Shown here piece by piece: positions 1 through 64,000 of a stretch of DNA of 64,000 nt. The notes beneath the pieces are model-generated. The model saw only the letters and a program-made list of their open reading frames with translations, was not told where the DNA came from and did not search any database. The first letter of the stretch is position 1. The number at the start of each line of letters is the position of its first letter. A program made the translations under genes and the position numbers. Source of the stretch: an archaeon GW2011_AR15 (GTDB taxonomy: Archaea > Nanobdellota > Nanobdellia > Woesearchaeales > GW2011-AR15); contig CP010425.1 in the NCBI GenBank assembly GCA_000830295.1, positions 672,001 through 736,000 of the forward strand. Reading direction: 5' to 3'.

Positions 1-528
1 TAATATATCTGTAAGGCTTGTTATTATAATAAGGTTGAATAGCAGATGTGAGCCAGCAAAAGTCAGTATTCTGGCAAAACTGCTTCCCATCATGAAATAC
101 AGGGAAGAGGCTATCAGCTCATAGACAATTGTCAGGGCAATCAGAGAAGTGACCAAAGGAAGACCAATAAAAAGATTTGACAGCAGAACCACGGCAGTAA
201 GCCCTATCACCGACACAAATGATGTATAGTTGAATTTTTGGCCAACAGCATCAGCAACAACCAGTCCCGCCCATCCTACGACAAGGGAGAGTATAATGTC
301 CCTGTAGACAAAGGAGACCATCAGGGTTGTATAGAGCACAAGGTCAATCCCCAGACTGCTCTTGAAAAACCTGTGGTATATTTTTGACAGGCCTGCGGCT
401 GCTATGAAAATAGCAGCAAAGAATATCTGCCTCAGCACGCCTGACATCAGGACGATGATAATAAAAATAAGCAGAATGACTCCTGTATTCCTGCTCTTCA
501 GCTTTTTGAAGGTTTCTTTAAGGTCCAT
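1..528 (-). CDS. Multi-pass membrane protein, ECF S-component-like (runs off window start)
   Basis: Read manually, not in ORF track. ATG at 528 gives MDLKETFKKLKSRNTGVILLIFIIIVLMSG...SLGIDLVLYTT...SHLLFNLIII, open to base 1; TATA-like sequence about 30 nt upstream. Resembles 17378..17908. Confidence 0.75.
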   Translation of the reverse strand, partial: MDLKETFKKLKSRNTGVILLIFIIIVLMSGVLRQIFFAAIFIAAAGLSKIYHRFFKSSLGIDLVLYTTLMVSFVYRDIILSLVVGWAGLVVADAVGQKFNYTSFVSVIGLTAVVLLSNLFIGLPLVTSLIALTIVYELIASSLYFMMGSSFARILTFAGSHLLFNLIIITSLTDIL

Positions 529-576
529 GCACAGGTTTACTCTGGGGCTGTTTATATTAGTTTTGACATAATAACA

Positions 577-586
577 TTTAAATATA
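577..586 (+). promoter_or_regulatory. TATA box positioned for a leaderless transcript starting near the uORF ATG at 608
   Basis: TTTAAATATA, 31 nt before ATG 608, the spacing seen for other leaderless genes in the window. Confidence 0.6.
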
Positions 587-607
587 CTCTCCGCCTACTA
601 TTTCCCT

Positions 608-652
608 ATGTACTCAATCTGGAAAACACTGAGCGTAGTAGTGGCAAACTAG
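608..652 (+). CDS. Putative valS leader peptide MYSIWKTLSVVVAN
   Basis: ATG..TAG 14-aa ORF with GTA GTA GTG run, 94 nt upstream of valS, followed by hairpins and T-tracts. Confidence 0.55.
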   Translation: MYSIWKTLSVVVAN

Positions 653-746
653 TTTCCAGCGGCTTTTTTCTTCTTATCAGAGAGATTCACATTACCTGAA
701 GAGAAAGCTTTTTATTGAGAAAATTATAACAGAAGGGAAGAATAAT

Positions 747-3143
747 ATGGAACTGCCTCAGAGATACGATGCAAAAGAAGCTGAAGCCAAGTGGCAGAAG
801 TTCTGGGAGAAAAATAAAATCTATGCATATAATGAAAAAGATAAGAAGAAAGAGACCTATTCCATAGATACTCCGCCCCCTACAGTCTCAGGCAGCATGC
901 ATATCGGCCATGCTTTCTCATATTCACAGCAGGATTTTGTTGCCCGGTACAAAAGGATGAAAGGGTTCAATGTTTTCTATCCCTTCGGCACAGACGACAA
1001 CGGCCTTGCAACAGAGAAACTTGTGCAGAAAAACAGGAAGGTCAATCTGAGGAAAATACCAAGGACAGAAGCTATAAAGATCTGCCTTGAATTTCTGAAG
1101 GAAGAAAGGCCAAAATTTGTTCAGGACTGGAAAAACATAGGGATGAGCTGTGACTTTAGTGTGATGTATTCTACAATTGATGATATGTCCAGGAAAATAT
1201 CCCAGAGGACATTCCTTGAGATGGCCAAAAAAGGCCTTGCATACAGGAAAGAAGCACCAATTATATGGGATACGATGTTCCAGACTGCAATTGCCCAGGC
1301 AGAGCTTGTGGACAGTGAGATTGATTCCATTTTCAACGACATAGTTTTCAGGACAGAAGGCAGTGATGAGCTTATAATAGCCACTACAAGGCCAGAGCTG
1401 ATAGGTGCATGCGTTGCTGTTTTTGTGCATCCGAAAGACAAAAGATACAGGAAGCATGTCGGGAAGACTGCAATTACCCCGCTGTATAATGCAAAAGTCC
1501 CTGTCCTTGCAGATGAGAAAGTAAGCATGGAGAAAGGCACAGGAATAGTGATGTGCTGCACTTTCGGGGATCAGACAGACATTGAGTGGTATAAGCAGTA
1601 TAAGCTTCCCCTTAAGATGCTGATAAACCCTGACGGCACAATGAATGATGCAGCTGGCAGATACAAGGGCATGAAGGCAGATGAGGCAAGAAAAGCAACC
1701 ATAGAGGACCTGAAGCAGGCAAAACTATTGAAGAGCCAGAAGGCAATAAAGCATGTAGTGCAGATTGGCGAAAGGTCAGGGCAGCCTGTTGAAATAATAA
1801 ATTCAAAGCAGTGGTACATAAGCTATCTTGATAAGAAGGATATGTTCCTCAAGGCCTCTGAAAAGCTGGGCTGGTATCCAAAGCATATGAAGCACAGGCT
1901 TGACAACTGGATAAAAGGGCTGAACTGGGACTGGTCAATATCAAGGCAGAGGCATTTCGGCGTGCCCATTCCTGTATGGTATGACAAAACAGGGAAGATA
2001 TACTATGCAGATGAGTCCCAGCTTCCTGTTGATCCTGTTGCAGACAGGCCAAAGGGAGTTCCTGAGAAAGTGGATCTTATACCTGAAACAGATGTTTTTG
2101 ATACATGGTTCACTTCAGGCAGCTCGCCTTTCCTGGCGATAGAGCTCATGCCAAAGGAAACACAGGAAGAGCTGTTCCCTATGAGCCTGAGGCCGCAGGC
2201 GCATGATATAATCAATTTCTGGCTGTTCTATACAATGGCAAAGACACAGCTTATACACAGGAAAAACCCCTGGAAGGACGTCATAATCTCAGGCTGGGCA
2301 CTTGACCCGCACGGAAGAAAGATGTCCAAATCAAAAGGGAATGTAGTTGTGCCTCAGGATATGATACAGAAATATAGTGCAGATGCCCTGAGGTTTTGGA
2401 CAGCAGGCAGCAAGCTCGGGGACGACATGCCTTTCCAGGAGAAAGACCTTGTGACAGGGCAGAAGACAATAACCAAATTATGGAACGCCTCAAAGTTTGT
2501 ACTGATGCACCTTGAGGATTATAGATATGAAAAAGTCGAGCTGGAGATACTGGATAAATGGCTTCTTGCAAAGCTCCAGAAACTGGTTAAGAAGTGCACA
2601 GAGCATTTTGATGCATATGAATATTCAAAGGCAAAGCAGGAATTTGAGCTGTTTTTCTGGCAGGTATTCACAGACAACTATCTGGAGCTGGCGAAGGACA
2701 GGCTATATAATCCCGGGAAGTATAACAAGACCGCAAGGAAGTCAGCGCAGTTTGCCCTTTATGAGGCCCTGCTTAACCTCCTGAAATTAATAGCGCCGGT
2801 GATGCCTTACATAACCGAGGAGATATACCAGCTTTACTTTGCTGAAAAGGAGAAGGAAAAGAGCATCCATATCTCGCACTGGCCTGAATATTCCGAATCA
2901 TATATTGATAAGAATGCCGAGGAAACAGGGGACTTGGTTGTAGGGATACTACAGACAGTAAGAAAATTCAAATCAGAAAAATCCCTTTCACTGAAAGCAG
3001 AGCTGAGCTCAATAATAATCTCCTGTTCAGCATCACAAAGGAAAAAGCTTGAGCTTGTCCTGCAGGACATAAAAGCCATTACAATAGCAGAGGACATAGA
3101 GTTCAGGGAGAGCAAGGAATTCTCTCTTGAAATAAAAAATTAA
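747..3143 (+). CDS. valS: Valine--tRNA ligase (archaeal type)
   Basis: DTPPPTVSG..HIGH and KMSKS motifs, GTGIVMCCTFGD editing domain, DWSISRQR. Confidence 0.97.
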   Translation: MELPQRYDAKEAEAKWQKFWEKNKIYAYNEKDKKKETYSIDTPPPTVSGSMHIGHAFSYSQQDFVARYKRMKGFNVFYPFGTDDNGLATEKLVQKNRKVNLRKIPRTEAIKICLEFLKEERPKFVQDWKNIGMSCDFSVMYSTIDDMSRKISQRTFLEMAKKGLAYRKEAPIIWDTMFQTAIAQAELVDSEIDSIFNDIVFRTEGSDELIIATTRPELIGACVAVFVHPKDKRYRKHVGKTAITPLYNAKVPVLADEKVSMEKGTGIVMCCTFGDQTDIEWYKQYKLPLKMLINPDGTMNDAAGRYKGMKADEARKATIEDLKQAKLLKSQKAIKHVVQIGERSGQPVEIINSKQWYISYLDKKDMFLKASEKLGWYPKHMKHRLDNWIKGLNWDWSISRQRHFGVPIPVWYDKTGKIYYADESQLPVDPVADRPKGVPEKVDLIPETDVFDTWFTSGSSPFLAIELMPKETQEELFPMSLRPQAHDIINFWLFYTMAKTQLIHRKNPWKDVIISGWALDPHGRKMSKSKGNVVVPQDMIQKYSADALRFWTAGSKLGDDMPFQEKDLVTGQKTITKLWNASKFVLMHLEDYRYEKVELEILDKWLLAKLQKLVKKCTEHFDAYEYSKAKQEFELFFWQVFTDNYLELAKDRLYNPGKYNKTARKSAQFALYEALLNLLKLIAPVMPYITEEIYQLYFAEKEKEKSIHISHWPEYSESYIDKNAEETGDLVVGILQTVRKFKSEKSLSLKAELSSIIISCSASQRKKLELVLQDIKAITIAEDIEFRESKEFSLEIKN

Positions 3144-3155
3144 TAATTATTAGTT

Positions 3156-3710
3156 TTACCAGAAGCCTATAAGCAGCACTGCAAACAGCGAGACTATGAT
3201 TATCAGCATCATGGCGAGCACTTTAGGATGGAAGAGGGTGGCTGCAAAATTCTGCGAGAAGCTGCCTGATGCGACATCGCCGCTCCCGCCTGCAATTACA
3301 TTGTCAGAGTCAGTTGTCTCATTTCCAAGATACGGCCCCACATCCTGGCCAAGCTTCATGGAGATGCTAATCAGGAACAAAATGACTGCAAAAACAAGGA
3401 TATAAGTCCCCAGGTTGTTTATTATTGCTGCCGGCAGCTCAGCGCCCACTGACTTAGTGGCCAGTAGCGTGAACATAAGCCCGATTATTATCATGACAAA
3501 CCAGGGTACAGTCTCCTTTACAATATCTATGACATCCTGGGAGAATATAAGCATCATTGCAACTGCAAATGCCAGCAGTGCATTAAGGCCCTTGACATCT
3601 CCGAATGGCTTCTGGACCATCAGTATCGCATAGACCCCTGTAAAGACGAATAGGATTACAAATATATCAGAGAAATGCGATAATAAGGAAATATCAAAAA
3701 AGGATGCCAT
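3156..3710 (-). CDS. Uncharacterised multi-pass membrane protein (paralog 3 of tandem trio)
   Basis: Hydrophobic ORF; IFVILFVFTGVYAIL and TVPWF align loosely with the two neighbours. Confidence 0.8.
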   Translation of the reverse strand: MASFFDISLLSHFSDIFVILFVFTGVYAILMVQKPFGDVKGLNALLAFAVAMMLIFSQDVIDIVKETVPWFVMIIIGLMFTLLATKSVGAELPAAIINNLGTYILVFAVILFLISISMKLGQDVGPYLGNETTDSDNVIAGGSGDVASGSFSQNFAATLFHPKVLAMMLIIIVSLFAVLLIGFW

Positions 3711-4292
3711 TTAGTGACCTCCGTGGCCTCCGCCTCCTCTGCCTCCGAATACCCCGTTCATTGTTTCCCAGATGCTCTGCCTCCTCTCTGCAGGATGCTG
3801 TTCCGCAGTTATGAACCAGACAATTATGCCGAATACAAGTATAGATATGACCATAGATCTTGTCTCAGGGTCAGCAAGGAAAGGCAGATGGCCGAATGTG
3901 CCTGCTGAAGAAAGGAAAGTCCATCCGACAGCAACGACTGAAAAAAGCACTACTATCCCGACAAGAGGGGTCCCTGCAATATTTATATCGTTTCCGAACA
4001 CGCCTATCAGCAGAAGAGTCATCATTGAAGCAATCATCAGCAGGGATACATTCGGAAGTGAGTTGTTGATTATTGTAACCACATCAGGGCCCCTGCCTAT
4101 CACGTGCGGAATGACCGCTGCTGCAGCCAGCACAAAAGAAACCATGACATTAAACCTGTGCGCCTGCTCTCCGAGTATCCTGGACTTCTGCAGCACTGCA
4201 AAGGCTATTGTGAATATAAGCAGAAAAGGCAGCAGGACATCCAGCAGCCCTATATTTTCCAGCATCAATACATAATCTTCAAGCAATGACAT
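3711..4292 (-). CDS. Uncharacterised multi-pass membrane protein (paralog 2)
   Basis: GLLDVLLPFLLIFTIAFAVLQKSRILG motif; GAGGAGG SD; Gly/His tail. Confidence 0.85.
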   Translation of the reverse strand: MSLLEDYVLMLENIGLLDVLLPFLLIFTIAFAVLQKSRILGEQAHRFNVMVSFVLAAAAVIPHVIGRGPDVVTIINNSLPNVSLLMIASMMTLLLIGVFGNDINIAGTPLVGIVVLFSVVAVGWTFLSSAGTFGHLPFLADPETRSMVISILVFGIIVWFITAEQHPAERRQSIWETMNGVFGGRGGGGHGGH

Positions 4293-4315
4293 TTTCTAAT
4301 CCTCCTCTTGTTTTA

Positions 4316-4906
4316 TCAGTGATGATCATCCGATTTAGAGTCTCCTGACGAGCCTTTTTCTGATTTTGTTATGTATCCCATCATAAAGATGATGAATATT
4401 GTCAGTATGATGGCCCCTGAAACACCGGTGTCGACATTGTTTATTATCCATCCCCATGCGAAATAAAGCCATGGTGTGCCGTCATTTGTCTTTATAGCAT
4501 GAAGGAAGATTGCCAGTATGCCGGCAAACATCAGCCACATGAATATGCCTCTCCAGGGCTGCTCAAGCTTGTATTCCTCCTTCCCTGTATGGAATACTCC
4601 GACAAGCAGCAGGAATGAGACCCCAAGCAAAAGCAGTATTGTAAGGTTTGCAATGGCCTCGTTGACAGCCGCAACAAGCCTTGAGCTTGCCACGACAATG
4701 AAGGCAGTGACGAACGCGAACATGCTGTTCAGGTTCTTCTTTGCCATCTCTCTTCCGGCGACTTCCTCAGTGCCGAAAATCTTTGATTTCTCAAGTATGG
4801 CGAAAACTATTGTGAATATAAGCAGGAAAGGCAGCAGGACTTCATAAACACCAAGCTTATCGAGGAACTGGATGCCTGTTGCAAATGGGGAGGTAGCATC
4901 TACCAT
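4316..4906 (-). CDS. Uncharacterised multi-pass membrane protein (paralog 1)
   Basis: GVYEVLLPFLLIFTIVFAILEKSKIFG motif; TTTATATA promoter about 30 nt upstream. Confidence 0.85.
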   Translation of the reverse strand: MVDATSPFATGIQFLDKLGVYEVLLPFLLIFTIVFAILEKSKIFGTEEVAGREMAKKNLNSMFAFVTAFIVVASSRLVAAVNEAIANLTILLLLGVSFLLLVGVFHTGKEEYKLEQPWRGIFMWLMFAGILAIFLHAIKTNDGTPWLYFAWGWIINNVDTGVSGAIILTIFIIFMMGYITKSEKGSSGDSKSDDHH

Positions 4907-5002
4907 ATTAGTATAGATTTAGATGTCTGTTTCTATATAAATCTTTTGTTTCTCTGTCTCGAGGAATAGAGGGGAATTAATACAAAATATGGCCTGCCAG
5001 TG

Positions 5003-5368
5003 CTATTTCTTCTGGTACAATTTCACTGAGCTGATTGTTATGCTTTCCAGCCTGTCAGGATCATCGCCTATTTTGCTTCCGGAATATACAAGCCCATATA
5101 ATCCGCCGATCAGCCCTGTGAGGCCGCCGATGTTACTGGCAATATCAATGTCCGAAACATATTCAACTGCCTGCGGGACAGCCTGATTCACATAAGGGAC
5201 CTGCTCCAGAAGATCGCCCGCGAACATACCGGCGGTATAACAGAGGGCTGCTCCTGCAGCCTTCAATGCAATGTCAAAGGCTACTTTCCTGAAATTAGGC
5301 CTTGCAAATGTCCAGCCATTGCCATACGTTGTAAGAGTCTTCCACTTTTTTTTAACTGTGTCTGACAT
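5003..5368 (-). CDS. Hypothetical protein with two hydrophobic segments
   Basis: 121-aa ORF with TATA about 30 nt upstream. Confidence 0.65.
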   Translation of the reverse strand: MSDTVKKKWKTLTTYGNGWTFARPNFRKVAFDIALKAAGAALCYTAGMFAGDLLEQVPYVNQAVPQAVEYVSDIDIASNIGGLTGLIGGLYGLVYSGSKIGDDPDRLESITISSVKLYQKK

Positions 5369-5471
5369 TAAAAACTAATAATGATTCCTGATGTATATAA
5401 ATGTTATTACAAGAGATAGTTTAGCTTTGCCTGGCTAAACTTTTATAAATGGCCGGCTTTTACCCAGGCAT

Positions 5472-6035
5472 ATGGTCACAAAAACATTCGACAGGCTTAG
5501 GAAAGAGATTGAGAACAAAGATAAGACAAGGGAGGAACTCATTGTCGGGTCCAGGCCGATAATAAAAGACTCAAAGCAGGCAATATATGCAATCCACAGG
5601 GGTTCTGTTGCAGAAGCGGAAAAGCTCATACAGAAAGCTTCCAGAGGCCTGGATGAGCTCAGAAGACTGCCAGACCAGAAATCAAGCTCATTTGACTCAG
5701 CAGTCCAGGAATATGTTGAGGCAGTGACTTATCTGGAATATGTGAAGACAGGTAAGCTTGCTGATGAGAAAGAGATTAATGCAGACCCTGAAAACTATCT
5801 TCTCGGCATATGCGACCTGACAGGAGAGCTGGCAAGAAGGGCCGTTTTCTCTGTTGTAAAAGAGGATTTTAAGGAAGTTGAAAAAATAAAAGAGTTTGTT
5901 TCCAGGATATACGAAGAATTCCTTAAGTTTGAGCTGAGGAACAGCGAGCTGAGGAAAAAATCAGATTCCATAAAATGGAACCTCAAAAAGATTGAGGAGA
6001 TTCTTTATGACCTGAAGATAAGAGGGAAGCTCTGA
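5472..6035 (+). CDS. Translin/Trax (C3PO-like) family protein
   Basis: QEYVEA, YLLGICDLTGELARRAV and LRKKSD motifs; acidic catalytic residues present. Confidence 0.88.
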   Translation: MVTKTFDRLRKEIENKDKTREELIVGSRPIIKDSKQAIYAIHRGSVAEAEKLIQKASRGLDELRRLPDQKSSSFDSAVQEYVEAVTYLEYVKTGKLADEKEINADPENYLLGICDLTGELARRAVFSVVKEDFKEVEKIKEFVSRIYEEFLKFELRNSELRKKSDSIKWNLKKIEEILYDLKIRGKL

Positions 6036-6523
6036 TGGAGTTCAAAGAGGCAATCGGGAAACTGCAGAAGTCAAAGGAGTTCAAGGACTGGAAAAAGAAC
6101 TCCCCTAACTCAGTCCTGACATATGCATTCCTGATGATATCCCCTGATGTTGAAAAGGAATGGCAGGTTGGCTATTTTAACCCGAAGCAGGAGACCATAT
6201 CCACTTTCACTATTTCTGAAAAAATACACAGGAATCCTGATTCTGAAATGCTGAAAGCCGGGAGCATAAGGGAGCTTGATGTTCCAAAAGTTAAAGTGGA
6301 GTTTGACAAAGCGCTTGATACTGCAAGAAGACTGCAGCAGAAAGAGTATCCCGAGCATAAGGCAGAAAAAAAGATGATGATCCTCCAGAAGCTCGGCATA
6401 GGCCAGGTATGGAACCTAACCTACATAACAAAGACATTCAAGACACTTAACATAAAGATTGATTCTTCTTCAGGAGAGATACTGAAGCACGAACTTCTTG
6501 AGCTGTTCACTTTCAGCAAATAG
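6035..6523 (+). CDS. Conserved hypothetical protein (PepSY-like C-terminus)
   Basis: Coupled to translin gene (TGATG overlap); WQVGYF and VWNLTY..IKIDSSSGEI. Confidence 0.75.
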   Translation: MEFKEAIGKLQKSKEFKDWKKNSPNSVLTYAFLMISPDVEKEWQVGYFNPKQETISTFTISEKIHRNPDSEMLKAGSIRELDVPKVKVEFDKALDTARRLQQKEYPEHKAEKKMMILQKLGIGQVWNLTYITKTFKTLNIKIDSSSGEILKHELLELFTFSK

Positions 6524-6656
6524 AAATAGTCCCTGGCTAATGAGTCTGTTTATAAAAATTGCTTGGCTAAAAACTATATATTTGAAATTGATAGATTTTA
6601 TAAACCAAAAAAATAACTGGAATCCTGTTCTTGAAAAAAGAAATTAAGGGAATTGG

Positions 6657-7085
6657 ATGGTAGACGTAAGGATAGTTAAGGATGACAAGGAGATGACAAC
6701 CCCGCATTATGTCCATGAGGGCGATGCAGGGATTGACCTTAGGTCTTCAGTCGAATATGTTCTTAAGCCTGGCGAAACATATGCTGTCCCGACAGCAGTC
6801 AGGATGGCAATTCCCGAAGGATATGCCGGGCTTGTCTGGGACAAGAGCGGCTATGCAGCAAAGAATTCCATACACACACTGGCAGGCGTGATTGACTCGG
6901 GCTACAGGGGGGAAATCAGGATAGTCATGAAGAACTTAGGCAAAGAAAATTTTGAGATAAAAAAAGACATGAAGATTGCGCAGATACTCATACAGCCTGT
7001 TGTAAGAGCTAATCTTATTGAAGAAGAAACACTTGATGATACGAGAAGAGGACATGGCGGCTTCGGCAGCACAGGGAAACACTAG
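6657..7085 (+). CDS. dut: dUTP diphosphatase (trimeric)
   Basis: AGIDL, GVIDSGYRGEI, IAQ and RGHGGFGSTG motifs. Confidence 0.96.
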   Translation: MVDVRIVKDDKEMTTPHYVHEGDAGIDLRSSVEYVLKPGETYAVPTAVRMAIPEGYAGLVWDKSGYAAKNSIHTLAGVIDSGYRGEIRIVMKNLGKENFEIKKDMKIAQILIQPVVRANLIEEETLDDTRRGHGGFGSTGKH

Positions 7086-7097
7086 AGAGGTAAAAAA

Positions 7098-7199
7098 ATG
7101 GCAAAAGCAGAAACAGTAACAAAAAAAACAACAATAAGCTATGAATCAATGATAACAAGCAAGAAGCTCAGCTCTTTCTTTGATGAAGAAGAGGAATAA
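7098..7199 (+). CDS. 33-aa small protein MAKAETVTKKTTISYESMITSKKLSSFFDEEEE
   Basis: Read manually; GAGGT SD just after the dut stop; acidic tail. Confidence 0.6.
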   Translation: MAKAETVTKKTTISYESMITSKKLSSFFDEEEE

Positions 7200-7232
7200 T
7201 CTTTAAATATAAATTTTCCTTACTCTTTCCTT

Positions 7233-7457
7233 ATGATAGTTGAGATAGATAATGCAGAAGCGGATGTCCCTGTTTTCGGTAAATCTGTCCAGAAATTCAG
7301 CAAATGCAAATACGGCGCGAGCTTCATGGGCCAGAGATCCTGCTCTGTCTTCCACCATGCTTTTGACAACAGCATGGACATACTCCACCACTGCGGAAGC
7401 TGCAAGCTTAATGTGGCCGAGCCGACAACAAAAAAAATCAATGTAAGATTTTTCTGA
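7233..7457 (+). CDS. Small Cys/His-containing hypothetical protein
   Basis: TTTAAATA about 31 nt upstream; C..C..HCxxC pattern. Confidence 0.55.
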   Translation: MIVEIDNAEADVPVFGKSVQKFSKCKYGASFMGQRSCSVFHHAFDNSMDILHHCGSCKLNVAEPTTKKINVRFF

Positions 7458-8070
7458 GGCTTTCCTTTATCCTGCTGAAAACCTCTTCCCTGCTTCCCGA
7501 GGCATCTATTGTTTTCCAGCTGCCCCTGAACTCAGGCATAGCTGAAATTTCCTTGTATCCTTCAGCTATCTCCCTGAAGAAATCCACCCCCTTTGACTCG
7601 AACTTGTCCCCGTCTTTGTCAAATGTTCTCTTTAACCCTGACGCAGGGTCAAGCTCAAAGAACAGGATTAAATCCGGCAGGAAACCTTCAATTGCAGTCC
7701 TGTTTATTTCCATGACTTTTTTTATTCCCAGTTTTCTTGCGCTGCCCTGGTAAGCAAGGCTGCTTACTACAGACCTGTCTGATATGATAATTCCGCCTTT
7801 TTTCAGCACAGGAGAAACAACAGCCCTCAATGACTGGGCTCTTGATGCAGCATAGAGATAAGCTTCTGTCTCAGCTGCCATTATCTCTTTGTAAGAGGTT
7901 CCCTGGACAATCTTCCTTATTGACTCTGAAATTTCTGTGCCTCCGGGCTCCCTCGTCAAAAGGATTTCCCTGTCAGGATACAGCCCTTTTAGGTATTTGT
8001 GGAGCTTGGCAGCCTGTGTAGTCTTTCCAGTGCCTACAACGCCCTCCAGAACAATGTAAATTCCTTTCAT
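7438..8070 (-). CDS. tmk: Thymidylate (dTMP) kinase
   Basis: EGVVGTGKTTQ P-loop, TREPGGT, DRSVVSSLAYQG. Confidence 0.95.
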   Translation of the reverse strand: MKGIYIVLEGVVGTGKTTQAAKLHKYLKGLYPDREILLTREPGGTEISESIRKIVQGTSYKEIMAAETEAYLYAASRAQSLRAVVSPVLKKGGIIISDRSVVSSLAYQGSARKLGIKKVMEINRTAIEGFLPDLILFFELDPASGLKRTFDKDGDKFESKGVDFFREIAEGYKEISAMPEFRGSWKTIDASGSREEVFSRIKESLRKILH

Positions 8071-8164
8071 CAGCGTAGAGATTATATCCTAGTTTAAAAA
8101 AATTATGACATTACTATAAAAAGCAATAACTTATTTAAATGAACTAATTCTCCACAAATTCTAT

Positions 8165-8236
8165 GGCGATAGTCGTATAATGGTAGTATATAGGACTGTG
8201 GATCCTGTGGAGGGAGTCCGATTCTCCCCTATCGCC
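8165..8236 (+). tRNA. tRNA-His(GUG), encoded G-1, C73 discriminator, no encoded CCA
   Basis: Acceptor GCGATAG/CTATCGC, anticodon arm TAGGA-CTGTGGA-TCCTG, T arm GGGAG-TCCGATT-CTCCC; TATA box at about 8134. Confidence 0.92.
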
Positions 8237-8409
8237 CTTTCTAATTAGTTAAGTCCGCTTGAACGAAGTGAAACGGACAGCGTGCCAACCGAGCTACCAG
8301 TTGGTCTGCTTCTCCCCTATCGCCCTTTTTTTAAGTGGGATTTCAGCGAAGCTGAATGTCGCACCTGTTTGGATTCTAACCTTACTAAAGGTTAGTCTCC
8401 TATCGCCCT
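8222..8409 (+). repeat. Three copies of the tRNA-His 3' end separating two hairpin-rich ~85-bp units
   Basis: TTCTCCCCTATCGCCCTTT exact at 8222-8240 and 8310-8328; CCTATCGCCCT again at 8399-8409; periods 88 and 83. Confidence 0.85.
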
Positions 8410-8417
8410 CAACCTTT

Positions 8418-8969
8418 CTACTTATTTACTAACTTAGTTTTCTCTGCAACATACTTGAAGAAAGAGGATACATGCTTCAGCACGTTGTATTCCTGGTTTA
8501 TGTCCGGATCAAGCACAGGGCAGAACAGGGCAGTGTACACAAGCCCGCTCATAAGGTGGAGCAGTGTAAAAGGTATCTGGCCGCTAAGGCTTGCCATGAA
8601 CGGCATGTTGAACAGCATGCTTGACATGACAGGGCCTGTAATGAAATCAAATACCAGCACGCTTAAGAGAGTGAACCCGAAATAATGGAGAAGATTGATA
8701 TCTTTTATTTTTCTGATCAGCAGCCCTGCAAGCAGCGCAACAAATGAATAGACGAGGCTGGTTACAATTGTCCAGATTCCAACACTCCCGGTAATCAGGT
8801 CAAAGCTTGCCATTGTTACAAACACGAACAAAATGGATTTCCATATGCTTTCCACTCGGGCAGTAGGAAGCATAACTCCCAAAATAGGGTCATTGTTAGG
8901 GAAAATCCTCATAAACCTGAATATGTTTACTGCAATTACAGTGCTGAGGAATTTCCAGATTTTTTTCAT
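8418..8969 (-). CDS. ECF transporter S-component-like membrane protein
   Basis: FRFMRIFPNNDPI motif, about 5-6 TM segments, QIPFTLLH. Confidence 0.7.
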   Translation of the reverse strand: MKKIWKFLSTVIAVNIFRFMRIFPNNDPILGVMLPTARVESIWKSILFVFVTMASFDLITGSVGIWTIVTSLVYSFVALLAGLLIRKIKDINLLHYFGFTLLSVLVFDFITGPVMSSMLFNMPFMASLSGQIPFTLLHLMSGLVYTALFCPVLDPDINQEYNVLKHVSSFFKYVAEKTKLVNK

Positions 8970-9068
8970 CTGAGATACTATACTGGGAGATTATATAAAT
9001 TTGTTGTTGTTATTCCGGAATAAGTCATATCAACAAAATTTATAACTGCAACCTTAATCCTTTCTCTT

Positions 9069-10265
9069 ATGTTTATAGGACTTGTAGGGAAGCCGTCAGC
9101 AGGAAAAAGCACTTTTTTCAAGGCAGCAACTTTGATGAATGTGGAGACTGCCAATTACCCTTTCACAACAATCAGGCCGAACTCCGGAGTCAGCTTTGTC
9201 AGGATAGAATGTGTTGACAGGGATTTCAGGAAGCAGTGCAATCCGAGGGAAGGATACTGCAGGGAAGGCATGAGGTACATCCCAGTCCAGCTGCTGGATG
9301 TTGCGGGCCTTGTGCCGGGAGCGCACGAGGGAAAAGGCATGGGGAACCAGTTTCTCTCAGACCTAAACCAGGCAGATGTCCTGATACATATTGTTGACAT
9401 CTCAGGAGGACTGAATGACAAGGGAGAGCCTGTTGCTGCGGGGAGCTATGACCCTGCAAATGACATTAAATTTCTGGAATATGAGCTTGACATGTGGTAT
9501 TACCAGATATTCGAGAAAGTCTGGAGGAGATTCTCATATACCATAAACCAGACGAGGGAGGATGCAATAAAGGCAATTGCCAAGCAGTTTTCCGGGCTCA
9601 GGGTCACTGAGGATATTGTGAAGGCAGTGCTGAAAAAATTTGAGCTTATGGAAAAGCCTATACTGACCTGGACAGATGCTGACCTGAAAAACATTACAAA
9701 GGAATTCAGGAAAGAGACAAAACCCATCATTATTGCAGCCAACAAGATTGATGTTCCCGGGGCCGGTGAGAATTATGAGAGAGTAAAGAAGCAGTTCCCC
9801 GAGTACAGGATAGTCCCATGCTCTGCTGAATCAGAGCTGGCATTAAAAGAGGCAGACAAGCACGGGCTTATAGAATATCTGCCGGGAAATAAGGATTTTA
9901 GGGTAATGGATGAATCCAGATTATCAGACAGCCAGAAAAAAGCCCTTGATTTCATAAAGAAAAACATCCTTGGGAAGCACGGCTCAACAGGGGTCCAGGG
10001 CGTGCTGAACACAGCAGTCTTTGACCTGCTTGGCTATATCGCCATCTATCCCGCAGGGGACAAATTAGAAGATTCCAAGGGCAATGTGCTGCCTGACTGC
10101 TTTTTGCTTCCTCCAGGCACAACCGCACTGGGATTTGCATACCATCTCCACACTGACCTGGGCAACAATTTCATAAGGGCAGTCGACATAAAGACAAAGC
10201 AGTCCGTGAAAAAAGACCATCCGTTAAAGCACAGGGACATGATTGAGATAATACACAGCAAATAA
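9069..10265 (+). CDS. ychF: Obg-family YchF-like GTPase with TGS domain
   Basis: GKPSAGKST, NYPFTT, DVAGLV, NKID, C-terminal TGS (AYHLHTDLG). Confidence 0.92.
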   Translation: MFIGLVGKPSAGKSTFFKAATLMNVETANYPFTTIRPNSGVSFVRIECVDRDFRKQCNPREGYCREGMRYIPVQLLDVAGLVPGAHEGKGMGNQFLSDLNQADVLIHIVDISGGLNDKGEPVAAGSYDPANDIKFLEYELDMWYYQIFEKVWRRFSYTINQTREDAIKAIAKQFSGLRVTEDIVKAVLKKFELMEKPILTWTDADLKNITKEFRKETKPIIIAANKIDVPGAGENYERVKKQFPEYRIVPCSAESELALKEADKHGLIEYLPGNKDFRVMDESRLSDSQKKALDFIKKNILGKHGSTGVQGVLNTAVFDLLGYIAIYPAGDKLEDSKGNVLPDCFLLPPGTTALGFAYHLHTDLGNNFIRAVDIKTKQSVKKDHPLKHRDMIEIIHSK

Positions 10266-10352
10266 GATGAAGCAGCCAGGAATAATTGTCCAGTAGCTGT
10301 TTTTTCCTGCCTAAGAATTAATTTTAAAAATCCCGCCGTATTCTTCTGCGTA

Positions 10353-11465
10353 ATGGACTACAAAGTAATCTCATTTTACAAGTACATCAATATAGATGAC
10401 CCTGCAAAGCTGAAAAACAGCATAAAGAGATTCTGCGAAGAGAGCAGTATTTTAGGAAGGGTGCTTATAGGAAAAGAGGGGCTGAACGGGGCAATTTCAG
10501 GAAAAAAACAGGCTGTAGAGAAATACAAAAAATGGATAGCTTCTGACAGGAGATTCTCAGACCTGACCTTCAGGGAGCAGGAGTATGAGAAAAATGCATA
10601 CCACAAGCTAGTTGTCAAGATAAGGAAAGAAATAGTGCATTTCGGTGCAAAAGTTAATGTTGCAAAAAGCGGGAGATATATAACCCCGGAGCAGCTCAAA
10701 AATATGTATGACAGCGGGGAGGAGTTCATAATAATAGATGCAAGGAATGACTACGAGTCAAGGGTCGGGAAGTTTGAAAAGGCAGTTGAGCTGCCTATAA
10801 AAAATTTCAGGGAGCTCCCTGGAAAAACAGGAAAGCTTGAGCACTACAAGGACAAAAAAATAATCATGTACTGCACAGGCGGCATAAGGTGCGAGAAGGC
10901 GACAGCATACCTTAACGAGCACGGATTTAGGGATGTAAACCACCTGAAAGGCGGGATAATAGCATTTAACAACAAATATCCCGGCACATATTTCAGGGGG
11001 GCAAATTTTGTCTTTGATGACAGGCTTATAGACACGCAGGACATGCTCACAGACTGCGAGATCTGTGGGAATTCCGCAACAAACTATCTCAACTGCCACA
11101 ACCTTGACTGCGACAGACTGTATGCCTGCTGCGACAAATGCAGGACAAGGCTTAACAGGTGCTGCTCGCAGGACTGCAAAGAATGGCCAAGGCAGAGAAA
11201 ACAGAATAAATTATACAGTACAATAGGCAGGATTGAAAATTATTACAGGAAGCGGAAAGTCGCCATGGTTGAGCTGAAGCAGCCCCTGAAAAAAAGTTCA
11301 ATGGTCATAATAAAAGGAAAGACAACCCGGGAATTTGAGCTGGAAGTAAAGGAGATAAGGGATTATGATGACAAAAAGATCAGCCTCGGAGAAGCAGGCC
11401 AGCTGGTTACAATTCCTGTCACGAAAAAAGTAAGAAAGAATGATAAAATTGTTATAGTAAGCTAA
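10353..11465 (+). CDS. trhO: Rhodanese-domain tRNA U34 hydroxylase-like protein (UPF0176) with extra C-terminal beta-barrel
   Basis: FYKY, GRVLIGKEGLNG, DARNDYE, YCTGGIRCEK, LKGGI, FVFDDR, Cys-rich C-domain. Confidence 0.85.
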   Translation: MDYKVISFYKYINIDDPAKLKNSIKRFCEESSILGRVLIGKEGLNGAISGKKQAVEKYKKWIASDRRFSDLTFREQEYEKNAYHKLVVKIRKEIVHFGAKVNVAKSGRYITPEQLKNMYDSGEEFIIIDARNDYESRVGKFEKAVELPIKNFRELPGKTGKLEHYKDKKIIMYCTGGIRCEKATAYLNEHGFRDVNHLKGGIIAFNNKYPGTYFRGANFVFDDRLIDTQDMLTDCEICGNSATNYLNCHNLDCDRLYACCDKCRTRLNRCCSQDCKEWPRQRKQNKLYSTIGRIENYYRKRKVAMVELKQPLKKSSMVIIKGKTTREFELEVKEIRDYDDKKISLGEAGQLVTIPVTKKVRKNDKIVIVS

Positions 11466-11480
11466 GAAAGCCCAGCATGA

Positions 11481-11675
11481 CTAGGCCTTCTTTAATTTGT
11501 CAATGGCTTCTTTAACGCCTTTGCTTTCATTATCAAGCCATTCTTTGTAGCTTTCAAGTTTGCTGATTTTTTCTTCCTTTGTAAGGAATTTTCTTCCGGT
11601 ATACTGGTTGTCATCACAGCAGCTATCTCCGCTGCAGCCACAGCAACCATCTCCGCAACATGCTCCATGAGTCAT
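11481..11675 (-). CDS. Small Cys-rich coiled-coil protein (DUF5320-like)
   Basis: CCGDGCCGC..CC then RKFLTKEEKISKLESYKEWL; GGAGG SD. Confidence 0.8.
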   Translation of the reverse strand: MTHGACCGDGCCGCSGDSCCDDNQYTGRKFLTKEEKISKLESYKEWLDNESKGVKEAIDKLKKA

Positions 11676-11695
11676 TTTTGTTCCTCCGAATTCCC

Positions 11696-11796
11696 TATTG
11701 GGAATACGATATTGGTGATACGATACTTATTTATATAACTATCGGTTTTCCGATATTAAGGGAATAACCAAAGGTTTTTATATAGGTTTTCCGATA
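11696..11796. promoter_or_regulatory. Four 16-bp operator-like boxes (TATCGG-N4-CCGATA consensus) in a divergent promoter
   Basis: 11696-11711, 11710-11725, 11740-11755 (perfect arms) and 11781-11796, around two TATA boxes. Confidence 0.7.
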
Positions 11797-11805
11797 CCAT
11801 CTCTT

Positions 11806-12108
11806 ATGACAAGACATGAAATGAAAGGGTTTCTATCTTTCCTCATAATGTGGTTCATATACAAGAAGGAGATGACGGGGGCAGAGATTGCAATAGAGCT
11901 GGAAAAAAGAAAAGGAAACAAGCCGAGCCCCGGCACAATATACCCTGCGCTAAAGGACCTGAAAGACAAGGGGCTTATAAAAGATGACAGGGACAAAAAA
12001 TACTCCCTCACAAAAAAAGGAGAAGAGGAGCTGGACAGCCACCTGAAAACATTTTTCGACACTTTCTGCGACCTTGATGAAATGAAGTCCTGCTGCAGGA
12101 AAAAATAA
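11806..12108 (+). CDS. PadR family transcriptional regulator
   Basis: PSPGTIYPALKDL..YSLTKKG winged helix; C-terminal CC. Confidence 0.9.
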   Translation: MTRHEMKGFLSFLIMWFIYKKEMTGAEIAIELEKRKGNKPSPGTIYPALKDLKDKGLIKDDRDKKYSLTKKGEEELDSHLKTFFDTFCDLDEMKSCCRKK

Positions 12109-12123
12109 CTTTGGATTTTGAAC

Positions 12124-12645
12124 ATGATTCTTGAAAAGCTGAAATCACTGGAGACAGAAAGCATTGGCAGGGGCATACCAATAATAGGCTCTGGAAAGGG
12201 CAGGTTCCTCTATGAAAAAGTCCTTGAGGCAAAGCCGAAAAAAGTCCTGGAGCTTGGCACTGCAAACGGATACAGCGGAATAATTCTCGGCTATCTCGGC
12301 GCAAAACTCACTACAATAGATGTTGACGCCAGGATACAGGAAGAGGCAAAAGAGAATTATAAGAAATTTGGAGTTAAGGCTAAAATAATAAATGGGGATG
12401 CTGTTGAGGAAATAAAAAAACTTGGAGGAAAATTTGACATCATCTTTATAGATTTCATAAAGAGCAAATATATTTATGCTCTCGAAGATGCAATAAGGCT
12501 CTGCAGAAAAAACGGGTATATAATTGCAGATAACATAACTTTCCCCGGATGCCAGGATTACAGAAGGGAAGTCATTAACGATGCAAGGCTTGAGACAGAG
12601 ATAATTGATATTGAAGACGGCCTGGCATCAAGCAGAAAATTATGA
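12124..12645 (+). CDS. Class I SAM O-methyltransferase (COMT/CCoAOMT/TrmR-like)
   Basis: IPII, LELGTANGYS, FDIIFID, IIADN; ATG 12124 preferred to TTG 12118. Confidence 0.85.
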   Translation: MILEKLKSLETESIGRGIPIIGSGKGRFLYEKVLEAKPKKVLELGTANGYSGIILGYLGAKLTTIDVDARIQEEAKENYKKFGVKAKIINGDAVEEIKKLGGKFDIIFIDFIKSKYIYALEDAIRLCRKNGYIIADNITFPGCQDYRREVINDARLETEIIDIEDGLASSRKL

Positions 12646-13734
12646 GTTTATCTTTGTCTCCCCAATCCATTCATGGTCATAAAACCCTTTTGATATGAGA
12701 TTTCTTACCAGTTTTCCGGTGTCAGGATTATTTTTTGCTGCTATGATGCAATGCTGGTATGAAAAAGACGTTTCAAGCGCAACAGGAAAATTATTTCCAA
12801 CAACTATTTTTTCATTCCACCATGGCCAGTCTCTGGTATTTTCCTTTCCCATAAGCATCTCATGCTCCCATTGGTAGAATCCCGGGCATCCGGACTGGAT
12901 ACTGAGAAAATCTGCATCAAGTGCAGTCCCAAAATCCCCAATAAAAGCAGGATTCAGCTCATAAGGCATGCCAAGCAGTATTACGTCGTAGTGCCTGTCA
13001 AGCACAGGCAGCATTAGGCGTGAATCAAGGCCACTTCCTCTTATGGTTTTATAATCAGGATGCCTCTTTGAGATATAATCGGTAACGTTCTCTGAAAAAT
13101 CTATAAGCGTATAATCCTTAATGCCTTTTTTTTCAGCAAAAAGAGCAGAGGGACTGACGCCAGCGCCAATTTCAAGCACTGATTCAGCGCCATGCATCTC
13201 ATAAATCGCCTGGAAGCTTTCTATGGTTATAGGGTCAGGGCTTACCAAATGGCCAGATTCCAGGAGTGCTTCAGACAGGCCGTATTTCAGGCAGCTTTTG
13301 TATATTCCACCTTCTTTCTGGATGGTGCCCTGCTCAAGAAGCTTTGATACAGATATCACTTCAACATCATCATTCACAGCAGGTTCAGATGTGATGACAT
13401 AATTTTTCTCTTCGGAGACCGGGTAGGCATCGAGATATACCCTTGTTTCCGGAACAATCTTTGAAAGATTATTGTAAAGGCTGGTTCCATATAAAGAGCC
13501 TATCAGCGACCTCCTTTGGCTAATCCACTCATCAGTCCCGTATTTGCGGCCAAAAAATAAATCTGGAACCACGGTGCTTACACAAATAACCAGGGAATCT
13601 CCCTTTGCCCTTTGATTTTCAAAAGAGGTCCATCTTGCGCCTTTAACATAAATAGATTTTTCAGCCAGTTCAGGCCTGATGATATTCAAAAACTCATTCA
13701 GCTGCGGACCAATGCCTGAAAATCCGGATGCCAT
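12640..13734 (-). CDS. Hypothetical protein with C-terminal SAM-methyltransferase-like domain
   Basis: VLEIGAG..YTLIDFS; ATG 13734 lies 30 nt from TTTAAGTA. Confidence 0.65.
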   Translation of the reverse strand: MASGFSGIGPQLNEFLNIIRPELAEKSIYVKGARWTSFENQRAKGDSLVICVSTVVPDLFFGRKYGTDEWISQRRSLIGSLYGTSLYNNLSKIVPETRVYLDAYPVSEEKNYVITSEPAVNDDVEVISVSKLLEQGTIQKEGGIYKSCLKYGLSEALLESGHLVSPDPITIESFQAIYEMHGAESVLEIGAGVSPSALFAEKKGIKDYTLIDFSENVTDYISKRHPDYKTIRGSGLDSRLMLPVLDRHYDVILLGMPYELNPAFIGDFGTALDADFLSIQSGCPGFYQWEHEMLMGKENTRDWPWWNEKIVVGNNFPVALETSFSYQHCIIAAKNNPDTGKLVRNLISKGFYDHEWIGETKINS

Positions 13735-13816
13735 AAATGCTTCCAAAAGTAAGTTATACTTAAATCTACCCGTATTTTCAAAAAACTATAAAAACAACAG
13801 CTTAGTCCTTTAGAAG

Positions 13817-14482
13817 ATGATACGAGGAGTGATTTTCGATATGGACGGGGTCGTGATAGACTCAGGAGAGGTAATATACAGCTCATGGAATGACATATTC
13901 TACAAAGAATTCAGTATAACCCTGCCGAGGGAGGAGGTTGCCCAGCAGCTCGGAAAAAGCCCGAAGGATTTTACCCAGCATTTCATAGACAAGTACAGGC
14001 TTAAAATCTCCAACGGAGAGCTTGACATTAAGATTGCCATGAGGGAGGATGAGCTCGCCCATACAGTTATGCTGAAACCCGGGATCAAAGAGCTGATGGC
14101 AAGGCTGAAAGGGAAATATAAGATGGCGCTTGCGACCGGAGCATCAAGGAAAAATGCAGAATATTATGTAAATAAATTCGGACTTGGCAGCTACCTGGAT
14201 TTTGTGATTGGAGGCGATGAAGTCAGGGAAGCAAAGCCAAATCCAGAAATATTCTTAAATGCAGCAAGAAACCTTAACCTCAAGCCCGGGGAATGTGTTG
14301 TCATTGAGGATGCAATCCTTGGAATAACTGCTGCAAAAAGGGCAGGCATGAAAGTGATATCAATACCGGATGCCTTTACAGCACACCAGGACCACAGCAC
14401 AGCAGACATGCAGCTGAAATCAGCATTTGAGATTAGCGATAATATTTTGAAAAAACTTGGTGATAATCATGGACAGGAATAA
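13817..14482 (+). CDS. HAD family phosphatase (beta-PGM-like)
   Basis: IFDMDGV, KPNPEIF, VIEDAILG. Confidence 0.92.
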   Translation: MIRGVIFDMDGVVIDSGEVIYSSWNDIFYKEFSITLPREEVAQQLGKSPKDFTQHFIDKYRLKISNGELDIKIAMREDELAHTVMLKPGIKELMARLKGKYKMALATGASRKNAEYYVNKFGLGSYLDFVIGGDEVREAKPNPEIFLNAARNLNLKPGECVVIEDAILGITAAKRAGMKVISIPDAFTAHQDHSTADMQLKSAFEISDNILKKLGDNHGQE

Positions 14483-15731
14483 AAATTACGAAGTGAAAGA
14501 TATTAGGCTGGCAGAGCAGGGAGCGAAAAATATTGAACTGGCAGAGATGTACATGCCTGCGCTGCTTGAGATAAGGAAAAGGTTTGAAAAAGAGAATCCC
14601 CTGAAGGGCATAAGGGTCGGGCTTGCCCTGCATGTCACAAAAGAGACAGCAGTGCTTGTGAGGACGCTGATAGCAGGAGGGGCCGATGTTGCGATAACAG
14701 GATGCAATCCGCTTTCAACACAGGATGATGTTGCTGCTGCCCTTGCAAAGGAGGGAGTAAAAGTATGGGCCTACAAGGGGGAGAGCACAGAGGATTATTA
14801 CAGGTATATAGGCTATGTCATAGATTTTAAGCCGCAGGTCACGATTGACGACGGCATGGACCTTGTCTCGGAGATACATAAGAAGCACAAGGAATTAATA
14901 CCGCAGATTATAGGCGGATGCGAGGAGACAACCACAGGAGTAATAAGGCTGAAGGCAATGCATAAGGACGGCGCGCTGAAATACCCCGTGATTGCCGTGA
15001 ACGACAACAAGACAAAGCATCTTCTTGACAATTATTACGGAACAGGACAGTCAACATGGGACGGCATATTAAGGGCATCCAATATCCTTGTTTCAGGGAA
15101 GACAGTTGTTGTTGCAGGCTACGGAAGCTGCGGCAAGGGAGTTGCAATGAGGGCCAAGGGCCTCGGAGCCGGCGTTATAGTTACAGAGGTTGAAAACTTC
15201 AAGGCACTGCAGGCTGCCTATGACGGATTCAGGGTAATGCCGATGGCGGATGCCGCCCCTCTTGGAGATATTTTCATAACAGTGACAGGAGACATAAATG
15301 TAATAAGGCCTGAGCATATGAAAAAGATGAAGTCAGGAGTTATACTGGCTAACAGCGGCCATTTCGATGTTGAGATTGACCTGAAGGGCCTGAAGAAAAT
15401 TTCAAAATCATCAAGAAAGGTAAGGCCGTCTTTTGATGAATATGCTGTTGACGGGAAAAAGATTTTTGTAGCTGGAGAAGGAAGGCTTGTCAACCTTGCA
15501 GCTGCAGAGGGACATCCCAGCGAGGTAATGTCAACTTCATTCTGCGGCCAGGCCCTTGCAGTTGAGCACCTTGTAAAGAACAGGGGGAAATTAAAGGCCG
15601 GAGTTATAATGCTTCCTGGAGAGATAGATGATTACATTGCAGGACTGCAGCTGAAGGCAATGGGAATCAAGATAGACACACTTACAAAAGAGCAGAAAAA
15701 ATACCTGAGCAGCTGGCAGGAAGGGACATAA
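14469..15731 (+). CDS. ahcY: Adenosylhomocysteinase
   Basis: GCNPLSTQDD, EETTTG, GEGRLVNL, GHPSEVM; GGTGA SD before ATG 14469. Confidence 0.97.
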   Translation: MDRNKNYEVKDIRLAEQGAKNIELAEMYMPALLEIRKRFEKENPLKGIRVGLALHVTKETAVLVRTLIAGGADVAITGCNPLSTQDDVAAALAKEGVKVWAYKGESTEDYYRYIGYVIDFKPQVTIDDGMDLVSEIHKKHKELIPQIIGGCEETTTGVIRLKAMHKDGALKYPVIAVNDNKTKHLLDNYYGTGQSTWDGILRASNILVSGKTVVVAGYGSCGKGVAMRAKGLGAGVIVTEVENFKALQAAYDGFRVMPMADAAPLGDIFITVTGDINVIRPEHMKKMKSGVILANSGHFDVEIDLKGLKKISKSSRKVRPSFDEYAVDGKKIFVAGEGRLVNLAAAEGHPSEVMSTSFCGQALAVEHLVKNRGKLKAGVIMLPGEIDDYIAGLQLKAMGIKIDTLTKEQKKYLSSWQEGT

Positions 15732-15753
15732 TCTTTCCCGGACTTTTCTCTTA

Positions 15754-16167
15754 TTAATGCAATCTCTCTATTTCGTGTTCAAGCAGGCTGCGGTAGACAT
15801 GAAATGCCACGTTCTGGGGAACCCCATTGAAAACATTCCTGAATTCCCGGGAAGGGTAGTACGGCCCTGAAAAATCCATGTCTAGAGACATTCTCCTGTA
15901 ATCTTCGCTGTCCGGTGGGCTGCGGGGATCATGCGCAGTCACTTCCCATTCAAGAAGCTTATGGCTGGGACTGAGTTCCCTTAATTTTGGGATGTCTGAA
16001 AAAACAATTAGGTTGATGGCAGATATTGCTTCAAGCCCCTGCACGCTTCTAAGAAACTTAAACGCCTCTTCATCCAGTTTAGGAAGCCCATATTGTTCAA
16101 GATGTTTTTCATAAGCACTGCAATAACTCTGATAGCCGTTGTCTTCTGCCATTTTCTTCTCTCCCAC
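15754..16167 (-). CDS. Hypothetical protein
   Basis: 137-aa ORF, TATA about 30 nt upstream; no motif recognised. Confidence 0.6.
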   Translation of the reverse strand: MGEKKMAEDNGYQSYCSAYEKHLEQYGLPKLDEEAFKFLRSVQGLEAISAINLIVFSDIPKLRELSPSHKLLEWEVTAHDPRSPPDSEDYRRMSLDMDFSGPYYPSREFRNVFNGVPQNVAFHVYRSLLEHEIERLH

Positions 16168-16254
16168 CTCTATGCCTGGAAAAAGAAATCTTTATTTAAA
16201 TACATTTTCAATATAACCGCCAGATTTAAATAAGAAAATCCCATTCTTTTCCGG

Positions 16255-17328
16255 ATGGGCTTTTTTGATTTTATAGGGAAAGTGGTTTTCATTGCACTGA
16301 TACTGTTTGGAATACTCTATTTCACAAACGGCCTTGATTTCCTGAGCGGGAAGATATCGCTTGACCCCGAGGCAATAAGGGCAAGCCCGTATGTAAATAA
16401 GATTGTCTATGATGATATTGAGATAAGGCAGTTCACTGCATCAGTTACAAAGGGCTGCCCTTCAGGAGACAAGGAATGCCAGCTCAACAAAGTATTCAGG
16501 CATGTTGTTGAAAACTACAATTACTATTCTGACCCGGTTGGGAAAGAGCTTATCCAGTCTCCGTATGAGACAAGGGAAGTCGAGGGCGGGGACTGCGAGG
16601 ATTTCAGCATACTGATGAATTCAATGCTCGAGTCAATCGGCATAAAAACCTATCTTGTTTTGACTGATGACCACGCGTACAGCTTAGCATGCGGGATAGA
16701 TCCAGGAAAGCTGAGGGATTATGTTGAAGAATCCATCATTGAGGTATATGCAACAGACAGCGAGTTCAGCAGGGATAATGATATCGTCTATGATGACGGG
16801 GATATATACATAAGGGAGACATATAACCTGGATTTTGTCGTGGATTCTTTTACCACATATTATTTCGGCGGGGACGGCAGCGAGATAACAGACCCGTTCC
16901 TCAGCGAAAAGCTTGACTACTCCATAACCTTCTCTTCTCCTGTTGATATGTATGTTGTGTCAGGCAGGGGAGAATATGAAAAGCTTGCAAAAAGTGAAAC
17001 ATTTTCAGCATACTCCGAGTGCACTGAGCTGGGAGCATTAAGCGTGGATGATGAATGCACAATAGGAACTTACGGAGGCATAGCAATATCAAATGACAAT
17101 CTTGAGAGAGTCCATGTGCAGATGAAGCTTGACGTTTACATGAAATACAACCCGCAGGAGTTCCTGAAAGACATTACAATAACTTCCTATTCAATCAACG
17201 GCGCCTCATGCGTTGTTCTGGACGGCACGAGCGGGAAATTCGGCTATCCTGGACTGAACCCAGCAGAGCTGAAAGGAAAGAAGGTTGCAGTTGACCCGAA
17301 GACGAAAGAGATAATATATCTGGAGTAG
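16255..17328 (+). CDS. Membrane-anchored transglutaminase-like cysteine protease domain protein
   Basis: N-terminal TM; QSPYET..GGDCEDF..HAY catalytic motif. Confidence 0.85.
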   Translation: MGFFDFIGKVVFIALILFGILYFTNGLDFLSGKISLDPEAIRASPYVNKIVYDDIEIRQFTASVTKGCPSGDKECQLNKVFRHVVENYNYYSDPVGKELIQSPYETREVEGGDCEDFSILMNSMLESIGIKTYLVLTDDHAYSLACGIDPGKLRDYVEESIIEVYATDSEFSRDNDIVYDDGDIYIRETYNLDFVVDSFTTYYFGGDGSEITDPFLSEKLDYSITFSSPVDMYVVSGRGEYEKLAKSETFSAYSECTELGALSVDDECTIGTYGGIAISNDNLERVHVQMKLDVYMKYNPQEFLKDITITSYSINGASCVVLDGTSGKFGYPGLNPAELKGKKVAVDPKTKEIIYLE

Positions 17329-17377
17329 ATTTACTAATTCAAAATCTTTATAATGTGCATAAGATTCGCAGTTCTCC

Positions 17378-17908
17378 ATGAATAAGGAAAAAAAGAAGCA
17401 GCTCCTGAACATAGCAAGGATAGTGGCTATTGTGCTGCTGCTCTATGTCGTACTGAAAGGCATTCTCGTGCTTTCAGTATTAATCCTGCTGAGCCTCAGC
17501 ATGAGCTACATAATAAACAATTACGGGCTGAGGCAGTACGGGCTGGAGCTTGTCACTTTAGTTGCAGTGCTTACAGGAGTCAAATACGGGCCCGTGCCTT
17601 CCCTTATACTGACATTCATACTGATAACATACCACATGCTTGCGGGAGGCTTTTTTGCAAAATATGTTTTCTGGGTCATACCTGCATATACTATTGCAGG
17701 CTTCATCTCCGGCTTCTTCCCGGCAACAGCTGTAACAGCATTAGGGCTGTATGCAACGCTGGGGATAAACATCAGCAACACTTTCTTTACAGCAGTAACA
17801 AGCCCGGGCTACCTTTTCAAGTACCTGCCGTTCGCAGTGACAAATGTGATATTCAACGTGATACTATTTGCTGTTGCAGCAAGGCCCCTGCTCCTCCTGA
17901 TGATCTAA
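17378..17908 (+). CDS. Multi-pass membrane protein, ECF S-component-like
   Basis: GLELVTLVAVLTGVKYGP, about 6 TM segments, TNVIFNVILF. Confidence 0.75.
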   Translation: MNKEKKKQLLNIARIVAIVLLLYVVLKGILVLSVLILLSLSMSYIINNYGLRQYGLELVTLVAVLTGVKYGPVPSLILTFILITYHMLAGGFFAKYVFWVIPAYTIAGFISGFFPATAVTALGLYATLGINISNTFFTAVTSPGYLFKYLPFAVTNVIFNVILFAVAARPLLLLMI

Positions 17909-20232
17909 TAGCCGAACAGGCTGGTCTGCTTTGTATCAACCAGAATGTCGTCAAATTTTGTATTGTAGAAAACAAGGATTGCATCAGCAATCGGCTTTAT
18001 CTGCTTTTCAATGTAATGCTCATAGTCCAGCTTGTGCTCGATTTTCTGCACAGGCTCAGGCCCGTCGCTTGTCATGACATATGAGATTATGTTCGAGGTA
18101 ATCTTCTTGAGCTTTCTCGCTGCCTTTACATGCGGCGGTGTTGTCTTTATGTACTTGCTCAGGTCCTTCCTTATTGCCTTCCTGTAGACAAGCAGGTTGT
18201 CGTATTTTCCTTTTTTCAGCTCATCAACAAATTTCTTTATGTAATCGACCACTTCCTGCTTGTGGAACACCTTGTCAAGAAGCTCCAGCTGGAATTTTTT
18301 CGACAGGTCTGTCCAGTCTCTTCTCACGAATTCCAGTCCCGTGAAATCTATCTTCTCCTTCCCGTCCTTCATCAGCAGGCCGGCATATCTTTTCTTTGCC
18401 CCTTTTTCTGTCCCCCTGATTGTCGGCATCATGAACCTGGTATAGGTCTTCTCAAACTCCAGCTCAAGGAAATTGTCCATCTTCAGCTTTGCGACATATT
18501 TCTTCCAGTGCTCATTAACAAGCGCCTGTATTTCAGCGCCGACTTTTGCAGCGCCTTCTGCCTTGTCTGCTTTTGTCTCTACAAAAATAGAATCAGTGTC
18601 GCCATATATGACCCTGTATCCGTGGTTGTCCACAATTTCTGCTGTTGACTTCACTATGAACTGGCCGAAATGAGTTATTGCATTTGCCATATCAAGGGAA
18701 TAAAACCTGCACATGGGGTTTGCCAGCACGCCGAAAAAAGAATTCATTGTAATCTTGATGGCATAGCTCTGCTCAGCATTCTTGTCTTTCTTTGCATGGT
18801 CCCTCTGCTCCCATAATCTCTGGAGTATCTGGGGGAGTATGCCGTATTTTCTCCTGAATTTTGCTCCGTTAGGGGCAGTTATGACCTGAGATTCCCTGTA
18901 CTTGCCGTGCATCTCTTTTGGTATGAATGAAAGAGGGTCAATGTTGAATGTCCTCATTATGCTTGGATACAGGCTCTTGAAGTCAAGCACGATTATGTAA
19001 TCATATATTCCCGGGATTGAATCCCTTACATATCCCCCTATTATCCTCTCTCCCCTTTCCCTGAACTCAGAGGTCCTGCAGACATATCCTCTTTCAAATG
19101 TCTCCCTTAGGTAGAGGTTGTCGAGCGAGGCTATAGAAGCCTTTACCCTGTCAAGCTGCATGCCTGTCAGCAGGGAGCGCTGGATTATCAGGTCTATAAT
19201 GCCTTTTTTCTCAAGTATTTTTATTACAAGCTCTGAATCCTTAAGGTTGTAGTCAGCAAGCTTCTGCGGCTCCTTCTCATACAGCCTTTCAATCTCAGCC
19301 CCCTTGTCGACATTATCAAAAACCTCAAGCTTTGATTCCTTCAGTATTGCGGCTGCAGCTGTCTGCAGCTTGTAGTCCCTCAGGCCAATGAAGGAAGTTT
19401 TCAGCAGGTCTATTGCATCTAAGGCGACCCTTCCCGGAATCTCGGCAGTTGAGCTTTTGAAAAAAGAATTGTATATCTTTATGCTTCCGGGCCACTCAGC
19501 CCTGCCCAGGACAAAATCAATCTTGTGCTCATCGAACTTCTCCTTTATCATCTTCAGGTCAAAGTCAATGAGGTTCCAGCCTGTGATGATGTCAGGGTCA
19601 TAATTGCTTATGATTTCCTTGAACCTTTCAAGGACTTCTTTCTCTGTCTTGAAAGACTCTGTATTTTTCAGATTCTTTTCAGATACTAAGAGGACTTTGC
19701 CGAAATCCCTGCAGTAGAGGGATATTGAATACAGCTTTTTCAGGTCCATTGATGACTCAACATCCAGTGCCAGCACTCTCAGCTCGGGTTTCCATCCTGC
19801 CGGCTTCAGCTCAGGCTCTTCATAGATCCTGCTTACATAATTCCCTTTCTTATGCTTACCTTCTATCTCTAATGAGCCCTTTATGCCCTTATCAATCATA
19901 AACCTGTAGACAAACCTTATGTCTGCCTCGTAGGTAAGTATATCCTTCTTGTGGAAAACATCCCTCAGGATCGGAACATCTCTCGGCACATCCAGTGTTA
20001 TTTTCACAACAGGCTCCTCAAAGAAATTTTTCATTTCAGATGGATCAACATCGTATATGATGTCAATATCCAGCTTCTCCAGTTTTTTCCTGTCCTTTTC
20101 CCTTATATAGAAATACGGCCTGAATTTGCTTATTGTAAGGAAAGACTCGCCGTTCTCCAGCCTGCCGAAAAGATAGACATGGGCCTTGCCATCAATAATC
20201 CTGTAGGTAGGATATACAATGAACCCCTTCAT
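17905..20232 (-). CDS. polB: Family B DNA polymerase (Pol II-like) with intact exonuclease motifs and C-terminal PIP box
   Basis: LDVES, GWNLIDFD, YNLKDS, DFKSLYPS, KITMNSFFG, YGDTDS; ends QTSLFGY. Confidence 0.96.
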   Translation of the reverse strand: MKGFIVYPTYRIIDGKAHVYLFGRLENGESFLTISKFRPYFYIREKDRKKLEKLDIDIIYDVDPSEMKNFFEEPVVKITLDVPRDVPILRDVFHKKDILTYEADIRFVYRFMIDKGIKGSLEIEGKHKKGNYVSRIYEEPELKPAGWKPELRVLALDVESSMDLKKLYSISLYCRDFGKVLLVSEKNLKNTESFKTEKEVLERFKEIISNYDPDIITGWNLIDFDLKMIKEKFDEHKIDFVLGRAEWPGSIKIYNSFFKSSTAEIPGRVALDAIDLLKTSFIGLRDYKLQTAAAAILKESKLEVFDNVDKGAEIERLYEKEPQKLADYNLKDSELVIKILEKKGIIDLIIQRSLLTGMQLDRVKASIASLDNLYLRETFERGYVCRTSEFRERGERIIGGYVRDSIPGIYDYIIVLDFKSLYPSIMRTFNIDPLSFIPKEMHGKYRESQVITAPNGAKFRRKYGILPQILQRLWEQRDHAKKDKNAEQSYAIKITMNSFFGVLANPMCRFYSLDMANAITHFGQFIVKSTAEIVDNHGYRVIYGDTDSIFVETKADKAEGAAKVGAEIQALVNEHWKKYVAKLKMDNFLELEFEKTYTRFMMPTIRGTEKGAKKRYAGLLMKDGKEKIDFTGLEFVRRDWTDLSKKFQLELLDKVFHKQEVVDYIKKFVDELKKGKYDNLLVYRKAIRKDLSKYIKTTPPHVKAARKLKKITSNIISYVMTSDGPEPVQKIEHKLDYEHYIEKQIKPIADAILVFYNTKFDDILVDTKQTSLFGY

Positions 20233-20277
20233 ATAGAGGAGAAAAGCTAGCCAAATTTATAAATGTGATGGCACAAT

Positions 20278-20303
20278 TAAAAAAGAGGTGCGGGGGCACC
20301 TCT
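20278..20303 (-). terminator. Hairpin plus U-tract terminator downstream of 20331..21014
   Basis: AGAGGTGC-N4-GCACCTCT perfect 8-bp stem followed by a T run on the minus strand. Confidence 0.65.
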
Positions 20304-20330
20304 CTACATCAAATAAAGAATAAAACTTAT

Positions 20331-21014
20331 CTATTCTTTCTTTGGTTTGTAGTCTTTGTTTGCCAGGTACATTCCTGCTCCGCCTGCTGCAACAAGCAGT
20401 CCAAGCCCTCCGACCCCGGCTCCAGCTGCAAGGGCGAGTTCGCCTGCTGCCTGGTTTGCATGTCCTGCTGAAAGACTTGAAAGCAGGCCAAGTGCCTGGG
20501 GGCTCCAGGCTGCCCGAAGCTGACTTTCTATTGGGTGAGTTCTGTCAAGCTGGGCGTAGCTCTTTTCCACAGCTATCATATACTCGCCAGGCTCAGTGTA
20601 TGTCTCTCCCCTGTACTCCAATGGAAGCTGGTCTTCAGCCAGGGTTACAGCAACCTCAGTGTGCATCACATGGTATGAGATAGTTGCAAACTGGTACATC
20701 AGCTCATCACGGGTGTTGACCAACGGGTCTTCTGGGTCAAAATTTTTGTAATTAACAGGGTAGTCCCATTCTCCTTCGAGAAGGTTCATAATATTTTGTG
20801 CCCCTTCCGCAGCGCCGCGGTCTACAAGCTCTCCCTCTGCGTTGTAGCTTAAGTTTACGCCCTGTGCTGCATAAAGAGCCTGCGCAGATTCAAGGCCGTT
20901 AACAGCAGCCGGCACGCCATATCCAAAGCCTACACCGGCAACCATTAACCCGCCGGCGGCAATAAGGCCCCCCAGTGTTCTCATTAGTTTATTTTTTTTA
21001 TCCATTATATCCAC
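20331..21014 (-). CDS. Hypothetical protein with N- and C-terminal Gly/Ala-rich TM segments
   Basis: 227-aa ORF, GAGGTG SD, hydrophobic ends, basic tail. Confidence 0.75.
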   Translation of the reverse strand: MDIMDKKNKLMRTLGGLIAAGGLMVAGVGFGYGVPAAVNGLESAQALYAAQGVNLSYNAEGELVDRGAAEGAQNIMNLLEGEWDYPVNYKNFDPEDPLVNTRDELMYQFATISYHVMHTEVAVTLAEDQLPLEYRGETYTEPGEYMIAVEKSYAQLDRTHPIESQLRAAWSPQALGLLSSLSAGHANQAAGELALAAGAGVGGLGLLVAAGGAGMYLANKDYKPKKE

Positions 21015-21133
21015 CTCAGTAAATTATCAGGGCGCACACTGAGATTTAAGACACGCCTTCATACTGTTTAATCTGTATATATTGTATAATCATTAGAAAT
21101 TTAATCAGAAATACATTTTATAGGATGCGGCTG

Positions 21134-22141
21134 CTAATCAGATAAAGTACCCTTGGGAATGTCCTTTGGATTAAGAATCAGCACTATTCTTGCAATATCC
21201 TCTGTTATGGTAAATATTCTGGCAAGAAATTCAAAGACCACCGGGATGGCGCATTTGCAATTATCATCCTCTCCAAACAGGCAGGGAAACCTTCTATTGT
21301 TAAGTATGCTCTTGTCCTCTTCGCGGATACTGTTAATTACAGCATTTGCCATAGTGGTATCATTTTTGTAGAAAGAGGTAATAGCATTCCTGTAATTTTT
21401 CTCAAGCTCGCCAAGCTTTGAGGTAAGAAGTTCCCTTTCTTTCCCGCTGAATTTCACAGATGAGAAGAAGCTGGCAATATGCTTCCCGCGGTCAGAAATC
21501 TTTTCAAGGCGGTCAGACAAGAGCATCAATAAGGCCAGGTCAGTAGGGGAATATCCCCAGTGCCTTGCCATATTGGCGTTCTGGAGCCCCCGGGTAATCA
21601 ATTTCATGGTAAAATGGTAAAGGCGGTCAACTTCAGCATCAGCGTCTGAAACAGGCTCACGGCTGCCTTTATGGTTTAGGCATTGTTCAATCTCTGTAAA
21701 CATTGTTTTGATGATTGTATCAATCCTGCGTATGATTTTCATAGGATTGGTTTCTGAGATATCAATGAATGCTTTGGCGGCTATAAGATCAGTTTTGATA
21801 TCAAGCACTTCAAGCGCCAGAAACTCATGGAAGACATTCCTTAATTCTTTGGCGCGATTCCCAAAATCCCCCTTAAGGTTTATGATTGAAAAATCATTTA
21901 CATAGGCAACAAGTATCTGGCGCTTAATCTCTTTGAGGGTCATCCTGCTGACATCAATTGTAATCTCTTTGATCTCCGAGGTATGGTCATCTTCCTTTGG
22001 ATGGATTCTTAGAGAGCCGTCACCCTCTTCTTCAATACTGATGTTGTCCCCTTTAGAAAGCCTGTGGTTTACAACCCATTGCTTGGGCAGGGTAACTGAA
22101 AAAGTCTCCTTCCCCAGCTTTATTAGTTTACGATATTCCAT
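21134..22141 (-). CDS. phoU: Archaeal PhoU-family regulator with AbrB-type N-terminal domain
   Basis: RKLIKLG..SVTLPKQW..L.KGD, DAEVDRLY, LEKISD. Confidence 0.88.
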   Translation of the reverse strand: MEYRKLIKLGKETFSVTLPKQWVVNHRLSKGDNISIEEEGDGSLRIHPKEDDHTSEIKEITIDVSRMTLKEIKRQILVAYVNDFSIINLKGDFGNRAKELRNVFHEFLALEVLDIKTDLIAAKAFIDISETNPMKIIRRIDTIIKTMFTEIEQCLNHKGSREPVSDADAEVDRLYHFTMKLITRGLQNANMARHWGYSPTDLALLMLLSDRLEKISDRGKHIASFFSSVKFSGKERELLTSKLGELEKNYRNAITSFYKNDTTMANAVINSIREEDKSILNNRRFPCLFGEDDNCKCAIPVVFEFLARIFTITEDIARIVLILNPKDIPKGTLSD

Positions 22142-22346
22142 AGTCCCCCGCCTATATATTGTATATACATGAGGATAGCAGTTTGTATATTTAAGAGTTT
22201 GTATCGGATTTTGGAATCAGAGGAGAAGCCCAATAAATTCAAATGTTTTAGAGGGGGAACTTTTATTTTTTAATTATTAATTTTCAAGTAGTTACAAGCA
22301 AAAGCTTTATAAGGTTTATATCGATTCTCTTGGTTAGGTAACCAAA

Positions 22347-23018
22347 ATGGCAGAATATGGAAAAGTTGAAAATCCAACACTTAATGTTAAAGACTATAAG
22401 ATGGGAGATTTTGTTCATTGGTTGATGCATGATACACAACCATCATTTGCAGTTGTTACTGGAACAAATGGAGATAATGTTCAACTTAGACATTTTGAAG
22501 GAGGATTTCCATTTGAATTATCTAAAACTCCAAAATATGGTTCTATGAGAAAAGCTTCAAGAGATGAATCTTTAGCTCATTTTCATCAGATTTCTAAAAT
22601 GTTTGAAAAAGAATTTGAGGCAGGTGGACTTTCAGGGGCACTTTCAGCAAGAAGACAACACTATATAAATGGAATAATTTCACAACTTGAAGAAGATGGA
22701 AGAAATACATTTTATGCTGCGACTATTGACCCACAAGATCCAATGACTGGAACATATGTTCTAATGGGAATTTATTCTGGTCAAGGTCCAAGCGAACATT
22801 TAGAAGGATTAGTTGTAGTACCAAGACTTTCAGAAGGAACAGTTTCTCGTGTTGTTAAAGATACTAATCCAAATGGTTTTGGTAAAATACCAAGTGATGT
22901 TTACAATACGCCTGCAACTTCTCATGGTTCGCTTGTTGCATATTGGACATATGAAGTTCCTGAAAAGGCATTAGGGCTTGTTGAAAGTCCAAAAAAATTA
23001 GAGCTAAGGTTAGATTAA
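22347..23018 (+). CDS. Hypothetical protein, AT-rich codon usage
   Basis: 223-aa ORF with promoter and AGGT SD. Confidence 0.7.
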   Translation: MAEYGKVENPTLNVKDYKMGDFVHWLMHDTQPSFAVVTGTNGDNVQLRHFEGGFPFELSKTPKYGSMRKASRDESLAHFHQISKMFEKEFEAGGLSGALSARRQHYINGIISQLEEDGRNTFYAATIDPQDPMTGTYVLMGIYSGQGPSEHLEGLVVVPRLSEGTVSRVVKDTNPNGFGKIPSDVYNTPATSHGSLVAYWTYEVPEKALGLVESPKKLELRLD

Positions 23019-23456
23019 AAGTTCCCCCTTTCTATTATTAAGGATTTTTGAAAATTGCAATTAATTCATGTTAGTTACTTTTCCCATACGCAAGTGGAGG
23101 AAAATTGCGTCCGCAGAGCTGTGTTTAAGTTCCAATCAATTCGGGCGTAGCGAGTATATAATGAATAAAGACACTTCAAATAAGGAAACGAAGCCTACAA
23201 AGAACGAGCAAAAAATCTTAAAGTATATCATTATTAGGAGAAAAAATATCAGACACAAGATGTTAGACAATAAAGAATTTGAAGTTGAAAAATTATTCTT
23301 ATCATAATTAACAAAAATTCCGTAACATTTCTGACGTCCTAAAAATTCTCTTTCAAAAAAGTGCGGATTTTTATGATATTGTCTACAATTTCTAGAACCA
23401 TATTTATTGTATCTTACTAGCTTTGCTTTATTAATATAGGACTTCTTATATATATT

Positions 23457-23630
23457 ATGACAAAAGATGAAAACCCGGTAAAGATATGTTGGCACTGCAA
23501 AAGAAAATTCGATGGTAATTTTTCTATAAAAAATCTGCAGATAGTCTGCCCTTTTTGCAAAAAGCCGCAATCTTCTGTATTTGAAGAGGATTCCCAGGCC
23601 CAAATAATAAAAAAGTCAAAGGCCGAATAA
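23457..23630 (+). CDS. 57-aa zinc-ribbon protein MTKDENPVKICWHCK...VCPFCKK
   Basis: Read manually; CxxC-16-CxxC; TTTATTAA 30 nt upstream. Confidence 0.65.
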   Translation: MTKDENPVKICWHCKRKFDGNFSIKNLQIVCPFCKKPQSSVFEEDSQAQIIKKSKAE

Positions 23631-23703
23631 AAAAGTCAAAATCAGATTTCAAAAAATCAGAATCTCAAAAAAATACTAATAAATTATAATGGAGGGATAA
23701 AAA

Positions 23704-23877
23704 ATGACAAATAGAACAACACATAGATCAAAATCAGGTAAAAAACTATATGCAGTAAGAGATAAAGAAGGGAAGTTCAAAGATATACAAGACTATAAAA
23801 GAGCACATAGTCAGGATATGAAAAGAACATCCAAAGCAGAGTTGGACGCTGCAGCAAAGAAGAAAAACAAAAAATAG
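23704..23877 (+). CDS. 57-aa basic small protein (KKLYAVRDKEGKFKDIQDYKRAH)
   Basis: Read manually; GGAGG SD; T-rich tract after the stop. Confidence 0.75.
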   Translation: MTNRTTHRSKSGKKLYAVRDKEGKFKDIQDYKRAHSQDMKRTSKAELDAAAKKKNKK

Positions 23878-23926
23878 TGATTTTTTATTTTTCACTAAAA
23901 ATTTAGATAGTATTCAAGGAACAGAG

Positions 23927-24265
23927 GTGTTCAAAATGACAATAATTGGAGTATTAATAGGATTTATTATAAGTTTAATCATATCAGCAGCCGTCATATT
24001 TTTTGCAGCAAAAATAATGGGGGAAAGAGAAGGGTTTAGCACAGCTTTGTTTGCTGCATTTATTGGATCACTACTATTTGCAATCGTATCTTATCTCATA
24101 GGGATGGGGCTGTTGGCATCATTGATTGGCGGAATAGCGTGGCTTATAGCTCTCGGCAGTATATACAACATGGGCTGGCTGAAATCTTTTTTTGTGGCTG
24201 TAGTCATATGGTTTTTTTCAGCAATCGTCAGTATGGTGCTGCCTAACCTTCCACAATTAGTTTAA
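23927..24265 (+). CDS. Small 4-TM membrane protein
   Basis: Hydrophobic ORF; GAGGTG SD suggests ATG 23936. Confidence 0.75.
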   Translation: MFKMTIIGVLIGFIISLIISAAVIFFAAKIMGEREGFSTALFAAFIGSLLFAIVSYLIGMGLLASLIGGIAWLIALGSIYNMGWLKSFFVAVVIWFFSAIVSMVLPNLPQLV

Positions 24266-24338
24266 ACAAATAAGGTGAAAAACATGGAGAATAATTTTAA
24301 TAAAAAAGGAGTAGTGTAAAAAACAGGAGGGAGAGAAC

Positions 24339-24539
24339 ATGGTACTTAAGTCAATACTTGGAATTATAGCGCTTATTGCTGCTATATGGGTTATTTATGA
24401 TGTACTAGTAAAGAATAAGAAATTATCAACAGGAATGAAAGTACTTTGGATAATTTGTGCGTTATTTTTTAGTATAATCACTGCAGTAATTTATTATTTG
24501 GTTGGCAGAGATTCAAAAAAAGACTTGTTTAAAAATTAA
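24339..24539 (+). CDS. PLDc_N-like small two-helix membrane protein
   Basis: IWVIYDV..K.LWII...YYLVGR pattern; GGAGG SD. Confidence 0.8.
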   Translation: MVLKSILGIIALIAAIWVIYDVLVKNKKLSTGMKVLWIICALFFSIITAVIYYLVGRDSKKDLFKN

Positions 24540-24611
24540 GAAAAGCAAGAGCATAAGAGAAGAGGTCATCATATTATCAATACCCTAAATTCCATAAACG
24601 AGAAATAGAAA

Positions 24612-25010
24612 ATGAATATGGATGAATCGCAATTTGAAACCGGAAGAATGGAAGCTTATAAGCGAGATTTCCACAAAACAGGAACTTATCATGATGATGG
24701 ATCAGGGTATTTTGGAAGGCCAAAAAAATTTGATTTTACCAATTCAGTGGAAACGAGTGAAAGCAAAGAGAGGCTTGTTTTCAGAATACCTCTATCAGAA
24801 GTGTCACTTGAGAATCTTAAAATAATATCCTCAAAAGGTCATATAATCGTTCAGTCAGACAAGAAGACAATATTCCTTGACCTGGATCAAAAAATTCGAT
24901 TTGGCAAACCTATGATATCATTCAAGGATGACATGTTAATAATTGAGTTAAAGAATAAAAAGAAAAATTCAAGATTATTCAAAATCAGAAATAAGTTTTA
25001 CTCGTACTGA
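24612..25010 (+). CDS. Degenerate Hsp20/alpha-crystallin-like protein
   Basis: IPLSEV..ENLKI and ISFKDDMLIIEL resemble sHSP beta strands. Confidence 0.45.
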   Translation: MNMDESQFETGRMEAYKRDFHKTGTYHDDGSGYFGRPKKFDFTNSVETSESKERLVFRIPLSEVSLENLKIISSKGHIIVQSDKKTIFLDLDQKIRFGKPMISFKDDMLIIELKNKKKNSRLFKIRNKFYSY

Positions 25011-25118
25011 TTCTGAGGAATATTGCATTTAACAGGTATTAAGTGCATATCAGCCAAAAACCCCCTTACCCCTTCTTTTTCCGCATGATTTAAATAACTC
25101 TTAGAACTCCATAAATTC

Positions 25119-26870
25119 ATGGTAAAGAGAATTGCTGTTATTGACAATAACAAGCTCAAGGATATGGAGAAGAAGAAGCATATCCAGAGCCTGTGCCCTG
25201 TCAACAGGAAAGGGGACGAATGCATGTACTTTGACGGTCCGAAGCTTCTGATAGATGAAGCCCTGTGCATAGGCTGCGGGATATGCGTTAATGCAGCTCC
25301 TGAGGCAATAAAGGTCATCAATCTTCCTGAGGCGCTTGAAAAAGACCCTATACACAGGTATGGGGAGAACCAGTTTGCCCTCTACAACCTGCCCATTCCT
25401 GTTTTCGGGAAAGTAACAGGAGTATTGGGAGTTAACGGCATAGGGAAGAGTACAGCAATAAAGATACTTGCAGGGGTGCTCAAGCCCAATCTCGGGAACA
25501 TCGGCATGGAGGCGGATATCAGGGACATAATCTCATATTTCAAGGGCTCAGAAGCCCAGCTTTATTTTGAGAAAGTAAGGAAAGGGGAGATAAGGACAGC
25601 CTACAAGCCGCAGCACGTCGACATGATTCCGAAGCAGTTTTCAGGCAAAGTCAGAGAGCTATTGGAGAAGGTTGATGAAAAAAAGCAGCTGAAAGGAATT
25701 GCTGAGAAATTCGAGCTCAATAAGATACTTGAAAGGGAAGTCAGGCATATTTCAGGCGGGGAGCTGCAGAGGGTTGCTATTGCAGCAACATTCCTCAAGA
25801 AAGCCAACCTCTATATTTTCGACGAGATAACCTCATACCTTGACATAAAGCAGCGCATCAAGGTGGCAGGCCATATCAGGGAGCTCGCAGACGAGCATAC
25901 AGCAGTTATTGTAATTGAGCACGACCTCATTGCGCTCGACTACATGGCAGACATGATAAACATAATGTACGGCAGCAAGGGAGTTTTCGGCGTTGTCTCC
26001 CAGCTGAGGCCCACAAAAAATGCAATAAACACTTTCCTTGAGGGCTACCTGAAAGAAGAGAATGTCAGGTTCAGGGATTATAAGATAAAATTCCAGGTAA
26101 GGAAGCCGTTCGGCGCAGTTGAGACAGCAACCCTTGTAAGCTGGCCGGACATGGAAAAAAAGCTCGGTGATTTCACGCTTAGGGCAGAGGCGGGTGAAAT
26201 CAACACCTATGAGAAAGTAGGGGTGCTGGGAGAGAACGGAATAGGAAAGACAAGTTTTGTAAGGATATTGTCAGGCGAGATGAGGCCTGACGGGAAAGAG
26301 CTTGATATGAAAGTAAAAGTATCCTACAAGCCCCAGTACCTTGAATCAGGTTCAGATGAGCTGGTCATGGTTGTATTGAAGGATGCAGTCTCCAAATATG
26401 AGACAGAGCTTATCAGGCCGCTGGAAATAAAGCCCCTCTTATTAAAAAAAATAAAAGAGCTTTCAGGCGGGGAACTGCAGAGGGTTGCTATTGCACTTTG
26501 CCTGTCAAGGGATGCAGACCTGCTGCTTCTTGACGAGCCCTCAGCATATCTTGATGTTGAGCAGAGGCTGAATGTCTCAAAAGTCATTTCAAATGTAGTA
26601 GAGCAGAGGAAAATATCTGCGCTTGTTGTTGACCACGACCTGTTGTTCCTGGATTACCTCTCAGACAGGCTGCTTGTTTTTGAGGGAGAGCCTGCTGTAA
26701 AGGGCATTGCAAAAGGGCCTTTCCAGATGGAGCAGGGTATGAACAGCCTTCTTAAGCATCTTGACATTACAATGAGAAGGGACGAGGCATCATCCAGGCC
26801 AAGGATAAACAAGCTTGAATCTGTGAAAGACAGGGAGCAGAAGGGCAAGGGCAAATATTACTATGCGTAA
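25119..26870 (+). CDS. rli: ABCE1/RLI ribosome recycling ATPase
   Basis: CPVN..CIGCGIC, two NBDs (GVNGIGKST, GENGIGKTS, SGGELQR), RPRINK hinge. Confidence 0.97.
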   Translation: MVKRIAVIDNNKLKDMEKKKHIQSLCPVNRKGDECMYFDGPKLLIDEALCIGCGICVNAAPEAIKVINLPEALEKDPIHRYGENQFALYNLPIPVFGKVTGVLGVNGIGKSTAIKILAGVLKPNLGNIGMEADIRDIISYFKGSEAQLYFEKVRKGEIRTAYKPQHVDMIPKQFSGKVRELLEKVDEKKQLKGIAEKFELNKILEREVRHISGGELQRVAIAATFLKKANLYIFDEITSYLDIKQRIKVAGHIRELADEHTAVIVIEHDLIALDYMADMINIMYGSKGVFGVVSQLRPTKNAINTFLEGYLKEENVRFRDYKIKFQVRKPFGAVETATLVSWPDMEKKLGDFTLRAEAGEINTYEKVGVLGENGIGKTSFVRILSGEMRPDGKELDMKVKVSYKPQYLESGSDELVMVVLKDAVSKYETELIRPLEIKPLLLKKIKELSGGELQRVAIALCLSRDADLLLLDEPSAYLDVEQRLNVSKVISNVVEQRKISALVVDHDLLFLDYLSDRLLVFEGEPAVKGIAKGPFQMEQGMNSLLKHLDITMRRDEASSRPRINKLESVKDREQKGKGKYYYA

Positions 26871-27504
26871 ACTCTTACTTGCAGCAGCGGCAATACTTGT
26901 TTTCTTCATCATACTTTTTTCATCCTTGTTTTCCTACATCTACAACACCAATTACTACGACAGAAAATATCAGCAGCATGGTGTCTATGACCGGTTCACA
27001 AGGAAAACTGCACTAAATGCAACTGGAAACCTATTCGGATATTTCAGGTCAGAGAACCAGCTTGACATGGATTTTTTCAGTGAACAGGAGGCAAGCCACC
27101 TCAGCGATGTAAAGCAGCTGATACAGAAAAGCCAGCAGCTCTATTATATCAGCATAACCCTGTTCTGGATAGCCCTGGTTGCCGTGTACCTGCTCGCCAG
27201 GAAAAGCTTTATGAGATTCTTTGCAGACATGATGCTTTATTCCGGCATATTTGCTGCCGCCTTGATTTTAATCTTTTCTCTCATATACTTAGTGGGCGGA
27301 TTTGATTTCATCTTCATAAAGTTCCACGAAATATTTTTCACAGGCAACTATGCATTCAACCCGGCTACAAGCAACATGAAAGCATTATTTCCAGATGCTT
27401 TTTTCAGGGATTTGAGTTTAACGATTGTTTTTGTAACCTTCCTGAAGGCAGGATTGCTGGCAGGAGCGGGTTATTTTTTAAGAACTAGACAACTTCGCCT
27501 GTAA
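26863..27504 (+). CDS. TIGR01906/DUF1461 (Lit-like) membrane protein
   Basis: E.SHLSDVK, FIKFHEIFF, LFP..FF. Confidence 0.8.
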   Translation: MRKLLLAAAAILVFFIILFSSLFSYIYNTNYYDRKYQQHGVYDRFTRKTALNATGNLFGYFRSENQLDMDFFSEQEASHLSDVKQLIQKSQQLYYISITLFWIALVAVYLLARKSFMRFFADMMLYSGIFAAALILIFSLIYLVGGFDFIFIKFHEIFFTGNYAFNPATSNMKALFPDAFFRDLSLTIVFVTFLKAGLLAGAGYFLRTRQLRL

Positions 27505-28948
27505 CGCTCCTCAGCATATGGTCGGTTATCTTCACGTTAAAAAATTCTTTTAATGGCAGCCTGCCCTTGATCCCCACTATCAGCGGATAAGTGCCTATCT
27601 GCCTTGCGAATGTTGTCTTGCCGTCATACATTTTTGTATAGACTTCCCTCATTATACTGCCTTTTGGAAGCAGTCGCTGGAGCATGGGAAAGTCAATCTT
27701 CTGCCTTATGTCATTCCTCCATTTCCAGTAATATCTCTTGTTTTTCCTCAGGTACTTGTTCCCGAACTTCTTTTCCATGTCTGTTCCCGGCAGTATGGCA
27801 GCCTGCCTTATATTTATACGGCGAAGCATCCAGCCGTTGTCATAGATTTCCTGCAATGCCTTCATGTTGCACTCATGCGTGCTTTTGGTCTCATGGCCGA
27901 GCCCGTAGATTATGTTTATCCCGGGAAGGAATTTCGGCATGCCGTTTGGCCCCCTTTCAGAGCCAAGCTCATTAAGGATTTTTATTGCCTTCATTGCTAC
28001 AGGGGGGGTTGTATTCAGGGTATTTTCTTTTACGACAACAGGGTCAAATGATTCCACGCCGAATGCCGCTATGTTGCCCTCAGTGCAGTATTTTACGACT
28101 GCCTTTGTCTTCTCGAAATCCTTGTCACCAACAACAAAAACAGGATTCACGTTGTCTATGTGCAGGACTTTGATGTCAGGGCATTTCTCCCTTATCTCTT
28201 TCAGCAGCCTTACAGGGTCTTCAATCGAGTAGAAATCGCTCTGCTTTCCAAGCCTGAAATACCTGCAACCCATGTCATAATATAATTTGATCTCCTCAAC
28301 AATCTCATCAGTTTTCCTGTTCAGGAATTTATTTTTTATAGGCTCTGTGCAGAAACTGCAGTGGCCGATATTGCATCCTCTGCCTGTCTCAATCTCAATT
28401 ATCCTGTAATCGGGAATCTGCTTTATTATCCCTGCGCCTTTTATTGCATACTCCTGCATCCTGAAAACACCGAATTCAAACCCAAAGTTTTTCACTTCGT
28501 CAAAAACGCTCATGTCTCCCTTCTCGAAAAACTTGCCGCCCTCGAGCTGAGTCCCGTAGATTCCGGGACCTGTAAGGATTTTCTTGCAATTTAATTTCTT
28601 AAGCAGGGGAGTTATCTCCCTCAGCGTCCCGGGGACTGCTGTAAGGTATTTGCCGGGCACGTGCACGCCGAGATTTACAATAAGCGTGTCTGTTTCATCC
28701 AGGATTTTCGTTATGTCCTTTCTCGTCAGGTTGTATATCCTTATGTTGGTCTTGTCTTTTCCAGTCACTTCTTTTACTTTGTTGCCGTAAATCATGTTCA
28801 GCCTGAGGTCATCTATTGTGATGTATTTTGGGTCATAGCCTTTTGATTTCAGGATGCCGAAGATGTATCTCGGATAAGTCCCGAGATAAGGAGGCACGCC
28901 CAAGCCTGCTGCCTCATCAGTATAGCAGTCAAGTATTGTGTAGTTCAT
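27485..28948 (-). CDS. Radical SAM protein with C-terminal TRAM domain (COG1031-like)
   Basis: Start MNYTILDCYTDEAAGLGVPPY; EIETGRGCNIGHCSFCTEP; LRRINIRQ; RQIGTYP. Confidence 0.85.
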   Translation of the reverse strand: MNYTILDCYTDEAAGLGVPPYLGTYPRYIFGILKSKGYDPKYITIDDLRLNMIYGNKVKEVTGKDKTNIRIYNLTRKDITKILDETDTLIVNLGVHVPGKYLTAVPGTLREITPLLKKLNCKKILTGPGIYGTQLEGGKFFEKGDMSVFDEVKNFGFEFGVFRMQEYAIKGAGIIKQIPDYRIIEIETGRGCNIGHCSFCTEPIKNKFLNRKTDEIVEEIKLYYDMGCRYFRLGKQSDFYSIEDPVRLLKEIREKCPDIKVLHIDNVNPVFVVGDKDFEKTKAVVKYCTEGNIAAFGVESFDPVVVKENTLNTTPPVAMKAIKILNELGSERGPNGMPKFLPGINIIYGLGHETKSTHECNMKALQEIYDNGWMLRRINIRQAAILPGTDMEKKFGNKYLRKNKRYYWKWRNDIRQKIDFPMLQRLLPKGSIMREVYTKMYDGKTTFARQIGTYPLIVGIKGRLPLKEFFNVKITDHMLRSVTGEVV

Positions 28949-29002
28949 TGTTACCAGAGAAATATGGATAGTTTTATAATTTATTGGAAAAATATCAAGC
29001 AT

Positions 29003-29701
29003 ATGATTTCCATTGTCATTCCCACGCTGAACGAGGGGAGATACCTTCCAAAGCTGCTCGGGTCCATAAAAAAGCAGACCTATAAGGATTATGAGCTCAT
29101 TGTGTCTGACAATTTTTCTAAAGACAATACAAGAAGAATAGCGAAGAAATACGGCTGCAGGGTTGTTGACGGAGGACTGCCCGGGAAGGCAAGAAACAAC
29201 GGCGCAAAGGCAGCGAAATATGACCTGGTGTTTATTGATGCTGATATAGTGCTGGCTGATAAAAGCTTCCTGAAAATATTTCTTGAAAAAATAAAAAAAG
29301 AAAACCTGGACATAGCGACGTGCAAGGTCCTGCCTGATTCCGGCAGACCGGATTACAGGTTCTATTATTTCCTGAAAAACTGGTTCAATAAAAATAATCC
29401 AATGAGGCATATCTCAGGCCAGTGCTTCTTCATAAAAAAAGAATTGTTTGAGAGCATAGGCGGATATGACGAGACCCTCCAGCTTGGAGAGGAGCATGAC
29501 CTTGTAAGGAGGGGGCTGAAGCACAAAGCCAGGTATAAATTTCTTGCCGGCCATTCTGTAATCAATTCAACAAGGCGGCTTGAGAAAGAGGGATTCTTCA
29601 GGCTGCTGTTCAAGTCCGCCTGCTCTGAGCTCTATGCAGTATTTTTCAGGAAGATAAAGAGAAAGCTCTTTGATTATGAGTTCGGAAATTATCAAAAATA
29701 A
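29003..29701 (+). CDS. Glycosyltransferase family 2
   Basis: ISIVIPTLNE, ARNNGA, FIDAD, GGYDE; start moved to ATG 29003. Confidence 0.92.
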   Translation: MISIVIPTLNEGRYLPKLLGSIKKQTYKDYELIVSDNFSKDNTRRIAKKYGCRVVDGGLPGKARNNGAKAAKYDLVFIDADIVLADKSFLKIFLEKIKKENLDIATCKVLPDSGRPDYRFYYFLKNWFNKNNPMRHISGQCFFIKKELFESIGGYDETLQLGEEHDLVRRGLKHKARYKFLAGHSVINSTRRLEKEGFFRLLFKSACSELYAVFFRKIKRKLFDYEFGNYQK

Positions 29702-30448
29702 CTATTCAAGCAGCAGCATAGAGGCCATTATGGCGATTCCCGCCACTATCCCAAGCAGCTGAAGGGCTGATTTCCTGACTTCTGTCTCTTTATGCAGTTC
29801 AGGTATAAGGTCGGAAGAAGCAATATATACAAAACCGCCTGCAGTTACGGGTATCAGCATCTGCACAAATCCTTCAAGGCTGCTGCCTATTACAAGCACA
29901 ATAAGCGCTCCGATTACTGAGGTGAGAGCGGAAAGGAAATTGTAGAAAAGCGCCTTTGCCGTTTTCATGCCGCTGTGAAGGAATATGGAAAAATCCCCTA
30001 TCTCCTGGGGGATCTCGTGGAGGACAACTGCCAGTGTTGTGGCAAACCCTATCCTGAAATCTATCAGGTATGAGCCTGCAATTATCATCCCGTCTATAAG
30101 GTTGTGAAGGGCATCTCCCACAAGGTTCATGAATGCAACAGGATGCGGATGATGCTTAGATGTCTCGATATGACAGTGCCTCCAGTGTATGAATTTCTCC
30201 AGAATAAAAAATATGAGGACGCCTCCAAGCAGGGAGAGTGAAACCTGAAGCGTGAAGCCGGTCTCTTCTATAATCTCAGGGAGCAGATGTATAAACGCAT
30301 CTCCCAGCAGGGCTCCTGTTGAGAAGCTTACAAGAAGCAATATCATTCCTTTCAGCCTTTCCTTTTTCAGGGCCAGTGTCAGAACCCCAGCAAAAGAAAC
30401 AAGGCTTACCAATACTACGCTTGCCAGAGATGCAATCCACGCGTCCAT
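29702..30448 (-). CDS. ZIP family metal transporter
   Basis: HLLPE, HWRHCH loop, DALHNLIDG, HEIPQEIGDF; start MDAW. Confidence 0.93.
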   Translation of the reverse strand: MDAWIASLASVVLVSLVSFAGVLTLALKKERLKGMILLLVSFSTGALLGDAFIHLLPEIIEETGFTLQVSLSLLGGVLIFFILEKFIHWRHCHIETSKHHPHPVAFMNLVGDALHNLIDGMIIAGSYLIDFRIGFATTLAVVLHEIPQEIGDFSIFLHSGMKTAKALFYNFLSALTSVIGALIVLVIGSSLEGFVQMLIPVTAGGFVYIASSDLIPELHKETEVRKSALQLLGIVAGIAIMASMLLLE

Positions 30449-30512
30449 TTTGGCTCTTATGCAGTTGCAGGAAGTATATAAATTTATATAGTAAGATGGC
30501 AACAGGAAAAAT

Positions 30513-30689
30513 ATGTGTATCTTATGCATGGGTTCAGTCTGCACTAATGTGGGGTTGTGCCAGCCGGTCATATACAGCTATTTCAGCACCCTGCAGTATT
30601 TCATTGCCCTTGGGATTGGGGCCGCTATTGGCATAACTTACAAGGCAAGAGATAAAATAAAGAATTTTTTCAGGGGATTAAGAAGATAA
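30513..30689 (+). CDS. 58-aa Cys-rich single-TM small protein MCILCMGSVCTNVGLCQ...
   Basis: Read manually; TTTATATA 30 nt upstream; 4 Cys, TM helix, basic tail. Confidence 0.6.
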   Translation: MCILCMGSVCTNVGLCQPVIYSYFSTLQYFIALGIGAAIGITYKARDKIKNFFRGLRR

Positions 30690-31847
30690 AACATCCCTGA
30701 CTATCTTCACAACCTCATCAACATCCTTCTTTGTAAATATCAATGGTGGAAGGAACCTCAGCACTGTCGTACCTGTAGGAATTATTATGACGCCTTTGTC
30801 CTGCAGGTCTTTTGCGTATTTTGTGTTCTTTGTTTTCAGCTCTACTGCAATCATCAGCCCCAGGCCGCGGACTTCCCTTATTACAGGAGATTCAATTGTT
30901 CTCAGCTGTTCTATGAAATATTTGCCCACAGAAGCAGCATTCTCCAGTATCCTGTGCTTTTCAATATAGTCAAACGTTGCAAGCGACGCAGCGCATACAA
31001 GAGGGTTGCCCCCAAAAGTGTTTGTATGGGCTCCTGAAAATAATTTTGAGGAGATTTCCTCTGTTATCAGCACTGCTCCCATCGGAAGGCCGGAGGCGAT
31101 TCCCTTTGCCATGCATATCATGTCAGGCTCTACATTGAAATGCTCTATTGCAAACAGTTTTCCTGTCCTTCCCATTCCTGACTGTATCTCGTCAATAACA
31201 AGCAGGGCATTGTTCTGTTCGCAGAGCTTTTTCACCTTTACAAAGAAATCTTTGCCAGGAATCCTGATTCCGCCCTCTCCCTGTATGGGCTCGAGGAAAA
31301 CAGCTGCAGTCTTTTCGCTTATAACTTCTTTTAATGAATCAATATCATTGAATGAGAAGTGCTTAACATCCTGAAGCAGGGGCTCATAGGGCTCATTGTA
31401 TTTTTTCAGGGTGCTTGTCAGGCTCAGTGCTCCGATTGTCTTTCCGTGGTAGCCCATCTTTGCAGCAATGATCTCAGTCTTTCCTGTTGCCAGCCTTGAG
31501 AACTTTATGGCAGCCTCGACAGATTCAGTTCCCGTGTTGCTGAAAAAGACTTTTGTAAGATTCTTAGGAGAGACTTCAATTAATTTCTTGGCTATGAGCG
31601 ACCTCTTGTCATTTGTAAAAGAGCCATGCAGGTTTGTTATTCTTTCAAGCTGCTCTGCAACCGCCCTGTTTATCTCAGGGATATTATGCCCGAGTATGTT
31701 GACTCCCATGTTTGAGAAGCAGTCATAATATTTTTTCCCTGTTTCGTCATATACATAGATTCCTTTTCCCTTTACTATTGTCAGTCCCCTGCTTCCGTAA
31801 GTTGGGGCAATGTATTTTCCTGCCATTTCCTCATAATCCATTTTCAA
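30678..31847 (-). CDS. lysJ: [LysW]-aminoadipate semialdehyde transaminase (class III PLP)
   Basis: EPIQGEGG, DEIQSGMGRTG, AKG, TFGGNPL; operon context. Confidence 0.9.
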   Translation of the reverse strand: MKMDYEEMAGKYIAPTYGSRGLTIVKGKGIYVYDETGKKYYDCFSNMGVNILGHNIPEINRAVAEQLERITNLHGSFTNDKRSLIAKKLIEVSPKNLTKVFFSNTGTESVEAAIKFSRLATGKTEIIAAKMGYHGKTIGALSLTSTLKKYNEPYEPLLQDVKHFSFNDIDSLKEVISEKTAAVFLEPIQGEGGIRIPGKDFFVKVKKLCEQNNALLVIDEIQSGMGRTGKLFAIEHFNVEPDMICMAKGIASGLPMGAVLITEEISSKLFSGAHTNTFGGNPLVCAASLATFDYIEKHRILENAASVGKYFIEQLRTIESPVIREVRGLGLMIAVELKTKNTKYAKDLQDKGVIIIPTGTTVLRFLPPLIFTKKDVDEVVKIVRDVLSS

Positions 31848-32634
31848 TCACAGTTCCTTTTCCTTCTAATGCATCTTTAACAGGATGCTCTGTCCTGCCG
31901 TCTGAAATCAAAACCCTGCATTTTCCTGATTCAAACAGCTTCCTCAGGCTAAGCATCTTTCTTTTCATCCTGTCATCAACCTGCGCTTCCCTTTCTTTAA
32001 GCTCATCAGCAGACATTTTCTTCACCAATGATTTCGGGTCATCCCTGTTTTCCAAAAAGCCGGGGGCTTCTATTAATTGTATGACAGTATCTGCTTTCAT
32101 AGTGTCCTTCAGCACATTTACTATGTCATCATTCTCTGAGTTTATGGCAAAATTATTCTCGTCAATTATTGGTATGCATAAGACCGGGGTATAGCCGTTT
32201 TCCAGCAGCAGGTCCAATAGCTCTTTGTTTATCTCCTTTGGCTTGCCGGAGAAATCCCTTACAATTTTCTGCTTTGAGCCTTCTTTTATCCTTATGCCTG
32301 TGTTTCTTTTTCCCCTTATCAGCCTGCCGTCAATCCCTGAAAGCCCGACAGCATTGACTCCGTGCTGCTGGAATATCTCAACAATCCTCTTGTTTCTTAA
32401 GCCTGAGTAAGCCATCATTATGCTGTCAATTGCACCCCCATCTGAATAGACACTGGAATATCCAGAAACAGACTTAAGCACTTTCTTTTCTTTTCCAAGC
32501 TCTTTCATCAGCTGATCGCGGTGGTAATTGGCGCCGTGGACAACAATGACCTTTTCTTTAAGTCCTGCAATATCTTCTGCAACTCCATCTACATTAATGT
32601 CCTTCCCTCCGCCGATTTTTATTATCATAACCAT
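31831..32634 (-). CDS. lysZ: [LysW]-aminoadipate kinase
   Basis: IKIGG, VVHGA, SVSGYSS, GLSGIDG, MKRK. Confidence 0.92.
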   Translation of the reverse strand: MVMIIKIGGGKDINVDGVAEDIAGLKEKVIVVHGANYHRDQLMKELGKEKKVLKSVSGYSSVYSDGGAIDSIMMAYSGLRNKRIVEIFQQHGVNAVGLSGIDGRLIRGKRNTGIRIKEGSKQKIVRDFSGKPKEINKELLDLLLENGYTPVLCIPIIDENNFAINSENDDIVNVLKDTMKADTVIQLIEAPGFLENRDDPKSLVKKMSADELKEREAQVDDRMKRKMLSLRKLFESGKCRVLISDGRTEHPVKDALEGKGTVIENGL

Positions 32635-32637
32635 TTT

Positions 32638-33276
32638 CTACCACACCAGTATTGCATTATTCGGCACATTGCTCCAGTCAGTCTCTCCGGGATACGGGTC
32701 TGAGCACACGAGCAGGTCATGGCCTGTTTCCTTGTAGTGCATTGTGTAATACTCCTTGTCTTCCTCGAATGTCGTGTTCAGGTAGACATTCTCTTTTGTT
32801 GCGACAATTATATTCATGCCCCTTATGTGCCTGCTCTTCTTCTTTATCAGGGAGACGCCCTTTACAAATGCCTGGATTGTATCGCCGTTGTCAAACCTTT
32901 TGAAGAAGTTGAAAATCTTCTCAGCGCCTATCCTCCCTTCCTCTTTTATCCTCACTCCCTGCAGCTCTCCGTTGAATATGAAAACATACTTCGGGTCGTG
33001 GAAAGGCATGTTGTTTTCTATGAAAATCCCCTCGTCCTTGAAAGCGCTCCTTGCATGGGCTACAAGCATCTTTGTCTTCCCGAACTGCGAGAGGTCATCT
33101 TTCCAGACAGGGTTGATGTTCTTGTAGTGCTTCCATTCATTTTTTTCATCAAGGTATGAGCAGCCCCAGCCGTGCCCCTGGTATTCTTTGCTGTTTTTTG
33201 AAATGGCTGCGAAATTCTTAAGATGGGTCTCAATATCAAACACATTCTCTGATTTCACTAAAAGCAATCTGCACAT
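32638..33276 (-). CDS. Class II glutamine amidotransferase-like Ntn hydrolase (EgtC/Dug3/YafJ type)
   Basis: Start MCRLL (Cys2 nucleophile), QGHGWG, AHARSA, NNMPF, FIFNGEL, CSDP. Confidence 0.85.
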   Translation of the reverse strand: MCRLLLVKSENVFDIETHLKNFAAISKNSKEYQGHGWGCSYLDEKNEWKHYKNINPVWKDDLSQFGKTKMLVAHARSAFKDEGIFIENNMPFHDPKYVFIFNGELQGVRIKEEGRIGAEKIFNFFKRFDNGDTIQAFVKGVSLIKKKSRHIRGMNIIVATKENVYLNTTFEEDKEYYTMHYKETGHDLLVCSDPYPGETDWSNVPNNAILVW

Positions 33277-33286
33277 TTCAGCCTCT

Positions 33287-34324
33287 TTATACAGGATGCA
33301 ATCCAGGGAATTCAAGCCCTGCTGTCTCAGGGAGCCCGAACATTATATTCATGCACTGGACTGCCTGGCCTGCTGCCCCTTTCATCAGGTTGTCTATCGC
33401 GCTCATGACAACCAGCCTGTTGGAGCCTTCATCAATCTCAAAACCTATGTCGCAGTAATTTGTCCCCCAGAGTATTTTTGGCTCAGGATACCTGTAGATA
33501 CCTGTCTTTTCCTTTACAATCCTTATGAAAGGCTCATCTCCGTATTCCTTCCTGTAAATCTTCCAGATGTCCTTGTCCTGCAGCTTTTCTTTCAGGAAGA
33601 CATGGCCTGTCATCAGGATTCCCCTCACTAAGTCTGTGCTTGTTGCGCTGAATCCGAAATATCCGGTGTTAAGCTCCTGCATTATCTCGGCCATGTGCCT
33701 GTGGCCTGTCGGCCTGTAGCTTCTAAGCACGTCTTTTCTTTCAGGGTGGTGGCTTCCGGGATTCTCCTTATTGCCTGCTTCAGATGAGCCGCCTTTTACC
33801 TCGACAACTGTTTTTGCTGCATCAATTAAATTATTCTTGTATAACGGGTAAAGTCCGAGTATTGTTGCAGTCGCATTGCATCCTGCGGCAGCCACATAAT
33901 CTGCTTTCTTTATCTCTTCCCTGTGAAGCTCAGGGATTCCGTATACAAATTTCTTCAAAAGCTCTGGCCTGGGATGGTCAAACTCATACCATTTTTTGTA
34001 ATCCTCTTTATTCCTCAGCCTGAAATCGCTTCCCTTGTCAATGACTTTCTTTGCCTTTGACATTATGAAGTCTATTCTCTCAGAGCTTACCTTGTGAGGA
34101 AGCCCTACAAATATTACGTCAACATTTTCAAGCTCTTTCATGCTGCTGAATTTCAGCATTGTCTTTCCCCTTAAATTGGGATGGACCTGATGCACGAACT
34201 TTCCTGCATTGCTTTCTGATGTTGCCTGCACTACCTCGACATTCGGATGTCCAAGCAAAAGGCGAAGTGCCTCTCCGCCCACATATCCGGACGCTCCTAC
34301 AATTGATGCCTTAATCTTTTCCAT
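33287..34324 (-). CDS. lysY: [LysW]-aminoadipyl-phosphate reductase
   Basis: GASGYVG, AGCNAT, SHHPER, GHRH, IDNLMKGAAGQA. Confidence 0.93.
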   Translation of the reverse strand: MEKIKASIVGASGYVGGEALRLLLGHPNVEVVQATSESNAGKFVHQVHPNLRGKTMLKFSSMKELENVDVIFVGLPHKVSSERIDFIMSKAKKVIDKGSDFRLRNKEDYKKWYEFDHPRPELLKKFVYGIPELHREEIKKADYVAAAGCNATATILGLYPLYKNNLIDAAKTVVEVKGGSSEAGNKENPGSHHPERKDVLRSYRPTGHRHMAEIMQELNTGYFGFSATSTDLVRGILMTGHVFLKEKLQDKDIWKIYRKEYGDEPFIRIVKEKTGIYRYPEPKILWGTNYCDIGFEIDEGSNRLVVMSAIDNLMKGAAGQAVQCMNIMFGLPETAGLEFPGLHPV

Positions 34325-35159
34325 TCTTTGCCACCTTCAAAACATAATCAATCATCTTCTCTGGAATATTGACTCCGGTAGCTGTAATTGAATTCCTGAA
34401 TTCCATTGTGTGGTTTACTTCATTTACAACCAAGCCTTTCTTTGTCTCAAAAAGGTCAATCGCAAGTATCCCTCCTCCGACTGCCTTTGCTGCCTTCCTG
34501 CATATCTCATCAAGCTCTTTTGTAACAGGGCAGTTGCTTGCTTTTCCCCCTCTTGCTGTGTTGGTTATCCAGTGCTCTGAGCTCCTGTAGATTGCGCAGA
34601 TTGTTTTTCCGTCAACAACAAAAGCCCTTATATCCCTGCCCGGCTTTTCCACATATTCCTGTATGTAGAATACTGAATGCTGGACTCCGCCAAGCACTTT
34701 CTTGTGCTCTATCACGGCCTCTGCTGAGTGCCTGTCTGTTATCTTTGAGACAAGCCTTGCCCAGCTTCCGACAACCGGCTTTATCACGCATGGGTAGCCC
34801 ATCTTCTCAACTGCCTCAAGCGCAGTCTCAGGGGTGAATGCCATAATTACTTTTGGAGTCGGAATCTTGTTCTCTGTTAGTATCCTGCTGGTTACAAACT
34901 TGTCCCCGCAGTTTTCTGAAACAGCACTCCTGTTCACAACAGGAATCCCGTAGCCTTCAAAAATTTTTGAGATGTATAGTCCCCTGCTGTAGGATACGGA
35001 CCTTTCAAGTAAGACATCTATCTTAAAATTGTTTTTTGAAATGTCAAAAAATTCCGAGCCGTCATCTATCTTGACAACTTCCACATTTCTTTTTCTCAGC
35101 TCCTGAAGAAGCAATTTTTCTTCTGGCCTTATTATTGAGTAAAGGAATCCTACTTTCAT
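34311..35159 (-). CDS. lysX: Alpha-aminoadipate--LysW ligase (ATP-grasp)
   Basis: KPVVGSWAR, EHKKVLG, QEYVEKPGRDIR, WITNTARGG, NHTMEF. Confidence 0.95.
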   Translation of the reverse strand: MKVGFLYSIIRPEEKLLLQELRKRNVEVVKIDDGSEFFDISKNNFKIDVLLERSVSYSRGLYISKIFEGYGIPVVNRSAVSENCGDKFVTSRILTENKIPTPKVIMAFTPETALEAVEKMGYPCVIKPVVGSWARLVSKITDRHSAEAVIEHKKVLGGVQHSVFYIQEYVEKPGRDIRAFVVDGKTICAIYRSSEHWITNTARGGKASNCPVTKELDEICRKAAKAVGGGILAIDLFETKKGLVVNEVNHTMEFRNSITATGVNIPEKMIDYVLKVAKNGKD

Positions 35160-36157
35160 TTTATCCTCCGTGCGACTGCATCGCCTGCCTGCTCTGTTGT
35201 CAGCTTTCCTCCTAAATCCTGTGTTACATCCCCTTCTTCAATTGCTGACATCACAGCATCCCCGACTTTTTTGGCTGCTTCATCTTCTCCCAAAAATTCA
35301 AGCATCAGCTTTGCAGCCAGTATTGCTGCAGCCGGGTTTGCTACATTCTTTCCTGCATATTTAGGCGCAGAGCCATGAACAGGCTCAAAAACTGCCTTTT
35401 CTTTTCCTATATTTCCAGAGTATGCCAGCCCCAACCCTCCGACGAGCATTGATGCCTCGTCGCTCAAAATATCCCCGAACATGTTGGTTGTCACAATGAT
35501 TTCAAACTGGCCGGGGTTTTTTATGAGCTGCATTGCGCAGGCATCCACAAGCATCTCCTGCATCTCAATAGCCGGATATTCTTTGGCTATCTCCAGGGCA
35601 ACTTTCCTGAACAGCCCGCATGTCTCCCTCAGCACATTTGCCTTGTGGACAACAGTGACTTTCCTGAGGTTTTTTTCTCTGGCAAGCTCAAACGCATACC
35701 TGATAATCCTTTCACTTCCCTTTCTTGTGATGATCATCTCTGTTACTGCTTTGTTGCCGTTATCCTCTACACGCTCAACTCCTGAATAAAGGTCCTCTGT
35801 GTTCTCTCTGACAATATACATGCTTATCCCCTTCTGCGAAATCTCATGCGGGAAGGACCTGCACGGCCTCAGGTTGGCGTAGAGGTCAAAGTGTTGCCTC
35901 AGCCTTAAAATTGCTGAGGAGTAATTTTCGATATTCGGCGGGGTTGTCACAGCTCCGAACAGCGTTGCGTCTGCCTTCTCAACTTTCTTGATTGTTTCTT
36001 CAGGCAGGGCATCGCCTTTTTTCAGGTAGCAGCCGTATCCTATTTCCCCGTAGGTGAATTCAAGCTCAAGAGGCAGGGCTTTCAGTACCTTTACTGCCTG
36101 CTCAACAACTTCAGGCCCTATTCCGTCTCCCGGCAGAACGCAGATTCTGTATTTCAT
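35156..36157 (-). CDS. Homoisocitrate dehydrogenase
   Basis: PGDGIGPEV, RENTEDLY, NMFGDILSD, EPVHGSAP; operon context. Confidence 0.88.
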   Translation of the reverse strand: MKYRICVLPGDGIGPEVVEQAVKVLKALPLELEFTYGEIGYGCYLKKGDALPEETIKKVEKADATLFGAVTTPPNIENYSSAILRLRQHFDLYANLRPCRSFPHEISQKGISMYIVRENTEDLYSGVERVEDNGNKAVTEMIITRKGSERIIRYAFELAREKNLRKVTVVHKANVLRETCGLFRKVALEIAKEYPAIEMQEMLVDACAMQLIKNPGQFEIIVTTNMFGDILSDEASMLVGGLGLAYSGNIGKEKAVFEPVHGSAPKYAGKNVANPAAAILAAKLMLEFLGEDEAAKKVGDAVMSAIEEGDVTQDLGGKLTTEQAGDAVARRIK

Positions 36158-36645
36158 TGCAGCTCCTCTATATTGTGGCTCTTCAGGAAATTCACAATGC
36201 CTCCTGCGTTCACTATCTTCAGCACGAATTCAGGAAGCGGCTTTGCCTGGAATTCTTTCCCGTTTGTTATGTTTCTTATTATCCCTGTTTCAAGATTGAC
36301 ATCAAACTCATCCCCTTCTTGAACATCATCATAGACATCGCATTCAAGTATTGGCAGGCCTATGTTGATGGCATTCCTGAAAAATATCCTTGCATATGAT
36401 TTTGCGATTATGCACTTTGCCCCAGAGCCCTTTATTGCAATGGGCGCGTGCTCCCTTGATGAGCCGCAGCCGAAATTATCCCCTGCAACAATCACATCTC
36501 CCGGGTTTACAGTCTTTGCATAATCCGGCTTTACCTCGCAGAACACATTTTTTGCCAGCTCTTTTTCGTCTATTGTGATGTTGTATCTCGCAGGTATGAT
36601 TACATCAGTGTTCACGTTGTGCCCGAATTTCCAGACTTTGCCCAT
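36154..36645 (-). CDS. lysU: Homoaconitase small subunit
   Basis: NTDVIIPARY, NFGCGSSREHA, ARIFFRNAINIG. Confidence 0.88.
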   Translation of the reverse strand: MGKVWKFGHNVNTDVIIPARYNITIDEKELAKNVFCEVKPDYAKTVNPGDVIVAGDNFGCGSSREHAPIAIKGSGAKCIIAKSYARIFFRNAINIGLPILECDVYDDVQEGDEFDVNLETGIIRNITNGKEFQAKPLPEFVLKIVNAGGIVNFLKSHNIEELQ

Positions 36646-36646
36646 T

Positions 36647-37900
36647 TTATGCCCTCATGTATTTCCTTGGATCAGTTATCTTTCCTTCTATTGCCGTTGC
36701 AGCAGCTGCAGCAGGGCTTCCCAGATATATCTCAGCCTCTGCGCTTCCCATCCTGCCCACGAAATTCCTGTTCATTGTTGTGAATGCCTTTTCTCCCGGC
36801 GCCAATAATCCTGCGTGCCTGCCGATGCATGCCCCGCACCCGGTTACTCCGATTGTGACGCCGGCATCCTGCAGGATTTTTACAAGCCCTTTGTCTATCA
36901 TTTTCTGCAGCACATTCCTGCTTGCAGGATTTACCAGTACCCTTGTGAACCTGCTGACTTTCTTTCCTTTGATTATGTCTGCAAATATCTCGATGTCCTC
37001 ATACCTCCCGTTTGTGCATGTTCCGAGGAAAACCTCATCAATCGGAAGCCCCTCGACATCCTTCAGAGGCCTTGCATTATCAACATCGGGATGGCATGCA
37101 ACCTGGGGCTCTATCTCATCAACATTGATTTCTATCTCCCTCTCGTACCTTGGGTTTACAGGCACTATTTTTTCAAACGGTCCTTCTGCCTTTGTCTCAT
37201 TCTCCAGGAATTTTATTGTTGTGTCGTCTACCGCTATCAGCCCGCATTTTGCCCCGATTTCAGTTGACATGTTCGGGAAGATTATCCTTTCGTGCATAGG
37301 CAGCCTGTCAATGTATTCCCCTGAAAACTCAACGCTCTTGTATGTTGCGCCGTCCATCCCAAGCTTTCCGGCAACGTAGATCATGACATCCTTTGCATAG
37401 CTGCCCGGCAGGTTTTTTCCTGTCAGCTTTATGTGTATTGTCTCAGGGACCCTGAACCATGTCTTCCCTGATATCCATGCCACTCCGATCTCTGTTGAGC
37501 CGAAGCCGACCCCGAAGCAGCCGAAAGCCCCGTAGGTATTGCTGTGGCTGTCTCCTCCGATGATGATTTTCCCAGGAGTCACGAAGCCCTCTTCAATCAT
37601 GACCTGGTGGCAGATTCCCTGGTGGTAGAAATTCTTTATACTCTGCTCTTTCATGAAATCAACTATTTTCTTCTGGGTCTCGGCAGCCAGCACATTTGGG
37701 GCAGGATATGCATGGTCAAAATGGATGACAACCCTGTCCTTGTCCATGATCGGCTTCCCTATATCCCTGAACGCCTTTATTGCCAATGGTGAGGTGTTGT
37801 CATGCGTCATCATGTAATCTACATCTACCATGACTATCTCGCCTGCCTTTACAGGCCTTCCGAGCTTCCTTGAAAAAATTTCTTCTACAAGCGTTCCCAT
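36647..37900 (-). CDS. lysT: Homoaconitase large subunit
   Basis: GICHQ, DSH, GTCTNGR, GCGACIG, NRNF.GRMG. Confidence 0.9.
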   Translation of the reverse strand: MGTLVEEIFSRKLGRPVKAGEIVMVDVDYMMTHDNTSPLAIKAFRDIGKPIMDKDRVVIHFDHAYPAPNVLAAETQKKIVDFMKEQSIKNFYHQGICHQVMIEEGFVTPGKIIIGGDSHSNTYGAFGCFGVGFGSTEIGVAWISGKTWFRVPETIHIKLTGKNLPGSYAKDVMIYVAGKLGMDGATYKSVEFSGEYIDRLPMHERIIFPNMSTEIGAKCGLIAVDDTTIKFLENETKAEGPFEKIVPVNPRYEREIEINVDEIEPQVACHPDVDNARPLKDVEGLPIDEVFLGTCTNGRYEDIEIFADIIKGKKVSRFTRVLVNPASRNVLQKMIDKGLVKILQDAGVTIGVTGCGACIGRHAGLLAPGEKAFTTMNRNFVGRMGSAEAEIYLGSPAAAAATAIEGKITDPRKYMRA

Positions 37901-37901
37901 T

Positions 37902-39290
37902 TTATCCCTTTCCGTTTATGCCGTTATGCTTTTTCAGAACTATCTTTGTGCTGGTCTGCTTTATCCCAGGTATTGTCCTGAGCTCCTCTAGAAGGTTGTT
38001 GAGCTCCGCAGTGCTGATTACCTCGGCGTAGGCAGAGATATCATGCTCTCCTGTAATCTCAAAGACGCTCTGTATGTACTTGAAATTCTTTAAGTGCCTG
38101 ACAACAGAAGTCGTATACACATCTGTCTCGACCGATATCAGGATAAGCGCATTTATGTTTTTTGGTATCACTTCATTTGTCTTGCCTGTTACTCTTTCAG
38201 CTATCTCGAGTATGTCTGAATCATGGAGAATCTTCCTCTCGTCCCCGATATGCTTTATTTCCGCTACAATAAGCTTCAGCTCGTCATCGCTTACTTTTAT
38301 GCTGTAGTCGTCAAGCTTTGACTGCACTGCCCTTTTTCCTGTGTACTTGTCAACAATGATTTTCCTTTCCCTTCCTATCAGTGCAGGGTCGAATGCCTCG
38401 TATGTCTTCGGGTTCTTCAGGACCCCGTCAGTGTGCACTCCAGACTTGTGCGAGAATGCGTTCTGGCCTGTTATAGGCTTGTTGGGAGCTATGAAAAACC
38501 CTGAAACTTTTTCCACATATGATGACAGCCCCGGGAGATACCTGATTTTGTATCTTGTTTTTTTCTCAAGTATGTGATACGACATTATGACTTCTGAAAT
38601 ATCAGGAACGCCTGTCCTTTCACCGAGCCCGTTCACGGTCACGTGGATGCAGTTTGCCCCTGCCCTTATCCCTGCCATTGCGTTTGCCAATGCCAGCCCA
38701 AAATCATTGTGGCAGTGGACATCCAGCTCGCAAGGGAACAAGGAATCCTTAAGCTCCTTCACCTGGTTGTAAAATAAATGCGGCTGCATTATCCCGAGAG
38801 TGTCTGCAACGCTTATCCTGTCAGCTCCTGCCTTTATTGCAGTGTTGCATGCTTTTGCAAGGAAATTTAATTCTGTCCTTGTAGCATCCTCAGGCGTGAA
38901 CCTGACCTTCATGCCTTTTTTTCTTGCATAGGCGACATGCTCTTTTATTATCTGCAGAGCTTCTTTTCTTGTCTTTTTTACTTTTGTCTGCAGGTGGATA
39001 TCTGAGGTCGGGTATAATATCACTATCCTGTCAACCCCGCATTCCTTTGCCTTGTCAATGCCTGCTTTTGTTGCAAGCGAATGCGCCAGTATCTCAGCCT
39101 TCAGGCCAAGGGAAGCTATCTTTTTTATTGCCTCATAGACTTTCGGGGAGACGCAGGGGTCGCCCGCCTCTATCATGTCCACCCCGATTTTATCGAGAAG
39201 CCTGGCTATCTCTACTTTTTCATCAACTGTAAAATTTACGTACGGGGTCTGCTCCCCGTCCCTTAAAGTAGTATCAAGAATCCTGAGCAT
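37902..39290 (-). CDS. hcs: Homocitrate synthase with C-terminal RAM (Lrp/AsnC-type) domain
   Basis: DTTLRDGEQ, HCHNDFG, NGLGERTG, HKSGVH; VFEITGEHDI RAM motif. Confidence 0.9.
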   Translation of the reverse strand: MLRILDTTLRDGEQTPYVNFTVDEKVEIARLLDKIGVDMIEAGDPCVSPKVYEAIKKIASLGLKAEILAHSLATKAGIDKAKECGVDRIVILYPTSDIHLQTKVKKTRKEALQIIKEHVAYARKKGMKVRFTPEDATRTELNFLAKACNTAIKAGADRISVADTLGIMQPHLFYNQVKELKDSLFPCELDVHCHNDFGLALANAMAGIRAGANCIHVTVNGLGERTGVPDISEVIMSYHILEKKTRYKIRYLPGLSSYVEKVSGFFIAPNKPITGQNAFSHKSGVHTDGVLKNPKTYEAFDPALIGRERKIIVDKYTGKRAVQSKLDDYSIKVSDDELKLIVAEIKHIGDERKILHDSDILEIAERVTGKTNEVIPKNINALILISVETDVYTTSVVRHLKNFKYIQSVFEITGEHDISAYAEVISTAELNNLLEELRTIPGIKQTSTKIVLKKHNGINGKG

Positions 39291-39455
39291 CTACTCTCCC
39301 CAGTCTTCCTCTTCCTCGGGTGCAAGAACAAGCGCAACAGGATCAACAGATGCCACCTCTAAATCTGCTCCGCAGTCAGGGCAGGTAAGTATCTCCCCTT
39401 CTTCAACATCACTCGCGGTCTGCACATCTGCACCGCACTCAATACATTCAGCCAT
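39291..39455 (-). CDS. lysW: Amino-group carrier protein LysW
   Basis: CxxC..CxxC and C-terminal EDWGE; AGGAGG SD before ATG 39455. Confidence 0.97.
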   Translation of the reverse strand: MAECIECGADVQTASDVEEGEILTCPDCGADLEVASVDPVALVLAPEEEEDWGE

Positions 39456-39553
39456 TTTTACATTCTCCCTCCTATGTTTTTTCATATCGAAACATTTATA
39501 TAATATATTAACATGTTGTTATAAAATTAACATATTTCAAGGAGGAAAGTTAT

Positions 39554-40216
39554 ATGAATATTTCATACATGACGAAGAAAATACTGCAGGAGAGGCCGTT
39601 TATCCATGAGGCCCTTGAGAAAGATCTGGTCAATGTGGTTGCCCTGGCCGAGCTCATAAAGCCGGATATAGAGAAGGAGATCGGGGAAGTAAAGACTTCT
39701 GCAATCTCCATGGCAATAAGGAGATACATGGAAAAGGAGAAGAGCGCATTCTACAATAAGGTTACTTTAACCAAAAAGTCTGATCTGCTGATAAAGTCTA
39801 ATCTGTTTGAGCTGTCTGTGCTGAAATCAGCCGCCATATATAAAAAACTGATACAGCTCTACAACATAGTCAATTTTGATGTGGGCGACACGCTGAATAT
39901 AATACACGGCAATTATGAGATACTTATTGTGAGCAATGACAAGTACAAGGAGAAATTCCTTGAAGTCCTGCACGAGGAGAGCGTGAAATCAGTCAAGGAG
40001 AACATGGCTTCGATTTCAATCAAGATCCCCAAGGAATTCATTGACAAGCCGGGGTTCTATTATGCCATTGCGAAAATCCTTACAATGCAGAACATCTCAA
40101 TTGCCGACATAGTCAACACAGAGACAGAAGCCACATTCGTGGTTGAGGACCGCTTTGTTTCCAAAGCCTACAATGCGCTGAAGCAGGAGATGAGCGTGGA
40201 GTATTATAAGAAATGA
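39554..40216 (+). CDS. ACT-domain-containing putative amino-acid-sensing regulator
   Basis: N-terminal VN..ALAE..AI.MAIRRY helical domain and two ACT-like repeats (PG.Y..I...L...NISI); divergent from the lys operon. Confidence 0.75.
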   Translation: MNISYMTKKILQERPFIHEALEKDLVNVVALAELIKPDIEKEIGEVKTSAISMAIRRYMEKEKSAFYNKVTLTKKSDLLIKSNLFELSVLKSAAIYKKLIQLYNIVNFDVGDTLNIIHGNYEILIVSNDKYKEKFLEVLHEESVKSVKENMASISIKIPKEFIDKPGFYYAIAKILTMQNISIADIVNTETEATFVVEDRFVSKAYNALKQEMSVEYYKK

Positions 40217-40224
40217 ATACTTAT

Positions 40225-40950
40225 TTATTTCATATTATCTATTAAATCTTTGAGAGTAAATGCATTAAATATTATACTAAATGCAACCTGTATAATAAAC
40301 AAACTTTTTAGTTCATTACCAATAAAGTAAATGCCACCTAAATCAGCAGAATATTGAACTAAAAAAGTGAAATATACATAATCCCATAATGAAGAGATAG
40401 TGACACCAACAGGTGTAATGAAATCATTATTAGGAAACACATCAATAATATTATAGCTATAGGCAAATAGTAGAATTATAGAGAAAGATAAGAGTAAATA
40501 TGAACTAAGTAACACAATAAAACCTCTTTTAGCTTTTTTTGCTAAAAAAACATTTCTAAAGCCATATAGGATTATCCCTAAGAGTATTATGGCAGGTATA
40601 AATACAAGCAGTGAAACTGCAATTATAATTTCATTTGAAATAGCAGCTAAATAAGTTATTTCCAATAGTATTAAAAGACCAATAATAAAGAAATTATATG
40701 CTTTTGAAAAGAGATAGGATTCCCTCTTTGATGTTATTTTTATTGTGTAAATCCAATATGTTATGATTAGAGGGATAAAACTAAGAGCTTTCCAAAACTT
40801 TCCTAAATCTTTGGACCAAATAAGCCAAAAAGCAAATATACTTATGGCAAGAATTCCAAATTCTTTATTCCAAAATTCTTTTTTTAGCCCAATAAAAAAC
40901 ATATTAGCTCTCACTTTTTCCCAAAAAGATTTCTTTTTTTTCTTCGCCAT
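40225..40950 (-). CDS. Membrane protein with ion-channel-like C-terminal domain
   Basis: LWDYVYFTF pore-helix-like segment; about 6 TM; AT-rich. Confidence 0.6.
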   Translation of the reverse strand: MAKKKKKSFWEKVRANMFFIGLKKEFWNKEFGILAISIFAFWLIWSKDLGKFWKALSFIPLIITYWIYTIKITSKRESYLFSKAYNFFIIGLLILLEITYLAAISNEIIIAVSLLVFIPAIILLGIILYGFRNVFLAKKAKRGFIVLLSSYLLLSFSIILLFAYSYNIIDVFPNNDFITPVGVTISSLWDYVYFTFLVQYSADLGGIYFIGNELKSLFIIQVAFSIIFNAFTLKDLIDNMK

Positions 40951-40975
40951 GTTTATTTATTATATAACTGTGTCC

Positions 40976-41236
40976 TTAACACATTTGCCACTTTTTTTCC
41001 TGACTCTGACTTAATTTCTGGAATCCTGATTTCTCCCCGGGCATTAGAGTAAGTTTTTTTGGAGGGTCTATTGGAGATTCAGATTCTATAATCTCTTGTG
41101 CCTTCCTTATATGTCTTTCCTCGTCTTCTACAACTTCAGTAATTACAAGTTTGTAGCCGCATTCACCACAAAACCTAGATTTTTCCTTTGTTTTCTCTCC
41201 GCATTCAGGACAATATTTTGGCTTTTTCTTTCCCAT
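40976..41236 (-). CDS. Zinc-ribbon protein
   Basis: YCPECG..FCGECGYKL. Confidence 0.7.
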   Translation of the reverse strand: MGKKKPKYCPECGEKTKEKSRFCGECGYKLVITEVVEDEERHIRKAQEIIESESPIDPPKKLTLMPGEKSGFQKLSQSQEKKWQMC

Positions 41237-41238
41237 AT

Positions 41239-41835
41239 TTATTCACATTGCTCTTCTGTACGATATTCTGTTACTGTCTTATACTTGGTCACCTCTTTGA
41301 ATTTAGTGACCACTCTACTAAGTGTCTTTTTAGCTGGGAATACTTTGTGATATGAATTAAAATCTTCTCCAGCATCTATATCATACTCTTGAATGAAAGT
41401 TTTTGTTTCGCTAGGCATAATATATTGACTTGAACTGAAGCTTTTTCCCCCACTATTTAGTGTTTCAAAAGTTTGTTCAACAGTAAACAAACCAGTTTCA
41501 GAATCAACATTTCTTATTTCAACTACGCTTTTTGCCCACATATCAAAAAAACCATGGAGGGCGGTAGTCTTATATGCACTAATCTCCTCATATTTCATAT
41601 CAACATCATATTCCTCAATTGCCTGATACGGTTCTTGATCTATATACGCTTCTTGAACTTCATATGGAACCTCGACCATCTCACATTTTTGGATAGGATT
41701 TACAAGTTTTATAGAATTGCCGGTTACATCATTATCATTATTATTTAATCCTCCATTTGTAGTGCATCCTGCTAATAGAATTAAACCCAAGATAGAAACT
41801 AATAGTATATCCTTCATACGAATCCCCCCAAACAT
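41239..41835 (-). CDS. Putative lipoprotein (start possibly ATG 41817)
   Basis: Signal peptide with LLAGC lipobox; repeated VxVPY/EVTKY strands. Confidence 0.75.
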   Translation of the reverse strand: MFGGIRMKDILLVSILGLILLAGCTTNGGLNNNDNDVTGNSIKLVNPIQKCEMVEVPYEVQEAYIDQEPYQAIEEYDVDMKYEEISAYKTTALHGFFDMWAKSVVEIRNVDSETGLFTVEQTFETLNSGGKSFSSSQYIMPSETKTFIQEYDIDAGEDFNSYHKVFPAKKTLSRVVTKFKEVTKYKTVTEYRTEEQCE

Positions 41836-41912
41836 TAATGTGAGGTAAAGATAATTTACTTATATTCTTTTCCATCCAAAGCCTTTTTAACCATGCAAAA
41901 CATATACAATAT

Positions 41913-42314
41913 ATGACACTTGTAGAAGCCAGCATAACATCATGGTACAGCAGGGGAGGGGCTTTTGAGGCATACAGAATGGAATGCGAGGTCCATCACG
42001 GCTTTGGCAGCGAGATGAATTTCACTGACCCTGCCAAGATGGCGTCTGAGCTGGTATTTAACGTCAGGCTTTCTGAAGCAGCTGACCCGGTTTACAGGAT
42101 TGTTCTATGGGAAGGGCATCACCCATTGGATAAATACTTAGAGAATTGCGGCCATATAAGATATACGCAGAGACCTGAAGACGGGCTGAAAAAGACAATT
42201 GAAGCATACCTGAAAGACCCGGAGCTTATTGCAGCTGCAAAACAGAGAGCAGACAAGATATTAGACCCAGAATCGCTTAATAAGATATTTGTGTACGATG
42301 GTCTGGGCGGATAA
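41913..42314 (+). CDS. Hypothetical protein, tandem paralog A, ends DGLGG
   Basis: Clear similarity to 42397..42792. Confidence 0.8.
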   Translation: MTLVEASITSWYSRGGAFEAYRMECEVHHGFGSEMNFTDPAKMASELVFNVRLSEAADPVYRIVLWEGHHPLDKYLENCGHIRYTQRPEDGLKKTIEAYLKDPELIAAAKQRADKILDPESLNKIFVYDGLGG

Positions 42315-42396
42315 AAATAAGAATTTTCTCAACAGAAAATCTTCTATTTAAAGAGTTGGGCAAACCTTTTTATCCCTGCAAACCATACTATATGCT

Positions 42397-42792
42397 ATGG
42401 CAGATGTGAAGATAAGGATAGCTGAAGGCCGCAACAGGGACGGCAGCTTTGACTCCTACAGCCTGAGGTGCAGGATAGACGGCAAGCAGGCTACAATCAA
42501 CTACCTGACCGACATAGTGGAAATGGCCAGTGACGTCCTTTTCAAGGTCTATTTCTTAGGAGTGGAAAACCCGGAATACAGCATAAAGCTCTGGGAAGGC
42601 ACCCATCCTCTGAAGGACTGCCCGGAAAACTGCAGCCATTACAGGTATACACAGAAGCCGCAAAACGAATTAAAGGGCGGCCTTGAAAGATACCTAAATG
42701 ACCCGGAGCTCAATGCAGCCGCAAAGGCAAGGGCAGAAAGGAACGCAGCAAACCTCAAGGCAACCTACATCCATGACGGGACAGGCGGATAA
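42397..42792 (+). CDS. Hypothetical protein, tandem paralog B, ends DGTGG
   Basis: Shared LWEG.HPL...ENC.H.RYTQ.P and YL.DPEL.AAAK.RA. Confidence 0.8.
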   Translation: MADVKIRIAEGRNRDGSFDSYSLRCRIDGKQATINYLTDIVEMASDVLFKVYFLGVENPEYSIKLWEGTHPLKDCPENCSHYRYTQKPQNELKGGLERYLNDPELNAAAKARAERNAANLKATYIHDGTGG

Positions 42793-42833
42793 AAACAAAA
42801 CAATTATTAATAAAAAAATTCTATATATGCGGA

Positions 42834-43484
42834 ATGCCTGAAGAGATGGGTGTTGAGGAAGAAGTAAGACAGATAACCGAAGGCATAGAAGTTCTTGACA
42901 AAAAACTCAGGGAAGCCCCGCATGTGCTGATACAGTATGAGAAACTTCTCGACGAGGCTGATGAGATAGACCCTGTTGCAGGGTACTGGAGCGCAGAGGC
43001 AGAAGACAGGACACGCAACCAGCGTTATTTCTGGCTGGGCCAGATAAGGGAGGAGATAGCCACAAGGATACTCGGCATGGACCCTGACAACCTGAAGGCA
43101 TTGTATACACTCTATTATGTCTATGAAGCCCAGGAGTTTGACGGAAATTTCTGGATCATGGAGAGAATAGCTGAACTGGATCCTGAGCACCCGTTCGCAG
43201 ATGTTGTTGCAGACGTATACGCGGGATGCTATGAGAAGACTGCGGCAGACCTTCTCCCGGATTTGGGATTTTTGGAAAGGGCTGTAAAATTTTATAGCTT
43301 TTTCGTAAATTCAGAGGGGAAGAGGATAGAAAGATTCCAGAGCAGCCCTGGATATGTCCCTTCAGGAAGCTCCGCGAGAAAAGCCGAAGCCCTGGAGAAA
43401 TATAAGAAAAAAAGGGGGTTCTATGGCATAGAGCTCCAAGCGCTTAGCAGGGTAATCTTTGCGGAAGACCAGTATAGCCAGTAA
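42834..43484 (+). CDS. Hypothetical acidic helical protein
   Basis: 216-aa ORF with TATA upstream. Confidence 0.65.
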   Translation: MPEEMGVEEEVRQITEGIEVLDKKLREAPHVLIQYEKLLDEADEIDPVAGYWSAEAEDRTRNQRYFWLGQIREEIATRILGMDPDNLKALYTLYYVYEAQEFDGNFWIMERIAELDPEHPFADVVADVYAGCYEKTAADLLPDLGFLERAVKFYSFFVNSEGKRIERFQSSPGYVPSGSSARKAEALEKYKKKRGFYGIELQALSRVIFAEDQYSQ

Positions 43485-43739
43485 TCACTTATACTTTATC
43501 TTCAGAAATAATATTATCCCTGAAAACACGATAGTCACTGAATTGGCCATTATTATAGCAGGGTCTCTCAGCATCAGGCCATAGGTAAGCCACAGGAGTG
43601 TGCCTATTGTAAGAAGAAGATACATGTGGAGGGAAAGGTCTTTTGTGTGCCTTGTCTTTATTACCTTAAGGGCCTGCGGCAGGAAGGAGGTTGTAGTGCA
43701 GACAGCAGCGGATAATCCAATCACAGTTACCCAGTTCAT
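43485..43739 (-). CDS. SemiSWEET/PQ-loop transporter
   Basis: TTTSFLPQ..K..TKDLS..W..YG...I.AN. Confidence 0.92.
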   Translation of the reverse strand: MNWVTVIGLSAAVCTTTSFLPQALKVIKTRHTKDLSLHMYLLLTIGTLLWLTYGLMLRDPAIIMANSVTIVFSGIILFLKIKYK

Positions 43740-43817
43740 AGCCTCTCATCTAATCATGCAGTATATAAATTTTTGTTTCATTAATTTTAAATATAAATTA
43801 ATTATACTCAGCCCAAA

Positions 43818-44174
43818 ATGGCAGATTTTTATGTTGATGACATGGCTTTTCTTGAATCTCTCATGATACCGCCTTACACAAGGACGCACGGGTTTGACCC
43901 TGCCACTGCAATATACACGCGGAATAATGTGGAAGGCGCCCTGAAAGCCATGGATATCTCTCCTGTGCTGTATGATTCTGCAATAGAGCAGCTTCTCGGG
44001 AAAGGCGTGCTTGTTGAAAACGACAAGGCAGCACTCATGTCATTCGGCTACTCAGAAAAAATGGCAGGAGAGCTGAAAATACCGGGGATAATGGGATTTT
44101 CTATTACACCAAGAGCAATCATAAGATACCTCAGCGGCAAATACAATATTGACCCTGCGGAAATAAAAGAATAG
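43818..44174 (+). CDS. Hypothetical protein
   Basis: 118-aa ORF, TTTAAATA about 31 nt upstream. Confidence 0.6.
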   Translation: MADFYVDDMAFLESLMIPPYTRTHGFDPATAIYTRNNVEGALKAMDISPVLYDSAIEQLLGKGVLVENDKAALMSFGYSEKMAGELKIPGIMGFSITPRAIIRYLSGKYNIDPAEIKE

Positions 44175-44221
44175 TCTCTGCTACCATAATATTATTAATA
44201 AAGCAAATCTTCTGATATGTT

Positions 44222-44551
44222 ATGAAATGCGACTCATGCGGCAGGGAAAATACCTTTCTTTATTTTGTCGGCAAGAGCAATGTCTGCAACAAATGCATTG
44301 CAAGACAGACTGTATTCAAGGAAGTCAGGCACAGCGAGGACAGCCTGCTGAGAAAAGCGATGAGGGCATTCGGCATAAAGAGCTTTGGACAGCTGAAGGA
44401 CATAACGCCGAAGCAGGCCGAGGATCTGGAGCAGGGAAAGATAAAAGACAGGAAAGGAGAGACATTCAGGCACAAGAGCAACAGGGGAAGCGCAGTGAAA
44501 GTTGATTCAGGGGAATATATTGAAGACCAGGAAGAGCTGGATTTAGGATAA
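44222..44551 (+). CDS. Hypothetical protein with N-terminal zinc finger
   Basis: MKCDSC..VCNKC; TATA upstream. Confidence 0.65.
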   Translation: MKCDSCGRENTFLYFVGKSNVCNKCIARQTVFKEVRHSEDSLLRKAMRAFGIKSFGQLKDITPKQAEDLEQGKIKDRKGETFRHKSNRGSAVKVDSGEYIEDQEELDLG

Positions 44552-45238
44552 GGCCATGTAATACTTTCTTTTTTTCTCATCAAACTTCTCAATCGCATAC
44601 CTCAGCATTGTCCTGGGCATTCTCCCTGCATGTTTGTCAAGGAATTTCTCCTCAGCTCTCTGGTCTTTTTTGCCCACCTCCCTCAGCATCCACCCGACTG
44701 CCTTGTGTATCAGGTCATGGCTGTCATTTAGCAAAATCTCAGAAATTTTTAAAGTGTCTTTGAAATCATTTTCCCTGATAAAAGCTGCTGTCGCTATTAT
44801 TGAAATCCTCTTTTCCCACAAATCCTCTGACTTTGCCAGCCTGTACAAGACAGACCTGTCCTTATCAAGCAGATATTCTCCAAGGATCCTGTGGGATGTT
44901 AGATCAACTAGGTCCCAGTTGTTAATATTTTTTGTATTAGCCAGATAAAAGTCAGCTATCCCTTTTTTATCATCTGACTTAGTATACTTTTCAACCAGTA
45001 TCAATAACCCGACCAGCCTGTGCTCATGTATCCTGCTCTCCAGCAATTTCCTGATTTCATTTAATTCCAGTGTTCTGAATTTTTTAGCAACTTCCCTTTG
45101 CACCGGAACTTTTATACCGAGAAAAATGTCCCCTTCGCCGTACTGCCCCTTTCCTGTCTTAAAGAACCTTTGCAGCAGTTTTGCCTGCCCGGGATTCCCC
45201 AACCTCTCTAATTCCTTTTTAACTTTCTCAGATGTCAT
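44543..45238 (-). CDS. alkD: DNA alkylation repair protein (AlkD-like HEAT repeat)
   Basis: FFKTGKGQYGEGD.FLG, NNWDLVD, LW.KR, KAVGWMLRE, LRYAIE. Confidence 0.9.
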   Translation of the reverse strand: MTSEKVKKELERLGNPGQAKLLQRFFKTGKGQYGEGDIFLGIKVPVQREVAKKFRTLELNEIRKLLESRIHEHRLVGLLILVEKYTKSDDKKGIADFYLANTKNINNWDLVDLTSHRILGEYLLDKDRSVLYRLAKSEDLWEKRISIIATAAFIRENDFKDTLKISEILLNDSHDLIHKAVGWMLREVGKKDQRAEEKFLDKHAGRMPRTMLRYAIEKFDEKKRKYYMALS

Positions 45239-45828
45239 TTTCCCTTGTTCCTTCCGCGCATCTCTACTTTCTCAAGCCTCTGCAGGACTTCCCTGTAATT
45301 TTTCGCTTTTTTCCTGTATCCCTGAAGAACAAGCCCAAATGCCTTTTCAAAAACCCTGTAGTGCCTGCTTTCAAGTGCCTGCCTCAGCAGGTGAAGGTCG
45401 ACAGCCTTGTCCTCTGCCTTGTCAGAAAAAAAGCTAAGCCCGAAATCAATTATGTAAACATCTTTTTCTTTTACTATCATGTTGGATGTTGTAAGGTCGC
45501 CGTGGATTATCCCCTCATTATGCATGAGCGCAATCTTTTCACCGATCTGCATGCACAGCTTAAGATTCCTGTCAAGCACATCCCTGGCTTTTTTCCCCTC
45601 AATATGAGACATCTCAATGCTCATGCTTTTCTCATCAAGCTTCAGCAGCTCAGGGGCAAAAACATTTTTCGGAAGCTTCAGCAGGATTTTTGCTTCTCTT
45701 TTTGCCCTGGATTTCCTTAAAGTCTCATCGAGCTCTTTTATCCTGTATCTTTTTTCAGGCCTTTTTTTCACTATCTTATCCTTGTCAAGATAGATGTCTG
45801 CCTCTGCGCCCTTAGATATAAGTTTCAT
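45235..45828 (-). CDS. bud32: KEOPS kinase Bud32 (standalone)
   Basis: GAEA, HGDLTTSN, IDFGL, EDKAVDL, RGR tail. Confidence 0.93.
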   Translation of the reverse strand: MKLISKGAEADIYLDKDKIVKKRPEKRYRIKELDETLRKSRAKREAKILLKLPKNVFAPELLKLDEKSMSIEMSHIEGKKARDVLDRNLKLCMQIGEKIALMHNEGIIHGDLTTSNMIVKEKDVYIIDFGLSFFSDKAEDKAVDLHLLRQALESRHYRVFEKAFGLVLQGYRKKAKNYREVLQRLEKVEMRGRNKGK

Positions 45829-45861
45829 GGCCAAAAGTAATAAGCCGCGATATTAAAATAT

Positions 45862-46491
45862 TCACTTTTCCTTTTTCCAGAGAAAATAGCTGTAGATAAA
45901 AAGGAAAAGACTGATCCCGACAGCCCCTGCTATGATGGCCCAGAATATGATGCTGCTCAGGAACAGGCCGGCAAAAAGCAGCAGCCCTAAAACTTTGAAG
46001 AGCCAGCTCCCTGCCTCGTGGGTTTTTTTCCAGACCCTGTCGCTGCTCAGCGTCCACGGCGTCCTTATGCCTATAAACCAGTTCCTCTCTGCCTTCTCAA
46101 GCAAAATTCCCATAAAGAACATCAGCCCGCCGATTGCAGGCGACATGGCCCCGCCCATACTAAACCTCAGCCCGAGGTTCCATGCAATTGTAAGCCCGTA
46201 TATGTAAGCCATGAAGAGCATCATCACAACAATAAATCCGTCATAATACTCCCTGAACTTCTCTATGTTCTTTTTCAGCGGGTCAATTTTCGGGATCAAA
46301 ACAAACAATACCAGCATGGCTGTCAATACCAGGGGAAGCATGAAGACGCCCCAGAATTTCGGGATGTAGCCGTTAACATTTCCGCTGATATCCCAGTGGC
46401 TGGCCATTATCCCAGGCATCAGAGGATAAAAGTAAATGCCTGCAGCAAAACTAAGGATTAAAATAAGAAATGCTATCTGGAGCTTTTTCAT
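45862..46491 (-). CDS. SdpI/DUF1648 family membrane protein
   Basis: ASHW..G.VNG, RNWFIGIRTPWTLSS..VW.KTH. Confidence 0.9.
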   Translation of the reverse strand: MKKLQIAFLILILSFAAGIYFYPLMPGIMASHWDISGNVNGYIPKFWGVFMLPLVLTAMLVLFVLIPKIDPLKKNIEKFREYYDGFIVVMMLFMAYIYGLTIAWNLGLRFSMGGAMSPAIGGLMFFMGILLEKAERNWFIGIRTPWTLSSDRVWKKTHEAGSWLFKVLGLLLFAGLFLSSIIFWAIIAGAVGISLFLFIYSYFLWKKEK

Positions 46492-46594
46492 GAGTATAGT
46501 AAAGAGAGAGGATTAATAATTGTTTGTCTGCTGCAATCAGATTTAAATATAACTTCTCGTTGACAGGCAGGATAGAATCAAGAGGGGATACGGC

Positions 46595-47248
46595 ATAAAA
46601 ACATACATCGGACTCGGGATAGCTGCCCTTGCAGCAGGCATCATGTCAGCATGCAGCCAGGCGCCAGTAGACTGTGAGAAAGCGTATGATTTCAGGCACG
46701 CCCGGGAATATACAATAAGGGAGCAATTTCTTACACTTACGCCTACATATGACATAATGGATGAAAACGGATGCGACATAGGCACAATGAGCAGGAGATT
46801 TTTCAGCTTTCTCAGGGAGACAGACATAGAAGGCAATAATGTCAACCTTGGGAGAATAGAGACTGAGCTGCTAAGCTTTGGCTATGATATGAATGTGTAT
46901 GATTCGGACGGTAATATTATAAACACCGCGGACCATAAACTGATGGACTCCATGCTTAATTTCGGCGGATTCTATATAGAGATAAAAAATACAGAAGGGA
47001 AAATAGTCGGTACAATGAAACAGGATCCGTTCTCTCTCTTCACAGGCGGAGCATGGAAATATTTTGATATTAAAGACACTGAAGGCAACATCATTGCGGA
47101 GATAGAATATACTTCATTTATTCCTGATACATACAAAGTTACCAATAATTCAGACATTGATAACAGGACAATAGCAGGAATAGTAGGGCTTCTTGACCAG
47201 ATTGAAGATGAGATGAATGACAGCGATGACAGCAGTTCCGATGACTGA
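46595..47248 (+). CDS. LURP-one/scramblase (Tubby-like) lipoprotein, probable ATA start
   Basis: Repeated Y.I.D..G..IG strands; in-frame signal peptide upstream of the track ATG at 46643. Confidence 0.7.
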   Translation: MKTYIGLGIAALAAGIMSACSQAPVDCEKAYDFRHAREYTIREQFLTLTPTYDIMDENGCDIGTMSRRFFSFLRETDIEGNNVNLGRIETELLSFGYDMNVYDSDGNIINTADHKLMDSMLNFGGFYIEIKNTEGKIVGTMKQDPFSLFTGGAWKYFDIKDTEGNIIAEIEYTSFIPDTYKVTNNSDIDNRTIAGIVGLLDQIEDEMNDSDDSSSDD

Positions 47249-48409
47249 TTATTTCTTAAACTTCCTGTAATTCTCTTCCAGCGCTTTTATTCCGGGCAGC
47301 TCATGCCCTGCCAGCAGCTCAAGGGAAGCTCCGCCGCCTGTTGAGACATGCGTCATCCTTGATGTAAGGCCGAATTTCTCAATTGCCTCTCCAGAATCCC
47401 CGCCGCCGATTATTTTTACTATATTCAGCTTTGAAAGGTGCTTTGCAATCTCCATGGTTCCTGTCTCAAATTTTTCAAACTCAAACGCTCCCAAAGGCCC
47501 GGCCCAGACAACAGTCTTTGCCCTGTTCAGTATCTCCTTGTATTTTTTTATTGTCTCTGTCCCTACATCCATTATCATCCAGCCGGCTATCTTGTCATCA
47601 ACATAGGCAACCCTTGTCTTTGTGTTTGCCATAAATCTCTCTCCAAGGACAAAATCCTCGGGCAGCACTATCTTTTTTGAAAATCCTGAAAGCAGCTTCC
47701 TGGCAGCATTAAGGGAATCCTTATTGTACTTTGACAGGCCAATCTCATGCCCGCTTGCCTTGAGAAAAGTATTTGCCAGCACCCCTGAAACAATCAGTGT
47801 ATCAACTCTCTTGATCAGGTTTCCTATCACATTTATCTTGTCAGGCTTTGCTCCTCCTATTATGGCAACAAAAGGCCTTTTCGGGCTCTTCATGTCCTCG
47901 CCAAGGAACTCAACCTCTTTTTCCATAAGCAGGCCGGCACAGCTCGGGATGTGTTTAGGGATTCCTGAAACAGAGGCATGCTCCCTGTGAGCCACCCCAA
48001 AAGCGTCAAACACGAAAATATCTGCCAGCCCTGCCAGTTTTTTTGCAAAATCATAGTCATTCTCGGCTTCTCCCCTGCTGAACCTTAAATTCTCAAGCAT
48101 CACCACCTTATGGCTTTCATCAACTGCAAACTCCTCGCAGAATTCCACCTTTCTTCCCAGAAGCTGCTCAAGCCTCCTGCACACAGGCAGAAGGGAAAAT
48201 TCCGGCTCCTTCCTCCCTTTCGGCTGGCCGAAGTGTGAGCACACTATAACCTGCTTTGCCCCTTTCCTGAGGACATATTCAATTGTGGGGATAGTTTTCT
48301 TTATCCTTGAGTCATCTGTAATCCTGCCGCCGTGCATAGGTACATTAAAATCGACTCTGATGAGAACCTTTTTATTGGTAAAACTGAAGTCTTTCAGTCT
48401 GAAGAACAT
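47249..48409 (-). CDS. pgk: Phosphoglycerate kinase
   Basis: RVDFNVP, LENLRF, DAFGVAHR, GGGDS, STGGGASL. Confidence 0.97.
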   Translation of the reverse strand: MFFRLKDFSFTNKKVLIRVDFNVPMHGGRITDDSRIKKTIPTIEYVLRKGAKQVIVCSHFGQPKGRKEPEFSLLPVCRRLEQLLGRKVEFCEEFAVDESHKVVMLENLRFSRGEAENDYDFAKKLAGLADIFVFDAFGVAHREHASVSGIPKHIPSCAGLLMEKEVEFLGEDMKSPKRPFVAIIGGAKPDKINVIGNLIKRVDTLIVSGVLANTFLKASGHEIGLSKYNKDSLNAARKLLSGFSKKIVLPEDFVLGERFMANTKTRVAYVDDKIAGWMIMDVGTETIKKYKEILNRAKTVVWAGPLGAFEFEKFETGTMEIAKHLSKLNIVKIIGGGDSGEAIEKFGLTSRMTHVSTGGGASLELLAGHELPGIKALEENYRKFKK

Positions 48410-48488
48410 GTTTTATTAGGATAGTCACCAAAGTTTTTAAACTTTCCCATGAGGTGGCATCAAAAGCAATATAAGAGAAGAAATAAAT

Positions 48489-48800
48489 TCAGCCGAGAGC
48501 GGCTTCAATCTTTTCCTTAAGAGAGTCTTTTGGAAGGGCCCCTATGACTGTTCCGACAACCTCGCCGTCGCTGAACATTATCAGCGTAGGAATGCTCCTC
48601 ACACCGTATTTCTGGGCAGTTTCAGGATTGCTGTCAACATCAAGCTTCAGGAATTTGATTCCCTTCATCTCTTTTGAAAGCTCCTCGAACCTGGGCCCGA
48701 GAATCCTGCAGGGACCGCACCATGCAGCCCAGAAATCAACTATGGCTTTGCCTTTCATAACTTTCTCATCAAAATTGTCATCGGTTACCTCAACTGGCAT
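48489..48800 (-). CDS. trxA: Thioredoxin
   Basis: DFWAAWCGPC, SIPT. Confidence 0.96.
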   Translation of the reverse strand: MPVEVTDDNFDEKVMKGKAIVDFWAAWCGPCRILGPRFEELSKEMKGIKFLKLDVDSNPETAQKYGVRSIPTLIMFSDGEVVGTVIGALPKDSLKEKIEAALG

Positions 48801-48843
48801 TCAACATCACCTGCATTACTGGACCTAAAGGGAGTTTATAAAT

Positions 48844-49611
48844 TTATTTATACCCAACAACCATAATCTCTCTTCCGAAATACCTGTTGAAGAAAGAGCC
48901 AGCATCAGAATCCAGCCTCACCAGAAGATCATTCAATTTTTTGAAAGGGGTAGGTGAGATTAGATATTCCTTCTGCTTTTCCCTCGGTAGGAGTCTTATC
49001 CATGAGGTAAACGTGCCAGCGCCATAAGATTCTATCTTCCTGAAACCTAGCTGGCTCATTCTGCCTCTCATCTCCATTTGCGTGAAATCGTACTGTGGGC
49101 CATATTCCCAGCTGCCGTTAGCCTCAGAGATAGATTTCCATAGCGTGTGAAAGAGATTTAGCTTATTTGGTGTCATGACAATCATTCTCCCTCCTTTTTT
49201 CACAACCCGATACATTTCCTCAAACAGGGTTTGCCTCTCCGGGTCGAGATAGTGCTCATTAACTCCGTTTGCTACCAGAAGGTCTATTGATTCAGCCGGA
49301 ACAGGTATGCTGAAATAATCAGCAGATACAGAACCGGCCTCTGCATCGCCTCCAAATCTTTTTCTGGAATGGTTCAGCACATGATGGTCATAATCCAGAA
49401 GAATTAAGTTAAAACCAGAGAAATAACGTCTTGTCCTAAAACCTCCGGCTGAGCCAGCGTCCAGTACAACGGTTTCACCGCTTGGTTCAATATCTCCTGC
49501 AGCAGTATCCAATAAATGAGTTATGGTGTCAAAAGCCCCGGAAACAGGAAGACCATGGGCATCTTTCCTATGTATTTTACTGAATGTTTCGATTACATCG
49601 TATTTTGACAT
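48844..49611 (-). CDS. Class I SAM-dependent methyltransferase
   Basis: VLDAGSAGG, EMYRVVKKGG..MTPN. Confidence 0.85.
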   Translation of the reverse strand: MSKYDVIETFSKIHRKDAHGLPVSGAFDTITHLLDTAAGDIEPSGETVVLDAGSAGGFRTRRYFSGFNLILLDYDHHVLNHSRKRFGGDAEAGSVSADYFSIPVPAESIDLLVANGVNEHYLDPERQTLFEEMYRVVKKGGRMIVMTPNKLNLFHTLWKSISEANGSWEYGPQYDFTQMEMRGRMSQLGFRKIESYGAGTFTSWIRLLPREKQKEYLISPTPFKKLNDLLVRLDSDAGSFFNRYFGREIMVVGYK

Positions 49612-49703
49612 TGTATAGGGGAGCTAAATTTTATATTTAAAACTATAGCAATAAAAATGTATTTTCCGCAACAAATAAATACTTCTGCAGGAAAGTTATA
49701 ACC

Positions 49704-50225
49704 ATGGCTGAGCCCATATCCAACATCAGGGAATATATTATTGAAAAAAGAAAAGAGGGAATTCCGGATTCACAGATACTGTTCTCTCTTAGAAATTCAA
49801 GCTGGCCTGATGATATAATTGACACTGCATTCCAGGATGCTTCCAAGGTTGTTCAGGCAGTGCCTGAAGCCGAGCCTGCAAAAGAGGACTCTGCTGTAGA
49901 GCAGCAGGCTGAAAAAAAGCCAGAAGAAAAACCAAAAGAAGAGCCAAAGCAGGAAAAGAAAGAAAAAAAGCAATTTTCAATAATGGCACTCTTCGCATTC
50001 CTTACCTCACCCATACCATTTTTGGGGCTGGGCGTGGCAATGTCTGCCTTTGACGACATAAAGAAAAACAACAAAACAGGGGTTTTTTTAGCAGTGATTG
50101 CCCTGCTTATTAATCTAGGGATTATACTTTTCCTTATCTACATGTTCTACCAGATATTCACACTGCCGCCTGACAATTTAGCAGGGTTTGCGAAAGTAGT
50201 GAATGATATGTTCAATCTTGTATAG
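49704..50225 (+). CDS. Membrane protein with charged linker (DUF4190-like C-terminus)
   Basis: N-terminal small helical domain, E/K/P linker, two TM segments. Confidence 0.7.
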   Translation: MAEPISNIREYIIEKRKEGIPDSQILFSLRNSSWPDDIIDTAFQDASKVVQAVPEAEPAKEDSAVEQQAEKKPEEKPKEEPKQEKKEKKQFSIMALFAFLTSPIPFLGLGVAMSAFDDIKKNNKTGVFLAVIALLINLGIILFLIYMFYQIFTLPPDNLAGFAKVVNDMFNLV

Positions 50226-50248
50226 GAATAAGAAAGATAAAATAAAAA

Positions 50249-51178
50249 TTAAGCCTCAGCCCTGGCCTTTTCCATCTCTTTGTCAAGGAAGCTCAGGCTG
50301 TCTATAAGCTCCTTGTAGCTGTTTCTCACAGTGACTTCTGTCACGTCAGCAACCTTGGCTATCTCTGCCTGGGTCTTCTTCTCATTGTGTATTTTTGATG
50401 CAATGTAAAGAGCGCCTGCAGCGATTCCTTTCGGAGACCTTCCTGAAGTTATCTCTTCTTTTGTTGCTATCTGCACAATGTCAAGGGCCTTTGTCTGGGT
50501 TTTTGGCTCAAGTTTGAGCTCTGATGCAAACCTTGTAACATAGTTCATGGGGTCAATCGGAAGCGTCCTTATGTTAAGGTTCCTTGAGACATACTTGAAG
50601 TTCTTTGCAACCTTCTTCTTGTCTATCCCCGTAACTTCTGAAACTTCATTAAGCGTCCTTGGAATATCATACATCCTCAGCACAGCATAGACAACTCCGG
50701 CAACAACTGCCTCTGTTGAGTGGCCTCTTACAAGCCCCCTCTGCACTGCCTCTGTGTATATCCTTGAGATCTCCTCTTCAACATAACCGGGAAGGCCGAG
50801 TACAGAAACAATTCTTTTTATCTCTGACAGGGCAAGCCTCAGGTTTGATTCTATTGCAGTTGAGACCCTCCTCTGCCACAGCCTAAGCCTGTAGAACCTG
50901 TCTTTGTCTTTCTTTGAAAGCTTATAGAGGTCTGACTTAGTCCCTATTGTGGTTCCAAGCCCCCTGTCCTCCTGCGTGTATGTCAGGGGCGCTCCTGTCC
51001 TTCTCCTGCTCTGCCCGCCGTCTGAGTCGAATTCCCTCCACTCCTGGCCGAAATCAAATAGCTTGTCATCTAGCACAAGGCCGCATGACTTGCATGTTAC
51101 CTCCCCTTTTTCCTTGTTCCAGTTCAGCAGCTCAGCGCCGCATTCCGGGCATTTCTTGTAATGCATATCTTTAATCAT
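50249..51178 (-). CDS. tfb: Transcription initiation factor IIB
   Basis: CPECG..CKSCG zinc ribbon, EWREF..RTGAP, LVRG, PRTL, GRSP, VTEVTVRN. Confidence 0.97.
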   Translation of the reverse strand: MIKDMHYKKCPECGAELLNWNKEKGEVTCKSCGLVLDDKLFDFGQEWREFDSDGGQSRRRTGAPLTYTQEDRGLGTTIGTKSDLYKLSKKDKDRFYRLRLWQRRVSTAIESNLRLALSEIKRIVSVLGLPGYVEEEISRIYTEAVQRGLVRGHSTEAVVAGVVYAVLRMYDIPRTLNEVSEVTGIDKKKVAKNFKYVSRNLNIRTLPIDPMNYVTRFASELKLEPKTQTKALDIVQIATKEEITSGRSPKGIAAGALYIASKIHNEKKTQAEIAKVADVTEVTVRNSYKELIDSLSFLDKEMEKARAEA

Positions 51179-51420
51179 TTTTCTCCTCCACAGGTAGGTC
51201 TTTCTAGCTTTTGCCTACCACCCCTAATGAGAAAGACACTTCTGAATACTGTTTTAAAAAGGGTTAACCACACGTTGTATATAAAGGTTTCGGAATTTAT
51301 CCTCTGGCAACCAAATTCCGAGAGCTCTTGAAATTTGTGGCAAATTTCAAAAGGTTTCGGTGATTTATGAGGGAAAGCCTTTCAAAAATGTTTATAAAAC
51401 TTATTCTTTTTCTAGGGGTT

Positions 51421-52518
51421 ATGGCAATCACATCAAGGCAGAGGAGGGAGCTGCTCAAATTCATAAAAAAACTGGAGCCTATAAAGGGAAGGCACACTGA
51501 GCTTGTCTCAGTCTACATACCTGCAGGATATGATATGATTAAGATAATCCAGCAGCTTGCGCAGGAGCAGGGGACAGCATCCAACATAAAGGATTCTACA
51601 ACAAGGAAAAACGTGACTGATTCTCTTGAGAGGATGATACAGCATTTGCGGCTATTCAGGAAAACCCCTGAGCACGGCCTGGCTGTATTTTCAGGCAATG
51701 TTGCGGAAAAGGACGGGCAGCAGGATATAGAAGTGTTTTCTGTAGAGCCGCCTGAGCCCCTGAATTTCAGGCTTTACAGGTGTGACAAGAGCTTTGTGCT
51801 GGATGCCCTGAAAGAAATTGCGGAGAAGAAGGATATATATGGCCTTATTGTGATGGACAAGAGGGAAGGGGATATTGCACTGCTGAAGGGAAAATCAATT
51901 ATTCCGCTTACAAAATCAACCTCCTATGTCCCGGGCAAGACAAGGGCAGGTGGGCAGTCAGCAGCAAGGTTCGAGAGGCTGAGGGAAGGCGCAGCAAAGG
52001 AATTCTTCTCAAAGCTTGGGGAGTATGTTAAAGAGCAGTTCCTCTACAACAAGGACCTCAAGGGCATAATTGTCGGAGGGCCCGGCCTGACAAAAAATGA
52101 ATTTGTGGACGGGAATTACATCACAGACCAGGTGAAGAGGAAAATCATAGCCATAAAGGACCTGAGCTACACAGGTGATTTCGGCCTGCAGGAGCTCGTG
52201 GACAGGAGCCAGGATGTGCTTGCCAATGAAGAGATTGCCAAGGAGAAGGCATCCATGCAGAGGTTCTTTGAAATGCTCTCAAAAAAGCCGAAGCAGGTCG
52301 CATACGGCGAAGCGGATGTCAGGAAAAGGCTTGAGGAAGGCGCTGTTGATGTCGTGCTCCTGAGCGAGACTGTTCCGGATGAAAAAATCGACGAGTTTGA
52401 GCAGATAGCAGAGAGATACAGCAGCAGGGTTGAGGTAATCTCAGAGGAGACAAGGGAAGGCGTGCAGCTGAGGGATATGGGAAAGTTCGCAGCAGTGCTG
52501 AGATATGAGATGCACTGA
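51421..52518 (+). CDS. prf1: Peptide chain release factor aRF1
   Basis: GTASNIKD, YRCD, GGQS; ATG 51421 follows TTTATAAA. Confidence 0.96.
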   Translation: MAITSRQRRELLKFIKKLEPIKGRHTELVSVYIPAGYDMIKIIQQLAQEQGTASNIKDSTTRKNVTDSLERMIQHLRLFRKTPEHGLAVFSGNVAEKDGQQDIEVFSVEPPEPLNFRLYRCDKSFVLDALKEIAEKKDIYGLIVMDKREGDIALLKGKSIIPLTKSTSYVPGKTRAGGQSAARFERLREGAAKEFFSKLGEYVKEQFLYNKDLKGIIVGGPGLTKNEFVDGNYITDQVKRKIIAIKDLSYTGDFGLQELVDRSQDVLANEEIAKEKASMQRFFEMLSKKPKQVAYGEADVRKRLEEGAVDVVLLSETVPDEKIDEFEQIAERYSSRVEVISEETREGVQLRDMGKFAAVLRYEMH

Positions 52519-52564
52519 GTCATAGATGTAAAGCCTTAAATAATCTCTTTCTTTTTTTATCCCA

Positions 52565-53218
52565 ATGCATCATCTCATAAAGAAAGCATTCACAGAGCTG
52601 TACAGCAAAGAGCCTGATTTTGATGCAAGGCTGAAATATTCAAGGGCATTCAAGGGATACAATGCCAATGTTAAATACACAAAATTTTCCATGGAGTTCA
52701 GGCTCTCACACAGCTGGAAAGAGGTCAGCGATGAAATAAAAATCGGGCTGCTGCAGCACCTTCTCAATAAAGTCTATAAGACCGATATAGAAACAATAAA
52801 CACCGAGCTTTATGAAATATTTCTAAAAAAGATTCCCGGCCTGGCAAAAAAGACAAAGTCACACCCTCTCCTCGAGGATTCATTCAGCAGGATGAATGAT
52901 GAGTATTTTGACGGCATGATGTCTGCCCCAAATCTTGAGTTCGGCGACAAGGCATTCAGGACACTGGGCACATATGATTATACAACCGACACAATAAGGA
53001 TATCAACAGTGCTGAGGAAGAACATGACTCTTCTTGATTATGTGATGTATCATGAGATGCTCCACAAGAAATTCCAGTACAGGAAAACAGGAAAGCGGAC
53101 AATCCACCATTCAAGGGAATTCAGGCAATGGGAAAGCAGGTTCAGGGAGCCTGATGTCGAGAACAAGCTGAAGTGGTTTTTAAGGAAAGAAAAGCTGAAG
53201 AGCTTCTGGTTTACATAA
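52565..53218 (+). CDS. SprT/YgjP-like zinc metalloprotease-domain protein
   Basis: LG.Y....D.I.IS, YVMYHEMLH, HH..EF. Confidence 0.8.
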   Translation: MHHLIKKAFTELYSKEPDFDARLKYSRAFKGYNANVKYTKFSMEFRLSHSWKEVSDEIKIGLLQHLLNKVYKTDIETINTELYEIFLKKIPGLAKKTKSHPLLEDSFSRMNDEYFDGMMSAPNLEFGDKAFRTLGTYDYTTDTIRISTVLRKNMTLLDYVMYHEMLHKKFQYRKTGKRTIHHSREFRQWESRFREPDVENKLKWFLRKEKLKSFWFT

Positions 53219-53286
53219 CCAGCAAAAACTATAAAAGGAGGTAAATTTATAAATCACTATAAAATTCTGAAAAGGGTGATAGTTTA

Positions 53287-53685
53287 ATGGCAGGAACAAA
53301 ATTAAGCCACGTGGGCAGCATGAAAAAAGGCAACTATATTGTCCTTGAAGGTGTTGCATGCATTGTTTCAAATACACAGACATCAAGGCCGGGAAAACAC
53401 GGTCATGCAAAGGTAAGGCTGGAAGCAGTGGGAATTATAGACGGCAAGAAAAGGCAGGTTGTCATGCCAGGCCACGATAATGTCGAAGTCCCGGTCATAG
53501 ACAAGCTGAATGCCCAGGTGCTCTCAATATCAGGGGACATGGCCAATGTCATGGATATGGAATCATACGAGACATTCGACATGAAGGTGCCGGAAGAGCT
53601 CAAAGATAAATTAACAGCAGGGATGACTGTCCTTTACTGGGGTATACTGGGGGACAGGGTCATCAAGCAGATTAAGGCGGATTGA
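53287..53685 (+). CDS. eif5a: Translation factor aIF5A
   Basis: SRPGKHGHAK hypusine loop, VMDMESYETF. Confidence 0.96.
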   Translation: MAGTKLSHVGSMKKGNYIVLEGVACIVSNTQTSRPGKHGHAKVRLEAVGIIDGKKRQVVMPGHDNVEVPVIDKLNAQVLSISGDMANVMDMESYETFDMKVPEELKDKLTAGMTVLYWGILGDRVIKQIKAD

Positions 53686-53687
53686 AA

Positions 53688-53849
53688 ATGGTTAAATTTC
53701 CAGAAGCAGATGCAAGGATATTCAGGGGGGTTTTTGTCTGCCGAAAGTGCAAGACAAAGACAAGGACATCCAACCTGAAGGTGCTGGCAGGAAAGGTCAC
53801 CTGCAAGAAATGCGGCGGACATGCTTTCAGGCCATTAAGGAAGAAATAA
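53688..53849 (+). CDS. rpl40e: 50S ribosomal protein eL40
   Basis: Read manually: MVKFPEADARIFRGVFVCRKCK...CKKCG...RPLRKK. Confidence 0.9.
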   Translation: MVKFPEADARIFRGVFVCRKCKTKTRTSNLKVLAGKVTCKKCGGHAFRPLRKK

Positions 53850-53875
53850 GCTTCACTGACTCTGGTTTTTAGAAA

Positions 53876-55081
53876 ATGGTTTTTCAGCTTTTTGGAGAGT
53901 ATACAGGAGTAATTGTATTTTACGGCCTTGTATTTCTTTTAGTCTATCTGAACAGGCACAGATTCGAGAAGCACGGCTCGCTGATGTATCTCTACAAGAC
54001 ACAGTTCGGCATAAAGTTCATGAAGAAAGTCAGCCGGAAATTCAGGAAGCCCATAAAGATTCTTGGCTATACAGGCATAGTGGCTGCATATATAGGATTT
54101 TTTTTTGTCGTCTACATTCTTTTCCAGGCAGCATATGATATTATTGCTGATACTCCTGGAGCAGTCGGCGGAAGCCCTGTGATTCCGGGGCTGCCGATAG
54201 CAGGGCTTGGGATAAGGTTCCCTCTGATAATCGGCTGGATAAGCCTTTTCATAATAATGATAGTGCATGAGTTCGCGCACGGCATAATGGCGAAGGCGCA
54301 CAATATAAAGATAAAAAGCTCGGGGATTGCCTTTTTCGGCCCGATACTCGGGGCATTTGTAGAGCCTGATGAAGAGAGGCTGGAAAAGAAATCCCACAAG
54401 GTGCAGCATTCTATATTTGCAGCAGGCCCTGTCTCAAATGCAGTGCTGTGGATTGTCTGCATAATGCTTATGGTCCCTGTGGGAGCTGCAATAGTGAGCA
54501 TGACCACTCCTCAGGGTGTGACCGTTGGGATAATACAGAATGAGAGCCTGCCGGCATTCAGGTCAGGCCTTCCTGAAAACTCAGTTATAACAGGCATAAA
54601 CCAGTATGAAATAACAAACATAACCTCTCTCGAGAATGCACTGGCAGAAATGAAGCCAAGGCAAAAGATGACAGTCAGGACAAACGAGGGCAGCTACAAC
54701 CTCACTGCACTTTCGCACCCTGATAATTCCTCAAAGGCATACATAGGGATATGGATATACGGGGAAGACAGGATACTGAAGGATAATACAGTTTTCCATA
54801 ATGCCGGCTACAGCGCACTGCAATGGATACTTGAGCTGCTGGTATGGACAGCCTTCATAAGCATAAATATAGCCCTGATAAACCTTTTCCCTGTTTTCAT
54901 AACAGACGGGGCAAGGATGCTGAAACTGAATTTTGAGATGATATTCAGGGATAAAGAGAAAGCTGCACAATACTGGGTATTTGCAAATTCCCTTGGGCTG
55001 ACTGTAGTACTCATACTATTGTTTTTCCCGCTCATCCGCACAATGCTCAATCTTTTCATAGGGTTTATCATAAGCTTTTAA
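53876..55081 (+). CDS. Site-2 protease (M50) with PDZ domain
   Basis: HEFAH, GAFVEPD, AAGPVSN, NLFP...DG. Confidence 0.93.
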   Translation: MVFQLFGEYTGVIVFYGLVFLLVYLNRHRFEKHGSLMYLYKTQFGIKFMKKVSRKFRKPIKILGYTGIVAAYIGFFFVVYILFQAAYDIIADTPGAVGGSPVIPGLPIAGLGIRFPLIIGWISLFIIMIVHEFAHGIMAKAHNIKIKSSGIAFFGPILGAFVEPDEERLEKKSHKVQHSIFAAGPVSNAVLWIVCIMLMVPVGAAIVSMTTPQGVTVGIIQNESLPAFRSGLPENSVITGINQYEITNITSLENALAEMKPRQKMTVRTNEGSYNLTALSHPDNSSKAYIGIWIYGEDRILKDNTVFHNAGYSALQWILELLVWTAFISINIALINLFPVFITDGARMLKLNFEMIFRDKEKAAQYWVFANSLGLTVVLILLFFPLIRTMLNLFIGFIISF

Positions 55082-55105
55082 TTGCAGGACTTTTTCCTTC
55101 TCACC

Positions 55106-55828
55106 ATGATAACTGTTGTGCTTGTCAGGCCAGAGACACAGGAGAATATAGGATTCATAGCAAGGGCAATGAAGAATTTTGAGCTTGACAGGCTGCTGAT
55201 AATAAAGCCGGGATGCGATCCAAAAGGGGAAAGGGCAATGGTTGTAAGCAAGCATGCCCGTGAAATCCTTGAAAAAGCTGCTGTGAAAGACTATGCTTAT
55301 TTTTCAGAGCTGAAAAAAAATTTTGATATTGTTGTGGGGACAACGTCTGTGCTGGGCAGCGACTACAATATTCCCAGGACACCCCTGACGCCGGAAGAAT
55401 TTGTCTCAAAGATTGATGGCAGCCAGAACATTGCCCTTGTTTTCGGAAATGAAGGAGACGGGCTTTCGAACGATGAGATAAAAAGATGCAATTTTGTAAT
55501 TACAATCCCCTCCGCAAAAACATACAGTGCATTAAACATAAGCCATGCAGCATCAATAATATTTTACGAGCTGTACAAGAAATTCGGGCAGAACAAAGTC
55601 AACTCCCACATAGAGAGAATTTCCAAAAAACAGAAAGAAGTCATGATGCAGAAAATAGAAAGCATAATTTCAGGGCTTCAGTTCACGACAGAGCGGAAGA
55701 AAGAAACTCAGAAGATAACATGGGACAAGATACTGGACCAGGCTATGATGTCAAAAAGAGAGGCATTTGTGATAATGGGACTGTTCAGGAAAATAGACGA
55801 AAAAATTAACAAGTCTTCACGCCGCTGA
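55106..55828 (+). CDS. trmJ: TrmJ-family SPOUT tRNA methyltransferase
   Basis: NIGFIARAMKNF, LVFGNEGDGL, LNISHA; ATG 55106. Confidence 0.88.
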   Translation: MITVVLVRPETQENIGFIARAMKNFELDRLLIIKPGCDPKGERAMVVSKHAREILEKAAVKDYAYFSELKKNFDIVVGTTSVLGSDYNIPRTPLTPEEFVSKIDGSQNIALVFGNEGDGLSNDEIKRCNFVITIPSAKTYSALNISHAASIIFYELYKKFGQNKVNSHIERISKKQKEVMMQKIESIISGLQFTTERKKETQKITWDKILDQAMMSKREAFVIMGLFRKIDEKINKSSRR

Positions 55829-56264
55829 ATGACATCTTTCTGATGCTGCACATGAATTCCCCACTATCATGCTCAACCAGGGGGGTTATGGTGATTTTCT
55901 TTATATCCCCGTTTTCTTTTCCGTACTCAACAACGCTTGTTGCAACATCACCCGGGTTGAGGTTAAGATTTTCTATCCTTCTTACTGCCTTCCCTTTTTC
56001 CCCTGAAATCTCCAAAACTGCGCCCTCTATAACAGACCTCCCGTCATTCTTCAGTATCATCTGAAGCCTTGAATTGTCGGGAAAGACGCATAGCACCTGC
56101 TCATTGCTTATTTCGTGTATTGAAAGGGAGGATTCTTTGCATTCCTTAGGGGATGAAAGATAGACAAATGCCCTGTATCCAAAAAATAATACTGCAATAA
56201 GGATAACAGCATATACTACATATTTCAGAGAAAAATCGGCTTTTTCTGAGCTATGCTTTGGCAT
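55806..56264 (-). CDS. Hypothetical protein with N-terminal TM and Ig-like beta domain
   Basis: TM helix, L.N.G..I and L.PG motifs, Cys pairs. Confidence 0.7.
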   Translation of the reverse strand: MPKHSSEKADFSLKYVVYAVILIAVLFFGYRAFVYLSSPKECKESSLSIHEISNEQVLCVFPDNSRLQMILKNDGRSVIEGAVLEISGEKGKAVRRIENLNLNPGDVATSVVEYGKENGDIKKITITPLVEHDSGEFMCSIRKMSFSGVKTC

Positions 56265-56571
56265 CTTTCACCGCCTTCTTCACTCTTGCGTCCCCTTTTG
56301 GAGAGGCGCTTCTTCCGAGCCTGTAATACACTTTCTCGGCCATCTCGCCCCAGGAATAATCGCCTTTCTCCTTCTCAACTTTCTCTATCTCAAATTCCCC
56401 GAGCTCAACCCCTTTCCGGAGATGGTAATATATCGAGCGCATGGTAACTTTAGGGAAAATTCCCACATAGTGCTTGTATATGTCATAGCCATATCCCTTG
56501 CCCAGGAAATAGAGTATCTCAACAATGTTCTGCCTTATCTGTGAACTTACGGGCCTGCCTCTCTGTTTCAT
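56251..56571 (-). CDS. Winged-helix-like conserved hypothetical protein
   Basis: RGRP..S.IRQ, YGY.IY, RSIYYHL.KG, YSWG. Confidence 0.75.
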   Translation of the reverse strand: MKQRGRPVSSQIRQNIVEILYFLGKGYGYDIYKHYVGIFPKVTMRSIYYHLRKGVELGEFEIEKVEKEKGDYSWGEMAEKVYYRLGRSASPKGDARVKKAVKDAKA

Positions 56572-56630
56572 CAGATTAGTATTGTAGAGAATGGTTTATA
56601 TATCTTTTCATAATAGAGAATAAGTGCAGA

Positions 56631-56870
56631 TCAGTTTGGCATGTTTCTTTTGTAATAGTATTGCCCAGGCATCTGTTTTCCAGGGTGGTTTCCAAAATAC
56701 TTGGAAGGGTCACTCATAATCTCTTCAATGGCATTCTTTGCATTAATCCCCGCAAGATACAGCTCAGAAGGGAGAATCCCGGTTTTGGCAGTTATGCCTA
56801 CAATAACAGAAGCAGCTATAAGCTGAGCCGCTTCATCAAGGACTATCTTTGCCAGGTTGCTCATAATCAA
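56631..56870 (-). CDS. Small hypothetical protein
   Basis: 79-aa ORF with TATA upstream; start uncertain. Confidence 0.45.
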   Translation of the reverse strand: MIMSNLAKIVLDEAAQLIAASVIVGITAKTGILPSELYLAGINAKNAIEEIMSDPSKYFGNHPGKQMPGQYYYKRNMPN

Positions 56871-56914
56871 TTACCACAGACATGTTTATATTTAAATTAT
56901 TCGTTTTACATAAT

Positions 56915-57856
56915 ATGAAGCAGATTTTTGTCCTGTCAAAAGAGAACATAGGGCTTGCAAAAGCCGAAGCGCTTTCCCTTGCCAAGCCGCAGGAATATGA
57001 GCTTATTGGCAATCTCCTTATAGCAGAAGCAAAAAAAGATTTTAGCCGGAGATTGGGTCTGACTCATTCTGCATATATGTTTTTATTCAGGTGCAGGGAA
57101 GAAGAGCTGCCGGAAAAAATAATGGCGTATGACTGGAACAGGATATACAGGAAAAATTTCTGTGTCAGGGTGCATGGCAGCAGAAAGTTTTCAGAGCGCG
57201 AAATCTCAACTATGGTATGGAAGCAGCTTGAAAATCCGAAAGTAAAGCTAAGTGGTTCAGGAACAAGGATTAAGTTTTTCTTTGAGGGGGGAATGGTGAT
57301 AGCCGGACTGTTTCTCTATGATGCAGACAAATCACAGCTCAAAAGAAAGGCGCACATGAGGCCGAAGCTTCATCCGACTTCCCTTCACCCGTCGCTGGCA
57401 AAAGCATGCATAAACCTTACAGGCCTTGAAAAAGGCACAGTGCTTGACCCGTTCTGCGGCTCAGGAGGAATACTCATAGAGGCAGGGCTGATGGGGCTTA
57501 ATGCAGTGGGATATGATATTGATGATGAGCAGCTGAAGAGGGCGGAAATAAACCTGAAGCATTACGGCCTGAAAAACTGCAGGCTTGAAAAAAAAGATGC
57601 AACAGCACTGGAATCAAAAGCCGATGCGGTTGTGACAGACCCCCCATACGGCAAAGGCTCCAGGGGGAAAAATCTCGAAAAATTATATATGGACTTTCTC
57701 TGGTCAGCAAGAAAAATTACAGGAAACATGGTTGTTATATTTCCGGACTTTATTGATTACAGGCAGATAATAGAAAAATCAGGATGGAAAATAAAAGGCG
57801 AATTTAGGGTTTATATCCACAAATCCCTGACAAGAATAATCCTGAAGCTCATTTAG
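56915..57856 (+). CDS. trm11: THUMP-domain tRNA m2G10 methyltransferase (Trm11/TrmG10)
   Basis: HPTSLHP.LA, LDPFCGSGG, TDPPYG, IHKSLTR. Confidence 0.88.
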   Translation: MKQIFVLSKENIGLAKAEALSLAKPQEYELIGNLLIAEAKKDFSRRLGLTHSAYMFLFRCREEELPEKIMAYDWNRIYRKNFCVRVHGSRKFSEREISTMVWKQLENPKVKLSGSGTRIKFFFEGGMVIAGLFLYDADKSQLKRKAHMRPKLHPTSLHPSLAKACINLTGLEKGTVLDPFCGSGGILIEAGLMGLNAVGYDIDDEQLKRAEINLKHYGLKNCRLEKKDATALESKADAVVTDPPYGKGSRGKNLEKLYMDFLWSARKITGNMVVIFPDFIDYRQIIEKSGWKIKGEFRVYIHKSLTRIILKLI

Positions 57857-58406
57857 CCCTGCTTTCTTTCTCAGCTTTCATCAGGAAATCCATAAGTGCA
57901 GTAATTTTCTTTTTGTCCATCACATACCCTTTTACTTTCATAAGAAGGTAATTCTTGTACGGCCTTACCATGTGCTGGATGCTGTCTATCTTCCTGCCGT
58001 TGAAATCGTAATTGCTGTATCCGGCAAGCTTTTTTCCGTTATATTTTTTCTCTTCCCTGAACTGAAGCTTTACATAAGTTCTGGGCATGCCCCAGTATTC
58101 CCCGTATGCCCTGCTTGCAAAATGCAGCTGCCACCAGTTGTCCCTGTAATTGCCTTCCATCCTAGGCTGCTCCATGAACCTTGTTATGAAGTGGAATTTG
58201 AGCTTATTGGCAAGATTCTTGAACATGATATGTATGATATAGAAGCCCATAGCAAATGCAGACAGGAGAATCTGCAGGAGAACCAGCAGGAGGTAAATTT
58301 CCAGGATTATCTCCCCAGCAAGGAATAGATGGGTTATCAGTCCAAAATAAAAGAGACTGGCTAAAACAGAGCCTGCAATTACTGCGGTTTTTTGCGTGTT
58401 TCCCAT
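57849..58406 (-). CDS. Hypothetical protein with two N-terminal TM helices
   Basis: 185-aa ORF. Confidence 0.65.
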   Translation of the reverse strand: MGNTQKTAVIAGSVLASLFYFGLITHLFLAGEIILEIYLLLVLLQILLSAFAMGFYIIHIMFKNLANKLKFHFITRFMEQPRMEGNYRDNWWQLHFASRAYGEYWGMPRTYVKLQFREEKKYNGKKLAGYSNYDFNGRKIDSIQHMVRPYKNYLLMKVKGYVMDKKKITALMDFLMKAEKESRAK

Positions 58407-58444
58407 TTTTTTCCTAATTGATTCTATATTATTTTATATTTAAA

Positions 58445-58996
58445 TTATGCCATTATGAGGGCAAAGAGCGGCCCTAAAAACGATATGTAAAGGAAAGTGA
58501 ATATGAAGCTCGTTATGCATTTTGATATTACATCAAAGGGAGGGTTCTGGATTATAACTGTCCTGTATATGAAATAGAGCACTGAATACATCAGCGCAGC
58601 AATGCTTCCGTATAAAATCATAGGGGCATTTCCAAATATGGCTACAGCAGCAGCAGTGGAGACGCTGTAAAAGAAGAAATTTGCGAAAGTCCCGTCTGAT
58701 GCGATGAAGGTTACAAAATCAATAGCCAACGTATTTATTGCCACGAAGATTATTGCCTCTTTTATCCCTATGAATTTTGCCAGCATAATGGCTGAGAAAT
58801 GCAGGGTATCCAGAACGACGACTTTAAGGCCGAACATCCCCCTGATATATTTTAGTATATAGGCGGCAATGCTGAAAAGGAATATGAAGAATACAGTCTT
58901 GTTGAGCTTTATCAGGAAAAGCATGACTACAAGGGCAAGGACATAATACTTCAGATTCTTCACGAACTTGCTCTTTTTTTTTCCCTCTTCTGCCAC
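58445..58996 (-). CDS. Multi-pass membrane protein, ECF S-component-like
   Basis: Basic N-terminus and about 6 TM segments; same layout as 1..528 and 17378..17908. Confidence 0.7.
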   Translation of the reverse strand: MAEEGKKKSKFVKNLKYYVLALVVMLFLIKLNKTVFFIFLFSIAAYILKYIRGMFGLKVVVLDTLHFSAIMLAKFIGIKEAIIFVAINTLAIDFVTFIASDGTFANFFFYSVSTAAAVAIFGNAPMILYGSIAALMYSVLYFIYRTVIIQNPPFDVISKCITSFIFTFLYISFLGPLFALIMA

Positions 58997-59114
58997 GGTA
59001 GGGGGTAGAATGCAGGCAGATTATTTAAATCTTGACAAAATCATACAAAGTATGATATTGTTTTACTATTGATTTTGAAATACATTTTTAAATGACCGCT
59101 GGTTTTCTCATTTT

Positions 59115-60203
59115 ATGCTTACCGAGAAAAAACGCCTTGAGCTGGAGAATCAGGGCTACAGGATAGTAGGGAACCATTCAGCAGTCAAGATATGCGGCTG
59201 GACCAAGAATGCCCTGAGGAGCAGGGGGATGTGCTACAAGAACACGTTCTACGGAATCCAGTCATGGAGATGCGTGCAGATGACACCTGCCCTGCAGCAC
59301 TGCAATTTCAGGTGCTGGCACTGCTGGAGAGACATAGCTACAGCATCAAGGGAATGGACAGGCCCTGTTGATGAGCCTAAAGAGATTGTTGACGGATGCA
59401 TAAGGGAGCATCTCGGGCTCTTAATGGGGTTCAGGGGAAACCCGAATGCAAACATGAAAAGGATTGAGGAAATGAAGGTACCGCTTCACTTTGCAATTTC
59501 ACTGACAGGGGAGCCGACAATGTATCCAAGGCTGCCCGAGCTTATTGATGAGATACAGGGGAGGGGAATGACAGCCTATCTTGTAACAAACGGGAGCTAT
59601 CCGGAGATGGTCGAGAAGATTATCGGGCATGAGCCGACACAGTTCTATATTACTCTCGCAGCCCCTACAGAGGAAATGTTCATCAAAACAACTAATCCAT
59701 TGACAAAGCATGCCTGGGAGAGATTCAATAAGACCTTGCAGCTTATGGAAAAAATGAAGTGCAGGAGAGTCTTAAGGCTGACCCTGACAAAAGGCCACAA
59801 CATGTACAATCCTGAGGAATACGGGAAATTCATAAAAAACCTTCATTTTGACTTTGTGGAATGCAAGGGATATGTCCATGTCGGCTATGCAAGGTACAGG
59901 AATACAAGGGACAACATGCCGACCCATGATGAGATAAAAGAATTTGCAGCCAAGGTTGCAGAGGCAGCCGGCCTGAAATATATTGATGAGAAGCCGGAAA
60001 GCTCTGTTGTTTTGCTGATGAAAGAGGACAGGCCTGACAGGATACTTGATTTTGAGGCAGAGCTGAGGAATGAGGTTGAGCTGCCGGATATTCTTGACAG
60101 CAAACCAGGCGGGCTTCCGATACTGAATTCTAATTCTATGCCAAAGAATTCAGGGCTGAAGATAATACAGGAAAGCGGCTGCGGGGATAACTGCAACTGC
60201 TGA
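59115..60203 (+). CDS. taw1: 4-demethylwyosine synthase (radical SAM)
   Basis: HSAVKICGWT, CYK..FYGI.S.RC.QMTP, CNFRCWHCWR, ISLTGEPT. Confidence 0.95.
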   Translation: MLTEKKRLELENQGYRIVGNHSAVKICGWTKNALRSRGMCYKNTFYGIQSWRCVQMTPALQHCNFRCWHCWRDIATASREWTGPVDEPKEIVDGCIREHLGLLMGFRGNPNANMKRIEEMKVPLHFAISLTGEPTMYPRLPELIDEIQGRGMTAYLVTNGSYPEMVEKIIGHEPTQFYITLAAPTEEMFIKTTNPLTKHAWERFNKTLQLMEKMKCRRVLRLTLTKGHNMYNPEEYGKFIKNLHFDFVECKGYVHVGYARYRNTRDNMPTHDEIKEFAAKVAEAAGLKYIDEKPESSVVLLMKEDRPDRILDFEAELRNEVELPDILDSKPGGLPILNSNSMPKNSGLKIIQESGCGDNCNC

Positions 60204-60253
60204 CTTAGGGGCTTCGTTAACAAAATTCTCCTAACTTTATATATAACTATTAT

Positions 60254-60919
60254 TTGCCTGGCTTTATGTACTATGAAATTGAAAGGACAGACGGATTAAG
60301 AATCATAACAGGAGAGAACGACAAAGTGATTTATACTTTTCTCGGTTATACAGAGGACAACAGGATTGATAAGTTTCCGGATATGAAAGAAATTAGAGGC
60401 CAGCCAAGAGTTGATACAAAAGGAGAAATTTCAACACTGCGGCTGTCAGGAATACTTGATATTAATTTAGCAAAAGATGATGACTTTAACCATTCAGATT
60501 CTCCGCTTCTCCAGATGGGTTCTGTTTATGTTTCGCCTGCAAAGAGGGCATATTCTATCGAGCATATAGAGTATGACCAATATGCAATAAAACACAGGGC
60601 AGGAAAGCCTGCGGGTAAGTATGAGCGCCATAGTGATGCCCTGCTATTGCTTTTTGAGGTTCTCGGAATACCTATAGAAGAGGAGTTCATAGACAAGCAG
60701 GTGATTGTAAGTGATGGAATTCACGACATATCCGAATATCTGATACCGGGCAGACCAGCATCTGTTGATGTGAGATACAAATACAGCAATGGAGAGGAAT
60801 TGGCGGAATATATAGAGCCGAGATGGGGTTTCCAGCCTAAGGCAGGATCATGGTTTAAGCCAAAACTTATAGAGCAGGCAACAACTATAACTTATTTTGA
60901 TGAATATAATAAGAGATAG
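60254..60919 (+). CDS. Hypothetical protein (start probably ATG 60266)
   Basis: Open ORF; TTTATATA 30 nt before 60266. Confidence 0.6.
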   Translation: MPGFMYYEIERTDGLRIITGENDKVIYTFLGYTEDNRIDKFPDMKEIRGQPRVDTKGEISTLRLSGILDINLAKDDDFNHSDSPLLQMGSVYVSPAKRAYSIEHIEYDQYAIKHRAGKPAGKYERHSDALLLLFEVLGIPIEEEFIDKQVIVSDGIHDISEYLIPGRPASVDVRYKYSNGEELAEYIEPRWGFQPKAGSWFKPKLIEQATTITYFDEYNKR

Positions 60920-60925
60920 GATAAA

Positions 60926-61327
60926 TCAGATATTATGTGCATACTCAAGGATAGGAGTTATATTCTCTGATACAACCACTTTTTCAGGTGCATCCGGAGA
61001 AGGATAATTAAGCACTCTTTCAGTCCTTAACTTATAGCCGATTAGTGCTTTATCACCAACATTAAATCTCTCGAACAGGTTATAGCCGTCTCCTGTAACA
61101 ATACGGGTATCCCCCTGGAAATGCACTGAATAAGCATCATAAGGCATCATGCCTTCAGAATAGCCTGGAGAAGGAAATCTTGGGACACTGCCTAAAAAAC
61201 CCGTTGACAGAACAACAGGCTCATGCTCTTTTGAGGCAACAAAAGCTCGCTCCTCAACCAGATCAGAAAGCTCCACTCTATTTTCCTTGGTCAGCCCAAG
61301 CCACCATGATAGCTTTTTTAATGACAT
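60926..61327 (-). CDS. Hypothetical protein
   Basis: 133-aa ORF, TATA about 30 nt upstream. Confidence 0.6.
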   Translation of the reverse strand: MSLKKLSWWLGLTKENRVELSDLVEERAFVASKEHEPVVLSTGFLGSVPRFPSPGYSEGMMPYDAYSVHFQGDTRIVTGDGYNLFERFNVGDKALIGYKLRTERVLNYPSPDAPEKVVVSENITPILEYAHNI

Positions 61328-61478
61328 CTTAACTCAGAGTGAGTGAAAGCTTATTTATAAAAATAGTGCTGCTGCTAAGCAATCAGGTTCACTCACACGT
61401 TTAGATTTACATTTAAAGATTATCAATAAAGAAATTACCTGAGATTATAATATATCAGGGTAAGGATACTCATAAATA

Positions 61479-61565
61479 TCATCGTATTTCAAGATGAGCA
61501 TATGACAAAGATACCATAAGTATCATTACCAGCGCAAGGCTGAATATCTCCATCAAATACTCCAT
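61479..61565 (-). CDS. 28-aa hydrophobic micro-protein MEYLMEIFSLALVMILMVSLSYAHLEIR
   Basis: Read manually; GAGGTGA SD 5 nt upstream. Confidence 0.45.
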   Translation of the reverse strand: MEYLMEIFSLALVMILMVSLSYAHLEIR

Positions 61566-61723
61566 CCTGTTCACCTCTTTTTCCCTGACAACCATTGTAT
61601 AATTTTGCATGTTGGTCCAATATTAATATACAAATCCATATACTAGAATGGTTTTTATATATAAATCTTTGCTTTTTTTGATTTAGCAAGCTATTTAAAG
61701 CATCAACCTCTTGATTATACCCG

Positions 61724-63514
61724 ATGGTTCTCAGCATAAGCAACGCGATAGGGCTGGTAAGCTTTGTTTCAATAATAGGGCTGGTAGTCCTCTATTTTCT
61801 GAGGCCAAAGCCATTCAAGAAAGTCATACCCAGCCTCATATTCCTTGAATCAAACAAGAAGCAGACCAGCTTTGCGGCATTTTTCAGGAAGTTCATAAAA
61901 GACTGGATGTTTTTTCTCCAGCTTCTTTTTCTCCTTCTGCTGTGCTTTGCAGCAGTAGGGCTCACTGCTGAGCTTTACATGAATAAGGTAAGCCAGGATG
62001 TTGTAATAGTTATAGACGCATCAGCAAGTTCAAATGCAGTGAGCAGCAGCGGGAGGCTGTTTGACAATTATCTTGATATAGCAAAAAAGAATCTTGGAGT
62101 GAGGAACACTATTATATTGGCCAAGGACACGCCTGAAATTGCGGCAAGGCAGACAAATCCAGTCAATGCCTTCAGGATCCTTTCCACTGTTAAATCAAGC
62201 CAGTCAAAAAGCAACATCTTTGATGCTATGATGATGGCAGGCCAGGTGACGGACAGTGCAGAGGTCATAGTCCTGAGCGATTTTATAGATACAAACTCCA
62301 GAAATCCTGTAATAGCAAAGCAGCTTCTTGAAGCCCGGGGATTTAGCGTAAAGATGGTAAAGAGCGGAGACGGGGAGGTATTCAACATAGGCATAGTCAA
62401 ATCCTCAGTTGAAGGAGAAGAGGCAGTTGCAGATGTCAGGAACTTTGACAGCCAGGCAAGGAAGATAATAGTCGAGAATACAGGAGAGGAGATTGTTATT
62501 CCTGCCCTGGGTGTGGAGCAGTTTACAGCGCCTCTTGATGACGGGCTTAATACAATAAGGATAACAACAGGAGACAATCTCAGGGATGACGATATATTAT
62601 ATATCTCCCTTCCTGACGGCTCAGAAGCAGGGGCATTGTTCGTATCAAACAGCGACAGCAATAACCTGTACTCGGCGCTTGATGCAATAGGCTACCTTAA
62701 TGTGGAAAAGGCAGAACCGCCGATTGTAAGAGTTGGAAACAAAAAAATATATGTGCTGAGCGATGTTGATTACTCGATTATACTTCCGGGAACTATAGAG
62801 GATATTGCGAAAGAAGTGAGGAATGGTGCAGGACTCATAATTGCAGCACAGGATAATCTTGACAGGGAAAAGCTTAAGGAACTTCTGCCTGTTGAAATCA
62901 CAGCTGAATCAAGGGAAGAGAGGGTGGTATTCAACACAGGCCCGACAAAATTTGAAAAATTTGATTTCGGCCAGAGCTCAAAATATTACAGGGCGACCCT
63001 GAAAAACAATGGCAGCACAGTGATTGCAGTTGCCAATGATGAGCAGAGCAGTCCGGTTATAGTCTCTGTGCCATACGGCAGGGGAAAAGTCTTTTTCTAC
63101 GGCATATTCGACCAGTATAATCCCTTTAGGCTCAATACCCAGTATCCTCTTTTCTGGATAGAGGCAGTTGAACACCTCACAGACAAGCAGGGACATGCAG
63201 AGCTGAATGTTGAGACAGGCTCTATATTATACGGGAACAACATAAGGAGCCCGTCAGGAAAAAGGAGCAGGGTATATGCAATAGCTGATGAGGCAGGCTT
63301 CTATGAAGTTGATAATTATAATGTTGCAGCAAATCTTCTCAGCCAGGACGAATCAGACATAAGCAGGCCGGTTGAACTTGAGGAAAGCCTTGATGTAGCC
63401 CAGTCAGAGCAGAAAATAAGGCAGGAATTCAACCTCGCCCCATTTTTTATCATCGTAGCTTTGCTCGCCTCATTGTTTGAAATATACATTATGAAAAGAA
63501 GAGGTGATGTATGA
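61724..63514 (+). CDS. BatA-like/vWA-domain membrane protein
   Basis: LYFLRPKP....PSL.F, VIDASAS MIDAS-like, VLSDF, GATase-like domain, C-terminal TM. Confidence 0.85.
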   Translation: MVLSISNAIGLVSFVSIIGLVVLYFLRPKPFKKVIPSLIFLESNKKQTSFAAFFRKFIKDWMFFLQLLFLLLLCFAAVGLTAELYMNKVSQDVVIVIDASASSNAVSSSGRLFDNYLDIAKKNLGVRNTIILAKDTPEIAARQTNPVNAFRILSTVKSSQSKSNIFDAMMMAGQVTDSAEVIVLSDFIDTNSRNPVIAKQLLEARGFSVKMVKSGDGEVFNIGIVKSSVEGEEAVADVRNFDSQARKIIVENTGEEIVIPALGVEQFTAPLDDGLNTIRITTGDNLRDDDILYISLPDGSEAGALFVSNSDSNNLYSALDAIGYLNVEKAEPPIVRVGNKKIYVLSDVDYSIILPGTIEDIAKEVRNGAGLIIAAQDNLDREKLKELLPVEITAESREERVVFNTGPTKFEKFDFGQSSKYYRATLKNNGSTVIAVANDEQSSPVIVSVPYGRGKVFFYGIFDQYNPFRLNTQYPLFWIEAVEHLTDKQGHAELNVETGSILYGNNIRSPSGKRSRVYAIADEAGFYEVDNYNVAANLLSQDESDISRPVELEESLDVAQSEQKIRQEFNLAPFFIIVALLASLFEIYIMKRRGDV

Positions 63515-64000
63515 TGCCTCTGACAATAACACAGCCTGAAGTTTTCTATCTCCTGATTCCACTCGCCATTTTATTATTTATACTGCTCAGGAAAAAATTT
63601 GTGAAGGACAGCGCAAGGCTGTTCAACCCAAAGGGGTGGAAGTGGTTCATATTTGCGATAAGAATGGTAATTTTTGCACTGCTGCTGCTTGCATTGTCTG
63701 CTCCGTATATGGATATTGTGGAGGAGTCCACCAACCTGACAACACTGAAAGTGCTTGTTGACAAGTCAGGCTCCATGGAACTCTATGATGTTGACAGCGC
63801 AGTTGCAGCAATAAGCAGCTCTTCAGACATACCTGTTGAGATACACGAGCTGGAGATGGGGGAGCATACTGCACTCGGGACGGCAATCCTGAGCTACCTT
63901 ACACCTGAGGAAAATATACTTCTGATTACAGACGGCAGGAATAATTTCGGCACAGAGCTTAAGGATGTAGCACTGTTCGCATCCTCGCTTAATTCAAGAT
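63511..64000 (+). CDS. vWA-domain membrane protein (partial, runs off window end)
   Basis: Read manually: GAGGTGA SD, ATGA overlap, two TM, LVDKSGSM, TALG.AI, LITDG. Confidence 0.85.
   Translation, partial: MMPLTITQPEVFYLLIPLAILLFILLRKKFVKDSARLFNPKGWKWFIFAIRMVIFALLLLALSAPYMDIVEESTNLTTLKVLVDKSGSMELYDVDSAVAAISSSSDIPVEIHELEMGEHTALGTAILSYLTPEENILLITDGRNNFGTELKDVALFASSLNSR

Follow-up and report, generated by a model that had tools for sequence, protein, structure and literature searches.

The valS gene (valine--tRNA ligase) of the groundwater DPANN archaeon GW2011_AR15 is preceded by a short ORF with three valine codons close to its end. On comparative sequence evidence this ORF is genuine: a conserved leader with cognate codons, and not the only one in its lineage. 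We propose with moderate confidence that it controls valS in cis as a leader-peptide gauge of Val-tRNA(Val) charging, and that it belongs to a set in the Woesearchaeales (Val-valS, Ile-ileS, Thr-thrS and others). The sensing half of this proposal appears well supported across relatives; the output, a choice between termination and read-through, is one that we infer.

The locus lies near the start of the window, by which we mean the whole 64,000-nt stretch analysed (contig CP010425.1, positions 672,001 to 736,000, forward strand); the host genome is a single contig of 1.16 Mb. A sequence check placed every feature of the first-pass annotation of this DNA (TATA box, ATG at 608, Val codons, stems and T-run) at the coordinates it had been given. 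The features of the locus, in window coordinates, are as follows.

577..584, + strand: TATA box of the leader promoter, an exact match to the TTTAWATA consensus, 31 nt before the leader ATG
608..652, + strand: leader ORF of 14 codons plus TAG, with ATG at 608 and stop at 650-652; peptide MYSIWKTLSVVVAN
619..625, + strand: 5′ arm of hairpin P1, in leader codons 4-6; perfect 7-bp inverted repeat, also found by the repeat search
635..643, + strand: three Val codons, the candidate sensor, followed by two further codons and then the stop
653..659, + strand: 3′ arm of P1, beginning at the first base after the stop, so that the Val codons and the stop lie inside P1
661..673, + strand: 5′ arm of predicted hairpin P2, a pyrimidine tract containing T6 at 664-669, 12 nt past the leader stop
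698..709, + strand: 3′ arm of P2, a purine tract predicted to pair with 661-673 in the MFE fold
709..716, + strand: T5 (709-713) plus ATT, abutting P2; candidate termination point, overlapping an alternative promoter
731..745, + strand: purine-rich stretch 5′ of the valS ATG, without a canonical Shine-Dalgarno (SD) 5-mer
747..3143, + strand: valS, valine--tRNA ligase, 798 aa (NF009687, 1034 bits against a cut-off of 738)

The valS start codon aligned with residue 1 in most relatives. The neighbouring gene (1-528, minus strand) is divergent from valS, and the 218-nt gap between them is therefore a promoter region. No ilvC gene was found in the GW2011_AR15 genome, which makes the synthetase a sensible target of regulation. 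In six relatives (G002, G003, G009, G010, G028 and G034) valS was matched as two pieces within one open frame, with about 100 nt unmatched after about residue 230, which indicates an insertion in the enzyme. In G004, a member of the same genus, an extra 20-codon ORF with its own SD (L002:1422-1503) lies between the Val leader and valS, with a one-base overlap between its stop and the valS start.

The promoter of the leader is of the type that predominates in this genome. Exact TATA matches in GW2011_AR15 are most frequent 30-32 nt ahead of the start codon (52, 25 and 20 genes); most first genes here are therefore leaderless. The ATG at 608 had been noted as lying at leaderless spacing, and its distance from the TATA box indeed matches the TATA-to-start spacing of the genome. 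In 30 of the 35 Val, Ile and Thr leaders, the best TATA (0-1 mismatch) is 28-32 nt upstream of the ATG. An SD 5-mer was found in 6 of the 298 GW2011_AR15 genes with a -30 TATA versus 143 of the 888 without one, and the two elements thus rarely occur together. The leader ORF is thus probably translated from a leaderless mRNA. Matches to bacterial sigma-70 promoters near the locus were discounted, the host being an archaeon.

Comparison of 61 distinct valS loci for SD and TATA elements separated those with a Val uORF from those without. Of the 10 loci with a Val uORF, eight have an SD 5-mer before valS and two a -30 TATA, versus four with an SD and 28 with a -30 TATA among the 51 loci lacking the uORF; in close relatives without the leader, valS itself is at the leaderless position. 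A single transcript starting at the leader and running into valS fits both this split and the leaderless valS found where the leader is absent. The first-pass annotation had raised the possibility that the TATA-like element at 704-716 is a separate valS promoter, and this suggestion fared poorly. The element has two mismatches to the consensus and starts 38 nt before the valS ATG, a distance unlike the leaderless spacing and unlike the -41 to -56 seen for SD-led genes with their own promoter, and the spacer of the GW2011_AR15 locus contains no TATA with at most one mismatch. In relatives the T-run/TATA-like element lies anywhere from about 21 to 62 nt from the valS ATG, yet its position is fixed against P2. 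A better TATA match was found somewhere in the leader-valS spacer of five of nine relatives; at least some of these therefore have a second promoter, and weak initiation at 704-716 may occur.

The leader is conserved together with its cognate gene. valS was present in all 41 related genomes searched, and homologous Val-tailed uORFs of 9-14 codons were found 5′ of valS in 13 distinct Woesearchaeota/Nanoarchaeota sequences, spread over several genera of the family and at least two further families. These 13 leaders came from the valS upstream regions of relatives, a pattern scan of GTDB genomes, a JGI metagenome scan and a protein-seeded scan. The GTDB pattern scan returned 53 stretches, mostly chance bacterial matches, with five leaders among them, three of which duplicated loci already in hand; the JGI scan returned six stretches, which yielded one new Val leader. 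All four Val codons are used across the 13 leaders (GTA 16, GTG 18, GTC 7, GTT 11), and the last Val codon is separated from the stop by 0, 1 or 2 codons in 2, 10 and 1 of them, respectively. The uORF and its Val run are therefore kept in relatives with synonymous codon changes, a pattern that the first-pass annotation had named among its checks; the loss of either in relatives, which it had set as a refutation, did not turn up.

The codon runs are specific to the synthetase that follows. We scored a tail wherever an ATG ORF of 6-30 codons, at most 250 nt upstream, carried at least three of one residue in its last six codons. By this rule a Val tail was found in 8 of 27 valS upstream regions, with every other residue at two or fewer; an Ile tail in 13 of 27 ileS upstream regions, with other residues at one or fewer; and a Thr tail in 13 of 30 thrS upstream regions, where the runner-up was Leu with four. 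All sequences are from metagenome-assembled genomes that are phylogenetically related, and these counts therefore overstate independence. The reading of the uORF as a chance ORF was ruled out by the cognate specificity of Val/valS, Ile/ileS and Thr/thrS.

Two loci depart from the common form. In relative G009 the RNA structure is kept and the uORF is broken by an in-frame TAG, with no Val codon in frame. In L018 and L169, which belong to other families, a second type of Val leader was found, in which the last Val codons form the 5′ arm of a small hairpin straddling the stop. TAG is the stop of 22 of 39 Val, Ile and Thr leaders, versus 289 of 1187 called genes in GW2011_AR15.

A further scan of the GW2011_AR15 genome took ATG ORFs 6-40 codons long that contain three or more identical residues in a row and have an exact TATA box 24-36 nt before them. 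Eleven matches were obtained, five of them intergenic; the runs in these five are of Val, Ile, Tyr, Phe and Pro, and valS follows the Val ORF and ileS the Ile ORF. The short ORFs found before other genes of this genome are listed below.

L095:385-426, genome 936785-936826, + strand: ileS leader, a 13-codon leaderless ORF with four terminal Ile codons; ileS at L095:511-3648
L096:2593-2658, genome 1078393-1078458, - strand: thrS leader, a 21-codon leaderless ORF; thrS at L096:582-2528 (-)
L094:353-403, genome 241553-241603, + strand: Tyr leader, a 16-codon leaderless ORF with five Tyr codons; gene at L094:484-1251
L093:404-448, genome 165204-165248, + strand: Phe leader, a 14-codon leaderless ORF with four Phe codons; operon at L093:571-2009
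L096:3899-3943, genome 1079699-1079743, + strand: Pro leader, a 14-codon leaderless ORF with three consecutive Pro codons
L135:1558-1584, genome 288358-288384, - strand: Asp/Asn ORF, 8 codons, leaderless, of alternating Asp and Asn codons

The gene downstream of the Ile leader is ileS (TIGR00392, 812 bits), and homologues of this leader were found in 13 of 27 relatives, three other families included. The Ile codons of these leaders pair with a downstream box, with changes matched on both sides (for example in G006, G010 and G024). In G018 this box is 8 nt upstream of the SD, in G038 it reaches into the SD region, and it is not followed by a U-run. The Ile codons used are ATC and ATT; ATA accounts for 2 of 61, versus 53% of the Ile codons in the genes of the genome. 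The thrS ORF of GW2011_AR15 is a degenerate copy of a conserved leader of 19-28 codons, closed in relatives (13 of 30 loci) by 3-7 Thr codons and found in other families of the order too. The thrS leaders have a small hairpin made of the last two codons, the stop and the six bases after it, and this hairpin is kept through many different sequences. The part of the thrS leader peptide before the Thr run is also conserved, a feature superfluous for a pure codon sensor.

The remaining ORFs precede genes other than synthetases. The gene after the Tyr leader encodes a biopterin-dependent aromatic amino-acid hydroxylase (PF00351; NF008877 at 204 bits, below the cut-off), similar to phenylalanine-4-monooxygenase, the product of which is Tyr. 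This gene was found in only one of the 41 genomes searched, that of GW2011_AR15 itself, and the Tyr leader has therefore apparently been adapted to a gene of recent acquisition. The operon behind the Phe leader encodes two proteins without a family match and pterin-4a-carbinolamine dehydratase, the cofactor-recycling partner of the same hydroxylase; no T-run follows the Phe leader, and by eye a CCUCC segment could pair with its ORF or with the SD. The Pro leader is divergent from the thrS leader and precedes a weak Lrp/AsnC-like regulator gene. The Asp/Asn ORF lies 63 nt 5′ of an archaeal-type PEP carboxylase gene (TIGR02751, 575 bits) and could be another cognate sensor (oxaloacetate leading to Asp/Asn) or a product of chance. 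No cognate-run leader was found before leuS or metS of GW2011_AR15. The look at other synthetase genes for cognate uORFs that the first-pass annotation had advised thus found them before ileS and, in relatives, before thrS.

Both hairpins named by the first-pass annotation were recovered in the sequence. The 619-625/653-659 repeat was found as such, and the second hairpin appeared in the MFE fold as 661-673/698-709 followed by T5, with 12 pairs, two of them G-U, and one bulged U at 669. Independent folds of single leaders from relatives also returned them, with a P1-equivalent hairpin in 9 of 10 leaders and P2 in all 10; the sequences of the arms vary between species and the pairing is maintained. 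A run of T5-6 directly follows the 3′ arm of P2 in 7 of the 10 leaders and is absent in G004, G006 and G003.

Tests of these folds against shuffled sequences gave mixed results. Over the 10 leaders, six had z-scores below -2.3 and the mean was -1.83. For GW2011_AR15 itself the fold of 606-760 had a z of +1.2, 180 of 200 dinucleotide shuffles being at least as stable, and the leader core a z of +0.99. Pairing was present in 82.9% of the cells of the model alignment versus 53-61% when the partners were slid. In the covariation count, made in the MAFFT register so that register shifts visible by eye are uncounted, 103 of 500 column shuffles reached the observed pairing, which makes the count not significant, and only three pairs change on both sides. 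Since shuffles reach the observed pairing, the structure of the leader RNA appears conserved but not proven by covariation. A covariance model of P1 plus P2 (R1) gave one match per genome in 9 of the 20 family genomes, each immediately 5′ of valS. Over 151 genomes of the order, run with stricter Infernal filters, it gave two matches, GW2011_AR15 and G007, both of the same family. Among the genomes searched, this specific valS RNA motif was found only in the family to which GW2011_AR15 belongs.

In the interval 400-900 no Rfam model matched at E up to 1 on either strand, and a scan for consensus terminators found none. In GW2011_AR15, runs of T5 or longer are located at 134 of the 360 gene ends with room for one; 61 of the 134 lie within 15 nt past the stop, and most are without a hairpin. 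Such runs being the usual mark of gene ends here, both T6 at 664-669 and T5 at 709-713 are plausible termination points. In the MFE fold of the full GW2011_AR15 leader, the pyrimidine tract at 665-673 pairs with 737-745, just 5′ of the valS ATG, so that P2 and this RBS-masking helix are alternatives. By eye, a short motif a few bases past the leader stop (655-663) recurs among the Val leaders; 11 of 17 thrS leaders have it too, as do the Pro and Phe leaders of this genome. The recurrence of this motif suggests one portable module re-targeted by a change of codon run.

We envisage that the leader works as follows. Transcription would start about 30 nt past the TATA box at 577-584, placing the mRNA 5′ end at or next to the ATG at 608, where a ribosome would load on the leaderless end and read the 14 codons. 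When Val-tRNA is abundant, the ribosome would cross the Val codons (635-643), terminate at 650-652 and depart. With the ribosome gone, P1 (619-625/653-659) could close over the Val codons and the stop, P2 (661-673/698-709) could form with the T-runs at 664-669 and 709-713, and most polymerases would stop before valS. When Val-tRNA is scarce, a ribosome held on the Val codons would cover the 5′ arm of P1, so that P1 would close only after the ribosome leaves; the open P1 would mean less termination and more transcripts running into valS. The stalled ribosome itself would be the anti-terminating agent, and the link from open P1 to the polymerase is, like translation of the ORF, stalling, termination at the T-runs and the direction of the response, presumed from the arrangement of these elements. 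A search for sequencing runs with this DNA listed 20 DNA runs and no RNA run.

The folding calculations bear directly on this last step. When RNA under a ribosome stalled on the Val codons was masked, predicted P2 was unchanged in all eight leaders computed. No RNA antiterminator was found, either in the masking folds or in folds of the RNA made before the 3′ arm of P2, in which a nearby purine box is the sole partner of the pyrimidine tract. The first-pass annotation had proposed that stalling at low Val-tRNA controls read-through into valS; of this, the conserved cognate sensor stood, and the switch did not emerge from masking. Masking as for a ribosome at the stop lowered P2 in two of the eight leaders (to 0.27 in G005 and 0.52 in G003), which would imply the opposite polarity. 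Pairing of the 3′ arm of P1 with the purine box in the P2 loop was considered as an antiterminator and rejected as too weak (5-6 pairs across a long loop). A frame entered by read-through of the stop codon was also set aside, as by eye it is open through P2 in GW2011_AR15 and closed early in G004 and G012. A stalled ribosome could plainly act as the antiterminator in the thrS leaders and in the second Val-leader type, since there the last sense codons form a hairpin 5′ arm: the final Thr codon and the codon after the run in thrS, and the last Val codons in the second Val type.

Three other readings were weighed against transcriptional control. The main rival, though an unlikely one, keeps the Val-codon sensor and moves the read-out to translation or mRNA fate: leader and valS would be constitutively co-transcribed, and occupancy of the leader would choose between pyrimidine/purine pairings and thereby set access to the valS RBS or the stability of the mRNA. 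The 665-673/737-745 pairing, formed in place of 698-709 in the full-leader fold, speaks for it, and the ileS leaders point the same way, their Ile codons pairing with a box near the SD (G018) or over the SD region (G038) with no U-run. The poly-Cys leaders of mycobacteria are an experimentally established precedent (10.1101/834739). Against it, the valS SD was not consistently sequestered in the six relatives folded (6/6), the RBS pairing is specific to GW2011_AR15, and the T5-6 run fixed to P2 in 7 of 10 leaders is left without a role.

Less probable still is a leader of inverse polarity, in which a ribosome reaching the stop would sit at the base of P2, just behind the polymerase, and so suppress termination at the T-runs; one stalled on the Val codons would leave both untouched, and starvation would lower valS. 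In the leaders analysed P2 begins 8-15 nt after the stop codon, and masking at the stop lowers P2 in the two leaders given above (G005 and G003, of eight) while masking at the Val codons does not. The Val run lies about 25-35 nt 5′ of the T6 run, and in bacterial expressome work this is approximately the spacing at which a ribosome touches the polymerase. Such logic is, however, not homeostatic for a synthetase, would be perverse for a Tyr leader before a Tyr-making hydroxylase-like gene, and runs opposite to the known cognate-codon leaders; to our knowledge, every one of these (the trp, his, thr, ilv and pheST attenuators) has the other polarity. Finally, the uORF might be unlinked to valS, a separate micro-gene or untranslated transcript with its own promoter and terminator, with valS served by a promoter at 704-716. 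The T6 run 12 nt past the stop and the hairpin with T5 do resemble ordinary gene ends, and 704-716 is TATA-like, with better spacer TATA boxes in the five of nine relatives mentioned. We hold this very improbable: it leaves unexplained both the cognate tails before valS, ileS and thrS and the SD on leader-bearing valS as against the leaderless valS elsewhere, and its proposed promoter has two mismatches and, at -38, fits neither promoter-spacing class of the genome. An independent micro-gene was accordingly set aside on the cognate specificity of the tails.

Control of valS by a sensor of Val-tRNA charging thus remains the reading that we prefer. An extension of it, which we regard as evenly balanced between right and wrong, is that the Woesearchaeales (DPANN) possess a 'ribulon' of portable leaderless sensors in which the stalled ribosome antiterminates on archaeal transcription machinery. 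The module would consist of a consensus promoter, an ORF of 9-28 codons ending in a cognate run, a hairpin free to close once the ribosome is gone, the shared motif and a U-run, and would be re-targeted by change of the codon run to valS, thrS, ileS and amino-acid genes of recent acquisition such as that of the hydroxylase, with its Tyr run.

In bacteria, attenuation by leader peptides is textbook knowledge, and it relies on coupled transcription and translation. No paper on archaeal leader-peptide attenuation was found by full-text search, which left subscription journals mostly outside, so that an older report is possible; the exact search phrases occurred in none of about 8.4 million texts. 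In PMC2965389 the word 'archaea' appears solely within the reference list. The mechanism itself may be new, given its leaderless start, its codon run beside the stop codon and the lack of an evident antiterminator. If the proposal is true, archaea with a eukaryote-like transcription machinery would steer RNA polymerase or mRNA fate by ribosome position, and genome-reduced DPANN symbionts unable to make valine would tune their synthetases to tRNA charging. The 'ribulon', if real, would provide direct evidence for transcription-translation coupling in archaeal gene control. Small, well-defined elements of about 110 nt would then offer a handle on archaeal coupling and termination.

The closest known systems are the classical leader-peptide attenuators of E. 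coli, namely pheM-pheST, trpL, hisL, thrL, ilvL/ivbL and leuL, and the leaderless poly-Cys short ORFs of mycobacteria. As in the E. coli attenuators, a short ORF with a cognate codon run lies between promoter and gene, a hairpin and U-run, here predicted, are located downstream of the leader ORF, and, as in pheM-pheST, the target gene encodes an aminoacyl-tRNA synthetase. Unlike the E. coli attenuators, the Val leader is found in an archaeal host with a TBP/TFB promoter, begins with a leaderless start instead of an SD, carries its codon run at the extreme C-terminus (0-2 codons from the stop), has no 2:3 antiterminator detectable in the masking folds, and matches no Rfam leader family. In archaea oligo-U alone terminates the polymerase. 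The sensing half would work like that of a bacterial attenuator, and the antiterminator, one defining feature of that family, is missing from the predicted folds. In Firmicutes valS, ileS and thrS are usually controlled by T-box riboswitches, which bind uncharged tRNA directly and need no translation. The Val leader resembles T-boxes in purpose, as charging of the cognate tRNA would set synthetase expression through termination or antitermination; no T-box matched in 400-900 at E up to 1.

In mycobacteria, leaderless short ORFs with poly-Cys runs (Ms5788A and others) are described as cysteine-responsive attenuators: their Cys codons base-pair with the SD of the following gene, and regulation takes place at translation (10.1101/834739). 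The Val leader shares with them the leaderless short ORF as first cistron with the cognate run at its 3′ end and, on the reading proposed here, would share the grouping of several loci into a 'ribulon' under ribosome pausing and the prevention of an RNA duplex by a stalled ribosome. It differs in that its Val codons lie in the predicted P1 loop, with a hairpin and T-run intervening, and in that full-length folds leave the valS SD of relatives mostly unpaired. The ileS leaders are nearer than the Val leader to the mycobacterial design, and pairing of codons with the SD was found in one relative, G038.

Follow-up and report, generated by a model that had tools for sequence, protein, structure and literature searches.

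Two small hairpin units between duplicated tRNA-His gene ends point to a candidate family of target-duplicating elements in the archaeon GW2011_AR15

Several classes of small repeat and mobile element come close to the DNA described here, a set of hairpin-forming units that stand beside duplicated gene ends in the genome of archaeon GW2011_AR15 (G000 below). MITEs and REP/BIME sequences are, like these units, tens to about 100 nt long, non-coding, hairpin-forming and multi-copy; they also share copy numbers that vary between close relatives and are tolerated in or near genes, RNA genes included. The Rickettsia palindromic elements show the same likenesses and the same differences. MITEs have terminal inverted repeats, whereas a repeat search of the units returned internal hairpins only, and the target duplications of all these groups are fixed at 2-10 bp, whereas those of the units vary from 11 to 68 nt. 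Unlike palindromic elements, the units are found at gene ends with their first hairpin toward the gene, and no matching transposase was found in G000. IS200/IS605-derived (HUH) elements insert without a duplication, again unlike the units.

Other elements are closer in their choice of site. Casposons insert at tRNA gene 3' ends and duplicate about 14-15 bp of target, and the units resemble them in that new copies appear to be added on the 'leader' side, as in a CRISPR array; they differ in being about 70 nt long and geneless, in having no inverted terminal repeats and in their duplications of 11-68 nt. Dictyostelium TRE and yeast Ty3 are reverse-transcriptase elements that use tRNA flanks as safe sites, with fixed orientation and variable target duplications, and they land tens of bases from the gene, whereas the units insert at the very gene end. 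Six-frame searches of the 96.8%-complete G000 gave 0 matches each for the HUH transposase family Y1_Tnp (PF01797), for Cas1 (PF01867) and for the reverse transcriptase family RVT_1, which gives no support to the HUH enzyme that a first-pass annotation of the locus had envisaged. Integrated plasmids and viruses of the pNOB8 and SSV type, as well as a kilobase insertion with tRNA repeats at tRNA-Thr of Caldiarchaeum described in PMC3293823, likewise have a direct repeat of part of a tRNA on either side of the insert; the pNOB8 and SSV type is kilobases long, encodes a recombinase and uses a fixed att site, whereas the units are about 70 nt long and their repeat is always local sequence. Archaeal BHB introns, including the 59/60 introns of ARMAN-2 (cut in vitro, PMC3239211) and the transposed introns of Thermoproteales, are alike in the DPANN setting of many interrupted tRNAs and in homologous inserts at different tRNAs. 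Here the duplicated sequence starts at tRNA nt 58-60 and members of the unit family occur inside 59/60 and 37/38 introns; the His unit, however, follows a whole gene whose 3' part is duplicated, whereas known introns have no duplication, and no splice motif is evident at tRNA-His. Judged from these comparisons, the units seem to behave like small palindromic selfish elements, yet lack the defining features of a MITE, an HUH element, a casposon, an integrase scar and a BHB intron. A full-text literature search that covered neither subscription journals nor bioRxiv supplements returned no description of such units, and the family, common in this lineage, appears undescribed. It would be a new kind of mobile DNA in DPANN archaea, with target duplications that fit no known transposase class.

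The window, meaning the whole stretch of 64,000 nt analysed here (contig CP010425.1, 672,001 to 736,000), holds a single tRNA gene, tRNA-His(GTG), called by ARAGORN at 8166-8237 and matched by the Rfam tRNA model RF00005 over 8166-8236 (54.4 bits). We place the gene at 8165-8236 of the plus strand, on which all parts of this locus lie, with the encoded G-1 at 8165 and the discriminator C73 at 8236. Nothing but this tRNA passes Rfam gathering thresholds between 7500 and 9500, and the two units match no Rfam family at that level. A TATA-like box read from the sequence (TTATTTAAAT, 8131-8140) stands about 25-34 nt 5' of the gene; given the usual archaeal promoter spacing, the predicted start would fall at or next to G-1 and the tRNA would be leaderless. 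The T-loop (8217-8223) reads TCCGATT, with C rather than the nearly universal U at position 55; C55 recurs in tRNA-His of two relatives (G001 and G019), and TTCGA is found in G003 and in the second His gene of G000. That second tRNA-His(GTG), at genome positions 240574-240645 (-) outside the window, has a canonical T-loop and no unit, and its 3' flank begins with TCAAC.

Behind the gene in the window its 3' end recurs, so that it is present three times, as the first-pass annotation had noticed. Copy 1 (8222-8240) lies within the working gene and comprises tRNA nt 59-73 plus CTTT. Unit 1 (69 nt, 8241-8309) separates it from copy 2 (8310-8328), an exact 19-nt echo, and unit 2 (8329-8395), which opens with the remainder of the T run, separates copy 2 from copy 3 (8396-8409, TCTCCTATCGCCCT), a decayed echo with 1 mismatch in 14. 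The repeat search lists the same arrangement as a three-copy family (8225-8238, 8313-8326 and 8396-8409) and as a 25-nt pair, 8216-8240 and 8304-8328, of 92% identity (2 mismatches). The 14-mer CTCCCCTATCGCCC occurs exactly at 8224 and 8312 and with 2 mismatches at 8395; 0.21 matches are expected from shuffles, and 3 were reached in 1/100 of them. Unit 1 consists of an AT-rich spacer (8241-8252), hairpin 1 (8253-8278, GTCCG-CTTGA-ACGAAGT-GAAA-CGGAC), the linker AGCGTG, hairpin 2 (8284-8305, arms GCCAAC/GTTGGT) and a tail CTGC. Unit 2 has its hairpin 1 at 8335-8364 (inner TTCAGC-GAA-GCTGAA at 8342-8356), a linker CTGTTT (8365-8370) and hairpin 2 at 8376-8395, with arms CTAACCTT/AAGGTTAG. TTAAGT is present in both units, and all four hairpins are where they had been placed at first sight.

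Copy 3 is followed by TCAAC, the flank found 3' of the second tRNA-His gene of G000, and is for this reason probably the original gene end. We favour, with a probability of roughly two in three, a functional tRNA-His gene behind which a small, non-autonomous, target-duplicating non-coding element inserted twice in succession. Each insertion would duplicate the adjoining target, here the part that begins in the T-loop and stops a few bases beyond the gene; the duplication would keep the tRNA whole, and an echo of the gene end would stay behind the element. Since copies 1 and 2 are identical and copy 3 is decayed and borders the original TCAAC flank, we infer that unit 2, the outer one, is older and landed first, and that unit 1, gene-proximal and with a perfect 19-nt echo, is younger and landed later at the live gene end; that the duplications arose at insertion belongs to the same inference. 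The locus, which also keeps its synteny with the tmk gene in relatives, is covered over at least 7800-8551 by contigs of three runs (X6, X8 and X1, of which X1 may be the source sample) with zero differences. The arrangement is for that reason not an assembly artefact, a possibility the first-pass annotation had raised. A contig of a further run, X9, covers 7800-8240 and continues with TTTTAAGTGGG, the sequence that follows copy 2, giving a form without unit 1; the evidence for this one-unit form is the last 11 letters of a single assembled contig, two other X9 contigs carry the two-unit form, and it could be ancestral or equally a deletion between the repeats. An exact scan for the tRNA-His 3' half in metagenome contigs, a collection that may leave out the same and near genomes, returned 0 stretches.

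The same arrangement is widespread in G000, a single contig of 1,157,790 bases (42.5% G+C) in which ARAGORN, with introns allowed, called the 39 tRNA genes used here. The survey of tRNA 3' flanks that the first-pass annotation recommended bore out its expectation of similar units elsewhere, in this genome and in relatives. Under a strict test, the tRNA's own 3' 11-mer (at most 1 mismatch) recurs within 150 nt downstream in 15/39 genes, as against 8/1480 for foreign tRNA ends and 0/39 on the upstream side; a lenient test (12-mer, 2 mismatches) raises the number with a downstream echo to 19/39. Echoes begin at tRNA nt 57-59 in long units and at nt 60-62 in a short one-hairpin type, and end at nt 72-80, mostly 73-75. 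Fourteen long units, the two of tRNA-His among them, align as one family with a common layout: an AT- or T-rich spacer, hairpin 1, a linker that is often CCTGTTT, and hairpin 2 (YCAAN...NTTGR). A T run stands directly 3' of the tRNA in many units, and tandem pairs are found behind tRNA-Thr(CGU) and tRNA-Thr(UGU) as well as tRNA-His, in keeping with the proposal of units added in series. In practical terms, the family accounts for the 'extra 3' ends' that tRNA finders and annotators see in these genomes. These counts, together with the run contigs and the survey of family copies, refute chance, replication slippage or mis-assembly, to which we give a practically negligible probability: the two units differ in sequence and belong to a family with dozens of members, and only the fold of unit 1, no better than that of its shuffles, fits such an origin. 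The units share a fold but little sequence, as the earlier argument against simple slippage had it, and slippage of that kind is excluded.

Both His units lie directly after the gene end and each is followed by a copy of that end, and on layout plus partial matches they are counted as divergent members of the family. Fold energy supports unit 2 (z = -3.1, 0/200 shuffles as stable) and above all its second hairpin (z = -4.2, 0/200); unit 1 is at chance level on energy alone (z = -1.26, 22/200), so that the comparison with shuffles proposed earlier came out in favour of one unit and against the other. Support for the fold of unit 1 comes from comparison with relatives. All bases that do not vary in the family are present in its hairpin 1, and the stem shows a double compensatory change (CC/GG): among 20 hairpin-1 sequences it is the sole one with C-G at both variable pairs. 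It shares an identical 18-nt stretch with the tRNA-Asn unit, and over its linker and hairpin 2 (25-28 nt) it is 96% identical to units behind tRNA-Ser, tRNA-Thr and another site in G003, G006 and G026, of which G026 belongs to a different family. In unit 2, the stretch GAATGTCGCACCTGTTT matches the second unit behind tRNA-Thr(CGT), GAATGTCGCAC-TGTTT is common to unit 2 and the second tRNA-Thr(CGU) unit, close relatives occur in G003 and G012, and hairpin 1 is of another type, common to the second Thr(CGT) unit and to Ser(GCT). The covariance model that the first-pass annotation had called for was built on hairpin 2 with the His units left out (model R1); hairpin 2 does covary, as set out below, and the His units match it weakly or not at all (unit 2 at 11.2 bits, E=0.85; unit 1 unmatched). 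A whole-unit HMM built without the His units finds unit 1 as the top match in the window at E=0.02, and gives unit 2 E=1.6. The other R1 matches in the window (40786, 32148, 20295 and 22572) lie within coding sequence, have no flanking repeats and are chance. The spacer of unit 1 resembles the native flank over 16 nt, by a rough estimate about as much as expected by chance, and this similarity was set aside.

Units of the same family extend well beyond tRNA 3' ends, and the description 'tRNA-targeting' proved too narrow. A search of G000 with a hairpin-2 profile located units after a protein-gene stop codon at 660.5 kb (42-nt flanking repeat), at another protein-gene 3' end at 863.8 kb (58 nt) and at 168.7 kb (24 nt); antisense units precede three protein-gene starts (28.9 kb, 635.4 kb and 1152.7 kb) with repeats of 24-27 nt that include the start codon. 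Further antisense units stand in front of tRNA genes, and another lies inside the 37/38 intron of tRNA-Gly(CCC). The RNase P RNA of G000 (561703-562045, 98.7 bits) has a P3 expanded by about 50-90 nt with unit-like sequence, whereas P3 is short and free of it in the 17 other RNase P RNAs of the family; the expansion is confined to G000, which makes P3, by sequence comparison, another landing site, and the idea that the units derive from it was dropped. The P3 of a different Woesearchaeote (L125) consists of a hairpin 2 of the unit-1 type. Relatives show the same classes of site, with repeats of 11-68 nt (24-68 nt at protein-gene 3' ends), and a second tRNA-His with a unit was found in G005. 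Units without an evident duplication are those in 37/38 and 59/60 tRNA introns and in P3 of RNase P RNA. By-eye sorting, in which several rows were ambiguous, puts hairpin 1 toward the intact gene wherever a class could be assigned, with sense units solely after genes and antisense units in leaders and introns. Oligo-T runs of at least 5 occur on the sense strand in 10/19 units and on the antisense strand in 0/19. As sense oligo-T would be expected to stop archaeal transcription, selection against premature termination may lie behind this orientation rule. In a record titled as a Methanosarcinales MAG (L122), a sense unit of the unit-1 type, with no oligo-T, forms the 5' leader of tRNA-Leu(CAG).

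Copy number differs sharply between close relatives. Across 20 genomes of the family, R1 gives 18 matches in G000, then 11, 8, 7, 5, 3, 3, 3, 3, 1, 1 and 1, and zero in 8 genomes; within the genus the counts are 18, 11, 8, 1, 1 and 0, and across the order 8/151 sampled genomes have matches. The syntenic tRNA-His of the congener G003, which likewise follows tmk, has no unit. Unit gains appear recent. In G004 the syntenic tRNA-His (L008, about 2120-2240), not called by ARAGORN, apparently is interrupted twice, by an intron at 37/38 and by another in the T-arm; the latter contains CTGATGA...TGA, resembling a box C/D or K-turn motif, and is flanked by GCGAG/GCGAA.

The hairpins themselves bear marks of selection. 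As a whole-unit alignment was not in structural register, and RNAalifold found no structure on it, hairpins 1 and 2 were aligned separately. In 17 hairpin-2 regions, His units left out, 92% of cells are paired, a level reached by 0/500 shuffles; pair 21-37 is UA in 7, CG in 5 and GC in 5, with none unpaired, and pair 17-41 (UG 9, UA 5, CG 2) would be mismatched on the opposite strand. The commonest hairpin-1 type was compared in 20 sequences (G000, G003, G004, G005, G007 and G016): the outer stem is 99% paired, 3/5 pairs change on both sides (pair 4-31 is GC 9, UA 6, CG 2, GU 2, AU 1), and the bases G-CTTGA...GA...AAC are invariant in 20/20. Caps differ between members, so the C-GAA-G triloop singled out earlier from the two His units is not a trait of the family. 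Covariation together with strand-specific wobble pairs indicates that the fold matters on the tRNA-sense strand, where the hairpins would act single-stranded, as RNA or as single-stranded DNA during movement. The strong covariation and an internal loop (G-CUUGA...GA-AAC) that does not vary suggest that a role as RNA or in protein binding is under selection, and that the units are more than junk. Comparison of hairpin 1 by eye with a K-turn, a hammerhead and a C/D box gave no adequate fit.

Such constraint would also be expected if the units were functional RNA modules, co-transcribed trailers, leaders or terminators that aid termination or tRNA processing, perhaps with L7Ae or a similar protein on the G-A-rich internal loop and with the echo under selection to pair with the tRNA 5' strand or to serve as a second 3' end. 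Covariation of both hairpins, wobble pairs specific to the tRNA-sense strand, the invariant loop, the T run directly 3' of many tRNAs, oligo-T in the sense strand only and an orientation rule that fits an effect on transcription all agree with it. Against this, a module with a standing function would hardly range in copy number from 18 down to 0 inside a single family (18, 1 and 0 even among congeners), or be missing from the orthologous tRNA-His of G003; nor would one expect the same units at the ends of protein genes, in RNase P RNA and, antisense, within introns, or outer echoes that decay, as copy 3 at tRNA-His and the Ser and Ile echoes do. We consider this account unlikely as a replacement for insertion, and the two are compatible, since a terminator could be part of a selfish element. 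The array of small RNAs processed at tRNA-like ends, which the first-pass annotation offered as an alternative, is conceivable; a search for RNA runs that contain the locus returned none.

Archaeal integrated elements are classically bordered by direct repeats of the 3' part of a tRNA (PMC3293823), and many att sites, like the echo, begin in the T-loop. The first-pass annotation named such duplicated ends as att-site signatures and offered excision scars as one option; on this reading, elements with an att site in tRNA-His would have integrated and been lost repeatedly. It fares poorly: behind every unit stands a copy of that unit's neighbour, at more than 20 different tRNAs and several protein genes, so no single att site fits, and the units are 55-90 nt long (about 70 nt at tRNA-His), contain no gene remnant and are homologous between sites. 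A trans-acting integrase found no backing either. Tyrosine recombinases (PF00589) in G000 amount to one full-length match and one weak partial one, at genome positions 1153920 and 119548; the former lies about 470 kb from the tRNA-His locus (at about 680 kb), and none stands beside it. From its sequence, as we read it, we take the full-length protein to be of the Xer type. The unit found 1.2 kb away from this Xer-like gene is simply an insertion at the start of nop10. Integrase scars are in our view largely refuted and very improbable.

The preferred reading, successive insertion of a target-duplicating element, has its own difficulties. The multi-copy family, its place beside duplicated local sequence at many kinds of site, its anatomy and its unequal copy number in close relatives are direct observations; what would move it is less apparent. 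No mobilising enzyme turned up among the families searched in G000, where the TnpB-type match was sub-threshold only, and this counts against a mobile element, as do the lack of terminal inverted repeats and of fixed ends (spacer 0-19 nt, tail 0-5 nt), the strong covariation with its invariant loop, the weak profile scores of the two His units and a unit 1 no more stable than its shuffles. Duplications end near functional boundaries, mostly tRNA nt 73 +0-4, within about 6 nt of stop codons, and at start codons; these also weigh against a blind DNA cut, which does not predict them. The insertion model likewise does not account for the strong preference for tRNA 3' ends over other sites. As duplications of 11-68 nt with ragged ends are unlike those of known transposase classes, staggered cutting with fill-in, or template switching, would be the nearest mechanisms for the duplication. 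The idea that reverse transcription halting at m1A58 sets the nt 58/59 boundary was discarded, given no RVT_1 in G000 and echoes that start at about nt 51 in one unit of G026 and about nt 53 in one of G006.

Part of the family is found inside tRNA introns. In five tRNAs (L082 and L083 in G004, L093 and L095 in G009, L096 in G012), T-loop introns at 59/60 of about 110 nt consist of an antisense unit and a conserved piece ending in GTGAAAG; the intron end UGAA can pair with T-loop UUCA, giving a BHB-like junction. Among 37 units at tRNA 3' ends (of which 2-3 are probably spurious), 12, including those of tRNA-Leu(TAG), tRNA-Ala(TGC) and tRNA-Thr(GGU) in G000, have four bases, before AAU and the T-stem copy, that fully pair T-loop nt 54-57, as against 2, 0, 0, 0, 1 and 0 at six control offsets, and the geometry of this pairing is that of the 59/60 intron junction in the five intron-bearing tRNAs. 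At tRNA-His itself, unit 1 pairs at 2/4 positions and unit 2 has no T-loop part.

These matches could mean that the echo is the true 3' exon of a 59/60 BHB intron, and that the splicing endonuclease removes the gene-proximal copy and the unit from read-through transcripts. The antisense units in 59/60 introns with their UUCA/UGAA helix, the family members in 37/38 introns, the 12/37 pairings and the ARMAN-2 precedent (PMC3239211) favour such a view. It is nonetheless improbable: pairing at tRNA-His is poor or missing, a whole tRNA with a T run precedes the unit, which makes splicing superfluous, hairpin 2 is closed by the same UGRG bases, so that the T-loop match may be a by-product, and the protein-gene sites are left unaccounted for.

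Tentatively, and with a good deal more doubt than belief, the link can be turned around within the insertion model: non-canonical tRNA introns of archaea might have arrived by way of the mini-elements. The first product of an insertion that duplicates its target would be a whole tRNA with unit and echo, which does no harm. With an echo that starts within the T-loop and a unit tail able to pair nt 54-57, splicing of read-through transcripts would be possible from the outset. A 59/60 or 37/38 intron would result once the gene-proximal copy was lost or an insertion fell inside the gene, and the tRNA-His array would be the first stage, caught twice. A bolder variant, suggested by echoes that mostly stop at nt 73 +0-4, at start codons and near stop codons, is that echoes are copied from transcript ends, which would require an RNA-templated step without a known reverse transcriptase. 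There is no settled account of where the non-canonical introns, split tRNAs and otherwise disrupted tRNA genes of archaea come from; for Asgard archaea, one study reports no general route and leaves the mode of arrival open (10.64898/2026.10.13.758758). Here one unit family occurs in four states: behind whole tRNAs with a duplicated end, before them, in 37/38 and 59/60 introns, and in RNase P RNA. These states, with gains that appear recent, make intron arrival testable within one lineage.

A few further features of the tRNA genes of G000 may merit attention. The number of genes that ARAGORN calls rises from 19 to 39 once introns are allowed, and even then several isoacceptors are lacking, so that interrupted or atypical tRNAs are numerous in G000 (tRNA counts in Nanobdellota are covered by 10.64898/2026.05.13.725050). 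After the unit and echo of tRNA-Pro(CGG), at 769590-769660, lies a partial second tRNA-Pro that runs from the anticodon arm to the 3' end and differs in its acceptor strand. The short unit type, 40-60 nt long (for example 1078720-1078768 and 770875-770934), has one hairpin with a GA-rich cap; its 5' arm is an antisense copy and its 3' arm the sense echo of the tRNA acceptor strand, so that together they form a minihelix.

What the first reader, a model, noticed from the sequence alone, without database searches (positions are those of the whole stretch)
32638..33276. Ntn amidohydrolase in place of LysK: candidate new final enzyme of LysW-dependent lysine synthesis
Seen: every step of the pathway is in the operon except the M20 metallopeptidase LysK. 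The only extra gene sits between lysY and lysZ (gaps of 10 and 3 nt) and encodes a stand-alone class II GATase-like protein beginning Met-Cys. Known: LysK releases lysine by hydrolysing the amide on the gamma-carboxyl of LysW's C-terminal Glu; EgtC and Dug3 of this Ntn family hydrolyse gamma-glutamyl amides; no pathway step needs glutamine-derived ammonia. Inference: this is a Cys-nucleophile LysW-gamma-lysine hydrolase, a non-orthologous replacement of LysK. Altered motifs (GHGWG for DGWG, FNG for HNG, GAE for DSE) and many Lys/Arg residues fit a bulky acidic protein substrate.
Basis: partly seen in the sequence, partly recalled or inferred. Interest (0 to 1): 0.92.

Follow-up and report, generated by a model that had tools for sequence, protein, structure and literature searches.

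The report
Ntn hydrolase standing in for LysK
A small cysteine hydrolase built into one widespread type of carrier-protein (LysW) lysine/ornithine operon most likely performs the last step, cutting the finished amino acid off the carrier, in place of the usual metal enzyme LysK, which these genomes lack.

Summary
The gene is real: window 32638-33276, minus strand, 212 aa, starting Met-Cys, 10 nt after lysY and 3 nt before lysZ. AlphaFold2 gives a confident fold (pLDDT 96.6). Its nearest solved relative is EgtC, a stand-alone gamma-glutamyl amidohydrolase (TM 0.83).

The same gene is next to LysW-pathway genes in 80 of 80 related loci from bacteria and archaea. The window's single-contig genome has no M20 peptidase at all.

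Distribution is complementary. None of 65 genomes with this gene has a LysK match above the family cut-off. Of 133 LysW-bearing Chloroflexota without it, 127 do.

New evidence: LysW is encoded with a C-terminal Gln instead of Glu in 12 of 81 operons of this type and in 0 of 80 LysK-type ones. A Gln-ended carrier cannot be loaded until its gamma-amide is hydrolysed. That is the same bond position as in LysW-gamma-lysine, and a glutaminase-type Ntn enzyme is the natural catalyst. Pup and Dop show the same logic.

I rate it about 0.78 likely. It is a non-homologous replacement of LysK that probably releases both lysine and ornithine. No curated family or paper found describes it.

The parts
32638..33276 (-). 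Stand-alone class-II-GATase-like Ntn (Cys2) amidohydrolase; proposed LysW-gamma-Lys/Orn hydrolase and LysW-Gln deamidase
   Evidence: AF2 pLDDT 96.6. Foldseek top hit EgtC, TMq 0.79-0.84. Invariant R76, N102, G103, G114, G117; C2 in at least 90% of 62 diverse sequences.
39291..39455 (-). LysW carrier protein (zinc ribbon, ends EDWGE). The ORF can be read back to 39485, but homologues start at the second Met (MAEC...).
   Evidence: Pfam Zn_ribbon_LysW 68 bits; TIGR01206 59.9 bits over its cut-off of 53.2; alignment A3; C-terminus.
37902..39290 (-). Homocitrate synthase with a C-terminal Lrp/AsnC-type ligand-binding (RAM) domain
   Evidence: Pfam HMGL-like, HCS_D2, AsnC_trans_reg; TIGR02146 427 bits over its cut-off.
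36647..37900 (-). Homoaconitase large subunit (assigned by position and by 41-77% identity to the matching gene in related operons)
   Evidence: ORF; tblastn to L007, L019, L060, L066, L070. Not scanned against Pfam.
36154..36645 (-). Homoaconitase small subunit (same basis)
   Evidence: Not scanned against Pfam.
35156..36157 (-). Homoisocitrate dehydrogenase (Iso_dh family)
   Evidence: Pfam Iso_dh 371.5 bits.
34311..35159 (-). LysX, the ATP-grasp ligase that loads LysW
   Evidence: TIGR02144 361.8 bits over its cut-off of 275.6.
33287..34324 (-). LysY (ArgC-type reductase); the only ArgC homologue in the genome
   Evidence: TIGR01850 404 bits; single genome-wide match.
31831..32634 (-). LysZ, [LysW]-aminoadipate kinase
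   Evidence: NF010659 247.6 bits over its cut-off of 223.
30678..31847 (-). LysJ (ArgD-type aminotransferase)
   Evidence: TIGR00707 430.8 bits over its cut-off; LysJ models 409 and 364 bits, under their cut-offs.

Best explanation
The gene encodes a stand-alone, EgtC-like N-terminal-nucleophile amidohydrolase. Its substrate is the gamma-amide on the C-terminal residue of the carrier protein LysW. It performs the last step of LysW-dependent synthesis in place of the M20 metallopeptidase LysK.

Proposed mechanism (inferred):
1. Met1 is removed.
2. The thiol of Cys2 attacks the gamma-carbonyl of LysW's terminal Glu.
3. Asn102/Gly103 stabilise the oxyanion.
4. Arg76 holds the free alpha-carboxylate of that residue.
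5. Invariant Gly117 sits where free-glutamine enzymes have the Asp that binds the alpha-amino group. This leaves room for the Gly53-Glu54 peptide bond.
6. Lysine leaves (in this genome probably ornithine too), and the LysW thioester is hydrolysed back to LysW-Glu.

The same reaction on a LysW encoded with a terminal Gln releases ammonia and makes the carrier loadable.

Shown here: gene, fold, conserved catalytic residues, fixed operon position, absence of LysK, complementary distribution, and Gln-ended LysW. Inferred: substrate, chemistry and physiological role.
For: (1) Position. Ntn is next to LysW-pathway genes in 80 of 80 loci from Desulfobacterota, Bacteroidota/Ignavibacteria, Calditrichota, Gammaproteobacteria, SAR324, Binatia, a Dehalococcoidia MAG and archaea. 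LysY lies within 1.1 kb upstream in 69 of 74 loci with enough flank. LysZ lies within 1.1 kb downstream in 73 of 76. Clustering the neighbouring ORFs found no other conserved gene; none of the 10 cluster representatives scanned was a peptidase.

(2) Missing enzyme. The window's genome has 0 LysK, 0 Peptidase_M20 and 0 Hist_deacetyl matches and no tblastn hit to six LysK proteins. It does have ornithine carbamoyltransferase, no ArgJ and a single ArgC/LysY. Lysine and ornithine therefore both seem to depend on this operon and on a release step.

(3) Complementary distribution. LysK (TIGR01902) is over its cut-off in 0 of 65 distinct Ntn-bearing genomes: 40; 7 more; 14 Bacteroidota plus G341; 3. 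In Ntn-lacking LysW-bearing Chloroflexota it is over the cut-off in 127 of 133, and 131 of 133 match at E<=1e-30. All LysW-bearing genomes found in samples of two phyla carry Ntn: 9 of 9 in the window's phylum and 16 of 16 in Bacteroidota. Among the 14 named control genomes, LysW and LysK ring in the same four.

(4) Carrier terminus. LysW ends EDWGQ in 12 of 81 Ntn-type operons and EDWGE in 80 of 80 LysK-type ones. Fisher p = 3e-4, but related genomes are not independent. On the Ntn tree the Gln state needs 5 changes, at least 4 of them forced by well-supported branches. In six Gln-ended genomes it is the only LysW match in the genome. Precedent: Dop both removes Pup and deamidates Pup encoded with a C-terminal Gln (PMC8599861, Introduction passage).

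(5) Enzyme. AF2 pLDDT is 96.6. The nearest solved fold is EgtC, an Ntn hydrolase crystallised with its gamma-glutamyl substrate: TMq 0.79-0.84, E 2e-13. A start codon followed by Cys occurs in 80 of 80 loci. R76, N102, G103 and G117 are invariant in 62 diverse sequences. C2, HARSAF and FNGE align with C1, HTRWAT and HNGI of the genome's own GlmS.

(6) Co-fold with LysW gave weak support only. Score 0.48 (runs 0.48, 0.48, 0.53); best of 3 controls 0.00. That mark was reached by 58 of 80 solved complexes and 2 of 110 mismatched pairs. At 0.60 or under, only 7 of those 80 solved complexes reached it, as did both mismatches that passed. The runs agree in at least 86% of contacts; partner pLDDT is at least 77. 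My own alignments were used, so these counts hold only roughly, and no contacts were given.
Against: - No biochemical or genetic data exist.
- The Ntn-type operon looks like one evolutionary unit spread by transfer, and the LysK-type comparison set is essentially one phylum plus four named genomes. The clean 0-versus-127 table therefore overstates independence.
- 30 of 40 Ntn-bearing genomes hold other M20 proteins below the LysK cut-off (best 96 bits), and G163 has one at 117 bits. These could in principle do the job in those genomes.
- Two Desulfobacterota MAGs have a true LysW but neither Ntn nor LysK. Both LysW genes sit on short contigs (2.9 and 5.4 kb). One shows LysW-X-Y-Z-J without Ntn and ends 32 nt after LysJ.
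- The Asp-to-Gly mapping rests on an hhalign match of E 0.052 that stops just before the motif; I extended it by eye.
- The protein is not basic.
- The co-fold pass is of the weak kind and gave no interface.
Confidence: 0.78

Rival explanations
1. The enzyme is only a maturase. It deamidates Gln-ended LysW to the loadable Glu form, and an unidentified hydrolase releases the product.
For: Gln-ended LysW exists only with this gene. Glutaminase chemistry is the ancestral activity of the fold.
Against: 69 of 81 Ntn-type operons encode Glu-ended LysW yet keep the gene with its catalytic residues intact. That conservation needs a function independent of Gln. The rival also leaves the release step without any candidate in a genome with no M20.
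Confidence: 0.07
2. It proofreads the carrier, hydrolysing wrongly loaded or dead-end LysW adducts to recycle LysW. Product release is done by some other enzyme.
For: The operon position and the expected specificity for the gamma-amide of LysW fit this as well.
Against: It does not explain why LysK is missing exactly where this gene is present. LysK-type operons manage without such an editor (0 of 133).
Confidence: 0.05
3. It is an ordinary free-glutamine glutaminase, or the amidotransferase half of an unrecognised pair. It would supply glutamate to LysJ/LysX or ammonia to another enzyme.
For: Public records call members 'class II glutamine amidotransferase'. Cys, Arg and Asn-Gly of the glutaminase site are kept.
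Against: It has no synthase domain. Only two singleton longer forms were found, both joined to the LysZ kinase family. No pathway step needs ammonia. The position of the alpha-amino-binding Asp appears to be an invariant Gly. This rival does not explain the LysK gap or Gln-ended LysW.
Confidence: 0.04
4. It acts mainly as a transamidase. The LysW thioester intermediate is attacked by a fresh alpha-aminoadipate or glutamate, so product release and carrier reloading happen in one ATP-free step.
For: Ntn enzymes pass through an acyl-enzyme. Gamma-glutamyl transfer is known for other Ntn hydrolases (recalled for GGT, not tested here).
Against: LysX, the ATP-dependent loader, is kept in the operons. 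Nothing in the data speaks specifically for transfer.
Confidence: 0.04

Closest known systems
LysK ([amino-group carrier protein]-lysine/ornithine hydrolase, M20 family, TIGR01902)
   Same: The proposed reaction and pathway position are the same. LysK also often lies near lysW; by my reading of the coordinates, it lies within about 10 kb in roughly half of 71 Chloroflexota.
   Different: There is no sequence or fold relationship: LysK is a metallopeptidase, this is a Cys Ntn hydrolase. LysK-type LysW never ended in Gln in 80 sequences.
EgtC (ergothioneine-pathway Ntn amidohydrolase; PDB 4ZFJ/4ZFK/4ZFL)
   Same: It is the best structural match (TMq 0.79-0.84). Both are stand-alone, of about 210-230 aa, with an N-terminal Cys, and hydrolyse a gamma-glutamyl amide without an amidotransferase partner.
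   Different: Identity is 15-17%, and the NCBIfam score is 55 bits against a cut-off of 218.65. No EgtD is found in the genome. The context is a LysW operon. The proposed substrate is a protein-bound Glu whose alpha-amino group is in a peptide bond.
Dop (deamidase of Pup / depupylase)
   Same: The logic is the same. A small acidic carrier is linked through the gamma-carboxyl of its C-terminal Glu. One enzyme both cleaves the gamma-isopeptide and deamidates carriers encoded with a terminal Gln. The terminal residue varies between Glu and Gln among species (PMC8599861, Introduction passage).
   Different: Dop has a glutamine-synthetase-like fold and a nucleotide-dependent mechanism. Pup marks proteins for degradation; LysW carries biosynthetic intermediates.
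Glutaminase domains of class II amidotransferases (PurF, GlmS)
   Same: Fold and catalytic core are shared: N-terminal Cys, Arg of H-x-R, Asn-Gly oxyanion hole.
   Different: This protein has no synthase domain. The Asp that binds the alpha-amino group of free glutamine (role recalled) appears to be replaced by invariant Gly117. TMq is only 0.63-0.72.
YafJ-type stand-alone class II GATase-like proteins (PDB 3MDN, 1TE5) and fungal Dug3
   Same: Same clan. 3MDN is the best PDB hit by sequence (E 3.5e-4). Dug3 takes part in glutathione (gamma-glutamyl) degradation (search listing only).
   Different: Structural similarity is lower than to EgtC (TMq 0.67-0.68). The contexts are unrelated.

Membership tests
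Class II (Ntn) glutamine amidotransferase superfamily | Ntn alpha-beta-beta-alpha fold of the glutaminase domain | tested here: met
   AF2 pLDDT 96.6, pTM 0.92. Foldseek hits to EgtC, 3MDN, 1TE5, PurF and GlmS, all at probability 1.00.
Class II (Ntn) glutamine amidotransferase superfamily | Nucleophilic Cys directly after the initiator Met | tested here: met
   MC start in the window. A start codon followed by Cys in 80 of 80 loci.
Class II (Ntn) glutamine amidotransferase superfamily | Asn-Gly oxyanion hole and Arg that binds the substrate's alpha-carboxylate (roles recalled from PurF/GlmS) | tested here: met
   N102, G103 and R76 are invariant in 62 sequences. They align with HNG and H-T-R of the genome's own GlmS (weak alignment, E 0.052).
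Class II (Ntn) glutamine amidotransferase superfamily | Asp that binds the alpha-amino group of free glutamine (D-S-E motif; role recalled) | tested here: not met
   The family has G117-A118-E119, with G117 invariant. The correspondence to DSE is by eye, just beyond the end of the hhalign alignment, so it is provisional.
Class II (Ntn) glutamine amidotransferase superfamily | Fused or partnered synthase domain that receives ammonia | tested here: not met
   Members are about 211 aa and stand alone. Only 2 longer forms were found, both single sequences joined to the AA_kinase family. No conserved neighbour exists other than LysW-pathway genes.
Pfam GATase_4 (PF13230) | Score at or above the gathering cut-off | tested here: not met
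   22.1 bits against a cut-off of 23. Some relatives carry the precomputed PF13230 label.
EgtC (TIGR03442) | Score at or above the equivalog cut-off | tested here: not met
   55 bits against 218.65.
EgtC (TIGR03442) | Ergothioneine pathway present (EgtD) | tested here: not met
   No EgtD match in the genome at E<=0.001. None of the 14 control genomes passed the cut-off either, so this search had no positive control.
LysK / M20 deacylases (TIGR01902, PF01546) | Homology to M20 metallopeptidases | tested here: not met
   The protein's only family hits are GATase_4 and EgtC, and its fold is Ntn. It can be an analogue of LysK, not a member.
LysW-dependent (amino-group carrier protein) pathway component | Conserved co-location with lysW, lysX, lysY, lysZ and lysJ | tested here: met
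   80 of 80 loci have a pathway gene adjacent. LysY is upstream in 69 of 74 and LysZ downstream in 73 of 76.
LysW-dependent (amino-group carrier protein) pathway component | Catalytic activity on a LysW adduct | not testable with these tools
   Needs an enzyme assay. The co-fold with LysW gave weak support only.

The most novel reading that the evidence does not exclude
The enzyme is a Dop-like dual-function enzyme of primary metabolism. It releases lysine/ornithine from LysW. It also activates LysW proteins that are encoded as pro-carriers ending in Gln, seen in about one in seven operons of this type. This would make LysW/Ntn an independent parallel to Pup/Dop and a new, non-homologous enzyme family for the LysK reaction.
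Probability: 0.6. Interest if true: 0.85.

Novelty: new variant of a known kind. Interest (0 to 1): 0.8.

Why it matters
It would close a pathway hole. In the species-level genome collection, 498 stretches encode this protein. These genomes would otherwise be scored as unable to finish lysine synthesis, and in small archaeal genomes such as this one, ornithine/arginine synthesis as well. The gene is currently labelled 'glutamine amidotransferase' or 'hypothetical'.

It would add a second, unrelated enzyme family for the last step of carrier-protein amino-acid synthesis. It would give a rare example of a protein-bound gamma-glutamyl amide as substrate of a class II GATase-type fold. It would also show that a biosynthetic carrier can be encoded in an inactive Gln form, as Pup is.

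The hypothesis can be tested directly with recombinant proteins.

Tried and rejected
**Charge argument.** The protein's pI is 7.1 with K+R minus D+E = 0, and the family median pI is 7.8. LysW is strongly acidic (median pI 4.05, net charge -14), but overall charge gives no support. I had no model coordinates and could not look for a local basic patch.

**Fused forms.** Only two longer proteins were found, each a single sequence joined to the LysZ kinase family. They may be merged gene calls, so I drew no conclusion.

**Other conserved hydrolase nearby.** An all-against-all clustering of 2,418 ORFs from the 80 loci showed only LysX, LysY, Ntn, LysZ and LysJ, plus a homocitrate-synthase-like gene in 23 loci and antisense shadow ORFs, in many loci. 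I scanned one representative of 10 of the 30 largest clusters against Pfam. They were acyl-CoA dehydrogenase, SNF2 helicase, ETF, ABC-transport components, an AMP-binding enzyme and HCS-like; none was a peptidase. The remaining clusters were not scanned.

**EgtC membership.** Rejected.

**True amidotransferase.** Rejected as the main reading; see rival explanations.

**Alignment to GlmS.** The hhalign match of A2 to the genome's own GlmS N-domain is weak (probability 1%, E 0.052) and stops before the DSE motif.

**Desulfobacterota sample.** It was meant to give a within-phylum contrast. It yielded 3 more Ntn-type genomes, 5 genomes with only partial LysW-like matches under the cut-off, and 2 true LysW on short contigs with neither Ntn nor LysK. 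It therefore gives no LysK-type control in that phylum.

**Literature.** Five full-text searches found no paper that links the LysW pathway with an Ntn or GATase-like hydrolase.
- PMC3249071: passages read; mentions LysX and Ntn hydrolases separately.
- PMC12998189: passages read; names LysK as the hydrolase.
- PMC8599861: passages read.
- All others: seen as search listings only.
- No supplementary files were opened. The EgtC structure paper was not in the library, so residue roles in EgtC, PurF and GlmS are recalled.
Full report
**What is there**

Window 32638-33276 (minus strand) is a 212-aa ORF beginning MCRLLL. It sits in a tightly packed minus-strand operon with this order:
- LysW (39291-39455; the ORF can be read back to 39485)
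- homocitrate synthase with a C-terminal RAM domain
- both homoaconitase subunits
- homoisocitrate dehydrogenase
- LysX, LysY
- the ORF in question
- LysZ, LysJ

The ORF lies 10 nt after lysY and 3 nt before lysZ; several other gene pairs overlap. Curated libraries barely see it: Pfam GATase_4 scores 22.1 bits against a cut-off of 23, and NCBIfam EgtC scores 55 bits against 218.65. The 2-oxoadipate aminotransferase step is also missing from the operon; two class I/II aminotransferases lie elsewhere. The protein is not basic: pI 7.1, net charge 0.

**The family**

The protein belongs to a compact, strongly conserved family.
- 2,926 proteins match at E<=0.001 in the 90%-clustered database. The best 120 are almost all 209-225 aa, and apart from the window's own cluster they are 58-68% identical to the query, although they come from both bacteria and archaea.
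- Among 1.84 billion representatives at 50% identity, only 344 match at E<=0.001 and 62 at E<=1e-30.
- In a 62-sequence alignment reaching down to 26% identity, W58, R76, P91, N102, G103, G114 and G117 are invariant, and C2 is present in at least 90%.
- In 80 of 80 genomic loci the start codon is followed at once by Cys.
- AlphaFold2 gives pLDDT 96.6 and pTM 0.92.
- Foldseek against the PDB puts EgtC first, the ergothioneine-pathway Ntn hydrolase solved with its gamma-glutamyl substrate: TMq 0.79-0.84, 15-17% identity, E 2e-13. It ranks ahead of YafJ-type proteins and the glutaminase domains of PurF and GlmS.

Against the genome's own GlmS, C2 aligns with C1, HARSAF with HTRWAT, and FNGE with HNGI (weak, E 0.052). 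Just beyond that alignment, GlmS has T-D-S-E where the family has I-G-A-E. By eye, the Asp that in free-glutamine enzymes binds the alpha-amino group (role recalled) corresponds to the invariant Gly117. This fits a glutamyl substrate whose alpha-amino group is in a peptide bond and whose alpha-carboxylate is free. That is exactly the situation of LysW's C-terminal residue. The mapping is provisional.

**Context elsewhere**

A scan of one genome per species found 498 stretches encoding a relative, and the best 80 were kept. All 80 have LysW-pathway genes next to the gene.

| Neighbour | Present / loci with enough flank |
|---|---|
| LysY within 1.1 kb upstream | 69 of 74 |
| LysZ within 1.1 kb downstream | 73 of 76 |
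| LysW further upstream | 52 of 57 |
| LysJ downstream | 58 of 63 |

The exceptions are split operons in which the gene stays either with lysZ-lysJ or with lysW-X-Y. Clustering all neighbouring ORFs showed no other widely conserved gene. None of the ten cluster representatives scanned was a peptidase. The gene is therefore a core member of one type of LysW operon, found in Desulfobacterota, Bacteroidota/Ignavibacteria, Calditrichota, Gammaproteobacteria, SAR324, Binatia, a Dehalococcoidia MAG and small-genome archaea. These taxon labels are as deposited.

**The missing LysK**

The window's genome is a single contig of 1,157,790 bp, 96.77% complete. It gives:
- no match to the LysK model and none to Pfam Peptidase_M20;
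- none to Hist_deacetyl;
- no tblastn hit better than E 0.51 to six Chloroflexota LysK proteins.

It does encode ornithine carbamoyltransferase. It has no ArgJ, a single ArgC/LysY (the operon's), and no diaminopimelate decarboxylase over the cut-off. The operon therefore probably serves both lysine and ornithine, as in some other archaea, and both need a release enzyme.

Across genomes the pattern is complementary.

| Genome set | LysK (TIGR01902) over cut-off |
|---|---|
| 65 distinct genomes with the Ntn gene | 0 |
| 133 LysW-bearing Chloroflexota without it | 127 (131 match at E<=1e-30) |

- The 65 Ntn-bearing genomes: 40, best score 96 bits; 7 more from the window's phylum, one of them with a 117-bit M20; 14 more Bacteroidota and the Dehalococcoidia G341; 3 Desulfobacterota.
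- Ten of the 40 genomes have no M20-like match at all at E<=1e-5.
- Among the 133 Chloroflexota, the four sub-cut-off matches are fragments. The two genomes with no LysK match have only partial LysW matches under the LysW cut-off.
- In phylum samples, every LysW-bearing genome found carried the Ntn gene: 9 of 9 among 301 genomes of the window's phylum, and 16 of 16 among 401 Bacteroidota.
- In Chloroflexota only G341 did, out of 134 tested.
- In the tool's 14 named control genomes, LysW and LysK ring in the same four: Thermus, Deinococcus, Haloferax and Sulfolobus.

Caveats. Related genomes are not independent, and the Ntn-type operon probably spread as a unit; the Ntn tree mixes phyla. The LysK-type comparison comes mostly from one phylum. 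A Desulfobacterota sample added two true LysW genes with neither partner. Both lie on contigs of 2.9 and 5.4 kb, and one shows LysW-X-Y-Z-J with the contig ending 32 nt after lysJ.

**New evidence from the carrier itself**

LysW is loaded through the gamma-carboxyl of its C-terminal Glu.

| Operon type | LysW ends EDWGE | LysW ends EDWGQ |
|---|---|---|
| Ntn-type, 81 operons | 69 | 12 |
| LysK-type Chloroflexota, 80 genes | 80 | 0 |

- Fisher p = 3e-4, without correction for relatedness.
- The Gln-ended carriers occur in Desulfobacterota, Bacteroidota/Ignavibacteria, Gammaproteobacteria and the window's own archaeal phylum.
- On a tree of 58 Ntn proteins (one Gln-ended row dropped by my filter), the Gln state needs 5 changes, at least 4 forced by well-supported branches.
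- In six of these genomes the Gln-ended gene is the only LysW match.

A Gln-ended LysW cannot be ligated until its gamma-amide is hydrolysed. That amide occupies the same position as the bond in LysW-gamma-lysine, with ammonia in place of lysine. A glutaminase-type Ntn hydrolase that recognises LysW's terminus would do both reactions. This would explain why drift from Glu to Gln is tolerated only where this enzyme, and not LysK, is the release enzyme.

The precedent is exact. [quoted passage not shown]

**Co-folding**

The Ntn protein (residues 2-212, alignment A2) and LysW (alignment A3) gave weak support only.
- Score 0.48 (runs 0.48, 0.48, 0.53); best of 3 controls 0.00.
- That mark was reached by 58 of 80 solved complexes and 2 of 110 mismatched pairs.
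- At 0.60 or under, only 7 of those 80 solved complexes reached it, as did both mismatches that passed.
- The runs agree in at least 86% of contacts, and the partner's pLDDT is at least 77.
- My own alignments were used, so these counts hold only roughly.
- No contacts were reported, so I cannot say that EDWGE lies at Cys2.

**Best explanation and rivals**

I rate it about 0.78 likely that this is the release enzyme of an Ntn-type LysW pathway. It would be a non-homologous replacement of LysK that cleaves the gamma-amide on LysW's terminal residue through a Cys2 thioester, and it would also deamidate Gln-ended LysW.

Rivals:
- Maturase only (0.07). It fails to explain conservation in the 69 Glu-ended operons and leaves release unassigned.
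- Carrier proofreading (0.05).
- Free-glutamine glutaminase or amidotransferase half (0.04).
- Transamidase that reloads LysW without ATP (0.04).

**Comparison with what is known**

By proposed function it works like LysK but is not a member of that family. By fold and catalytic core it belongs to the class II GATase/Ntn superfamily and is closest to EgtC. It fails the EgtC cut-off, its genome lacks EgtD (a search without a positive control), and it appears to lack the Asp of free-glutamine enzymes. By logic it parallels Dop.

No curated Pfam or NCBIfam model names it. Five full-text searches found no paper connecting the LysW pathway with such an enzyme. Subscription literature outside the library was not searched.

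**Verdict**

It is a new variant of a known pathway with a new enzyme family for a known reaction. Interest 0.8.

Noticed in passing
window 37902-39290 (-): The homocitrate synthase carries a C-terminal Lrp/AsnC-type ligand-binding domain at residues 383-453. That part also matches the LysM regulator model at 53.7 bits. This suggests amino-acid feedback control built into the first enzyme.
   Followed up: no
window 39291-39485 (-): The LysW ORF has a 10-residue N-terminal extension (MKKHRRENVK) that homologues lack. The real start is probably the second ATG, at 39455.
   Followed up: partly
window 29702-30571 (-): A ZIP-family zinc transporter gene lies on the same strand about 100 nt downstream of lysJ. 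LysW is a zinc-ribbon protein. I did not check whether the pairing is more than chance, and it is not conserved in the other loci.
   Followed up: no
G000:C1:67257-69521 (outside the window): The genome is small (1.16 Mb, single contig), and its relatives carry Woesearchaeota or 'Methanosarcinales' labels. It nevertheless encodes ornithine carbamoyltransferase plus an adjacent paralogue, a single ArgC/LysY, no ArgJ and no M20. Ornithine and arginine synthesis seems to run through the LysW operon.
   Followed up: partly
L002, L034, L041, L068: These Ntn-type operons hold a second LysX paralogue (45-53% identity to the window's LysX). It may be an ArgX-like ligase for glutamate.
   Followed up: no
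L032 (Dehalococcoidia MAG, G341); L023 (Calditrichota MAG): On the Ntn tree these sit inside the Desulfobacterota clade. G341 is the only one of 134 LysW-bearing Chloroflexota tested that has the Ntn type. This points to horizontal transfer of the whole operon or to a binning error.
   Followed up: partly
G296:C1:372565-373140: One archaeal genome has a second, distant paralogue of the Ntn protein (57.6 bits) on a different contig from its LysW operon. Its context was not examined.
   Followed up: no
P0273 (446 aa), P0190 (477 aa): Two single-sequence proteins join the Ntn domain to an AA_kinase (LysZ-type) domain. They are either rare natural fusions of the adjacent genes or merged gene calls.
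   Followed up: no
L063, L072, L076 (Gammaproteobacteria/Thiotrichales): Here the operon is split. The Ntn gene stays with lysW-X-Y, while lysZ-lysJ lie 8 kb away or outside the locus. L063 and L076 also have Gln-ended LysW.
   Followed up: partly
The genome search handles G002/G140 and G005/G091: The same assemblies seem to have received two handles each: identical contig coordinates and E-values. Counts across calls need de-duplication.
   Followed up: yes
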